A DNA stretch of 64,000 nt from Takakia lepidozioides (taxonomy: Eukaryota; Plantae; Bryophyta). The position numbers and the translations under genes were made by a program. The notes under the pieces are model-generated. The model was not told the DNA's origin. It did no database searches and saw only the letters and a program-made list of their open reading frames with translations. The stretch lies in the NCBI GenBank assembly GCA_030704615.1, contig CM060731.1, positions 16,058,001 to 16,122,000 on the forward strand. The letters run 5' to 3'. Each line of letters begins with the position of its first letter. The first letter of the stretch is position 1. Of the stretch, positions 1-64,000 are shown piece by piece.

Positions 1-2140
1 ACAAGGCCAAAGACGTGGTGATAGAAGGCATGGTTGCAACAATGCCAACACTTGCATAGATGATGGGGATCAAAGTTGGAGGTTTGCTCTTTTGCAGCCA
101 CATCAGTGAACCCAGTGCAGCAAGCGATACTGTCAGTACCTATGATCAGACCAAGATGGAATCCGGTCAATGTAAAAACAACTTCATCGCAAATGAGAAC
201 TAGAAAAATTTATCACCAAAGCTTCACCACTGATCCATCAGCGTTAGAAAGATGTATTGATCAGATTTTGACTATTACATATCTGTGGAGGTACAATCAT
301 ATGGGATTTAATTCCACCAAGGTGTGAGACCCAGCTCAAAGGGTAAAGCCAATGAAGAACAAATTACACGGTCATCGGAGGGAGGGAGAGCGAGATGATG
401 AACATGCATCTAGTTGGACACTCAGAATAACAGGGAATAACAATACAAAGAGATGCAAGGTGCGCAATATGGGGCCCGGTACAGCTTGGAAGCACCAGTA
501 GTGGGCCCTAACTTCAATTGTTGGATCTGGCCTTCCAGATTTCCAAGAGAGAGAGAACGTACTCATAAGACATTGTTGCCGTAGCCAAGAGAGGGAGAGA
601 GGAGGCAAAAAAAGGACCACCTAGGTCTATAGGACAAAAATTAAATTCTCAAATAAGATTTTGAAAGCCAACAAAAGTGTAGAATGGCAAGTTGCCGCCT
701 TACATAGCCTGAAGACACAGGAAAACGACAGAGAAAGAGGAGTTTTCTTTTCAGGATGCAGTACTAGGTTAGCATTTGACTCGAGGCCTTGCAAGAGGTA
801 GTCCCAAGTGAATTCCAAGCCTCTAGCTCCCACCCACAGTGGAGCCAGCCTATGCAACAAAGCATCTGCAAATGCCCACCCTGCAACACACATCCGGGAC
901 ATGACGTAGAAGCCAACTTGCAAAAAAATTCACACCAATCACGGAAGAGTGCAAAAAGACAGCTATATCTGACAAAGAAGAAATAGATTTATTCTTGGTT
1001 AGGATTGTGTTATGCACCATGCCAACATTATCAAGAGGAAAACTGGAATCATTGGCAACCTACCGACTCCAACTGCTTGGAATTTGTGGTTCTGAGAGAT
1101 ATTGCGGTAGGTTAGCTGTGTGAGTGCAAAGTAAAGCCCCGCCACATCGACAAAACTGATGAGTGCCTTCAACAGCTCCTGGGAAATTCTCCAAAAGTAG
1201 ATAGATGAGGCAGTGATATATTAAGGAAACCTTTTTGTGATCTAAAACTTATTTATCTGTGATGGCAGCCCAAGACTTGTACCACGGCCAAGGGTTCAAC
1301 AGTATATGCTACGACCTGGTTCGATTTGACCCTGTGACTTTAAATCTAAACAATAAGTATTGCATGGATGCCGTTTCCTGAACCCTAAAACTTAATGGAA
1401 ACAACAACTCCTACAATTAACCAGGGAGGTCTCTAGCACACAAGGAGAGGTTGGGTTTTGTGCCCTGAAGTAAATTATTGAAGGGAAAGCATAGCCACCA
1501 CAAAATTCAAATCAGAGAGAGATGCAAATTTACAACAGTAAACATTCAAGTACAGAGAAAATTTCAGTCATTGTGATGGACAGAATTTCTAGGTATTCCC
1601 CATATTGGCTCCTGCAAGAAGTTTGCTCGAAATTTAGAAATGGATAGGTTAAAGCAACTGTGCTTGCTACCAGCCACAAATGTATGTTTAACTCGATCTA
1701 CTATGTATCCCTGGGGACACCTTTAATGTCGACCAGATGCTGCAGAACTCATTTTTTAGTGCATCTAAAGTGCCATGGCAAGATGACAATGTGAGAGGAA
1801 ATACAAGGGGTGACCTCAAATCTGAGTAGGAGTGAAAAGGATAACATACTTGGTATAAATCAAAACTATCATTTTCAGAGACCTGAAGAAATGTCGCCAA
1901 ACACACCAGCTGCAACCCACAGAAATTTGCAACCTTCAATCCGAGAATGAGGTAATACTGCACATCGATACATAATACTGATTGCGATCATGCCCAATTG
2001 TCGAAAGTTTTCCTTTCCACAAGAGCTCGACAATGGTATAAAAATCCGCACCTTGATGAAAAAGACACCAACCTGGACTCCTTAAAATCCCCTTTCTCCC
2101 TCTCTCTCACACAGACACACACAACTCCAGCTCTGATGTG
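1..2140 (-). mobile_element. Possible highly decayed Ty1/Copia internal region
   Basis: Partial PBS-like gctctgat at 2130 and faint gag/protease-like remnants (e.g. VANDSSFPLDNVG); weak. Confidence 0.25.
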
Positions 2141-2246
2141 GATTTGAAAAGAGGACCAACTTCAGGATAAATAGTTCAACAAGAGAAGCATTACCCTAAA
2201 TTCAGCCAACGGCTTAATCTGGTCTGCAGGCAAAGGGGGTTGATAC

Positions 2247-2966
2247 CAGTGTTGGGCGGTTATCAGGTTTTCGTGAGCTCCTCGGGTGCAGGTTTTTTGC
2301 CAATTGCCCCTTCTTTAGAACCTCCGGAGGCGGTTAAATGGACAAAAGAAGAAATTAAATAACCTGCCGGAGGCGGTTCTTTGATGTTTTCAAAAAACCC
2401 GGTTAAGTTCAATTCTGGTTATAAAAGACCTTTGCACAGGGGGTTTTTTGAACCGGTTCTGGAAGTTCAATATACTTCATAACCGGTAGATAACTGGCGG
2501 TCCTTAAAACGGTTATATTGCAGTCATGTAAATGAACTATTTATAAAATAAAAATTTATATATATTGAAATGATGAAAATATTAAATAAAGATTAAATAA
2601 ATGCCAAGTAGGGATTGACCAGCCATGCAAGATGGTTAGCCCTTGAAACTGGATCATCCAGATGATCAATAATGGACATCTTAGTTACCAGATTGGTGTC
2701 ACATTAATCTTAGCAAGGGTATATGCTGACACTATTTATTGATAACCAGGTCCTTTTTTAAGGCCATGGCCGGATACCAATAAATAAAAAACCAAACTTG
2801 CTCGGTTCTCGCCCCCGGGTTATCTCAACCCCTAGCCTCCACCGGATCTGTTTATATCCGTTTTTTTTTTTTTCTTGCACCTCCTCCGGATATATATACA
2901 TATATATATAACCGGTCTAATAACAGGCAGTTATAACCTGCCAAAGTTCATAACCGCCCAACACTG
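2247..2966. mobile_element. Non-autonomous hAT element (MITE)
   Basis: TIR CAGTGTTGGGCGGTTAT / ATAACCGCCCAACACTG; perfect 8-bp TSD GTTGATAC at 2239-2246 and 2967-2974. Confidence 0.92.
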
Positions 2967-4650
2967 GTTGATACCTGCATTTCAATAGAAATATTCAATA
3001 TTCCTGATATGTGAGCTGAAAGCATTCTTGGAATTCTCTGTTACAACACTACAATTTGTATTACCAAGACCTGGTTACGCCCAGAAGGCTTCACATTCTC
3101 TAGATATTTAAGTGGAACAAACCAGCACAGGTGCTGTCAAGTAAAATAAACAGATATCACATCATCCCACATTTAGTCATATTAATGAACGTGGAGTAGA
3201 ACATACCCAGTGGATCTCTTCTTGAGCTCCTTGGTTGATGACGTGATGGTAATCATAGACACATGTCGTGTTGTTTCCAAGCTGCCAAAGCATCCAGCTT
3301 CACAATGGTTAAACTTTGAAACAACAGGACAAACAAACATACCCCACGAATAGCACACACCTACAAGCACCTACGGAAGAAAGCCCTCTTCAAGTGGTTC
3401 CGGGCAGAAGTCAGTGATGTCAGTAGATTCAATACCTGTATTTTGGTGCAGGCCAGTAATCCTTCTCTACACAAACCCACTGAACTCCAAACCTACATAC
3501 CATGAAACTGTTCATCCACGGCATGTCACTCATAACAAATATGAACAGAATATTTTGGTGGCAACTGTCTCGATCGAATTGGAAGAGTAAATCGAAGAAA
3601 AAAAGAAAGAAAGGAAAAGCGGTAAAGCGTCAAAAGCGGCTGAACCCTTTGCGTAGTTCTGCCTTGAGAAGGCAGAGCCAACAAATGCATGGAATTCATG
3701 CAAGGCCTTCCCTCTAGTAATTATGAATAGATAGCAAAAATCTGGAAGATCACACAGTCCGATTGTGCTGAGTCACTTTCCTTTTATATTTTGCAAGCTG
3801 AGTCACCTTCCTTTTATGTTTTGCCAAAGCAAGAGAGCCCATCGTCGTTTTAGGCTTGTTAATAAATATCGCGGTAGCAGGATTTGAGCCCTGATTCACC
3901 CAGGTGGCACGAAGGGTAATATCGACAAGGCCTACATACAAGAAGATACTCCCTTCCGTTGTAAATTGCACCAAAGGGGGAGCAAAGATGAGCTTGTAGG
4001 CCGTGCCCACTGAGCGAGTCCTGCTGACAGAAATATTTATCTTCTTTATGTTAAATCCCCCTAGTAAGATGCAACGCTATTAGCGTATAAAAGAAGGAGA
4101 GATGAACACTAATGCCAAAATAAATGCAACTTATGATGTTACTTCACTCTAAAGTGCTATTGCTTTCTATTTGGAAAATGAATACTTTCTCATGGTTACG
4201 GTAACTACCTGGGCTAATGTAGTTACCTAAACCTCTCCCCAAAAGTCCGCATACCAAGTTAGCTATCTGGTTGACTCAACTAACCCTTTTTTATAATTAC
4301 TAGGGTGGCTGTAATGGTGACATCCAACTGATACCATATGACTTTTGAAGAGGGTTATTTTTTCCTCTCACTATAAAAAGAAAGAAGGAAGAGTGAAGAA
4401 TTTGCATAATCAAAGATAACTTATGGTATCACTTTACTTCGAATGGCTACGGATTCCTTTTAACAATTGTAACTAGGGCAACGGGTTAGCCAACTCCCCC
4501 CAAGGACTTGAAAGTCCCTAGCACGCAACCGGCTTACCTATGTACTTCTTTTATGGCTGAGTTGGCCAATAAGCCCCCCAAGTTCGCAGGGCCGGTTTAT
4601 TCTAGAGTGGTCCAGGAATTAAAAAGGGGGGCCTAATAAGGCCACGTGAA

Positions 4651-5523
4651 TCAATATATGAAGTGAGACATTTGTTTTGTTTTGTTTTGTAGCGTCGTTG
4701 AGATCTCCCAAACCGCGGCCCCACTGCGGGTGCTTGGTGTAGTTGGAAAGCCCTTGGTGAGGAGGGGTGCACCGGCTTGGTCTCATGATTTTTGGGCTAG
4801 TAGTGTGGGAGATCTGGAGCCAAGTGCTTTGGGTCGTTGGAAATTCGAGAAAAATAACAAAGTGGGCTTTCCTGGAGCAATGATTGGCCCTTCATGTGGG
4901 AGATTTAGAATTTCAAGTACTTTTAGTCGCTGGAAATTCGCAAAAAATAGCAAAGTGGATATATCAATATATGAAGCCTCGACAAGGGAGATTTAAAAAA
5001 TAACAAAGTGGGCAATGACATAGAGATCTCCCAAACTGTAGGCCTTTGGATACATTGGGGATTCATGCAGTGGACACTGGAAGTCACACTTGGGCCTCTA
5101 CATGGGAGATGCACTTGGATACATGAATAGAAGATTGCACTTGGGCTTAGATTTCAGCTTTTTACACATGGGCTACACTAGAGGTCGCACTTGGGCCTCG
5201 ACATAGGAGACGCACTGGGATACATAAGAAATTGCACTTGGTCTTAAATGACAATGGACACTTGGGCCTCTACAGGGGAGATGCATTGAATACATAAAAG
5301 ATTACACTTGGGCTTAGATGGGCTTGGACATAGGACATAGCACATAGGACATAGGAAATTGCACTTGGTCTTAGATTTCAATTATTCACACATGGGTCAA
5401 TGGCACAAGCTAACCTAGAGGTCGCACTTGGGCCTCGACATAGGAGACGCACTTGGATACATAGGAGATTGCACATGGGCTTAGATGACATTGGACACTT
5501 GGGCCAACGGCAGGCTACCCTAG
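4651..5523 (+). mobile_element. Non-autonomous Helitron-like element containing a degenerate CACTTGGGC minisatellite
   Basis: A|TC start at 4651, CTAG|T end at 5523, small GCC-aac-GGC hairpin near the end, no TSD. Internal repeats span ~5060-5505, with a ~238-bp duplication (5178 vs 5416). Confidence 0.5.
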
Positions 5524-5629
5524 TTAAGGAATGAAATGAAGGGTCCTAAAATTAAGGATCCCAAGGCGTTAATCGGGAAGGTTAATCAGGAAGGTCAGGA
5601 AGACGAAGGCCAATGGCCCATCCAACATA

Positions 5630-5965
5630 CACCAGTGTGGCTTTGAACCAGTGTTGGGCGGTTATTTGAACTTCTCTTTAGTACCGGGCGGTTACCTATC
5701 CGGTTATATATATATATATGACCGGCGGAGGTGAAAAAATGAAGTAACCGGTCCAGTTAGGAACCGGCGGAGGTCACGCATTCAAATAACCGAGCAATAA
5801 ACCTCTTAAAGAACCGCCCAATACCCGCGGTTATTTGATGAAAACCGGGTTAATAGTTTCCTAAAATTCGAAACAACCGGAACCGCCGGTTATGAAAAAA
5901 ATCAAATAATCGCCCAACACTGCTTTGAACCCACAAGGCCCTAACCAACCTGGCCATCTGCTGGA
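5630..5965 (-). other. tRNA-derived (SINE-like) Pol III head, split by the hAT MITE
   Basis: With the MITE and one TSD removed, the minus strand reads gatggccaggttggttagggcc-ttgtgggttcaaagccacact, which is A-box-like followed by B-box-like. Confidence 0.4.
5649..5922. mobile_element. Non-autonomous hAT element (MITE), same TIR family as 2247-2966
   Basis: TIR CAGTGTTGGGCG(G/A)TTATTTGA; perfect 8-bp TSD CTTTGAAC at 5641-5648 and 5923-5930. Confidence 0.92.
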
Positions 5966-6053
5966 TGGTTCCTTTCACTAGAATTAAGGGGCTGATTTGT
6001 CGGCGATTACTCGGTGGTCACTGTTCCATTTTTGTTGGCTCTGTCATCTAAGG

Positions 6054-6870
6054 AATAGAGGCATTGTGGAGACTTATTGCCTAGGCCTAGCTAGGTAGAG
6101 AACGGAGAACTAGGCTTATTTTGTTTCCTCTCTCATGTTTTTCCATTTTGTCCCATAAGCTCTTCGAGCTTTCCTCGGACGTTATAAAGTACCATTTCAT
6201 TCCATTCATTTCTCTTAAGCTTTGAGCTTCCCGTGGGGGTCGTAAAGATTCTCTCTCTTTCTTTCAAAAGCACCATTTCTCATTTCTCTCTTTCTTTCCT
6301 TTGGCGTTCTCAGATTCTACGAAATCTGAGCAGCTACTTTTGCCTGTTTATAGACAGTAAAGCACTGACAAAGGTGTCATGTTACGAAGATCAGAGCTGC
6401 CTACATAAGGCTCTCCAATTTAGAGAACCTTCCAAGTTGATTTGTAGTTTTCTCTGGTGTGCTGGTCTCAGAAAGTACCATTTCATTTCATTTCTCTTGT
6501 CCCATAATCTCTTTGAACTTTCCCTGGACGTTATAAGGCAGCGTTTCATTTCATTTCATTTAGTTCCGGATCTAAATGTGTGCTGGGCATTGAAATAATC
6601 AGAAGTAGCAACTGTTACCAGCAAGCCTAGAGAGAGAGAGCCTAGTCTTTAGAGGGTTGATGGGACCCGCAATGGATAGAGGCATTGTGGAGGCTTCTTG
6701 CCTAAGCGGAGCTAGACGGAGAACTAGGCTCATCCATTAAGCCTAGAGAGAGAGAGAGCCTAGTCTTAGAGGGTTGATGGGACCCCCAAGGGATAGATGC
6801 ATTGTGGAGACATCCTTAGGGGAGGAGTAGGCTTATCCATTAAGCCTAATCTATGGAGGGTTGATGGGCA
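6054..6870. repeat. ~118-bp degenerate minisatellite (atagaggcattgtggag...gagggttgatggg)
   Basis: 3-4 related units at ~6054, 6624, 6740 and 6840, split by LINE stubs. Confidence 0.75.
6121..6562 (+). mobile_element. Two 3' stubs of the (TTTCA)n-tail LINE family inserted in a minisatellite
   Basis: gtcccataagctc..gagctt..ggacgttataaagtaccatttca motif at ~6150 and ~6500; YEDQSCLHKAL remnant. Confidence 0.8.
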
Positions 6871-8188
6871 TGATTCATGAAGCCCTAGAAAAAGTATAAA
6901 ACAACAACCACAAAATCACCAAAGGACAGAGCCTCTTGTGGCGGAGCCGCTTGTTTCTTTATGGTTGAAAGAGGGAAAAAAAACCTACTATTCTAATGTT
7001 TGGTCTGACAAACCTAGCTGTGTAAAAAATGAGAATGAAAAGAGTACCTTAGAAAGATTGTAGGCTCATATGACATGGCCTTCTCGTGACACAGTGAGGA
7101 ACCCACCTTAGGTAATGGCGGTCTTGAAGGGTGACAACAAACAAGCTCAGATTCTGCGCGTAGTTTGTCCATGTCATCTATGACGACACTGAGATTTGAA
7201 GGAGAGAACTATCTCCTTTCGAAGGGCGTATTGTAAACTTACCTTTTGAGCCGCGAGTGCGTGGGTCAGTTTTGAACGAGCTCCACACTCAAGCATGGCT
7301 GCTTGTGAAGGGGAAACAAAGAGTACTGTTTATTCGTCCTCTCATACAAAATTGCTCGAAGGTGTGTGGGGTGGAGGTAAGTGGACAGACAGTTTAAGTG
7401 TTTAGGGGTTAAAAATGGTGCCCACCCAGATAGGCGACAGGCGACATTGGGTAACTTTATTTCGCTGGCTTCTCTCCCATAGTGGTTGTGAGCTGACTTG
7501 AAGCTAACTCGAATCAATCACATTGCCTTATATCTTTTCATCTATTATGGATTTTCAACAATTCATTCACAGCTAACTTGGAACTGTCTGCAAGAAACGC
7601 CTCTACAACCCTAGCAGCTCCTCTGGGCCGGAATGGGGACATCGCTGCCATCGGACCCACAATCCCTGCATGATCTTGGAGAAACCATTGCAACAGCTGA
7701 CTTAACGAGCTGATTGTCAACAATTGAGCAAGGAGTTTCGACCAAATGTGCATCATTGTACATATGGGTTTCGGTCGAGTATTGGATGCTGAGAGAGATA
7801 TGATCTGGTGAAAAAGCTGGTTAATTTGGGGAGTGAAAGATTCTTCTGAAGGAATTGGTTGGAGAGACACAGTCCAAGCTTGATGATCCGATGTAGCTGT
7901 TGGGAAGCTTTTTGATAAGTTGTGAATTAGGCAATGTCTGAATTCAAATTGAACAAAATAGGCAGTTTGACTGCAAAACACCGACCGCGTGGTAGTGAAC
8001 AACAAGAAGTTTTTAATTTGCTTTAACGGTTCTGCGATTTCGGAGCCTGAGCACGACCCACATGATAAGTTATTACACTTTTGGGGAATGCACAAGTTGG
8101 AACTGGACATGTGTGAGCTACACCCCCGTAATCAGAGAACATTCTCACATCAGGACTCGACACATTGTCCTGGTGTAATATACTGCTG

Positions 8189-11100
8189 ATGTGTTCGCTG
8201 GAGTCCAGTGAAGCGGTCGTGGGGTTGCTGCCAGAGGATGCCACCTCCATTCTGTGGAGACGACTCACATTTATAGGGGATAACTGCTTTTGGGTAAGTG
8301 TCGGCTCTAGTGTCCCACCTTGCCAGTTTGCTGGCTTGATGGTGGCTAGGTTCTTGGTAACACTACTCAAGAATTGCCTAATCCCGTTATCGTGTTGGAA
8401 ATTTTTACTTTATCTTTGCAGTTAATGTCAATATCCGATCCTGCATTTGGAACAGCCGACTTTCATCTTTCTGTGCTTTCCATTGTTGTAAAGGCACATT
8501 CTCTCCTCAGATAAGTAGTATTGAGGAGGGCGAGTACCTTTACTCCGTTAGTGCTACCAGGCCAAGGTTGACTTGTGAACTAAGACGTCAGCATACTCTG
8601 AAACCTTTTTTCCTCAGTATATTGGTTGAATGCTTGTGGAATGTGCCACTTCTATGTTGTGTTGTTTTACTGTGGCCATTGTTGCTTCTGTGTAACAGTG
8701 TTTGTGAAATCACATCATTAGCAGGAACAATATTCCCAGTAAAATGGATGCCCCTAATATGCGGCGCACTATTATGAAGTCCAGGCACCGAAAGAGTTCG
8801 CTATTCCATGACAAGTTTCCGAAGGAGGGCTCAGTCATGTTTCACTTCCCCCCTATGTAAGATCACCACTCTTGCCTGCCATGATTTTTAATCCTTTCGG
8901 TTTGTAGTAGCCAACATATGGTGAAACACACATCACAAGCAAGGAACAGAAAGAAAGAGGGGCCCACGACAATCAGCACAAAAACAACTGTTGCTCAATG
9001 GATGTCTAAGAGTCAAGGCATCATGCAGATATGCTGCCAAGCAATTTCTGATCCTCGTAATGTAAGACCTCTGTGAGAGATTGGGTATCTCGGAATAGAC
9101 AATTGGATCTCCCACGGATCTCATAGTAGGGAAGAGAGTGAAAGAATAAATGTTCTTCACTTTCAATTTCCCTGTTGTTTCCAGCACAAGTGGGGCACAG
9201 GTCTAGTTTCTAACAATTGTAACCTCAGTGTTTGCCGTTGATCATTTCTCTGTTTCAATCCACAGCCTGTGTGAGCAACTCGGAAACTGCCCACGGCCCA
9301 TGTGGGGCTGGAAGAGAGAGAAATGAAATGATACTTTACATAGAGGAAGAGGAACTCAATGGGAAACTCATGGGGGTTCCCATGAGCATGAGACAGTAGT
9401 CAAAAACCTTAGAACCAGAGAGACAGAGAACAGCAAGAGAGGATGGAAGGAACTTTCTAATGTGTCAACGGGTGGGGCATGACAGAGTGTGGAGAGAAAC
9501 TTTGCCCTGTATAAAGATTGTCCACTTTACCCTCAACAATTTCAATCTGCCATTGCATCTCACTTGTCCTGAAACGATTTGGGGATTGCTGCCTGCAGGC
9601 ATACCTTCGGATTTTCTGGAATGAAAGGGAAGCCGTCACAATTGGCATGTGTGGACAGCCATACTGTTGTATATGCAATTGGTTGTGGCCTTTTCCGCTA
9701 CAGGTCCCTCTCTCTTTCAGCTGTTTCGCTAGTGGGACTGAGAGTCTAGGGCTGAGCAGTTGCCGTCTGCTTCTTAATGACAAAGTACCAGAGACTATGT
9801 AAAAAAGTTGTCCCCAGTACGTGTGTAAGAACTAGCGGTTCCTTCTGTCTGTTCCTTCCCATCTTTGCATCCAGCAGGTTTCCTTTTTGCAGTAGATTGT
9901 CAGTCTACCTATTGGCTATTCCCCTTAATACTACGGGTGTGTCCTTATCTTGCAGCTCTCAAAGTTCGGTGCCTGTCGCGGTGCCTGAAGAATCTGTAGA
10001 GGTAAGGAAGTTTGCATGAAGGAGCTGTGCTGTAGATGCAATCATTCATCACATAGGGACACATTTCTTGAGATTATACTGTATATAGCAGGCTCTTCAC
10101 CAGACACAGACCCAGTTTTCTTTTTATCTTTGTCAGTAAAATGGTTGCAACAAGCTGGAGCTTTCCAGTACCTATGACCACAGCATGTGTCCTGATTGCA
10201 GGTCACAGTCAGAAAGTTCTGCATTTGGTCATCTTAGATCTCATGTGGATGCAATGCTGGGATATTTCTCCCAGTGAAAGACTTATACTGCTGTTGCAAG
10301 GTGGATATACACTTAATCCAGTTTGTTGGGGAGGCATTCCAATTAAGGGTGCATGATGGTCTGTTCCTTTTGTCTCCGGCACAACGAGGATCCCCCACGC
10401 CTTCTTCCATACTTGGGATAAATTTCCAATACATAACGTCACAATCCATACAAAGGGATAGTATACTTTGGTTGTGGCACTATAAGAACACTCCAATCCA
10501 TTTCATGACCTCCTTGTTAGTAACCTCACACTTCTGTACTTTCAGCACGAATACAGGTCTGTGTTGTAGATGGAAAGACATACCGCAACGAGCACTTAGA
10601 AAGAAAGAAGAGAAAAGAGATTGTATAATGTAGATAATACTGTCAAATTATGATGTCGGTCTTTGATGAGGCAGAGAATCATAGCTGTGGTGGGTTCATC
10701 AACAGGGCACCATGTGGCCTCTTGCGAGACATCAAAGGTTGGTCCAGCACAGGTACTTTACTTGTCTCTGTTCCCAGTTTGAGTTCTGTTTGTTTTTGCA
10801 CCTCATCTGAGTTCTCCTCTCAGCTCAATCTTGCAAGAAGTGTGCCTGCAGGCCTCCTGCTTTTGGTCCGTGTAGGTAATTAGTCTGTCCAACCTTGCCT
10901 TTTGTAGCCTCCTCATTAAGCTTGGAAGAGTCATTCAGATAGTAGCATTTTATCTGGATCTTGGGAAGGTGGCTTGAAAATTGACATAAACTGAACAAAA
11001 CTTTGACGGAGCCAAATGTTTATATAGGAGGGGGCATTGTAGGTGTCAATTTTTGATCTCCGGACGTCCAAGAAGGTGCAGACCCTTGTTTCTAAGAGTG

Positions 11101-14100
11101 GTGGAGGTAAAGTCAGCATCTCTTATCGATCAACAGATTGTTGCTCATTCTTCTAATGATTGTTGTCCATGTTTGTAGAATTCTAGCTTGGTGTCTGGGA
11201 TTGTTCTCATTGTCTTCTTGGCCTTTTTGGAAAGTCTTGAGAGAACCTTTGAGGTGAGATACACACAGGAAGCATAGCTCAACCTTAGACCTGTAATAGT
11301 GGTTTCCCTTCCATTGAACTGCTGCAGCTTATTTAGCAAGTGTTTAGTCAGGAGATGAAATTATGTCTTTCCTGTATATCATGAAGATGTTTACTGCGCC
11401 GGCCGTTTCTTTGGCAATTTCTGGGAAAGGTTTTCAGGACTGCCAAGAGCAATTGATTGCCTAACTGGTCCACATGGTCCACATGTGGAAGAAAAACCAA
11501 AAAACAACAAATGTTGCACGAAATGCAGTGTCTCATGGAGAAGAAACATAAAGAAACAGGTTTTCTGTGGGACACAGTAGAGGAAGTTGAAGAGGACACA
11601 TGAGAAAAAGTGCTAAGAAACCATTTGTAAAGACGCCAAAGGTCGCCCCAAGACAGGCCAAAGACGAAGACAGGAAGAGAAAATTTGCTTTATAAAGGCT
11701 TCCCCTTTTCCTCGCAAAAAAGCAAACAGAAGGAAAGGAAAACAAAACCAAAAAGAAAGGGAGAAGAAGGAATTTAGCATGCCCATAGGATGCCCAAAGA
11801 TTCTATGGGACCTTGATGAACTTCCAAATTAGATTCCTTCACAGCAGATGAAAACTTGATGCATGAATCAACATTTATCCAAGGGAGACTCAATTGCTGA
11901 ACTTCGTTGGTCTTCAGGTGTCCCTCACACCTTTGCCTTTGGGCTTGCTTGGGCAAATGAGCTAGAAAGGTCCCTTCTTTCTTTTTTCCCCTTCTTAGGG
12001 CTGGTGTGAGGAGAAGAACACGTTGGTCACAATGGTCAAAAGTGGCTGACACGGGGACATTCTGATGGAGTGCCTGCTTTGAACTTGAGAATGGCTTAAG
12101 TGTTGGCTCCTCTGCTGGTTTCCATCTTGCTCGCCCTTAGCCTTCAAGACATGCTAGAGCGTGCTTTTTTGCTCCTAACTTGCCTATTTTTTTGATTTCC
12201 CGTACAGCTGTCATCTTACACTAGTATTGGAGAGTTCACTTGAGATTCCAAGCATGTAAAATACATATCAAATCTATGGCTAATAACATTGGAGTTGGAT
12301 TTGAGCAGATGTTGAGGCATGTGCTTTTTCGAAAGATGAAAAGCAACTTGTGGCAGCTTGCAACTTCGGTGAAAATGGGTCGGTGCTCTATTGCTGGGAA
12401 ATCAAACATGCTAGGGCAAGACACGCCTTTCCTTCCTCTGCCTTCCTCCCCCGACAATTAGTCTATGTTTGTGATTCAAGTCAAGGTGGTGAAAACTTAA
12501 GTCCTACATCTCTTGATTGATGGCTGTCAAAAATATCATACTCAAGGAGGAATCTGGAACTAGGGGTACAGGAAAGAATCACCCACATGTGGGAACTGTA
12601 TGAAGTCTACTAATGGAGTAGCAGGCATTTGCCCTCAAAATTTCAATGACCATTCTGCAAATAGAAGACATGGTTAGCATGTATCGGTTGCTACTAGGTA
12701 GGGCTTGGTTGCAGCAAGCCTCCTCCATTATTGAGGCAACAACACTTTCACAATACACCAAGAAAGAAACACCTTTACTATTGCCATAAATGACCTCAGG
12801 CCTTGGATCTTGGGCCTCCCCAGATGTCCTTTTTTTCTGTCGATCTTCTCTCTCTCTTATGTCATGATATCTGGAAAATGTTCCTGGATCAATGTTCTAT
12901 ATCAAGGTAAGTCTTACGACCGATGTCAGCCCTGACAGAGGTAGGTTCTGTCCCTTTGTGTTCCGCTCAAACTGGGCGCGGGGTCAATGGCCACAAGGCT
13001 ACGGCAAACAACGTCTTATGAGTACATTCTCATGTCATGCAGACTAGCCGGAGAATGTCTTCTCACCCAAATTCTTTTCTTCCATAGGCTCTCTGAGTCT
13101 CCCATGAAGGATATGAAGTTAACTGCTTTCTTTCTGCCCTTTCCACATGACATCTGTGGGAGATTCAACTGTCCATTCCATGATATCCAATCTCTCACGG
13201 AGGTTTTCCATTACGAGGATCAGAAATGGTTGACAGCTTACCTGCATGAGGGGTTGACTTCTAGACAATCCCTTGAGCAATAGTTGCTTTTGGGCTGCTT
13301 GTGGAGGGCCCCTGTCTCTTTTTGTTTTTCATGTCTCTTGTCCCATAAGCTCTTTGAGCCTCTGTGGACGTTATAAAGTACCATTTCATCTGATATCTCT
13401 GTAAGGGCATTGGGGAGGTTTAGGGTGGTCTCTCACAGTCACTGGATAGAGGCTGGTAAGTGAGGACGGCCTGTGTCCCGCTTGTGCTGGAAACAACAGG
13501 GAAATTGAAAGTGAGAACATTTCTTCTTTCACTGTCCTCACTACGATGAGATATGTGGGAGATTCTATTGTCTATTCCGAGATACCCAGTCTCTCAGAGG
13601 TCTTACCTTACAAGGATCAGAAATGCTTAGCAGCATATCTGCATGAGGCGCTGACTCTTAGACAATCCCTTTGAATCCTTTTGGGCCGCTTGTGGAGGGC
13701 CCCTCACTCTTTCTTGTTTCATGCTTTCTCTTGTCCCATAAGCTCTATGAGCTTTCCGCAGACGTTATGAAGTACCGTTTCATTTCATTTCATTTCATTT
13801 CTTTGTCCCCTGCAAAGAATTCAAAAGTATAAAGTTTTAACACTTCTGTTTGTGCATCTTCGCACAGGAGTTGTATAGCACATTGTTTCCGCATGAGGTG
13901 ACACACGTAACAGTGAACCCCGAGGATTCAGAGGAGTTTGGAAGCAGTGGTATGTGCATGTTCAGTGAGCTTTTCTGCTGCTTATTTCTTGAGGAAACAG
14001 AACATCTCATTCACCAAAGTCAGTGACAAATGTGGAAAGCAAGTCTGTGGAAAGGAGGATCCAGATACTAGGTAATCAGTGTTTGCTTCTTTCATATGGT

Positions 14101-17100
14101 ACACTGGAGCAGTGGAAGGGATACAGAACATGGAGTCCAGGGCAGATGGATATCCCTTTTAGCCTGGATCTAAGGGCTCTTCTTCATCTTACCTTTCATA
14201 TTCTAGAGCAGTGTGCTCCTGGCAACATGATGTCCCACCAAACCTTCTGATAAACGCAATGCTGAACTTGAAAAGTGACCTACATCTCCCTGATGCAGTC
14301 GTCACTTTGCCTTAAATGATTCAGTTTGATTCAATCTATGGTATAGGAAGGTAATAGAGCGCGGGTGTTGTGCATACGTTTAATGTCTAACTGCATTTGC
14401 TCTATTCCCTATCACTTCAGTGAAAGGTCTAAAGTTACAGAACACCTATTTCCAGTGCAGGTCCTACACACTTCAAATTGTGGAGTAGGAAGGAGAATGC
14501 CAAAAAGGATAACATAGTGGAGGGCTTGCAAGGGCGTAAGGGTACCAAAGTCACATTTACAGGCCATATCTGGCTTACTGATAACAGCATTGCACTCGCA
14601 ACTGCGGATGACATCATCTTTATTGTGAGCGAAAGCATGGTCCAACTCGTATGTCCCAGCTTACAACCCAGGACATTCAAATTTTCATCATTCAGAAATA
14701 TACAGACACAGGATGATGCCCATGTGAGAAAAGTGTGGTCAAGTCAAGTAGTAGCTATATTATGATGCATGGAATCAATGGGTTTCTGTCTGGTGGTCCT
14801 TAAGAAACGATTTGTAAACACGTTACTGCTTGATGACTAAAATCATGTCTTGATAGATGTACAGGTTGCTGCCACAGTATTTGTCACGTTCCACCGTCTT
14901 TTGACGAGCAATAACTGTACCCACACGGCTTTTCTTGTAAAGGACGCATGAACAGTCCATCTTGGGGTGTCTGTGCACAGTGGTCAGAAACATTCACTCT
15001 TTGGGGTAATTGTCATTCAGTAAAGGTGGCACTGCATTCAAAGAGCTGTTTTCTTTTCTAGTAGGCACATTAAAGTCCGAAGTTGGATAGGCTGAACAGT
15101 TTTGATGTTGGTGGATTGTCAATGGATAGAGGTTATTTGAAACTGGCAACACTTTGTGCCTTGCTCCCACATATCGAGGTTTCTACACCGGCCGAGAGGA
15201 TGGAGTTATCACCCAATACACAGGCTTTGAGTTTGTCAAGCTGAAAAAGATGGTGAGTAACTCTTTCATATGTATATGATAGCCCATTTTGCGGTCAGTG
15301 CAGCTTGTCTATGGTGAATCTTGCAACTGATTTTCCTCTGAAGATTGTTGACCAAAATCTGTAACCATACAGCTTCTATATCAATATGACATTTTTTGTC
15401 AGTGGAGCTTTGTGAACTTTGCAAATTATCTTTAATGTATTGAGGATTATTGACTGAATCTGTAATCGTACTGTTTCCATATCCATACGGTAGCTCATTT
15501 TCAGTCAGTGGAGATTTCTGCAAACGTGGATCTTGCAAATTATTTTACTTGCTGAATGTGCCGAGGATTGCTGAAAACAATTTGTAGCCAAACAGTCTGG
15601 TTGTTCTGTAATACATGAACTCAATTATACAAGAATCTTCTCTTGAAGAAAGGAGCTCCTTGTATAGGGATTTTCTTGGGTTCAGGATCCATGGGATAAC
15701 ACCTCTGATCTGCTAGAAATCTACCATCTTGTTGTTCTGTTTTAAGTGGGCATGTTGGTCAACTAGACTAATCAATGCTAGAGTTTTGGTTGAAGGTCTT
15801 AATTCACTCAGGGAACCAAAGGTTGGTTGTGTTTGTGTGCGAGCTTTCAGGAAGGTACTGCTGACCCTTACATTGAGGTTGCAGGCACCTCTGTAGCAAG
15901 GTTCATCTCTCTCCCTCCTTATCCTACTACATTTTTCTGTCTCCTCAGCTGCCATGCTTTAGTGTGATTGGCAATTGCCTACAAGCCAGTAGTGTTGTTA
16001 CAACATGTGGGTGCCAGGAAAACTACTGAGGGCATCAAAGAGGGTGCTAGCCCAATACGCAGAAATGAGAGAAGGGGAACCGCCAGGACATTAATGAGCA
16101 AGGAAAGCAGAATGGGACAATAACATAGGCAAGCAGTCACTGATTCCCACACTTGCATTTGGAACCATCTGTAGTAAAGCTCAAGCCTGCAATAAGCTTG
16201 GGTCTCATGGAGCTCACATTGGCACATAAGCTTTGTACGTGTAGTGTCCATGGCTGGAAGCTCACATGCAAAGTATGTCTTCCTCAATATTTTGCCAAGG
16301 CATTGGCAATGAGATTGCAACCCCTCCTCCCCTCCTCCCCTCCATTATCAGACCAGGTCAGACTGGATTAATCTAAAATAGACTTGACAAAGTGTTCTTG
16401 CAAATCATGACGTGTTGGATCATATGCATAGAATAGATTACACATTGGGCTCAAAATCCTGCAATTTCAAGCTCAACAAACAAAGCTTGTTTGAAGAAGT
16501 TCCAATGGGTGCATGAACTGGCCCAGCAGCAGATGCTTGCAAGCCAGTAATTGAGAGAAGGGTGGCCAGCATCACCTTCTAAAACATAGCTTAATTTGAT
16601 ACTATGTCAGCAAAATAGACCTCCTTTATCTCAACTGTGCTAAGTTCACACAGTAAATTTAACGTGGATTGAGTGAGGATTGCAATTGCACGTGAGTCCA
16701 TTTTGTGCTCAGAGTTCATTTTGCAAGCTAGCTGTTAGCTTAGTGTAGATAAGACTTAGTCCATCAGGGATTGTATACCAAGTGGGGAAAAGGGGACCTG
16801 GCCTTAATGCAAAGTGACTCCATGACGTGAGGATTTGTAGGACAGAACATGAATACCCGAGTTGTTGAAGTTAAAGAGTGCGCTACCTCATGCTACCTCA
16901 TTTCATCCATGTGAAGCTCTATAGACAAAAGAGCAACAAACACTTTTGAAGGATGTTCTCTATGAGCTGTTTGCTAATAGAATCTGGTCATGCTCCCTGC
17001 GGCCTCAGTAAAAAGTAGGTTCCCATGTAAAGCTGTGGATATTGGATATGCAGTGGGTTTGAGCCAATCTCGACACTTCTGGTCGCTCGCAAAATGGATC

Positions 17101-20100
17101 GAGTGGTCTTTATTGTGGAGGTGAATAGCTCAATCCTGATGCTTGGGTTCTATCCGCTCAATGGTAACATATGCGATCAGGGAAAGTCGAAGTCCATGGT
17201 ATATACTATCGAGCTTCTCAATTACTGAGGCATGGACAGAGTGAAGAAGGCTGTGCCTTCTTTCTAATGGTTTCTAACATGATAACAGATCAGTTTGATG
17301 ATTTATCTTATAAAAGAAGTGTAGATGTACTTGTCTCATTTTCCAGTCACGCCTCATCAAACAATTGGAAATCTTGCAGGGTGAGAATGTGGTTCAGCTG
17401 AATCTAGATGCAAGTGAGGAGCCCATTAATGGAAGTGATCCAACTTTAGCTTCCAGAATGTCAGGTACTTAACAATGTCTCTGCTGTTGTGGAAAGTATT
17501 CTAACAGTCACATATCTACTTGGTCATTAGAGTGTTGAAGAAACCCTGTGGCGATGACTTCAGGAGGATGATTTTTGCTAGCCTCCTGGCTGGAAGTTAG
17601 TGAGAAACTTAGAGGGTGTTTGGAGCACCTTCTATGGCTACTAATGGGTGCCACTCACACGACTTCAGTCCTGAATCACCATTGTACATTTTTGTGGTTA
17701 ATTGCATGGTCCTTCTTCAAATCTGAAAATAAACGCTTCATTTAGCATACTCCTTTTACCTCTGTGTTTGTCATGGTATGTCCAAAAGTGTTGAACTCCT
17801 ATCCCCAACTTTGCTTGTACCTTTGTCAAGTTTCTTTGATGGCAGGAGAGAAACTGAAATTGAAGAACACTTCTTCTTTCACTATCCTTATAGGCACGAG
17901 GCAGAATCTTAGACATTCCCTTGATCGATAGTTGTCTTTGGGCTGCTTGTTCGAGGCCCCACTGTTTCATGCTCTGTCTTGCCCCATAAGCTCTTTGAGA
18001 TTTCCGTGGATGTTATAGTGTATCATTTGATTTGATTTCTTTCCATCGCGGACCTACTATATTCACACATATTGCTGAAAAGTGTGGGATGGCCAGTGTT
18101 CACGGTGGGTGCTGTGACAGACATGGATGTGTGCTTGCAGCGCATGCTGATCATGACTTGTGGCAAGGACAAGGTGGTGCGCCTCTGGAGTTATGCTCGA
18201 CTAATCTGTGAGATGTCATGCATGTATGTATAATCGTCTTGACTATTGAACCTTGCTGAACGCTTCTTTTTTTGTGGCCACTTTGGCTGGAGCAGAAAAG
18301 TGAAAGGAGGATGGAGCCAGATGGGATGAGAGCAGAATGGGGGGCACGGATGTGGTTGAGCTGGCTTAATTTACTTGAATATGTGACAGTCATTTCTGGC
18401 CTTGTGTATTTGCTTTAGGAAGCCCTTAACTGGAATTTGAAAATGAAGTGATTATCTATTGCAGAATTGAGACCCAAAGACAGTGCCAGCTTTCAGCATT
18501 GGCTCACGTTTCACAAACTGAGAAAATAGGGGTGGCCTGAAGGGTCTCGTGGACCACTCACACCAGGGTTATCTTTCCTTTCTGAGGATGAAGTGCCACC
18601 AAGGACCGAGCACCTTTTCACAATGCTGCTTTCATGGACGAAAATGCTAAGCTGTGGAGAGTGATTAGTTGTTTCATTTCTGTAACAACCAAGCTGACTG
18701 TGTCACTAGGGGACGGATCGACACTGTGTTAACCAATCCGGGATTTGTAAATACTGGTTGTGACCTGCACATAATTGCAGGTTTGACGAAGAGCCGCTGG
18801 CTGTGGCCATCAGTGGCTATCAGATGGTTGTGGGATTCTCCAATTCAATAAAGGTCTATTGCCTCCTGGCGGAAATGTACGTGTTTTACTTGTGAAGTCT
18901 TCATAGTGGCTCATTATCAGGGGCAGCAACCTATATTTGTACATGACTTGCAGCCTGACAACTCTTTTGGAAGCCCAAACAGGCCACTATGTTCTGTTAG
19001 CAGCTAGAGATGGCCACACCCTGTGCTAGCCTCTCTGGAGAAGAGTGGCGAGGACCATTTTCTGTCATTCATATTCAATGACACATCAGAGCTTAAGCTT
19101 TTCCTCATCCACCATAACAATTAACGTAACTATTCTTTTGTTGTATGTAGATCCATGTTTATCTGCAGTCTGCCCTTTCCAAGTCTATGAATGCTGTTCA
19201 TATTCTAGTAGTTGTAAATCTGAATACGATGCATTGTCTCAGTTTCCTTTTTTCAGCCAAAAAGAAATTAATCTGCAGTAAATTGCACATGTGACACAGG
19301 CAAGTGCTTTTAACAGAAATCCCCATGAAGGAGGTTCAGCAAATGAGGTGGAGTCCCAGTGGACACATGCTGGCAGTGACCTCAGAAAAAGACATTGTCT
19401 TGTTTTCAACATACACTTGGAAAATTATAATGACATTGAAGGTTCAGTGGCACTTTTTTTGGTCAAGGATCGTTTCTTATAGTCTTCTGCTTCAGCTAGA
19501 CAAGTCTTCTTAGAATCTCTGCAACCTGTGTAACCTCCTATATTTCCAGCTAGACAAGTCTTCATTAAAACCTGCAACGTGTGAATGCTATTATGAATGC
19601 CATTTAAGAATCGTAGCGAGGTAATTTCCAGCTTTTCCTTGGGATGGGAAGTAGGGCACTGAAGTAACGGCACTGGGGTTGATTTAAGAACTCAATGCTT
19701 TTGGGCACATCCGCCCTTTCACCCTTGAAAGCAATAGAACAAGCTCACAAATCATTGAGATGCTTGAAATATTTTTGGTACTGTTCCTAGGAAGCATAAT
19801 ACAGGGGTTTCTTTTCTCTAGGCTCTTCCTCAATGTATATGTGAGGTCCCCATGGCTGGAGATTGCTTTGGGCTTCCAGGTGGTTCCGTACACTTGTAGG
19901 CATCAATATTTGCTGCACATTTGGTGTTGTTTCATGATATGTATCTCTTCTGATATAGCTCCTTTCCATCTTTCTTTCTTTAAATGGAAGTTCTATCAAT
20001 GAGTCGTTGACTTCAAGAAGAGACAAGTCTGTGTCCTTGTAGAACAAAGTATTCTGATCTACATGATGTAGAAGAACTAATTGAGGAAAGACAGTTAGGG

Positions 20101-23100
20101 CACTTGGCTTCAGGTTATTGTGCTGAAATAGAGAAAGGATGGCATTAGTTTGTATAGTGGTAATCACTGGAAGGCTGGGATTGGGTCCTTGCCAGGGTCA
20201 CATGGCTGCTGTCTCTTCAATTGCATGGTCATCGGATTCCATTTACCTCTCATCAGCAGGCGCAGATGGAACTGTTTACTCCTGGTTTATGGACAGGCTC
20301 AACGCCTATGCAGAATGTCTTTCTAAGGGATCTGAGTACTCATCCATTCTTTATGACCAGAGCCGATTTTCCATATATGCATGTGGCCCTGACATACCAT
20401 TGCGAGCGATTGGGACTGAGAAGAGAGTTGCGTCCCGAGTTGTCCTACTCGAGATGCTGGCAGATGATGATTCCCCGGTGGAGCTGGACCCTGATGAGGA
20501 TGAGGCCAGTGGGTCTCGCTGGGTCCACCACATTTACAGGTTTGCTGAGCATTTAATAGTAGTTGTAATTGGTTCTTAGTGTAGTCCTGTATTTCTGGCT
20601 CTGTAGAAAATGTGGCAGAACTTTGGATTCTCAAGGACGATATCTTGTCATTTTCTGTGTCCCAAGAAGACGGAACAAATCCATTTGTCCAGTACAACAG
20701 TACATTATGGCAACTCATGATGTACATGTTAGGTACCGCCTGCCAATCTGATCCTGCAAAACGTTGAGTAATTGCAGCAGAAGGAAGTGTCTGGCCTACA
20801 TGTGCCAGGGCATACAATCTGTGTTTAGAAGATTTGAGCTTTGAAGATCTAGACTTGTAAGCTAGTAATAGAGGGTGAGTCTATAGAAGAGCAATAGGTA
20901 ATCAACTAGGAGGTACGAATATTTTTGGGCCTGTCTTAGGACCAGTCCTGAATGGGAGAACAGAGGTACTGAATTTTCTTTTGAGGGTAGGTGTTGCTTG
21001 TCTTCCTTGAATATCCAGGTCCCTATGACTATCAAACATCTATTGAGTGCGTGTTTCAATAATTGACAGGGCTTCCATTACATGTGAAATGAGGTCGAGG
21101 GGCGTGACACGAATTGCAGGTATGTTTGGAAGGGGATTGCTGATTGCAACAACAGACATGGGAGAACTCCTTCTGTATGCTTTGCCACTTTTAAAAGAAA
21201 AGACGGCCCCTATCTGGGAAGAGCATATCAATGCAGGTAACCATCGCCATACACAATCACATGGAGTTTAAGGTGACGTATAAGGCTCCATTCTTGGTGT
21301 TCAGCTGATTGTCTAGGTCTAAGCAAAAGGAAATGAAATGAAATGGAAAGAGAGAATGGAGCTTTATAGTATCGACAGGAAGCTGAAAGAGCTTATGCAA
21401 CAGAGGAGAAAAGAAAACAGAACAGAAAAGTGGGGCCCCCAACATGCAGCCACCGCAACTGTAAAACTACAATTCAAGCTTGACTGATTCCCTAATGTGG
21501 AGATCCTTATGTGATTATGCAGCAAACCATCTCTAAGTGTCATAATGGAAAACTTTGTCAGGGAGTGACTGTCCCTAAAAAGGCAGAGGTAGCGGATTTC
21601 ATAGCAGAGAGGACAGCAATAGAAGAAATGCCCCTCTGCCTCAATCTCTGTTTATTGCAATCAGGGCCTAGGCTTTCGGCTTGAGACTGCCTAGTGGTGA
21701 CATGCCAAGCCTTGTATCGATTTGATCTGGAAATGTGTGTGGACCTGGGACAGACCAGACAGTAGGGGCTGTTATAACATCTAATTTGGGTGAATGCCTG
21801 TCTCTGATTGCCAATTTCCTTACTGGCCTGTCTAGGTTCAATCACGGGGTTGGCTGTAGACGAGAGGCACAGCTTGGTATTATTGGCATCAGACAAAGGC
21901 TTCATCATGATGTTCATGATACAGACAGGGCTGCCAAGGTTCTTCTCTGATGGACCTGCTCCTCCAAGTCCCTGTGGGTTACTACCAGTCGGTGAAAACG
22001 ACCTCGTCAATCTCCTTCAGATGAGGCGCACTGAGCTTGAGGATTCCAAACGAGCATCCCAGGTGCTAGTCCACCCCATTGAGATTCAAGTCAAAAGTTT
22101 GGGAAATCTGAGATTTCGTTTTGAAAAGATAATAAAATTGTTGAAGTCTGCACTAAATCCTGTCTGGTTCAAGCTGTAGACAGTCATCCTTGGCCGTTTC
22201 TCGTAATGCTTTTTTCTTCCTTTTTTTCTAGTGGGGGTAAGAATTGGGGCAAGATTGAACACTTACATCAATTAAAGGAGAGAATGCCTTGGCAAGCGAA
22301 GAAAGGCCTACATTAGGTCAGCAAGTGATGACAACTGGGCCTCTATACTGTGGCCAGCCTGCTCTTCAAAACAACAAGGCCAACACCACAACAGAGGTTC
22401 ACCAAGGCCAAGAAATGCAAAGGCTTAGAGCTGGTAACCTTTAAGATAAGCCAACCATGACCAGTCAGCACTAATCGGCAGATTGTGCAGCCCGAGCCTG
22501 AAGCATAAAAGAACTTGGAAGCTCCTTTTCTTCTCTCTATCCTGTTCCAGGCTTTGTACTTGGAAACCCATGTTTTCTGTAAACCTTGAACGTCGCCACA
22601 GGTGCCTCATAGACCAAGCGCCTGGGTTAGTTGAAGTATATAGGAGAAATCAAGGTAATTGGGTGAACCAGTTACTTAATGTCTGGTACCTAGGAACTTT
22701 TGTGTCCTTGGGCAACTGCGTTGCCTGGTTACGGCCATTAGAAGGTGTCCACATTCCAGACGAAGGCATTAGCCCTTTGGGGTGAATGACACCATAAGTT
22801 ACGACTGCTTAGGCAAGAGTCTTGCTCTTTCACTTTAGGAGAAATCAAACCTCCTCCAAGAAACTTCTATCCAATACAACATGTTATGAAAATGCATCAA
22901 AATCCTAGCACCCAACTTGTTCAGCTCCAACATAGTGCAACGGTTGTGTGCTTGAAAGAACTTCACACCTCGTCCGGCTTAGAAAGTTCTGAAAATGAGA
23001 ACTGCCTAAAGGCTCCTTAAGCAGATGGGGCCCAAATAAAAAAAGAGACCAAGGGAAATTTCAAGGCAGGAAGGGGCAGGTGTGATGAAGTGCAAGGATT

Positions 23101-26100
23101 CTATAAGGGTGGTCGAATTGACAAGTAAAATAAGGCCAACACAAGGAATTTGATGGCAGGAAAGCAAACACAAGGGCACCCCCTCACAGCCAAAACGACC
23201 AGCTAGCAACCAGCCTAAGCAGGAGCTAGAATGACAGATCAAGATTATAGTTGCAGTTACTTTAGTCACTTCTCATTTCTATCTGTATAGGATAATCACA
23301 CCATATGATGGTGATTCAATGCAAAAGGCCTGTCAAAGTAAGGGAAAGTATAAGAGCTGCAGATCCAACTAACTTCTTCACCATGGTGTTCATGTCAAAG
23401 TTCAAGGGAGTTTAGGATAGGAACTTTGTTGACCTAAACACAGTGGCTTTGTAATAGACTATTTGTCGTTTCTTTCTGTCAGAGAAACTGCATCCTGATG
23501 TCTGCTACTCCTATGTGATGTTTTCCACATCTGTCACCAGGTCTTTGGGCTGTTACAGAGTGGTACTTACGTTGGGGTTCTCTCTTTTTCTTTTTCATTT
23601 ACTGGAAGAGATGCAAGTTTTTATCATTAAACATTTAGGGGACAAATTGTGTGAAAGTGCAAGTTCGAAGGAGGCAGGACTAAAGCCACAAGGTGCATAC
23701 AAACAAAGTCCACTATGGAAAGCAAACAGGTTTGGGGTCTTGTAAAGAAATTTAGCTGAAGTTTGCATCTTTTTCTTCTCAGGAATGCAGGCTGAAGCTG
23801 AAGAAGGAAGTCGACGCCCTGCTCTGCAAGGAGCAAATGAAGGAGCAGGAAAGGATGCTTGCAATGAAAGAGCAAGATGAACTGCACATGAATATTAAGA
23901 ATGACTATCTACAGAAGATCCAACTATTGGATCAGCGCCTTCAGATGGCAGAGACTGACAAGGAAACCACAATCCAGAGTTTGAGGGATGCTCATGCTTT
24001 AAATTTGAAGGGAATGCATGATTACTTTGAAGATAAGGTGTGATCAATTGTCAAACTAAGGCCTGTGTGCACCTTGTGATCCATACCAAACTATCTTCCC
24101 CATCTTTCTTACGCCTTTCCTTCCAGTCCTCCCCATGACCATACACGTCATTGGAACTTGTGAATAAGGTCCAAGGGGAAAGAACTTCATTATGTCTGCG
24201 GAAGGCCAGAGGACCCAAGGGGCAGAGAGCAGTAAGAACCATCCCTCTTCCTGTCTCAATGTGGAGGGTGTGGGAACCCACTCTGAATTTCTTAGCGCCC
24301 ATGTGAGGGGATGGAAAATATGGCTGAGAGGTAGGAAGCAGTGAGGAGGAAGAGAGATTGGGTACTCACTGGACTTTGCTTGCCATAGACTTAGGGCCAT
24401 ACACCCCAGACACAGTTTGGATGGGAAAGAAAGGAGTGAACTTTATTATAAAGTGCTGATGGCACACAGAAAACTAGAAAAGAACACAGAAAAGTGGGGT
24501 CCCCAATGGCCAAAAGAAAAGAAATGAAATAGTACTTTGATATGACCAAAGTCAAATGAAATGAAATGAAATGTACGTGAGTGTTCAACAATGGAAGTCT
24601 AGTTCTGAACATGTAGTTGATTCATGGTTTAGCTACTCATCTTTTTACACTCGACAAACATACTATCACCAGGGTTTGTAAGTAGTGTGTAAGCAGCAGT
24701 GTGTAAGCAATTTCAGGCACTCTTGGAAAAGAGAATGCACTGAAGTTGAATGCTCCACTCACATATCAGGCTGCCTACATCTCTGAAGAGCTTGTAGATT
24801 CTGAAATCGGAAGTCACTGAAGAAAGGTTGAGAAGATTCAGACAGCTTACAGTATGAGCTAACAGCTGAATGGGGCATTGACCTATCAGAAAATGAATGC
24901 AGGTAGAGCAGGAAGTGAAAAGGTCACAAACTGTACAGCTCAAAGCGCAAAGAGAAAGAGATGCCATGGAAGGTCTGATGAGGGATGCACAGCAGGTGTT
25001 CTTTGATAGAATGGAAACTATACACATTGAGTTGGAAGCTTTGGAGGCAGAGGCTGACTCAAAAGTCCAGAAAGCGGAACAGGTCCGCAACAAGGACCTT
25101 GACATGTACAAGGTTTGTCTCTCTGCCTTTCCCTGTGTCCTCATCTCTATTCTATGTCCTGTTATCTCTTTAGTTGCATGTGCTCATGATTGCTAGAGTA
25201 TTCTTGGGGCCCCTTAAGCTAATTGCAAGTTTATGTTTCTCTTTCTGTGTCTGTGATTCTACTATCATTTGTGGAGCACGAGGGACTCATTCTATGTGTG
25301 TCTCCATAATTGCTGAGAGGGTTTATTCTCGCCCTTTCTGTTATCAGACATTAAGCTACCCATCCCAGTCCTAGATGGATTGAGGCAATGCTTATAGCTA
25401 CATGACACAAATCCAGAGGGATTTAATGTACTAATGTAAAGCCTTTTAGGGCTGGTAATTTTCATGTGCCTCTCATAGAGCACCATTCCCCATCTTTCAC
25501 AAAATAATGATTATCCACACTGTGCTCTGACTTTGAGCTATGAGTGATGCCTGGTTTTTTTACTAGTTGTTTCTTTGTTTGTGACATGCTGTTCCTTGGG
25601 CTAACAGATGCAGGCTGGAGCACATGCTGGTAAGAGTGTCTCTCAATGCGACAGAGGTGTGATTTAGGACTGGGGAATTTTCGTTGGTTGTTTCTTTGTT
25701 TGTAACATGCTCATGCCACAAGCTCTTTGGCTAAAGGATTTAGGCTGAAGCATATGCTGGTATGTGTGTCTTAACATATTTCTGTCTGGCCTTGGCCCAT
25801 CTCCAGTATCTCCTGCCACCCACCCTCTGCCAGGAACTTCACAGATCATTATAGAACAAGCTGATTCAACAGGATGTGAAGACCATCCATGTCCTGTAGA
25901 CTCATGGTCAGGGACAGGACCCGTCTCCAAGCTATAGCTCTACAGGGATACACTTGTCTCAAGAGACAGTCAGTATCCTGTGCCAGAGTACTTGATCACT
26001 ACCCCATAATCTTAGGATTGAGACTGTAAGATGAATGAACCTGCCTCGGTTAGAGACTCTGTCCCAAGTGCACCAAATGGGAGAGGCAGGATGAACTTCA

Positions 26101-29100
26101 CTTCTTCTCTTTGCTCTCCAAGGTTCTTGTGGCTTTTGTTTATTTCTGCTCTGTCACATGGACCCTCTGGGTGTCCCTCGGTCTTCTCTATTTTTTGATG
26201 AAAGGGGCAGGATCCCACCTCAAACTGTTATAGAAGACCTCTACATGTAATAACTTAGAAAAGCATAAGAAAGCTACAGTTTGAAGAAGCTGAAATGGCA
26301 ATGAAAGATGGAGCCGAAGCCTTCCAGAACTAGCTGGAGACATGAGCTCTCTCCACCAGCACAAAGGACAAGGAGCTGCTCCAAAGGTCTCAAACAAATG
26401 CCCTTGTAAAACCACAAGTGTTAAGGGTCTGGAACTAACTTGAAGCAGATGCAACCTCCACCAGCATGCCACAGCACTGGGAGGCAGCCCCAGTTTCAAC
26501 ATTACATGAAGCACTTGCATACCTAGCCAAAAGGCCAGAAATGTCGAGCGAAGATTAAGGGATCTTCACTCTTGAACACCAATGGCAGGTCATGTAGGCT
26601 ACTGAAGATAGCAGTTTAAGGCAAAATGACTCTAAAAAGGAACTCCTGACCTTGGTTCTGGGGTCAACCTGAGCCTCCATCTTAGTTTCCTTTCAGGGTC
26701 AGAAAGGATAGAAGCCCTCTTGCTCATGGCTAGCATTGACATTTAGTTTTGAAGGGAAATGCTTGGGAGTTTACCTGAACAACTCAGTCCAACTTCGTGC
26801 AGCAATTTAAGCAGGATTTTTAAGATTCTCTGAGGAAATGCACATAAATGTTGGGGTAAAACTTGGATGCCCAGTCTTGCCCACTCTCTCCCAGAGCTGA
26901 TTGGTTAGTCCTCCTCAGTATACAACTTTTGTGAGGGGAGACCACTTCTTTTTCTTCTGCTCAGTATACAATGAGATAAGGGCAACTTGCTGTCCTTCCT
27001 ATTCAAAGGTCTTCAGTTACAAAGGCCAGAGCCATTAGCAAACCTACATGGAGCTTGGCCTCTAAACATTTTGAATGAAGCCGTCCAGAGCTTAAGTGTT
27101 TGAGACGGTTTCTGGTGTTGGAAGTCTTTTGGATCTACCATCTATACGCTATTCGCGCTTCCAGTAAAACATAAACTTTCTCCTCCTTTTCTCTACCTTC
27201 TTTTGTTCTTTCTTTCTTTTAGAGCACTTCTTCTTCTACTGCCCTCTATACTACGAGATCCGTGGGAGATTCCACTGTTTATTCAGTGGAACCCAAACTC
27301 TCACTGATGTCTTCCACTATGAGGATAAAAAATGCTTGGCAGCCTACCTGCATGAGGCCTTGACCTTTAGACAATCGCTAGAACATTAATTGTGGTTCAT
27401 GTTTTCTTCCATTTTGTCCCATAAGCTCTATGAGCTTTCCGCAGACATTATAAAGCACCATTTCATTTCTCTCTATGAGGATAAAAAATGCTTGGCAGCC
27501 TACCTGCACGAGGCCTTCACCCTTAGACAATCGCTAGAACATTAATTGTGGTTCATGTTTTCTTCCATTTTGTCCCATAAGCTCTATGAGCTTTCCGCGG
27601 ACGTTATAAAGCACCATTTCATTTCGTTTCATTTCATTTCCCTTCGATTGCCCTTGAGCAGTAGTTGCTTTTGGGCTGTTTTTTGGCTCTGGTTTTGTTT
27701 CCTCTCTCTTGTTTTTCCATTTGTCCCATAAGCTCTTTGAGCTTTCCGCGGACGTTATGAAGTACCATTTCATTTCATTTCATTTCCTTTCCTTCAAGAT
27801 GCAAGATCAAAAGCATGATTATTTTCATTTAGTTGTAGCTAGATTGATAGAACGGTGTAAATCTGTTATTTCCTGCTTCCACCTGGAACTTTTGAGCTTG
27901 TATTTAAAACACTCTATGTGGGGATGCAGCAAAGCTGTGACATGGATTTGCTGATAAATGATGAGGAACTGGATCATGCCTTGAAACGATTGGCTGAGGG
28001 GCTTGTAAAGGAGCGGTTCCGCACTGCATGGGTGTATGGACAGCTTTCACATGAGAAGAAGGTTGGCATGAATACTCAGGGCGAGTTTGTGCAGATGGAG
28101 GAGAATGAAAAGACTAATGTAGCCACCCTGCAACAATTGGTAGAGGTAAGATTCTATTACTTGACAGGAGAAAAAAGGTGGCATGCATGCTGTGAAATAA
28201 TAATGTGTGGCACAGTGGCTATGGGGAGGGAAGATCTCAGGACTAGCGGTGTCCAGGTGGGCACCCTGACATTGGTTTTCATCCTTGCTGCATGATGCTA
28301 TCTGGAATGGTGCTCTTACAAGTCTAACCTGTGATTTAGAGACAATAGGCTTACACCAAAGGCAATGGTGCTTAGCTTAATACATATGGTCCTATTTCTT
28401 TGGTAATAGCAAGCAGGAAGCGATGGTATACAAACATGATTTGGCAACTGGTGTCACATACAGTTGTATTATGTAATAAGTCCTACCATGACCATATGGG
28501 GTTGTCGCTTCAGGAGAACGAGAAGCTGAAGAAGCTAGTTCTGGAGGTGGATTATCAGCGTGCATTCACCAAGCAGCTCCTATTGGAAATGGATGAAAAG
28601 AGTGAGTCTCTCCTGCAGGATCACAAGAAGCAACAGACCATGTCCATCGTCCGTCACCTGAAGATCCAGGAGGTCTGTACAGCTGGTGCCCCATTATATT
28701 TTTCATTTAAATGCATTTTGGCCACACATGTTGCATATGGATGGAGTTGCACCAATGGATGGGTAGTGATTTTGGACCCTGCTTGCAGTCCTACAGTGAC
28801 AGTCAAGTGGTTCTATGAGCTTTCCGCGGACGTTATAAAGCACCATTTCATTTCATTTCATTTCCTTTCATTTCATTTCATTTCTCCTGTCCTAGGTCTG
28901 TACAGCTGTTGTTTGTTTGAATGCATTTGGCCACACATATGGTGGAGTTGCACCAATGAATGCCCCTAATCTATGAGATTTTTGCATCTCCGTTCTTTCC
29001 TGGTGTTGGGACTTACTAAGGGTTAGAAGAAAGTGAAGGCTGAAGCTTAATTGTGGTTCTTAGAATGATTTGGAAATTCTGTAGGATTAACACTCAAGCG

Positions 29101-31553
29101 CATGTGGCAGTTGCTGGAAAAGAGGGACCCAATGGAAGCAGAAGTGCAGGGATTGCGCTTTCAGCTGCAAGAGATGGGGCGTCATCAGGTGCAGTTGGAC
29201 TGTTTTCAAAATGCTCTAACACAACAAAAAGTTAACGCAAAGACATCAACTCTCTTGCAGGCATAATCTGGGCTGATGGGTGATGGCCATTATCTGCACT
29301 TGTGTTGTTTATGACCATCTTGCCCTCCCTCTCTATTCTTTGCTGAGATGAAATGGTGCAAGGCCACAGATTTGCGTTAAAAATCAAAGAAGAAACAGAA
29401 ATGTTGTCCAACACCTTGGTGGGCCAAGGAAAATCCCAGGCAGGGATTCTAAGGTCCAGCCTCCCACAAAAGATTTTGACCAGAGGCCAGGATGGAATGA
29501 TGAAGTCAGTCAGCCAGACATATTGTTAGGTATTTTTGTGCTTAGTTGGCTAGTGACTCCTTAACCTGTTATTGATGAGCCATAAGGAAAATGGAGGCCA
29601 CAAGAGAGACCTAATCCTGCATGAAGAATGTTAAGATGTGAGATGTGCAGTGGAGAGGATTTTGAGTACCTTTCAGATGCAGTTCATGATGTGTTTCTGG
29701 ATGTCTTTTCCTACTGAGCAGGCAGGCCATATGAAGGATATGAAAGAGGCTGGTAGACTGGAACAGCAGTTGAAGGCAAAATCGAGAGTCCAAGAGACCC
29801 AGATGAAACAGCTGCAGCACAAGCTCCTTGAGCGGGAATCCTTTATCAACACATTTTCTCACACACTGTGCCAGATTATTGAGGATCATGATGAGACAGA
29901 GTGGTCAAAACTCACCAAGGACCTCTACATGGTCTATGTTGCTGATGTCCACCTTGCAATGAATTCCGAAGGTTTTGAATCCCAAGAGCAAATACTGCAC
30001 CAACGGTAAATCATAGCTGCCTTGTGCAAGTTCTTACATCTGAAGTAGTCAATCTGTCAATCGGTTTTTGAGATTAGATTTCAGAATGGCCCCCATGAGC
30101 TTCAGGCCCTAGGATCCAACAGAAGCAAAGAACAAAACTTGGCAGCTCTGCACTAACAGTGTGCTCCATAGTGATTCTTTAAATGGTTATTTAGCAGGCT
30201 TGTCCAGGTGCACTTTGCAGCCTCATGCTGCATTGTCTTGTGACTGGACATGCCCATGTAAGACTGAAATGCCCAGTGCTGTTTGGTCACCTTGAACCAT
30301 GATGTGTTGGAATGACTCAACCTCACTTAGTTATATAAGTCCTTATTTTAACTGGTATGCATAACCTTATGCATGTTGGGCCAGGAAAACACTCGAAAGA
30401 TTTGTGGTGGTGCTGCAGGAGGCAATCACTCGGAAAGACAAGGAACATGCACGTGAAGCACTGCGGTTTGTCCAGGAAAACTTGCGTCTGCTCCATGAGT
30501 TCTCTGACTCCACCCGAAATGTCCGACGCTTGGCTTTTCTGGTTAAGGAGCTCCAGGTATTGTAGGGCCCTGAGTTTGTTTATGGACTTATAACTCATCT
30601 GATGCATTTGATAGATCAATCTGAGGAGCCTATGCACCTAATCCTTCTCCTTCCTTTGCAAACACTTCAGACTTATATGACTTCTGGGAATGGTCCAGTA
30701 AAGTCTTTACCGTTGAAAATGCGTCTATTGGACGATTGGTGTGAACTTTGTTTTTTGGTCAGATGACTTTTGGGGTGTCTTCGTGTTTTGTCAATTGTGT
30801 GACATACTGTTCTCATATCAATAGGTCTTTTGGTGGTAAAGTTGAAGGCTTCCAGTTTCCCATTCCTACTCTTGCCAGTTATGATTCTTTTGTAAAATAT
30901 TCTAATAAGATCTGGCTGGGAACCTTCTGCAGGGAGAAGTGGCGTACTTCAAGGCAGTTGCTGCAAAGCACATATCTGCAACTTCTTCCACCCTCTCTCG
31001 AATGTCTCAGTCAAGGATGAGCACATCTAGCCCCCCTCCCAATCAATGTCGTTCACAATCAGTCCTTAGCAGACAAATCTCAAGGTTTTCTTCACCTTTG
31101 CCCCCTCAAAATATAAGTGTGAAATTTGACCCTGAGGCTTCTGTCCTTGAGCAGCTGCGAAAGCAAACAAAGTCAACCACCCCTATATCTCAGATAATCA
31201 AACCTTACATGCACCGGGGGTCTATAGCAAGACATACATCCATGCGCCACAGCATGACACGGCCATTGTCAACGGAGCCTGAAGGGCATCAGTGGTCTGT
31301 GAGCACCCCTGATGTTTCCCTTGCCTTGGCCGTGAGCAAACATGAGCTCAAGAAAAAAGAGGAAGAGATTGAACAGTTATACACAACTCTACACCGCCTC
31401 TCTGCCCACCCATACTTAACTCCAGAAAATCAACTAGCTGGAGTTGCTTCAGTACCGACATCTGCAGGAATGGATGACAGCCAATCCAGTAGCACCACTG
31501 GACTTAACAGTGGGGAGTCGTCAGCCAGCACCAGCCAGCCTGCAAGTGCTTAG
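8189..31553 (+). CDS. CFAP57: CFAP57/WDR65 (FAP57)-like cilia/flagella WD40 + coiled-coil protein, multi-exon; 5' end uncertain
   Basis: Exons in the order of CFAP57 motifs (approximate bounds): 13868-13949 (VTHVTVNPEDSEEFGSSG), 14461-14648 (GPTHFKLW...HIWLTDNSIALAT), ~15134-15252, ~18080-18225 (GAVTDMDVCLQRMLIMTCGKDKVVRLWSY), 18781-18876 (FDEEPLAVAISGYQMVVGFSNSIKVY), 19300-19441 (MRWSPSGHMLAV...IIMTLK), 20196-~20520 (GHMAAVSSIAWSSDSIYLSSAGADGTVYSW), ~21070-21236, ~21836-22062. Coiled-coil exons follow at ~23783-23977, 24903-25112, ~27925-28145, 28514-28672, 29722-30005, 30419-30557 and 30933-31553. Tentative 5' exons 8189-8292, 8511-8566 and 8724-8836 join in phase but are weakly supported. 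Confidence 0.8.
8935..10560 (-). mobile_element. Degenerate non-LTR retrotransposon of the (TTTCA)n-tail family, longest copy
   Basis: The minus strand encodes FRV.SHRLWIETEK...CP.C...EIESEEHLFFH...YEIRGR...YEDQK.LAAYLHDALTLR plus the family 3' UTR. Decayed endonuclease-like sequence lies further upstream (weak, boundary approximate). Confidence 0.7.
12450..12760 (+). mobile_element. Ty3/Gypsy aspartic-protease relic
   Basis: Remnants LLIDG..NI and ISMTILQIEDMVSMYRLLLGRAWLQQA resemble the retroviral-type protease motif Y.LLLGRPWL; frameshifted. Confidence 0.5.
13130..13803 (+). mobile_element. Two tandem 3' fragments of the (TTTCA)n-tail LINE family
   Basis: First copy: HDICGRFNCPF...YEDQKWLTAYLHEGLTSRQSLEQ* plus UTR to ~13396. 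Second copy follows immediately: RALGRFRVVSHSHWIEAGK...HFFFHCPHYDEICGRF...LAAYLHEALTLRQSL, UTR and (tttca)n. Confidence 0.85.
17925..18043 (+). mobile_element. 3' stub of the (TTTCA)n-tail LINE family
   Basis: Same UTR motif (cccataagctctttgagatttccgtggatgttatag) and a degenerate tail. Confidence 0.75.
21328..21452 (-). mobile_element. 3' stub of the (TTTCA)n-tail LINE family (antisense)
   Basis: Reverse complement reads cataagctctttcagcttcc...tataaagctcca...(tttca)n. Similar decayed antisense stubs lie at ~24440-24572 and ~9310-9440. Confidence 0.7.
27221..27790 (+). mobile_element. Three head-to-tail 3' fragments of the (TTTCA)n-tail LINE family
   Basis: EHFFFYCPLYYEIRGRFHCLF...YEDKKCLAAYLHEALTFRQSLEH* plus UTR/tail; near-identical repeat at 27474-27640; third stub at 27645-27790. 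Confidence 0.9.
28811..28885 (+). mobile_element. Minimal 3' stub of the (TTTCA)n-tail LINE family
   Basis: tctatgagctttccgcggacgttataaagcacc followed by (atttc)n. Confidence 0.8.
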
Positions 31554-32453
31554 TGATGGAGGGTTGAGGAGCTGATACAATCAGTGCCTCTGGACAGATG
31601 GTGTAAGACAGAGACCTGACTCATCCCTGTATTTTTAATGGTGTGGGCAAGATGTGGAGCTCCACATACAGGGTTCAAAGCTAGCCCACCAGTGATGCTT
31701 GAAGTAATACATGAGGTGTTCCTGGAACTGGTAATGCAAGGAGCCAACCTGCCAGTAGATAACAGTTAAGTTGAAATATGGCTGAGAGATATGTCAATGT
31801 AAACCTACAAAAGCAATTTCATTCAGATTCACAATCCGAAATCAAGAACTGACTGATGTCTCTGATGAATATTGTTGTTGCTTTCCAAAACATCTGTCTA
31901 TTTCCATGGATGTTCTGGTTCTAATCAATTTCATGACATGAGAAGTCTTTGCACAAGATATATTTATATATATGCAAAACACCAAAAGCATTCTTCACAG
32001 ACAAGAAATCTACAAATGGTTTGGGATCTTCAGTTGGTAGACTTGTCTTGTTCTTCGTTTGCAAGATCTGGAGAACCCATCATTTTCCACAATTCCTCTT
32101 CTCAACCTGCAAGAGCAGACTTGCTCCCCTAACCCAAAACCTTAAACTGATTTCTAAATACATAGTGGCATGGTTGATGTTTACTAAACCTGCCTTAGGA
32201 ACCGAATCAACTGGGGGTCTATTGTTGGGCTCATGTGGCCACCCCATGTGTGGCCAACCATCCACTAACTTACATCGTCATCATGTCAACTTTGTCACCT
32301 TCACTCAAGCTGACTTTTTTGGCCAGTAACCAAAAGACATGAAATGAGAGACTCGGAAGCGTCCTACCTGGCTCATCCTGTTGTCCACCCACATCTAAAC
32401 TTTTCAGAAATTTTGGGCAAGTTCTTGGGGTGTCTCGCACTGATCTACAAGAG

Positions 32454-33380
32454 ATGGGTGGCATGGCAGCGCCCGCTCCTGTTCTGCTGAGATAGGTCTT
32501 ATCCATGGTCCTGTCTTGGTCTTGCAGTGAGCGGGCGGGAGATATCACATGCAGAAGGTTAACGGGCCAGGTTGTGGAGCGGAGATGGACATTCAGCTTG
32601 ACGATCCAGGGCCTGAGACCCTTCTGGGTGATGGCTCTGACCACTCCCCAGCTTCGAAGAGACCAAAAGGTAGGGGCGTGGGTTTTTTGGCTTGCTTGTC
32701 TGGGGAGCATAAGTTACAGTCATCTGGGTCGTAGAGTTCCCTTTTCGCTCACAGTAGAGTGTCACTGTCTTCCTTCTACAAGCTCCAGCACTATCTGCGG
32801 AAAATATCCAAAATTTCTGGTAGGTTTCCCTTGCATGAGAGAGGGATGATAGTTATTCTATTCTGGTTTTGCCATAGCCATGTGAAATATGCTCTCTATG
32901 GAAATCCCGCAGAGACTGAGGGAATCAGGTAGTTCTTGCACGTCGGGAAGTCAATGAAGCATGGAACGACTCAGACAGGAATTTTTCTCAGATCCTTCCC
33001 AGTGGTGGGACAACAGGTTCGATAAGGTGAGGGTATCTTCATTCTGCAACGGAATACTTGTTTGACTTGGGATGATCATGTTTTGTGACTGGATTGCATC
33101 AGTGGCAGTTTTGCTCTTTTAGCGGAGTGGGAAGCCTCAAGCTTTGGTATTAGTGTGGGCCATGTTTGAAGTTAGAGCTGCTTATTGCCCACTGGTGCTT
33201 TTCACAGAGAAGTCAAAGATCAAGACATAAGTGCACAAATGAGGGCCTTCAGATTGAGGGTTACTGGAATCCTGCCTCAATTATTGCAGAGTTATCAGCA
33301 ATGATACAAGGGCCAGGACAAAGCGGTGGTGGTGCCAATGGCAGTGTACACCATGGAGCTGCAGGCCGAGAATACAAGAG
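32454..33380 (+). CDS. Upstream exons of the PPR-DYW gene: transit-peptide-like leader (with in-frame stops) and OSB-type PDF motif
   Basis: Exons 32454/32505-32819 (ctg|gtaggt, phase 0), 32913-33026 (cag|aga ... aag|gtgagg, phase 0) and 33208-33380 (cag|aga ... ag|gtattg, phase 2) join in frame to 33659. They encode MERLRQEFFSDPSQWWDNRFDK|RSQRSRHKCTNEGLQIEGYWNPASIIAEL. In-frame stops: TAG at 32493 and TGA at 32955. Confidence 0.75.
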
Positions 33381-33658
33381 GTATTGTCTTGATGGTGATG
33401 CAAGGGTGCCAACTTAAACAGATTCTTTTGTACAGTTATTTGCAAAGCGTATGATTACCATTTGATTTAGAACCCTATTATAATGGAGCAAGGAACCTGT
33501 CCTCTAGAAAGCATCATGAGTTCTGCACGTAAAATATTTTGACGACCTGGAAGACAGTTGTATGTTCTTGAATTGTTATTCTCTGGACTATCTATCTAGG
33601 AGGTTTTAGATATCATCTGAAAATAAGTGTAAAGGTTTGGGTGTTTTATTGCATGCAG

Positions 33659-36479
33659 GATGGCAGGGGTGATTCAGGCACCTTTGTTTGAATCAGGCAC
33701 CTCCACTGCTTTTCAAAGAGGAGCAAGAGAGGGAGTCAACAACAGGTCTTCTCATACTTATGTGGATGTGAGGATATTGTGCAAGGCTGGACATCTAAAA
33801 GAGGCACTGCAGCTTTTGAACCAACAAGGCTTGTCAACAGACTCCAACACTTATGTCTGTCTCTTGCAGGAGTGCATCAAATTTAAGGATCTAGCTGTTG
33901 GGAAGCAGGTGCATGCGCATGCTATCTTCTCTGGGTCCAAGCCAAACACTTTTTTACTCAACACCCTTGTCAACATGTATGCCAAGTGTGGGAGTGTTGT
34001 GGATGCCCGCAAAGTGTTTGACAAAATGCCTGAACGAGATATGTCTACATGGAATATTATGATAGCAGGATATGCCAAGCATGGGTGTGGTACAGAGGCT
34101 TTTATGATTTATGAGCAAATGCACCGGAAAGGGGTAAGCCCCAACAAGATCACATTCATTTGTGCTCTCAATGCTTGTACTACCCCTGGAGCTCTGGAAA
34201 AGGGCAAAAAGGTCCACTCGGACATCATCAAAACTGGAATTGTGACGGAGGTGATTCTGGAGACTGCCATTGCTGACATGTATGTCAAGTGTGGGAGCAT
34301 GAAGGATGCACGTCAAGTTTTTGACAATATGGCTAAACGAAATGTGATCTCATGGAGCGTGATGATCGCAGGATATGCTCAGCATGGCTGTGGTGGGGAG
34401 GCTTTGGAGATCTATGAGCAAATGATACAGAAATGTGTGAAGCCCAACAAGGTGACATTTATCTGCGTTCTCAAGGCATGTGCCAGCCTAGGAATCCTGG
34501 AAAAGGGCAAAGAGGTACATGCTGACATCATCAGAGCTGGAATTCTCCCGTATATCAATCTGGAGAATACCCTTGTGCACATGTATGCCAAGTGCGGGAG
34601 CCTGAAGGATGCACGTGAAGTGTTTGACGAGATGGCTGAACGAGATATGGTCTCATGGAATGCGATGATTGCAGGATATGCTCAGCATGGGTATGGCAGG
34701 GAGGCTTTCGAGATGTATCAGCAAATGCTACGGGAAAGGGTGCCGCCCGACAAGGTCACATTCATTTGTATTCTCAATGTCTGTGCCAGCCTGGCAGCCC
34801 TGGAAAAGGGCAAAGACGTGCATGCTGCCATCATCAAAGCTGGAATTGCACCATATATTAATCTGGAGAATACCCTTGTCAACATGTATGCTAAATGTGG
34901 GAGCATGAAGGATGCACGGCAAGTGTTTGACAATATGGCTCACCGAAATGTGGTCTCATGGAGTGCAATGATTGCAGGATATGCTCAGCATGGTTGCAGT
35001 AAGGATGCTTTTGAGATGTACGAGCAAATGCAACAGCATGGGGTGATCGCCGACAGGGTCACATTCACTTCCATTCTCAATGTGTGTGCCGTCCTGGCAG
35101 CCCTGCAGAGGGGCCAAGATGTCCATGCAGACATCATCAAAACGGGCATTGCACCAGATATTATTCTGGAGAATGCCCTTATTAACATGTATGCCAAATG
35201 CGGGAGCATGAAGGAGGCATGTTATGTATTCAACAGTATGGCTAAACGAGATGTGGTTTCATGGAGTGCGATGATCGCAGGATATGCTAAGCATGGCTGT
35301 GGTAAGGAGGCTTTTGATATGTATGAGGCAATGACATGGGAAGGGTTGACACCTGACAACATCACATTCATTTGTGTTCTCAATGCTTGTGCTAGCCTAG
35401 CAGCCCTAGAAAAGGGCAAAGAGGTTCATGCTGACATCATCAAGGCTGGGGTTGTGCCATGCATTAATTTGGAAAATACCCTTGTTAACATGTACGCCAA
35501 ATGCGGGAGCGTGAAGGATGCACGTCAAGTGTTTGACAATATGAATGAACGAGATGTCATCTCATGGAGCGCAATGATCACAGGATATGGTCAACATGGC
35601 TGTGGCAGGGAAGCTCTCCAAATATTTGAACAAATGCAACAGGAAGGCTTCAAATCAGACACAGTCGCCTTTATATGTCTTCTCTGTGCATGTAGTCATG
35701 TGGGACTGATAGATGAAGGGCATCACTACTTTTATTCTATGAGTCATGATCACAACCTCACTCCCACGGTGGAGCATTTTGGCTGCATGGTGGACCTTCT
35801 TGGTCGTACAGGGCAATTGGATGAAGCAGAGGACCTCATAAACAGAATGCCCATCGAACCAGATGGTTCGGTGTGGGGGGCCTTGCTTGGTGCCTGCAGG
35901 ATTCATGGCAATGTGGAGCTAGCAGAACGTGCAGCAAAATGCCTTCTCAAGTGGGATCCACAAGATGCTGCAACTTATGTGCTGCTCTCGAACATCTATG
36001 CTGCTGCTGGGAGATGGCAAGATACAGCCAAGGTGAGAAAAATGATGCAGGACAGAGGTGTCAGAAAGGAGCAAGGGCTCAGCTCCATTCAAGTGAACGA
36101 CATAGTGCATAAATTCAGTGTGGGAGACAAATTGCATCCAAAAATTGGGGAGATCCATGCTGAGCTGAAGAGATTATCTGAGCAAATGAAGGAGGCTGGG
36201 TATGTTCCTGACACTTGCTTTGTATTGCATGACTTGGAGGAAGAGCAAAAGGAATTGTCTCTTTGCCACCATAGTGAGAAACTGGCCATTGCCTTTGGAC
36301 TCATCAGCACACCCCCCGGGACGCCTGTCCGCATCATCAAGAACCTTAGGGTGTGTGGTGACTGCCATATGGCCATCAAGTTCATTTCGAAGATTGTGGA
36401 GCGAGCGGTTGTGGTACAGGATGCCAACCGCTTTCACCACTTCCAAGATGGGGTCTGTTCTTGTGGTGGTTACTGGTAA
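33659..36479 (+). CDS. PLS-class PPR protein with E1/E2 and DYW cytidine deaminase domain (terminal exon)
   Basis: 939-aa ORF with six ~101-aa L-S-P triplets (MYAKCGS..DAR.VFD.M), P2-L2-S2 and E motifs. The zinc-binding motifs HSEKLA and CGDCH are intact and the protein ends FHHF...CSCGGYW. A splice acceptor gcatgcag|g lies directly before the ATG at 33660. Confidence 0.95.
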
Positions 36480-37392
36480 AAATAGGGTGGAAGAACGCGC
36501 ACTTCTGTAAGCATGATAAAGCAAAGTACATGGAAAGAGCTTCAAAAGTGATGGGCAGTATATCACTTTCTGTGAGCTGAATGCAGCATCAAACAGCAGC
36601 ATCGAGGCGACTGGAATCCTTGTTGCAGAGGAGGTTTTGACAGAGTGCAATGAACTGTACGCATGAAGAAAATTTGTCATTTATAGGGGTTGAAAGTTTC
36701 TGACCAGGGAACTTGGGGTCAATTTTCGCTGTAGGCACTAACACATTTCAATACAGGTGGACACCTATTTCTTCTACCTGAGACTTACAAATAGATTGCT
36801 CTTGCTTAGGGTAAGTGGGAATCAATATAGAAGTCTAATTGGTCCATCTTTCAGAACCTGAAATAGCAGTTTGAGGTCTACTTTTTCTTGCAAGCTGGTT
36901 TCTAGCCTGGCTGGGAATGGCCCATCAGAGGAGGAGGGCACAGTGTTTGACAGTCAAGGTAATCTAGGGGAAGCTAGTTATGTCTGTTGAGGGATTCTGG
37001 GAAGCTTGAAGTCAAAAGACTACTTTCGATTCCCTTGCATTGTTTCGAATGACGAGTGAGTAGTAATGACTAATGACTACAAATGGATGGTTCTTTTATT
37101 GATTTCTAAGCATTATCACTCAACCTGAGTGTTTGGCAGTGCAGTGTTAGGGAGTATTCTTTCACTCACCAAGTCACAAGAATGCACAAAGGCCCAGGCT
37201 AGCACACAATGAACCTAGACCTGTTGGTTTACAGGACAGTGAGAGCCACTGCTTATGACCCCTGACAAGCGTGTTCCAACCTGTACCACCTGCACGCAAT
37301 CCAGGTACAGTGCTGTTATAGAGCCCATGCATCCACAAGGATTCAAGGATTCTAAGAACTGGCCGTTGTCTCTAACGCCCTTAAAATTCAAT

Positions 37393-44537
<7,145 letters not shown>

Positions 44538-46009
44538 GCCCACCACTTCCACCTTCAGTTACTTTAATAATATTTGGTATGCTCTTTCAACTTTGCACTT
44601 GGCTGTCTGCAGCCACTCACATTGAAGATATGTACTGCCACCAAGTCTTGTACTCCCAATTCTTCTTATTAGAAGCTAGAGCAGCCTTGAAACGCGGAAT
44701 AACGAAACTCACTTGACCTAGATTGATTGGTATAAGCTAGATACCTTACAGTGACCCTGCTTCGCCATGCAGCAACACCACATCCCAGCTAAGAGCAGGC
44801 CAAAGGTTTTGTCCCCATCATTCACATATCAAGTTCTGACCAATGTCGCCAGACTGTATGAACTTTTTGGTCTGCAAGAACAGCAAAGTTCACTACAGCA
44901 ATGGTCAGCCTGACACTGCACTGGTTTGTTCCTGCTTACATCGAAACCCACAACGGGACGTGGTGCCAAGGCCACCAAAACAATCCGAAAGTATTTTGGG
45001 ACAGCTTCTTCTTCCTTGAATGTACCTGTTTTACCCGTAAGCAAGGACACTAGAAGTACGATACTCTTGGGAAACCTGGCACTTCATTCCGCACTTACAA
45101 TGCCTTAGGTAGGTGTCGTCGGAATTTCCCTCTGCAATGGCAAAATTTAATTGCGCACTCAGGCACGTAGATTGAATAGCAATGGCTTGGGGCTGTACAT
45201 CGGCTCATGTTGATCCTCTTTGCCAAATTTTGTACCCCCATAACGTCAATTCCAGCTAAAACCTTGAAGCAATCGTCTGGGTAGCTCTGGCCTGGATTTT
45301 GTATGGAGGAAGTTGAGAATCGGGGACCAGACACTGAGGACGAAATCACACGTACACAAAATTCCAAGTGCCCGCGAGCTTCCTCATGGACACGACGCCC
45401 ACATTTCTCAACCGAATCGCCTGATTCTTGTTGCTCTAGAATTATACTGAGCACAAAAAGCGAGGGGTCATATGCCCGAGCTACCAAACATATTAGTATT
45501 AGAAATGTGGCTGTGAGACATTGAAAAGGAGGAGGTGGAAGTCACCTCTCAAAATATGGCTTGCAAGATGTCCGATCTCATGCAAGACCACCACCACTGT
45601 CCCTTTCAACACCACCTCTTCCGAATGCCTGCCAAAGATTACTCCCCTACTCACAAAAGCTTCTCCCCCTCACCCTCTTGCAAGAGCTTCCGTCAGACAT
45701 AAGGGTATCAAATCACTCAAATTGCACTCTTTAATGCTTCCCACTACTCCACTCTGGGGACCACAATTGTCAAGCAAGGCAATTCAAGCTCTTGAATGCT
45801 TGAAATCTCCACTGTGATTTGTCCAAAGAGAGAAGAGAGAAGAGAGATCGAGACGGGCAGTCAAGCACCTGCCACCTTCATCTATCCTATTTCTCTCACA
45901 TTTACATCCATCTGAATTTCATCCGTCCGCCTATTCCCAAGACTTTTTTAAGAGAAAATATTATCGAAGGCCAAGGAAATATCTCCAAGAAAAAACTTGC
46001 GGAAAGGAC

Positions 46010-47371
46010 CAGTGTTGTACTGGTATGTGCCAATAGGCCGGGGTATGTGCACTGGTATGAGTAAGGGTATTGTAGAACATACCAGTTGGGTATGTCTTGG
46101 GGCATATACCCCAGCTATACCATGGACCCGGGTTTTGACCACTGGACCTACCTACCTACCTACCATACCAGTCTACTTTCATAGACCCGTATTGAGGATT
46201 GATGAACCCAAGCTAGCATGGGTATGTGTAATGATACAATAGGGGTAGAAGGTATGGCGTACAATGATCAGCTACAAGGTACAATATGCAGGATTTCTTC
46301 AGTTTTTGTCATCATGGCATCCAGCTTTTCTCCCATTTGTTACAATCCAGCCTTACAATACAAAGACCCTCACTAATTTATGAGCAATACAAATTAGTTT
46401 GCATGGGCATGTGTGATTGCAATTTTTTTTGCCTTTTGTATGTTGATCTCAATCTGGTTTTAATTTCACAGTATGATGACTGTTAGGGTATACCATACCA
46501 TTGCACATGCTCCCCCCATATGTCATTTGAGTTTTTGCCATACCCATGCCCGGACCAGGGTGTTTCAAAATTGGCAATACCCATACCCATTGTACCGTCC
46601 AGCGTCTTTTTTTTGGCGAATTTTCACCAAATGGCGACCTCAAAAAATAGAAAAGAATATTTCGTTCCACGTATTTTCATGGATGAAATCGCCAAATTTC
46701 TCCAAAAATAATAATAAAAAGGGATGAATTTGCCAAATATGGATGATACAGAGATTAGGCATATATTATGTTCATCCATTCAAATTAGGACAGAATCATC
46801 CACATCCATAATTGCATCCATTGTAGCCACTTGTGCTATTTTCCGAATTAACAAAAAAAAAACTCTGCTACCGTCCCTAATAATTATTAAAAACTAAACG
46901 AGTCGGTTAGGCACGTTTCTCAAACCATTTCCACATTAGGCATCTTCATGCTATGAAATATTCTGTTGCAAATTCCCTGTTTTTTCATGGATGAAATAGT
47001 CAAATTTCTCCAAATGAAAAATAAATTATGGATGAATTTGCCAAATATGGATGATATAATGGATTTTATGTACGGACATGGATGATTCTGTCCTAATTTC
47101 AATGGATGAACAGAATGTATGGCTATTTTTTGCCAAACTCTGTAGCCACTCGCGCTTTTTTTCAAATTCCAGATAAAAAAACACTGGTTTCCGTGCAATT
47201 AGGCCAAATTTTGAAAAAATCCCAAAACGCGTTAGGCACTTTCAATTTGAATTAATTATCACCTAAATGGTTGATAAGACGGTATAACCTACCCTGGCCA
47301 GTCCTAATCTACCCCAGCCCCAAGTTGGACCTACCAGTACATGTCAAAATGGACATACCAGTACAACACTG
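46010..47371. mobile_element. Non-autonomous hAT element upstream of PgiC
   Basis: 19-bp perfect TIR CAGTGTTGTACTGGTATGT; 8-bp TSD GAAAGGAC at 46002-46009 and 47372-47379. Confidence 0.92.
46600..46867. mobile_element. hAT MITE nested in 46010-47371
   Basis: Termini CAGCGTCTTTTTTTT / AAAAAAAAAACTCTG; near-perfect TSD GTACCGTC/CTACCGTC. A related, 5'-truncated copy lies at ~46980-47186. Confidence 0.65.
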
Positions 47372-47621
47372 GAAAGGACTCCCTGCATTGCTGTCTATTT
47401 CTGATGAGGCAACCCCTTCCGTATCTTTCTCTTTTTCTTAAAGTTGGATGGCCATGGGACCCATTTTTTATTTTCCTGTGAAACACAATATTTAGCTATA
47501 TATATTTATATTTTATATAAATATATTTATAACAATTTATATTTATATTTATATATTTAGTTATATATATATTGACATTCTACATAAGTTAGTAAGTATC
47601 CAGGGGCCTCTGTCCCCTGTT

Positions 47622-48333
47622 TTTTTTTTTTTTTATAGACAGTTTTAGAGAACATGGACGTGGCCCTGGAAACTTTATTAATAAGGTAAAGAAAAAATAA
47701 CCTTACAAAGAGCCATGAAGGCAGATGATTGAGGTTCCACTCCGAGCGAGAAACACATAAGGAAAGGAGAAAGTTCTAAGAGCCAAAGAAGATGGCAACA
47801 GCCAGCCGCTGCAAGAGATGCCCACATATTCTACAAAGCATTCATAACAACAAGAGCCTAAACTACAAGTTATTCCGAAGGCTTTGCCGAAAGAACAGAG
47901 AATAGAAGAGAGAATAGAACTACATGATATCCCTTTTCCTTTTAGGAGCCTCAAACGAGAGTTGAGCTTTCGATTTCCCCTTTCTGAGGCTACGCCAGTG
48001 CCTCCATTTGACTTCAGCTTCATCAGTCCAAAGGGAGAAATGCGAGCACTAACTGAGCTGCTAACAGGGTGGGAGACATTCTTCCCACTTGACTTTGGTA
48101 TCCGATATTCTCCTATAGAACACCCCACCTTTTACCCAAGAACTGTTGAAGGCAGTGATGAGCTGGGCTCTCCTCCTGATTCCACACTTTGGAAGAGCTG
48201 AAACAAGGGTCAACCAACATTTACAAGCTTCAGACATGAGGTCTGAGCCAAGTGCATAGCCTTCTGCAAACAGGGCATAGAATTTTGAAACATTACTGAA
48301 CATCTCATTTTCCAGGTTTGCCACAATATAGAA
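47622..48333 (-). mobile_element. 5'-truncated L1-type LINE insertion
   Basis: Poly(A) (T15 at 47620-47634 on +), AATAAA ~40 nt upstream on the minus strand, and 15-bp TSD CCTCTGTCCCCTGTT at 47607-47621 and 48334-48348. Confidence 0.85.
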
Positions 48334-49124
48334 CCTCTGTCCCCTGTTCTTTAAGAAAAAAGAAAAAAATTGAGTTATAGTTTTATTTTTCCATAAAGTT
48401 ATGGGTTATTGTACTGAGAATTGCTAAATATATTAAAGAAAGAATTTTCTTAAAAATTTATATTAATTTTTTCTCATTTTCCTTAAGGCCCCAGAGAAAA
48501 AAAAATTAAGAAGCGGCCATGGAAAAAATAAGGATATAGAAAGCATAAGCAACTCCGACCACAAGACTGAAGCTATGCAGCTTGTCTAAATAAACTAGGA
48601 GCCTACAACCCCCCCTCCAAAAAGCAAGACGAGAGATAAATATATCGCTCCGTAAACATGACGAAGCTTCTCAAAATTCAGGTGTGCCTTGATTTTGGAG
48701 TTTCAAGTTTCAATTCTTCTTGCTCAATTAATTTGATCGCAAACTGCAAACTGCGGTTTCCACCTAAGCGTGCAATACAATCTGGGACTCCGCTCCTTTT
48801 CAAAAAAACAAAAGAATTGCTGCAGAGGGAAAGCATTATCAAAGGAGGACACATGATACCCCCTGGGAAAAACCATAATAATTCTCTAAAACAGTATAAG
48901 ATTATCTACTTAAGAACAGATCATTAAAAAAAAAATCATTTCAATAAATATCGAGGGCTTCCCGGATCCCTTTCAAAAAAGAAAAAAGAAAAAAGAAAAA
49001 TCATAGTATGAAAGTATACAAGACAGTGTTAATAAATGGATGACTTTCATCCACAGGGGAGAAACAAAAAGAAAAGTAACTATTGGATTTACAGAAGTAA
49101 AAATGGAAAGGAATGGAGAGGAGT

Positions 49125-50398
49125 GAGGACTGTAGGTAAAAGTAAGAAAAAGTAAAGTTTGTTTAACGTCCAATGAATTTACAGAGCCTACTGCTCCAAC
49201 ACACAAAAAAGAAAGAAAAAGGAGGGGGGTGAGGACGGTAGGTAAAGTAAAAACAGTAAAGATTGTTTAACATCCAATGAATTTACAGACCGTACTGCTC
49301 CAACACACAAAAAAGAAAGAAAAAGGAGGGGGTGAGGACGGTAGGTAAAGTAAAAACAGTAAAGATTGTTTAACGTCCAATGAATTTACAGACCGTACTG
49401 CTCCAACACACAAAAAAGAAAGAAAAAGGAGGGGGGTGAGGACGGTAGGTAAAGTAAAAACAGTAAAGATTGTTTAACGTCCAATGAATTTACAGACCGT
49501 ACTGCTCCAACACACAAAAAAGAAAGAAAAAGGAGGGGGGTGAGGACGGTAGGTAAAGTAAAAACAGTAAAGGTTGTTTAACGTCCAATGAATTTACAGA
49601 GCCTACCGCTTCAACACACAAAAAAGAAAGAAAAAGGAGGGGGGTGAGGACGGTAGGTAATGTAAAAACAGTAAAGGTTGTTTAACGTCCAATGAATTTA
49701 CAGAGCGTACTGCTCCAACACACAAAAAAGAAAAAAAAAGGAGGGGGGTGAGGACGGTAGGTAAAGTAAAAACAGTAAAGATTGTTTAACGTCCAATGAA
49801 TTTACAGAGCCTACTCCCTCCTTTTTCTTTCTTTTTTGTGTGTTGGAGCAGTAGGCATTGGACGTTAAACAATCTTTACTGTTTTTACTTTACCTACCGT
49901 TCTTACCCCCCTCCTTTTTCTTTCTTTTTTGTGTGTTGGAGCGGGTGAGGACGGTAGGTAAAGTAAAAACAGTAAAGATTGTTTAACGTCCAATGAATTT
50001 ACAGAGCCTACTCCCTCCTTTTTCTTTCTTTTTTGTGTGTTGGAGCAGTAGGCATTGGACGTTAAACAATCTTTACTGTTTTTACTTTACCTACCGTTCT
50101 TACCCCCCTCCTTTTTCTTTCTTTTTTGTGTGTTGGAGCGGGTGAGGACGGTAGGTAAAGTAAAAACAGTAAAGATTGTTTAACGTCCAATGAATTTACA
50201 GAGCCTACTCCCTCCTTTTTCTTTCTTTTTTGTGTGTTGGAGCAGTAGGCATTGGACGTTAAACAATCTTTACTGTTTTTACTTTACCTACCGTTCTTAC
50301 CCCCCTCCTTTTTCTTTCTTTTTTGTGTGTTGGAGCGGGTGAGGACGGTAGGTAAAGTAAAAACAGTAAAGATTGTTTAACGTCCAATGAATTGACAG
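49125..50398. repeat. 104-bp tandem array (6 units) followed by 197-bp fold-back units (3 + partial)
   Basis: The gaggac(g/t)gtaggtaaag anchor recurs at 49125, 49231, 49334, 49438, 49542, 49646 and 49750, then at 49947, 50144 and 50341. The 197-bp units contain inverted copies of the 104-bp unit. Confidence 0.95.
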
Positions 50399-50513
50399 AA
50401 AGGTGCCTAGTGCCTACACTCAATCGACGGAGAGAGGGGCAGGCCTGCCTGCCTGTTCTTCTCTGCCACCCTCCCTGCCATCTCCGTGTCTTCTAAGCAA
50501 ACCCACACACTCA

Positions 50514-50525
50514 AGAGAGGGAGAG

Positions 50526-50570
<45 letters not shown>
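50514..50570. repeat. (GA)n microsatellite near the probable 5' end of the F-box/ankyrin gene
   Basis: Direct reading; a (CT)n(CA)n microsatellite also lies at ~53360-53425 in intron 3. Confidence 0.9.
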
Positions 50571-50572
<2 letters not shown>

Positions 50573-51469
50573 CAGGGGTAGCAGGCGGGGGAGGGGAGGG
50601 GAGGGGAGGGGCGGAGGGGAAGAACTGGAGGAGAGAGGGAGGAAGGCGGCCTCTTCTTCCTTCCGCCCGTGAGGCTGCGACTTGCACTCCTTTTTCTGTG
50701 GTCACCTCACGGGTTACTTCGAAGGCGGTATGCGTGTCTGTGTTGGGTTCTTCCAGACTCATTTGGGTTCATAAGATTGGTGGGTTTGTGGCTCGGTGAT
50801 GGTATGGTTGTTTATGCCCTCTGGAATCCAACGGGAAAATAGGTGTCGAAGCTAAATTCCTGAACCGGAAGAATCGCTGAGTTGAAGAAGGAGGACATCT
50901 CTGTGTGGATTACGATGGAAACTTAAGATTACGATGGATACAGGGCTGCACTGGAGGATGGTCCAAGTGCTGTAGTCGAGTGTGGCGCAGACCATCGTAG
51001 CCATTGGCGGATTCCGCTTTTTGTGATATGGGGCGGTGCTTCGTGAGCGATCCCTGCATGAGCTCTCTTCGTTTGCCTGCTGCACGCCAGTGTAGAGGGA
51101 TAGAGGCAGATTACTCTAACAAGCTTGGAACATGCTTGCAACCGACTTTCTTCCAGAGGCTGCTGCTACTGCTCGGTTGAATGAGCCAGTTGGGAGAGGT
51201 TTTTCAATCGTTGTGTTAATGCGAAGCGTCCATGGAACAGGGCTCATGGGATGCTTCAGTCGGTTGCAACTGACGTGACTTCAGCGAGTAAATTTCACAC
51301 AGATTTTACTGCCGATAAAGCCCATGGGAAGACTGAATATTTACCAAGGGAAATAATATAGCAGCGACATAGTCAGCTGTTGATCTGCTCCTTCAACTGT
51401 AAGAAACTTGCATACCTGTTTCAAGCGCGTAAAAACCTAATCACCCTCCACGCACAGCCACAAGCCATA

Positions 51470-54400
51470 ATGAAGGAAGACTTAAGTTCAATTGGGGTCT
51501 TAGAACCTCCAGAAGGTCTCCTGCAAGCATTAACAAGCAGAAGAGGAAAAGAAGAGGGAACACATATCACAGATCTACCTGTGGTGGTCTTGGGCTCCAT
51601 CCTGGCTCGCATTGAGGATCCTATAGACATCGTCGCGGTTTTGTGTGCTTGCAGACTGTTTTGGGCTCTTTCCTTGACTGCGCCTTTTCGCCTACGCCTC
51701 AGGCCACGCCAGTCGGAAGAGAGTCTTATCGTGGGGGGAAGCTGCGAAGACTCTGGCAGGTGTATTTCCTCTCAATTTCGACTATTGTTTTGGATTGCAT
51801 GTTCTTACTCAGTTGATAGGTAGGCGTTGCAGTGGAACCGATTAGCTTGGATGGCAATCACATCGTAGGCAAATTGGATCACAGGGTTCCTTTGGGGTGG
51901 GTCACAAAAGCAGATTGGAGAGGCTTAGATAATGACTTCTTCATGTCACAGCAGCAGACTACTTGTGGACATTGTCCACAATATAGCACTCAACTACAAA
52001 TCTTGCAAGACAGTAGACATCTAATTAAGTATCAGCCTTAAGTGCTACTTCTCCTGCACAGCGGGCTGATGTTGGGTTCTTAATGCTAAACCACCAGCCC
52101 TCATTAGGTGCTTGAGATTGTCATAGTGCTCTCATACAGGGGATGACAGTATGGCTACAGGGTTGATTGAGTGCTTGAGAAACGATACCACAGCATGTAT
52201 GGCTCTACCTTCTACCAATCTGACATTCAGATCCATAATGCAGCTAACAACCCAGGTTGACATTGTAGTGCTTACAACAGATGAACATAATTTGGCTACA
52301 GAGTGCACTGTTGATGCTCTTGACCTAGTACAGATATAAACTGGGGATCCACAGTTGCAAGATGACAAACAAGGAGATGCGTGAACACACATAAAAGGGA
52401 GAGGTAGGGACCAGATGTTCTCTGCCCTTTGCAAGACAATTGTTTGTGTGTGAAGAGAGAGAGATATAGAGATGTGTGCAGGTTGTTGCTCGCGGGCTGA
52501 CGGGGCAAATAACATTGGCAGGTTCAGCACACAGGCGGTGGGGCTATGGACCCGAGCTGCACTTTCAGGAATTCGGAGGCATATGCGTGCCACGCGTGAG
52601 CTTGATCTGGCAGGCTGTCCAATTATGGATGATGATGTGACAGCAGTGCTGGCAGACTTGCGGTGCTTGGAGCGGCTTATTCTTGATGGCTGCCAGAAAT
52701 TGTATGCTTCCTTTGCTACTCCCTATAATCTGGTGATGTTGGAGAGTAGAGTCATGAGTAGGCCTTTCAAACAAAGTTTCAATCAGTGCAGAACTTTTTT
52801 CAACAAATAGTTTGTCAGTCACTGCCATGGAGAGTCAGTCAAGTCTGCTCCAGCTCTCAAACCCTGCCTAGGTCCTTCTTTACCCTCTCTGAAGGGGATA
52901 AGGTTGGTGGGCATTACTCTTGCAAAAAGAATTGCCTTTACACACCCTGGAAATGTCTACTCTGGACACTGTTAGCTCTTATGGGTGAATGTGTGTTTTG
53001 TGAACAGAACATCTGCAGTTGCTGATGCACTGGCTGTCTCAGTGAGATCAGGGCCGCGAGCTCTAAGCCTCCAGCGATGTTATAGGCTGGGGCCTGCTGC
53101 AGCAGGCAACCTATTGGCAGCTGCTGCTGCTGACGACTCCCGATTGCATTGCATCTTGTTAAGCCATTTGGACAGGCTCGACCTGCCCAGGGAACCTCCT
53201 TTGTTGGATATCCCAATCAACCAAATTGAGAAGGAAGGTGCTAGTGTTGTAGAGTTTGCCAAGTCCATTGTGAGTGTGAGCTCAGGAGCAGGGTTGCGTG
53301 TGCTTGCTCTTCACAATTGTGGAAGCCTGGGATCCTTCGAGTTGGCTGCTGTGGTAAGACTCTTCTCTCTCTCTCTCTCTCTCTCTCTCACTCACTCACA
53401 CACACACACACATGCGTGCACACACAGCTAGAGACATTGGTTTAGTCTCTTCACAGCTTTTCATGAGTGAATGGGGGATAAACAACCACCTAATGTGCTT
53501 CCACACGGGGCACTTGGGTGTATCTAAGTAGGTTACATGGTTCCTAGATGAACTACAGTTTTAAAGGCGAGTCCCACTATTGGAGCTGCCATCCACAATG
53601 ATACCCAGTTGTGCTCTCTATTCTACCATTCCCCTTCCTCTCTCCTCTCTCTCACCCCAATCTTTTCTGTCTTGCCATTTCTCTCCATGGAAACTTTGTA
53701 TACAGAAACATTTCTAAATAGGCTCATGCTTGCTGGTCTATGCAAGTGCAACTGTTTTGCTAGCATTGTATCACATGCGTCCGGTAGGGACTTAGAAATC
53801 CCAGGGCTGGGTCTGTATGAGTGAAATAGAACATTGGTTATGTCTGGGGTTTGCAGAATGCCATAGTAATAGTCTTCCATATCTAAGGGGTGTACTGGTA
53901 ATATCGGGAAGGAGTCGTCATCCAGCTTTGCCGAGCTGTCACCTTAATGAATGCTGACTCTGCTATTATTTTTTCTGTCTGATGACATGAAGTTCATGTT
54001 GGTGGCAGGCATGCACATGTCCATTGTTGGAGCTGTTGCTCCTGGGGGGCTCAGTCGAGGGCCTGGGGCTTTGCAGGCCTGAAGCATTGCCTCAAGAGAA
54101 GGTAGCAGCAGCAGTGTCCGCCTTGGTTAGAACAACAGAAGCACTTCCAAGAATCCGTGTGCTTGAGATTACATTTTTCACCGCTGCAGTGACCCAAGCT
54201 GTGAGGTGTGTGTGCTTCAGCCCTTGGCATCTCTGTCTTCACCTAGTAGTTGGCTGCTCTCCAGGGGGCCTGCAAAGTTTCATCCTGTTGTGTTGGTAGG
54301 ATTCTCAAAAAATCTACCGAAGTTCTGAAGCAACCCTAAAATCAAACCACATAGAAGTCATGGTGGTGATTCGCAAAATGAGGAGGTAAGGATCTGATAC

Positions 54401-57208
54401 TCTTTGTAGGCTTCCAAGGACTGAAGAACTTAGATCAAAGATTGGCAGACTACAGCAAAGAGCAGCAGGTGTCCACATTCAGTTGACCCATTGTTACGGA
54501 GGAGAATATGTATTATGTCCCATAAATTCTGAAGTGTAGTAGTTGCAGTCGTATTTCCAATTACGTTGTATGACCTGCCCATCAGAGCTCAGATTAGTGT
54601 CTAATACGATGTACCGTCTGTTCAATAGGCTATATAAGCAAGTTGATCTTACAGCAACTTCAATCAGTTTCCTCTGTTGAAAACAATTTTTGTTGCTCAC
54701 AGGGAGCAGGACCAGAAAGGGATACAGGTGTGGGACTTCTGTGATGAGGGCTCAGTGGCAGCTGCGTCTGCCATGTTGGAGAATTTCAAGGTGATTGAAA
54801 GTGGGAAAACATGTTCACAGTACATCAGCAGACAATCTACAAGTGGCTCCAGGGGGCACTATTCCCTACCTGTTCATTTCAGCAGAACTGTCAGGGCTCA
54901 GTTTTGGCAGGATGGTCTAAACTTATCTGATTGCATTGATGGTGGTTCAATGTCTTATCAGAGAGAGTTTGGGGTTGCAAAAGCAGAGACTGGTTTCTAT
55001 CCTTCGCATACTGAAGACAAATGGGAGTCATTAGAGGAAGATGTATTACTTGCTCTACACGCGGCTGCCAACTGCTCTGATTCTCGCCGAAGGACTCCCC
55101 TACACGTGGCAGCAGCCCGTGGGGATGTCCCCATGGTAGCAGGCTTGCTTGCAATTGGTGCTGCTGCAAAGGGGACGAAAGATTCTGCAGGTGCAACAGC
55201 TTTATTTGTGGCAGCTGAGTGTGGCCACGCACACATCTGCGAACTACTGCTAAGAGAGGGTGCTGAAGTATTGGCCAGCAACAGGGCAGGAGAGACTCCA
55301 CTCTACATTGCGGCTCTAAGGGGTCACTCAGCATCTGTAGGGGTTATGCTGACCCACTGCCATGAGCGCGGGCTGAATTGGCAGGATGCTGATATCTATG
55401 GTATGCCCCTTTTACCCCACATCGTACCTTCTTTTCGGGGTCACAATGTTTCGAAAAGCTGGGCAAAACTGGTTTCCTATCCTATTCCAGGACTTCCATG
55501 CCCGTGCCTTCCGGTCAGCCATCGCAGCAGGGTGACCCCCACCCATGTCTGGGAGCCGACCGGTGGACACCTGCACGGGAGCCAGGTGGGATCCCTGCCT
55601 TTTAACCCTGTTCCTGTATTGCAGTTGGGAGATTGGTGGTCGTAAGTTCATGTATTTTGCATGGAACTAAGGCTCTTCACCCGTCAAATCTTGAATCTGG
55701 CGACCTTATGTGTTTGCTCCGAAGAAGAAAAGATTCTGCTAGAAATGATGTACTGTGTTGTTCATCATCCATGTTAGAGCCCCATGTCCATCTACAAAAC
55801 TTGGGGCTGCCAGTTTTATGTGGTTCCGCTCTCATGCACTAGTATGTGAGCATGGAAGCTCCCACATGTAGAGTGTCCAAGCTTGCTGGCCTCACACCCC
55901 AATCCTCTACACTTCCATGGCCATGATTCTTTGCAGCTTTCTCCTGCCATGATTGCCTTGGGGCTTGTCCTCAAATCATGCCACCTGTTCAATCCATCAA
56001 TCTTCTTTGGTGGATGAGTAGTGTGTGGACCAAATTTAGACCCGCTAGCAGCGCGGCTGGCAGCCCCATTCATGCCTGAAAATACGCCACCAAGTCCTTC
56101 ATCAGTGCAGCAATGTTCCAAACTGTAAACCATATTGAGGTGAGTAACAAGGTGATTGGCGGATGAAACAGGTGATGGATGGACCCCTCTCATGGCAGCC
56201 GCTGTTGCAGATCGGCAAGATGTGGGAAAGGTGTTGCTCTGGGCTGCAGGAGCTGACTTGGGCATGGGGCCTTCCCACACGAACGAGCCTGTAGGTGACA
56301 AGAGGACTGACACTTTTCAAGAAGAGAGTGACAAGCTCAACGGCTCACATTTGTCAATGAGGAGAAATGACACAGGCAAGGAAGGGCTGGAAGGTACTAC
56401 CTGTGCACCCACCCACTTGAAGAGTAATTCCAGAAAGATTTCTAGTAAGAGTGGTAGAGAAGGGAAGTTGGCCCTCGCTATGCGGCCTCCACCTCAGCTG
56501 CTCGATGCGCAAAACCGCTATGGGCAGACTGCGCTTCATATAGCAGCTCGAAGAGCATCAGTATGGTTTGTTGTGAACCTCCTGAGATCAGGAGCTTCCT
56601 TGGAGGTGAGAGATGCATATGGCATGTGTGCTGTCGACGTTGCAATCCGCCAAAACCACACTGTTATTATTGACATCTTGAAACAGTGGGAGTCCTTTCA
56701 ACAGAAAAGGGTCGATGGCCCTTCTGCTGCGGCAGCCCGGCTGTCTCCAGCTGCATTGGACAAACCTGCTCCTGATATGGTAAAACGGTCCTCGAAATCG
56801 AAAGTAGTGTGGGTACCGAAGTCTGCCTCTCCCGAATCTGCAAATGCACTAACAGACCAACCACGCTTTCCTCCATCCTCAGATATTATTCAGGATCCAA
56901 GCTGCATTAGTCCTGGTTTCTGTACCACCGTGAGGGAGGATTCGGAATGTTGTCTGAAGGGCACCTTGGCTGGAATCGAAGGGTTATGGTCCAAGATTTC
57001 AAGCGGACATGCAGTCAGTGCAGGACATGGGTTAGGTATTTCGGACAGGAACAGCGTTGTTGAAAATAATATCTTAGGACTAATACAAGAAGCACGGTTG
57101 AAGGGTGACAGTAGAGAGGCTCATGGAGGCAACAAGCATTATTGGAGAGGGAGGGGAACACGCCGGCGCGTCTTTCCTGATAGTCGTGTTATTTCATCTA
57201 ACCCTTGA
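51470..57208 (+). CDS. F-box + leucine-rich repeat + ankyrin-repeat protein (6 coding exons)
   Basis: Phase-compatible GT-AG exons: 51470-51759 (F-box ITDLPVVVLGSILARI...VLCACRLFW), 52522-52701 (ELDLAGCP...LERLILDGCQKL), 53008-53353 (LSLQRCYRL, LRVLALHNC), 54009-54205, 54703-55400 (RTPLHVAAARG, ATALFVAAECGH, ETPLYIAALRGH) and 56172-57208 (GWTPLMAAA, GQTALHIAARR). Confidence 0.85.
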
Positions 57209-58899
57209 TTAGAATTTATCATCCCCCTTCCATGATGAACCCCAAAAGGGTTGTAGATGTGTTTTGTTACTCCCGGGAAGCAGCATTCCAGGAGATTTGT
57301 ATTGTGCACAGGGGATGTGACCAGAATCAATTTGGGAATGGATGTTGTTTGGGCAAAAATCAAATTGCCAGCGGCCACTGCTTGCTTGACTTGCGTCATT
57401 TACAGTTATATTCAAACATTCGATATGTACTTGGAAGTTGTTCATTTGCTGGAGTGCTTTGATGTCAGTTGGCCTGAGGGTTTACCTATTTTCTGGAGCT
57501 CATATCTTTCTTATGGTAAAAGTGAGGCACTGATGTGGTAAAGACTTTTGGATGAAGGAGGTAAAGTTTTTCAAGATCGGGGACCCAAACATTTATATCA
57601 ACATTTTGACTATTCGATCATCTTGAGGCACAGGAAGAACAGAAATTCCAAAGTCTGAAGTCCATCTTAGCTTTGAACTCCTTAGTTGCAAGTGCAAGTA
57701 GTCTTCTTAGCTCTTGCTCCCTGCTGGAGAGCCTTGTCATGCTTAGCTGGTCAACTTTTTGTTTCCAGCATATCCCTGTATCTGCTCTTTACCCTTTTTT
57801 CCCGTTCTTTAGTGTCTGTTCTGCTTTAGTTTCCCACTTACGTGTGGGGTCACTGCACGACCCTGGGGTGGACATAGTTCTGCACGCCTCATGGTACCTA
57901 ACAATGGAAACTGTCCTTGTTTTTAAAATGCAATTTCAGTGCTTCTCCTCCAGTTGCTACCCATCATAGATTTCACCAATTTTTTTTGTTAATGTTTTTG
58001 GAAAACTGAAGCCAATTCCATGAAAAAGAGGGATTTTGTTTTCATTGAAACATCCACTGCCAATAGTGGCTCAGTAGCCTGTTAGGGCCTGTAGTACGAG
58101 GCCCTCTTACCATTGGGTTTACAGCCACATAAGTGTAGGAAGAAAGAAAGTTTACTACTCCCAAAGGAAGCCTTCCATAGTATGAAGATGTACATTATAA
58201 GGCACCAAAAACACCCAACCACTTGGCTTCCTACTCCAGTGCCACATAGGTGTATATTGGATGTCACCCATTATAACCGACCAAGGTATGAAAGGGGAGT
58301 CATTGGATCACACAAATAGCGTGTGGGTACTTTGGAGGATTTTTCTGAGTCCTTGTGTGGGAGATGTTTCTACGGTTATGACCATTAAAGATGTCTATTT
58401 TAGAAGGCACTGGCTCTTCGAGGTGGAGGTTGGGTGATTTTGCTTTGTCTCTGCATGACCTAGGTTATCTAGGGTTCCAAAGAGTCCACCTTCCAATGCA
58501 AGGCAATAATCCTTCAGGATGAAGAGACACTATAATTTATGCTTCTTTCCTTTAGCTAGCTTGTTCATTCCTCACAACAACCTACCCAAATAGCAACCAC
58601 CCTATTCCTACAAACCATCCAGGAGTCTTTACATTGGCTACATTTGATCCATAAACAGTTTTCTATAATTCTCCCCCACCTTTGCCGCTGTACATGACAT
58701 ACCCTGAACCATCACTAAATAGCTAACCTCATGTGCGTCCATCATTCAAATGATCCACATATGCCCACCACATTCTTTATAACAGTTACATGAAATAATA
58801 CAATGTCTAAATGGATCTACAGCCACTGTTTATGCACCACCCCTCATTCTCCCTCACTACCCTAGAGTCAGCCCAGACAAGCCTTGTAAGACAGCTCTC

Positions 58900-59280
58900 A
58901 AAAAGACCACTTTGAGCTGCATCTCACCCATTATATATATTATCAAGTCCAATCACTCTTATAAATTTAACCCACTACAATCCACCTATACAGATGGATC
59001 CCTAAAAGACACACATGTACTTAGGTTATGGCACCTATACAACACTGCGCCTTGCAATCCCTCCTACACCAAACCCCCGCCACCTATTATATTTTTACAG
59101 ATAGCTTAGTTTCTCTATACTTACTCATAAACCACAACCAAAAACCCTCTTCACAAACACCGTCCTCGGACTTCAATCTCATAATAGCAACCGTTCGTAT
59201 TATATCCTATACATAAAGTCGTTCCCATATCGATATCACAAGCACTGACATAGCAGATCAACTTGGAGCCATACAACCCA
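58900..59280 (+). mobile_element. RNase H domain relic of a non-LTR retrotransposon
   Basis: Ordered motifs across frameshifts: YTDGS, IFTDSLVSLYLL and RSHIDITSTDIADQL (compare H.GI.GNE.AD.LA). Confidence 0.65.
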
Positions 59281-60293
59281 TTACACATCCCTCAAACGCC
59301 CCAATCCATACAACGCACACTCACCTTTTCTGGCTATCATCTACTAAAAGCTAGACTCCAGCTCTCATCCTCAATAAACAAATAATTGAAAGTAATTGAA
59401 AAACTGAAAGTGGATAGCTAGTCACGTTGTAGGTCAGTTCCTGGTTCACAGTGAGCCCAACCCTGAAAGGGGCAGTACCTGCAATTCTTATTTACGCTAA
59501 CTTGTTGTTATATTTATGTATATACACGCTTCCTTTAGGGGTCCTCTTTCTTTCTTGCTTGCATTGGCAAGAATTAACTTTCTTTCATTCATCTTTTCAC
59601 CCTCACCTGAAAATGTTGGAACTCGTGTCTTGCAATTGACAATATTAGTGCCAGGACCATCCAGAGCTCTGTACATGTGAGATACTAAGGAAATGAGAAC
59701 CTCTAACAAAATCACAAGATTCCAAAGGTGGAACATCCGAGAGACATCCGAGGCTTGTCTCTAAGCAAAGATCTGTCAGAAATGAAACAGAGGGAGAAAA
59801 AGCTTTAGTAATCTCCTCTATAATGTCAACAATTCTAAGGAATGAAGGATTACAGTAGAATCCTGGATCAATTTACATTAAAGGTGTTGCTTATGTACTT
59901 GCCACTTGAGCTAAAGAGCACAAGCTTAACTCATTAAGCCTCTGAATGATCAGCTATCTGCGGGAAGGTTAAAGAAAATTGTTTGTTAGATGGTCTCTGT
60001 TGCCTGCCGTGTCTGTGAAAAGATCCTGGCACAATATACATGCCACAATATACATGCCGTTGCTTTTTCAATGAGAATTTGTAATGCATTGATCTAGTCT
60101 CATCTGATATGCCAAATAACCTTCAGGTGGTCGTATCCATCTCTACAAGAAAGCTGACCCACTGTAATTCTGTCACATGGATAGAAGGTGAAAGTCGATG
60201 AGCAATAGTAGCCCTGGTGATTACAAAGTTGGGCCCATTAGAAGATCAATAGTAACCATCAGACTTTTCTGGATTTTTTGGATGCTAATTTTG

Positions 60294-62785
60294 TCACAGT
60301 TGACCACAATCAGAGATGATGACAGGGACAGTGGGTGCCTCATCCTCAGTCAAAGTGACATTGTTAATGCGGTCCATCACCACCATGCCATCTACCACCT
60401 CACCAAATACCACATACACTCCATTCAGCTCTGCCACAATGTCCACTGTGACAAAAAATTGAGACCCGTTTTGATCAGGGCCTATGCTTGCCATGGCCAG
60501 CAGTCCTTTCTGCACACATACAACGTACAGCATTACAAACACTCTCGGCAAATTTCCATCCCTGGTAGATCCTTCTTTAGGACCTCCAAAAGACGGGAAT
60601 GGAACCTGATGATAACATACCAGTGAGTCTGACAACATCTAAAAAGTGATGCAACACGCAATTACCTTCAAAAAAATATCAATGCAGACATTTACTTTAC
60701 AAGACGTCTGACTGAGGCTCTTTGAAGAGAACCAGTGTACATTACTCAGAGAGAAACTATGACTTGGCGTGGCTTGTGATGGAGTGTTACTGAGTATCTG
60801 CAATCCCATGTTCAAGCTTCACTAAGTGGGCAATGCGGATGTCCAGCATTAGTTCTCCTTTTTGGCTCAATATAACATATCCAAAAAGAGGCAAGGTTAC
60901 GTCAATAGTGCTCACCTTGTTAAATGTGTCATTGCGCCTTTCGTGCTCAAACCCACCCCCATAAATTGACTCTATCTCTCCTTCCACCCCTTTACCCCCT
61001 GCACACAACAAGAGTGCACTCAGTTGTATAAAGAAAAAAAACCATGTAAGGATGTTGTAGCCTTTTCACCAGTCAAGCTGGCAGTTTGTCTTGATAGAAC
61101 TCCATTCTCCGAAAGCCGAAAGAAATAGTATATAAGTTTAGCAGAGTCCTCCAGCAATACCAGATTGCCAGACTCTAGCTGGAAACTAGATGGAGAGCTT
61201 CTGTTGTAGTGACAATCTACATGTCAGCTGATTTGAGGACAGTTAACAATGTTGGGGAATCGTGGCATAATTGAGCGAGCTTGTTCATTCAACTTATGTC
61301 AGAATCAGCTAATTTTCGTCATGAAATGTCCATAATAGAAGACTGGAAAACTTTTTGGTTTGATGGATCGTTGGATTTTATTCCTGACTAAACACCTTGA
61401 GTTGTCTCTAAGACTAAGACTGAGAATTCAGGAACATAGACGCACTCAAAATGTCACCACCCTGCACAAGCATATTGTGGACAACGCGATGGAATGAAGT
61501 CCCCTTGTAGTGAAGCCGTGTTCCTTTTTTTGACACACCTCTCTGTCCCGTTGCCAGTGATCTAAAGTTTTCCACAGCCTTTGGTGCCTGTACAGCGCAG
61601 TTCCCCAAAACAAAAGTTAGTAAAGCAGAAACTACAGAAGTGGAATCAAGTACTGAAGACCATTATACTTTTACTTCCACCCCAAGCCAAGCGCATTCAC
61701 AGAGTATCCCAAAACACGGCCATGCCCACACAAGAAACGTTTACACCAGCATGATTTGGAGTGAAGCTTTGGTAGAGGCACACTATCCGTCACTCTACTA
61801 CGAAGAATACACTTGAAAAGTGTTGTGGCGGAATCCACTCAATCGACAGGGGGATTGCCCTCTGATGGTATAGGTCCTAGTGACTCCTAGAGCTGTGCAG
61901 CAGCAGAATTGTGCTGATTGTTTGCGGCAATAAGGCAGTAGATAGTTGGATGAGTGAAGCGCCTAAAGCAAGATTAACACACTGCACCCCTCTGCCATCA
62001 TTAAAACCTACGCTCAGACAAATGCAATCTCACAGATAATTCAGAAATGCGTATAACGCGATCACCTGGCAATTCCAGCTTAGAGAACAATCCCAGCGAC
62101 TACAGAGACTTGGGTCTTGGGAACTTTCGAAAGTTGTGGCATCGCTGATAGGCAGACATCTCTAATTTGGCTGAGTACGTTCTGGCAGTGGCAAGACATT
62201 GATACATCGTTACCCAATTTCAAACCTGCTAAGACACAACTACAGCTGACTGAAAGGGGATTCTTTACCCCTTGTATATAGACTATTCAGGTCTATCGTC
62301 GCTACGTGATGACAACTTGCTTCCGAGAATGCAATCATCAGTTTACCTCTTTTATCTGACGTTCAATGCAGGTGTTCCCTCCTCTCATCTAACTAAAAAT
62401 CCAGGTAATCGGTATGCCAACCATGCAACGCCCCACATGACGTTATCGCCCAAACCAAAAATCTGAGCTCTTTAAACTACATTCTGCCCCAAGTCAGAGC
62501 GCCCACCTTCTTTTCATAAAGCAGAAAGACGACGCGACCGGCAGGCTTCGAGTCCAAAGTAATATCGAAATACACACAAAGGTGGCTCACACACGCCTTC
62601 ACCTGAGGAAACCTCTTCTCAAAACGCTGTTTGATAACCCGCACTGGATCCCTGCGTGCAGCTGTCATGCCAACGACATGACCATAGCTGATCATCTGGA
62701 ACAGCGCAATGACAGCCAGCAATGCTCCCATTGCAAACAAAAGATTGCGCTTTTCCTTCGTTAGCGCCATCCTATCCTCGCCCAC
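60294..62785 (-). CDS. Cyclophilin-type PPIase-domain protein with N-terminal signal/transmembrane anchor (4 exons)
   Basis: Exons 62507-62785 (hydrophobic LLFAMGALLAVIALFQMI; VYFDITLDSKPAGRVVF), 61446-61588 (APKAVENFRSLATG...FHRVVHNMLVQGGD), 60916-60999 (ESIYGGGF) and 60294-60509 (GLLAMAS.GPDQNGSQFFVT...VVFGEVVDGM...ISDCGQL*). Confidence 0.9.
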
Positions 62786-64000
62786 CCCCGTCCCCTACTC
62801 CGCATATTCCCCCACCCACTCGACCTCCTCCAGATTGTGAGATGAGCTCTCTGTGGAGGCAGAGTTATGTCGCTCTCTGCACGTTCTCGTCGTCGTCACT
62901 CTCGTGTACTACTCGCACGTAGCTCTGGCTCCCTTTAGGGCATGCATGGATGACTTCATTGTAGATGAACCACTCCCTACTCCCTACAGGGAGTACTTTC
63001 TATAGTGGGTTGTAGAATGTCCCGACTACTATAAACCCTCAAGCCTCTACTTCCTTGGGACTCAAAGTTTCCAGGTAAGTAGTTATCTCTCACACTCTTC
63101 ACCCAACTAAGGAACCATCTATATTGAATTTTCTCCTGACATGGACCCCCTATTTCCATCTGTCCCTGTTTTGTAACACCTGCACTGTCTCAATGATACA
63201 GAGCTATGGTGGAAGATGAACCATAGGTACGTAATTGGGAGAAGGAGCTGCTGAAGTGGCTGCTGAAGTGGCTGGAACCATTTATCATCTGATTCTATTG
63301 AAGTTTCGCCCTGAAGATGGTCCTTTTGAGGGTGTGAAGAGGCTGTGAAACTTAGTAGGACTCACAAGGTACAGTGTTGACACAATGTCGGACCCTGTTT
63401 TGTAACATCTGAGTGCCCAAATGAAAAAGAGCTACAGTGGAAGATGAGCCAACGAAGGACCTCCAAACACAGTTCTAACTGAGAGGGGACCTCGCTGGAT
63501 GGCGTTGCCCATGATGTTGCATGCATGAGATTTTGGGACTCATGAGGATTCTGCATTTGCTCAAGTCTCATTGTTCAAATCTCGTAAAGTCGCGGGCAAC
63601 TCTCACTCAGGATTCGCACTCTGTCTACTACTACAGCGAGGTTTTGAAATTAATTCATTCTCGCTCGAATATGAACAACATACTTACGAGCTGTACAGGC
63701 TGAACCGTGTGCACACACTCAAAACTTACAATTGAGGAGGAACACGGAGCCTATACTTCCAATTGTTAAGCTTGCGAACTTCTGTTAATATTTCAGTTAG
63801 ACTTGTACATAAAATGTCACAGATTACTTTGAAGCCTGAAGTCCTCGGCCAATGCTAGATCAACTGGTATCAGATTACCTATACGCCATTTACAACATGT
63901 TTTCCGTTTCGAAAGTTCATTGGAGGAGCAGAGCCAACCATTTAGTCATAGCTGGGCACTATGTAAACTCGAGTTGGCAACTTACGCCAGCAGATCGCTA

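What the first reader, a model, noticed from the sequence alone, without database searches (positions are those of the whole stretch)
32454..36479. Hidden N-terminal exons fuse an OSB-type 'PDF' ssDNA-binding motif to a PPR-DYW cytidine deaminase
Seen: exons 32913-33026 and 33208-33380 have canonical splice sites and matching phases and join in frame to the 939-aa PPR-DYW exon. The product reads MERLRQEFFSDPSQWWDNRFDK-RSQRSRHKCTNEGLQIEGYWNPASIIAEL-(Gly-rich linker)-PPR array-E-DYW, 1019 aa from ATG 32961. Established: W..FF..P..WWDNR..K.NP..PDFKHK.T..ALW is the PDF motif of plant Organellar Single-stranded DNA Binding (OSB) proteins, which binds ssDNA. Canonical editing factors carry only a transit peptide before the PPR array. 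Inference: this may belong to a class of editing factors tethered to organellar nucleoids or R-loops for co-transcriptional editing, or a deaminase with access to ssDNA. An ORF-only annotation misses the fusion completely.
Basis: partly seen in the sequence, partly recalled or inferred. Interest (0 to 1): 0.85.

Follow-up and report, generated by a model that had tools for sequence, protein, structure and literature searches.

The report
Eroded OSB-type motif on PPR-DYW gene
The hidden upstream exons are real and spliced in frame onto a PPR-DYW RNA-editing-factor gene, placing it in a large family of non-seed-plant editing factors that carry an OSB-type "PDF" motif and that I found described in no paper, but in this copy the motif has lost its P-D-F core and three conserved tryptophans, so it probably no longer works.

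Summary
Observation confirmed. Transcript contigs from public runs carry all three GT..AG junctions: 32669/32913, 33026/33208 and 33380/33659. One 419-nt contig spans exon 1, exon 2 and the PPR exon. From ATG 32961 the frame stays open to TAA 36477-36479.

The peptide is homologous to the OSB PDF motif. A profile of 50 OSB motifs hits exon 1 at E=1e-7 and exon 2 only at E=0.3, collinear with it.

The fusion is not unique. 126 long PPR proteins retrieved here carry intact N-terminal PDF motifs of 76-90 bits. Most are from the lycophyte Diphasiastrum complanatum; others are from Sphagnum, Ceratodon and Calypogeia. A metagenome plant contig has an intron at the same motif position. Pfam has no PDF model, and I found no paper describing the architecture.

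This copy is eroded. It keeps 3 of 8 invariant motif positions, with W4 to R, P-D-F deleted and W39 to Q. Its PG box reads QGLSSIQ. Seven upstream ATGs precede ATG 32961, and an in-frame TGA lies two codons before it.

Verdict: a real spliced fusion and a real, apparently undescribed family, but a degenerate exemplar. The nucleoid or ssDNA tethering idea is untested. First readers noted the same architecture twice elsewhere in this genome (unchecked).

The parts
32377..32669 (+). Exon 0, a 5' leader exon whose true 5' end may lie further upstream. It holds six upstream ATGs (32454, 32463, 32505, 32549, 32585, 32631).
   Evidence: X1 record 2 lies on 32377-32667 with 0 mismatches and continues 70 nt into exon 1; the joint is also in X2. 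ATG list.
32493..32495 (+). TAG in the same frame as ATG 32454, ATG 32505 and ATG 32961. It closes the 13-codon ORF that starts at 32454.
   Evidence: present in the transcript contig (record 2, 0 mismatches).
32670..32912 (+). Intron 0 (243 nt, GTAGGG..CAG).
   Evidence: joint 32667/32911 (cut +2), GT..AG, in X1 and X2.
32913..33026 (+). Exon 1. 32913-32960 is leader, with an out-of-frame ATG at 32954. 32961-33026 encodes MERLRQEFFSDPSQWWDNRFDK, the first half of the PDF motif.
   Evidence: OSB-PDF HMM 29.4 bits, E=9.8e-8, profile positions 2-23. PPR-family N-terminal HMM E=2.5e-11; bin depth 572 in X1 against about 17 in the flanks, so many paralogous transcripts share this exon at 95% or more.
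32955..32957 (+). In-frame TGA two codons before ATG 32961. It ends the 69-codon upstream ORF that starts at ATG 32505 and runs across the exon 0/exon 1 junction.
   Evidence: covered by X1 record 2 with 0 mismatches.
33027..33207 (+). Intron 1 (181 nt, GTGAGG..CAG), phase 0, inside the PDF motif after the invariant Lys (K21).
   Evidence: joint 33024/33206 (cut +2); contig L002 has an intron at the same motif position and phase (WWDHRSEK|GTAAGT).
33208..33380 (+). Exon 2. 33208-33300 encodes the eroded second half of the PDF motif (RSQRS-RHKCTNEGLQIEGYWNPASIIAELSA), with P-D-F missing, W39 to Q and W48 to S. 33301-33380 encodes a Gly-rich linker.
   Evidence: 8.7 bits, E=0.29, profile positions 31-56. 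E=2.5e-6 against the PPR-family N-terminal HMM; invariant columns.
33381..33658 (+). Intron 2 (278 nt, GTATTG..CAG).
   Evidence: X1 record 3 joins 33378 to 33657 (same +2 ambiguity).
33659..36479 (+). Coding part of exon 3: PLS-type PPR array, E, E+ and DYW domains, and the stop codon TAA at 36477-36479. The transcript continues beyond 36800.
   Evidence: contigs cover 36425-36800 and run over the end of the stretch laid.
36072..36092 (+). PG box position (residues 805-811 of the 939-aa ORF). It reads QGLSSIQ instead of PGxSWIE.
   Evidence: P805Q, W809S, E811Q. Q at 805 or at 811 occurs in 0 of 127 relatives.
36198..36476 (+). DYW deaminase domain. HSE and CGDCH are intact; the C-terminus is GYW.
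   Evidence: PF14432, E=1.6e-42, residues 847-939. D937G, with G shared by 5 of 127 relatives.

Best explanation
This locus is a transcribed four-exon gene. It belongs to a large family of PLS-class PPR proteins with E or E-DYW C-termini that carry one to three OSB-type PDF motifs between a presequence and the PPR array. The family is found in non-seed land plants and is best represented by about 100 clusters in the lycophyte Diphasiastrum complanatum.

The module was most likely captured once, early, from an OSB-like gene. An intron inside the motif has been kept since.

In this copy the PDF module is eroded. The first half, on exon 1, is well kept. The second half, on exon 2, has lost P-D-F by a three-residue gap, and W4, W39 and W48 are replaced. 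In the predicted mini-domain (helix, strand, strand, short strand, helix) the gap removes the start of the second strand and W39 lies in the third. The module therefore most likely no longer folds or binds single-stranded nucleic acid.

The message has a long leader with seven upstream ATGs and an in-frame TGA two codons before ATG 32961. The N-terminus from 32961 is acidic and unlike a transit peptide. The PG box of the deaminase part is also divergent.

I therefore read the gene as an expressed paralog under relaxed constraint. At best it makes a PPR-DYW protein of 1019 aa (from 32961) or 939 aa (from 33660) whose PDF remnant is a relic rather than a working ssDNA tether.

Shown: the exons, the splicing, the homology, the family, and the lost residues. 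Inferred: loss of function, which start codon is used, a single capture, and any tethering role in intact relatives.
For: Splicing and frame.

PPR-E-DYW identity.

Homology to OSB PDF. A profile from 50 motifs of named or SSB-domain OSB proteins hits exon 1 at E=9.8e-8 and exon 2 at E=0.29, collinear. The triple-PDF region of Diphasiastrum PPR protein P0049 hits named OSB1, OSB2 and OSB3 proteins at E=1e-15 to 1e-23.

Family. 17 of the top 120 relatives of the PPR ORF carry PDF motifs. All 153 long proteins found with the P0053 PDF region are PPR proteins. 126 PDF+PPR proteins of 550 aa or more were collected, with 98, 20 and 7 of them carrying one, two and three strong motifs, and 52 carrying a DYW signature.

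Collinearity: the three window exons match the family's N-terminal profile in order, at E=2.5e-11, 2.5e-6 and 1e-10.

Shared intron position.

Erosion. Only D16, K21 and L38 of the 8 invariant columns are kept. The halves score 29.4 and 8.7 bits, against a family median of 83.8 and a 5th percentile of 76.

Fold of the intact motif: pLDDT 94.1.

PG box and 10 deviations in 96 conserved columns, against a median of 4.

Upstream ATGs and stops; both stops are present in RNA contigs.

Depth is high on exon 1 but not exon 2, so paralogs share exon 1 only.

All three RNA-versus-genome differences in the ORF are nonsynonymous.
Against: The frame from 32961 is still open over 80 codons across two introns, and the loss of P-D-F is a clean in-frame gap. 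Some constraint on the extension, or a very recent change, therefore cannot be excluded.

The 939-aa PPR-DYW ORF is fully intact, with HSE and CGDCH present.

12% of relatives deviate as much in the E/DYW region.

The comparison set of intact motifs was retrieved partly through PDF words, so it is biased toward intact copies.

No ortholog or same-genome paralog sequence was available for dN/dS.

The runs are only guessed to be RNA, and two junctions rest on a single run.

Nobody has tested which PDF residues are needed for binding. The inference rests on conservation and a predicted fold.
Confidence: 0.6

Rival explanations
1. One reading: the 1019-aa protein is a working editing factor whose N-terminal PDF-like peptide still binds single-stranded DNA or RNA. 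It would tether the deaminase to nucleoids or R-loops, or give it access to ssDNA.
For: The spliced in-frame fusion is real. The first half of the motif is well kept, at 29.4 bits. The frame is open across exons 1-2. ATG 32961 has a strong context. Intact relatives show that the architecture is maintained in many genes. PDF motifs are reported as responsible for ssDNA binding in OSB proteins (PMC4166229, PMC6963530).
Against: Five of 8 invariant motif positions are lost, including P-D-F and two Trp. The second half scores 8.7 bits. There are seven upstream ATGs and an in-frame stop just upstream. The N-terminus is acidic and unlike a transit peptide. The PG box is divergent.
Confidence: 0.12
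2. The upstream exons are now only 5' UTR. Translation starts at ATG 33660 and gives the 939-aa PPR-DYW protein. The PDF-like reading is a relic of former coding sequence that happens still to be open.
For: ATG 33660 has a strong context. The leader is loaded with upstream ATGs, and the ancestral frame is closed by TAG 32493 and TGA 32955. The motif is eroded. Residues after M33660 are Ser/Thr/Arg-rich with few acidic residues.
Against: A ribosome that reaches 32961 meets a strong in-frame ATG first, and four more ATGs lie in exon 2 before 33660. There is no stop between 32961 and 33660 in the spliced frame. Only about 35 residues precede the first PPR-like repeat, which is short for a presequence.
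Confidence: 0.3
3. The whole gene is a transcribed pseudogene or dying paralog, with no functional protein at all.
For: There are parallel signs of relaxed constraint in three separate parts: the PDF motif, the PG box (Q at 805 and 811 seen in 0 of 127 relatives) and the leader. All three transcript-versus-genome differences are nonsynonymous. The family is very large, so redundancy is plausible. k-mer depth of the unique parts is low.
Against: A 2.8-kb ORF without any stop or frameshift, with the catalytic HSE and CGDCH intact. All three introns are correctly spliced. 12% of relatives deviate as much.
Confidence: 0.3
4. The junctions come from DNA of a processed retrocopy elsewhere in the genome, not from RNA of this locus.
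For: The type of both runs is only a guess.
Against: Depth is about 0 in all introns and in the intergenic stretch, while exons and the neighbouring gene's 3' end are covered. The runs hold only 33-49 million letters of contigs. Exon-side matches have 0-1 mismatches.
Confidence: 0.04

Closest known systems
[quoted passage not shown] Arabidopsis OSB1-4; Zaegel et al. 2006 as cited in PMC4166229 and PMC6963530)
   Same: They share the roughly 55-residue PDF motif. The OSB-derived profile recognises exon 1 (E=1e-7), and PPR-borne intact motifs score 71-90 bits. The motif is reported to mediate ssDNA binding.
   Different: OSB proteins have a central SSB-like OB fold with the PDF motifs at the C-terminus. 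Here there is no OB fold, the motif is N-terminal to a PPR array, and in this copy it lacks P-D-F.
PLS-class PPR-E-DYW RNA editing factors of land-plant organelles
   Same: PPR array, E, E+ and DYW domains, with HxE and CxxCH present.
   Different: Canonical factors carry only a transit peptide before the array (general knowledge). This gene has spliced 5' exons encoding a PDF remnant, a divergent PG box (QGLSSIQ) and a GYW end.
Uncharacterised PDF+PPR proteins in public protein sets, e.g. Diphasiastrum complanatum O6H91_07G017300 (P0053), O6H91_13G002800 (P0097, three PDFs), Ceratodon purpureus M758_7G001800 (P0055), and Sphagnum and Calypogeia fissa proteins
   Same: Same order of parts, the same sequence around the start (MEQLWQEFFSDPSQWWDNRF...), the same linker leading into the first PPR (KLCQEGRLKEAL against ILCKAGHLKEAL), and an intron at the same motif position in L002.
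   Different: Those proteins have intact motifs (76-90 bits), usually a 100-300-residue N-terminal extension, and a canonical PG box. The best identity to the window's PPR part is only 54-57%, so none is an ortholog.
PPR proteins with accessory domains (PPR-SMR, PRORP with NYN, PPR-LAGLIDADG; general knowledge)
   Same: A PPR array combined with a second nucleic-acid-related module.
   Different: A PDF motif as the accessory module appeared in none of the papers I could search.

Membership tests
PLS-class PPR-DYW editing factor | Tandem PLS-type PPR motifs | tested here: met
   PF13041 4e-112, PF01535 1e-102, 13 stretches.
PLS-class PPR-DYW editing factor | E (E1/E2) and E+ motifs after the array | tested here: met
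   PF20431 7e-19 (residues 749-811). PF20430 scores 21.5 bits (2e-4), just under its 24-bit cut-off.
PLS-class PPR-DYW editing factor | DYW deaminase domain with zinc ligands HxE and CxxCH | tested here: met
   PF14432 1.6e-42. HSE and CGDCH are read in the sequence.
PLS-class PPR-DYW editing factor | PG box (PGxSWIE) at the start of the deaminase region | tested here: not met
   the box reads QGLSSIQ. P805Q and E811Q are seen in 0 of 127 relatives, and W809S in 2 of 127.
PLS-class PPR-DYW editing factor | C-terminal D-Y-W tripeptide | tested here: inconclusive
   The protein ends in GYW. D is present in 93% of relatives and G in 5 of 127.
PLS-class PPR-DYW editing factor | Organellar targeting presequence and C-to-U editing activity | not testable with these tools
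   No targeting predictor or assay is available here. The N-terminus from 32961 has five acidic residues in its first 22 (sequence).
OSB protein family | SSB-like OB-fold domain | tested here: not met
   no PF00436 on any exon product. Nothing else is coded between exon 0 and the PPR array.
OSB protein family | [quoted passage not shown] | tested here: not met
   The single motif remnant is N-terminal.
PDF motif (module) | Significant match to a profile built from OSB PDF motifs | tested here: inconclusive
   the first half scores 29.4 bits (E=9.8e-8) and the second half 8.7 bits (E=0.29). Profile positions 24-30 are absent. The joined peptide was not scored, by rule.
PDF motif (module) | Invariant residues W4, D16, K21, P27, D28, F29, L38, W39 | tested here: not met
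   D16, K21 and L38 are kept; W4 to R, P-D-F absent, W39 to Q. Also W48 to S and K30 to R.
PDF+PPR fusion family (apparently undescribed) | PDF motif, linker and first PPR collinear with family members | tested here: met
   exons 1, 2 and 3 match profile positions 97-120, 128-186 and 172-235 at E=2.5e-11, 2.5e-6 and 1e-10.
PDF+PPR fusion family (apparently undescribed) | Phase-0 intron after the invariant Lys inside the motif | tested here: met
   L002 has the same position and phase; L001 lacks the intron. Only two loci were compared.

The most novel reading that the evidence does not exclude
PDF+PPR fusions form a large, ancient class of organellar RNA editing factors in lycophytes, mosses and leafy liverworts, overlooked so far. 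In this class an OSB-type single-strand-binding mini-domain, linked by a flexible spacer to the PPR array, holds editing factors on nucleoid ssDNA or R-loops, or on nascent RNA, so that editing is coupled to transcription. The window gene would be a copy that has dispensed with the module. Because relatives with intact and with eroded motifs exist, the idea can be tested directly.
Probability: 0.25. Interest if true: 0.8.

Novelty: new variant of a known kind. Interest (0 to 1): 0.6.

Why it matters
Plant organellar editing factors are thought of as a transit peptide, a PPR array and E/DYW domains. How they find transcripts inside nucleoids, and whether editing is co-transcriptional, remain open questions.

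This work shows that in at least one lycophyte more than 100 PPR proteins carry one to three copies of the OSB PDF motif at their N-terminus. The same holds in Sphagnum, Ceratodon and a leafy liverwort. The PDF motif is the element reported to bind ssDNA in OSB proteins.

Pfam has no model for the motif. The latest OSB survey keeps only proteins that also have an OB fold (PMC13393729), so the architecture goes unrecorded.

The finding gives a concrete, testable handle: compare binding, localisation and editing with and without the module. It also warns that ORF-only or incomplete gene models cut the module off. The window's own copy matters mainly as a natural eroded control, not as the best exemplar.

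Tried and rejected
1. Upstream presequence. By eye, the in-frame text upstream of ATG 32961 (exon 0, and exon 1 before the TGA) looked like the linker and half-PDF that precede the motif in Diphasiastrum proteins. The family profile gave negative scores, so I do not claim it. What remains is that one frame runs ATG 32454 ... TAG 32493 ... ATG 32505 ... junction ... TGA 32955 ... ATG 32961.

2. Pfam on the exon peptides and on a triple-PDF region gave no family.

3. The fold of the intact motif has no solved relative. Foldseek gave no hit, and the VIA-align wide search gave a best Z of 2.6.

4. Fetching Diphasiastrum genomic loci to compare intron positions failed because those proteins are not on record. 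Two metagenome plant contigs were used instead.

5. The hypothesis that exons 1-2 are the 3' end of a separate upstream OSB-like gene ending at stop 33417 is rejected. The upstream gene's transcript ends near 31840-31890, and one contig joins exon 1, exon 2 and the PPR exon.

6. Literature. No paper in the held library links PDF or OSB motifs to PPR proteins. The original OSB paper (Zaegel 2006) is not held, so an early remark there cannot be excluded.

7. The census by representative search lists only the 150 best of 1400 hits. These are dominated by multi-PDF proteins, so the PPR share among all 1400 is unknown.

Each exon was handled by reference or as a six-frame fragment.
Full report
**1. 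Observation**

The 939-aa ORF 33660-36479 is a textbook PLS-class PPR protein with E, E+ and DYW domains. Pfam gives PPR_2 4e-112, E motif 7e-19 and DYW deaminase 1.6e-42.

- cag|A at 32912/32913
- aag|GTGAGG after 33026
- cacag|AG before 33208
- gag|GTATTG after 33380
- tgcag|G before 33659

The coding lengths are 66, 173 and 2818 nt, which is 1019 codons from ATG 32961.

Two public runs of the same organism, from two studies, hold about half and a third of the stretch's sampled words. I laid their contigs on 30900-36800. They show GT..AG joints at 32669/32913 (both runs) and at 33026/33208 (run X1). A single 419-nt contig lies contiguously on 33206-33378 and 33657-33867 and has 35 further letters in exon 1. 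All three junctions are therefore seen, two of them in one run only.

The runs are only guessed to be RNA. Depth is nevertheless zero or near zero in the introns and in 31885-32278, while exons and the neighbouring gene's 3' end are covered. I take the contigs as transcripts.

There is a further 5' exon (at least 32377-32669) spliced to 32913. The upstream gene's transcript ends near 31840-31890, so the exons do not belong to a separate upstream gene.

Every search, profile score and comparison was done exon by exon, by reference or on six-frame fragments.

**2. Is it a PDF motif?**

Pfam has no model for the motif: there was no hit on the exon peptides or on a triple-PDF region of a relative. 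I therefore fetched real OSB proteins.

The N-terminal triple-motif region of a Diphasiastrum PPR protein (P0049:130-370) hits proteins named OSB1, OSB2 or OSB3, most with the SSB domain PF00436, at E=1e-15 to 1e-23. From 50 motifs of such OSB proteins I built a profile.

Among 3234 six-frame fragments of the window, the exon 1 fragment is the only significant hit: 29.4 bits, E=9.8e-8, profile positions 2-23. The exon 2 fragment is second best: 8.7 bits, E=0.29, positions 31-56. The two are collinear, and positions 24-30 (NPKaPDF) have no counterpart.

A profile of the N-terminal regions of 71 PDF+PPR relatives matches exon 1, exon 2 and the start of exon 3 in order, at E=2.5e-11, 2.5e-6 and 1e-10.

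Homology is therefore established. The motif here is half strong and half weak.

**3. The fusion is a family**

Of the 120 best relatives of the PPR ORF (best identity 54-57%, mostly Diphasiastrum complanatum), 17 carry PDF motifs N-terminal of the array. One example is P0011, which starts MEQLWQEFFSDQSQWWDNRFTKKSPKYPDFKHKSTLEGLWIDGWLNPSWVKENMAS.

A search with the motif region of P0053, restricted by design to proteins of 555-1766 aa, returned 153 clusters. Every listed one is a PPR protein. About 100 are from D. complanatum; the rest are from Sphagnum species, the liverwort Calypogeia fissa and metagenome plants.

98 of them have one strong motif, 20 have two and 7 have three. 52 show a DYW signature. 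The motifs always lie toward the N-terminus.

A profile search of 1.84 billion representative proteins finds 1400 clusters with PDF motifs. The 150 best are biased to multi-copy proteins. They split into 75 OSB-like, 5 PPR and 70 with neither domain detected.

Gene structure supports common descent. In a metagenome plant contig (L002) the motif is split by a phase-0 GTAAGT..AG intron right after WWDHRSEK. This is the same place as the window's intron after WWDNRFDK. A second contig (L001) has the motif uninterrupted.

A tree of 47 motifs puts 29 of 30 PPR-borne motifs in one group nested among bryophyte OSB motifs. Support is only 90/76 on 55 columns, so a single capture is compatible with the data but not shown (no rows left out).

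I found no paper that links PDF or OSB motifs with PPR proteins. The newest OSB survey keeps only proteins with both an OB fold and a PDF domain (PMC13393729). The original OSB paper is not held.

First readers of this scan noted the same architecture at two other places in this genome. I did not check those notes.

**4. This copy is eroded**

In an alignment of 47 motifs from OSB and PPR proteins, the invariant positions are W4, D16, K21, P27, D28, F29, L38 and W39. Nearly invariant are P11, W14, W15, R18, K30, H31, K32, P46 and W48.

The window peptide keeps D16, K21 and L38. It has R at W4, a three-residue gap where P-D-F should be (RSQRS-RHK against KSPKYPDFKHK), Q at W39, S at W48 and R at K30.

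The intact motif is predicted with high confidence (pLDDT 94.1) as a small domain of helix, strand, strand, short strand and helix. No solved relative was found. The gap removes the start of the second strand, and W39 sits in the third.

Intact PPR-borne motifs score 76-90 bits against the OSB profile. The window's two halves score 29.4 and 8.7 bits.

Transcript depth fits this picture. The bin holding exon 1 sums to 572 in X1, against about 17 for the unique flanks and 11 for exon 2. Many paralogous transcripts therefore match exon 1 at 95% or more, but not exon 2. Depth from contigs is only a rough guide.

**5. Other signs of relaxed constraint**

- The spliced leader holds seven ATGs before 32961.
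- The frame of ATG 32961 is closed by TGA 32955-32957 two codons upstream.
- The same frame read backwards through the junction is open to ATG 32505 (a 69-codon upstream ORF). It is closed again by TAG 32493-32495 after a 13-codon ORF from ATG 32454, which has a strong context.
- Both stops lie in a transcript contig with no mismatch.
- Relatives usually have 100-300 residues before the motif. The window protein would start directly with MERLRQEFFSD..., which is acidic and unlike a presequence.
- My impression that the upstream text is homologous to that region of relatives failed the profile test and is withdrawn.
- In the last 240 residues the window deviates at 10 of 96 columns that are at least 85% conserved in 127 relatives. 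The median for relatives is 4, and 12% reach 10.
- Three of those deviations lie in the PG box (QGLSSIQ for PGxSWIE). Q at 805 and at 811 is seen in none of the 127 relatives.
- HSE, CGDCH and the 2.8-kb frame are intact.
- The three differences between transcript contigs and the genome inside the ORF are all nonsynonymous. The sample is tiny.

**6. Reading**

This member is a degenerate one.

The most likely account (about 0.6) has two parts. First, an OSB-type PDF module was captured early in land-plant evolution by a PLS-PPR gene and maintained in many descendants. Second, in this paralog the module, and possibly the presequence, has decayed while the PPR-DYW body is still open and expressed.

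Three questions remain open and are listed as rivals: whether the body still works, which ATG is used, and whether the gene is a dying paralog.

The tethering or co-transcriptional editing idea is plausible for the intact relatives. PDF motifs are reported as the ssDNA-binding part of OSB proteins, which prefer ssDNA over RNA (PMC4166229, PMC6963530). It is untested and is unlikely to apply to this copy.

**7. Novelty and score**

The gene is a PPR-DYW family member with a module that I found described in no paper and for which Pfam has no model. The proteins themselves sit in public databases as hypothetical proteins. I rate it a new variant of a known kind.

Interest is 0.6. At the family level this would surprise a specialist and is directly testable. 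It is lowered because this exemplar is eroded and no function was shown.

Noticed in passing
P0344 (1160 aa), P0345 (908 aa), P0346-P0348 (representative library): Proteins with 9-13 tandem PDF motifs. P0344 also matches my OSB OB-fold profile; the others have no Pfam domain at all. PDF arrays much longer than the one to five copies described for OSB proteins exist.
   Followed up: partly
P0377 (1526 aa): A kinesin motor protein (PF00225 2e-86) with three PDF stretches and a hit to the OSB OB-fold profile. It is either a further PDF architecture or a chimeric gene model.
   Followed up: no
window 33674 (table 7): One X1 contig matches from 33674 onward but has 255 unrelated letters before it. 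The break is 15 nt inside exon 3, not at the acceptor 33659. It is probably a paralog's transcript, but an alternative 5' end is not excluded.
   Followed up: no
window 33772, 35091, 35746: Transcript contigs differ from the genome at three ORF positions, all nonsynonymous (R38T, V478I, H696R). 35746 differs in both runs. These may be alleles, strain differences or near-identical paralogs.
   Followed up: partly
window 33860-36400 (table 5): Many non-GT..AG 'joints' inside the PPR ORF, skipping 330, 331, 349, 630, 931 nt and similar, with foreign letters between. They fit contigs of paralogs and the roughly 101-residue P-L-S repeat unit rather than splicing.
   Followed up: no
window 30930-31890: The 3' end of a neighbouring + strand gene. 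A 3214-nt transcript contig ends at 31838. The Ser-rich ORF 30939-31553 has no Pfam hit.
   Followed up: no
window 54677-57208: Two + strand ORFs (322 and 350 aa) with ankyrin repeats (PF12796 2e-15 and 2e-10), probably exons of one ankyrin-repeat gene.
   Followed up: no
P0014, P0016, P0053, P0063, P0082: Many Diphasiastrum PDF+PPR proteins carry, upstream of the intact motif, a half-motif remnant (e.g. TRKEALWINNRFNPPWVHARL, 11-18 bits). Erosion of extra PDF copies is therefore common in the family.
   Followed up: partly
model me608f5cbd8c9: The intact PDF motif folds in AlphaFold2 at pLDDT 94 into a 55-residue domain of helix, strand, strand, short strand and helix. It has no match among solved structures (best Z 2.6). 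No experimental structure of this ssDNA-binding module seems to exist.
   Followed up: yes
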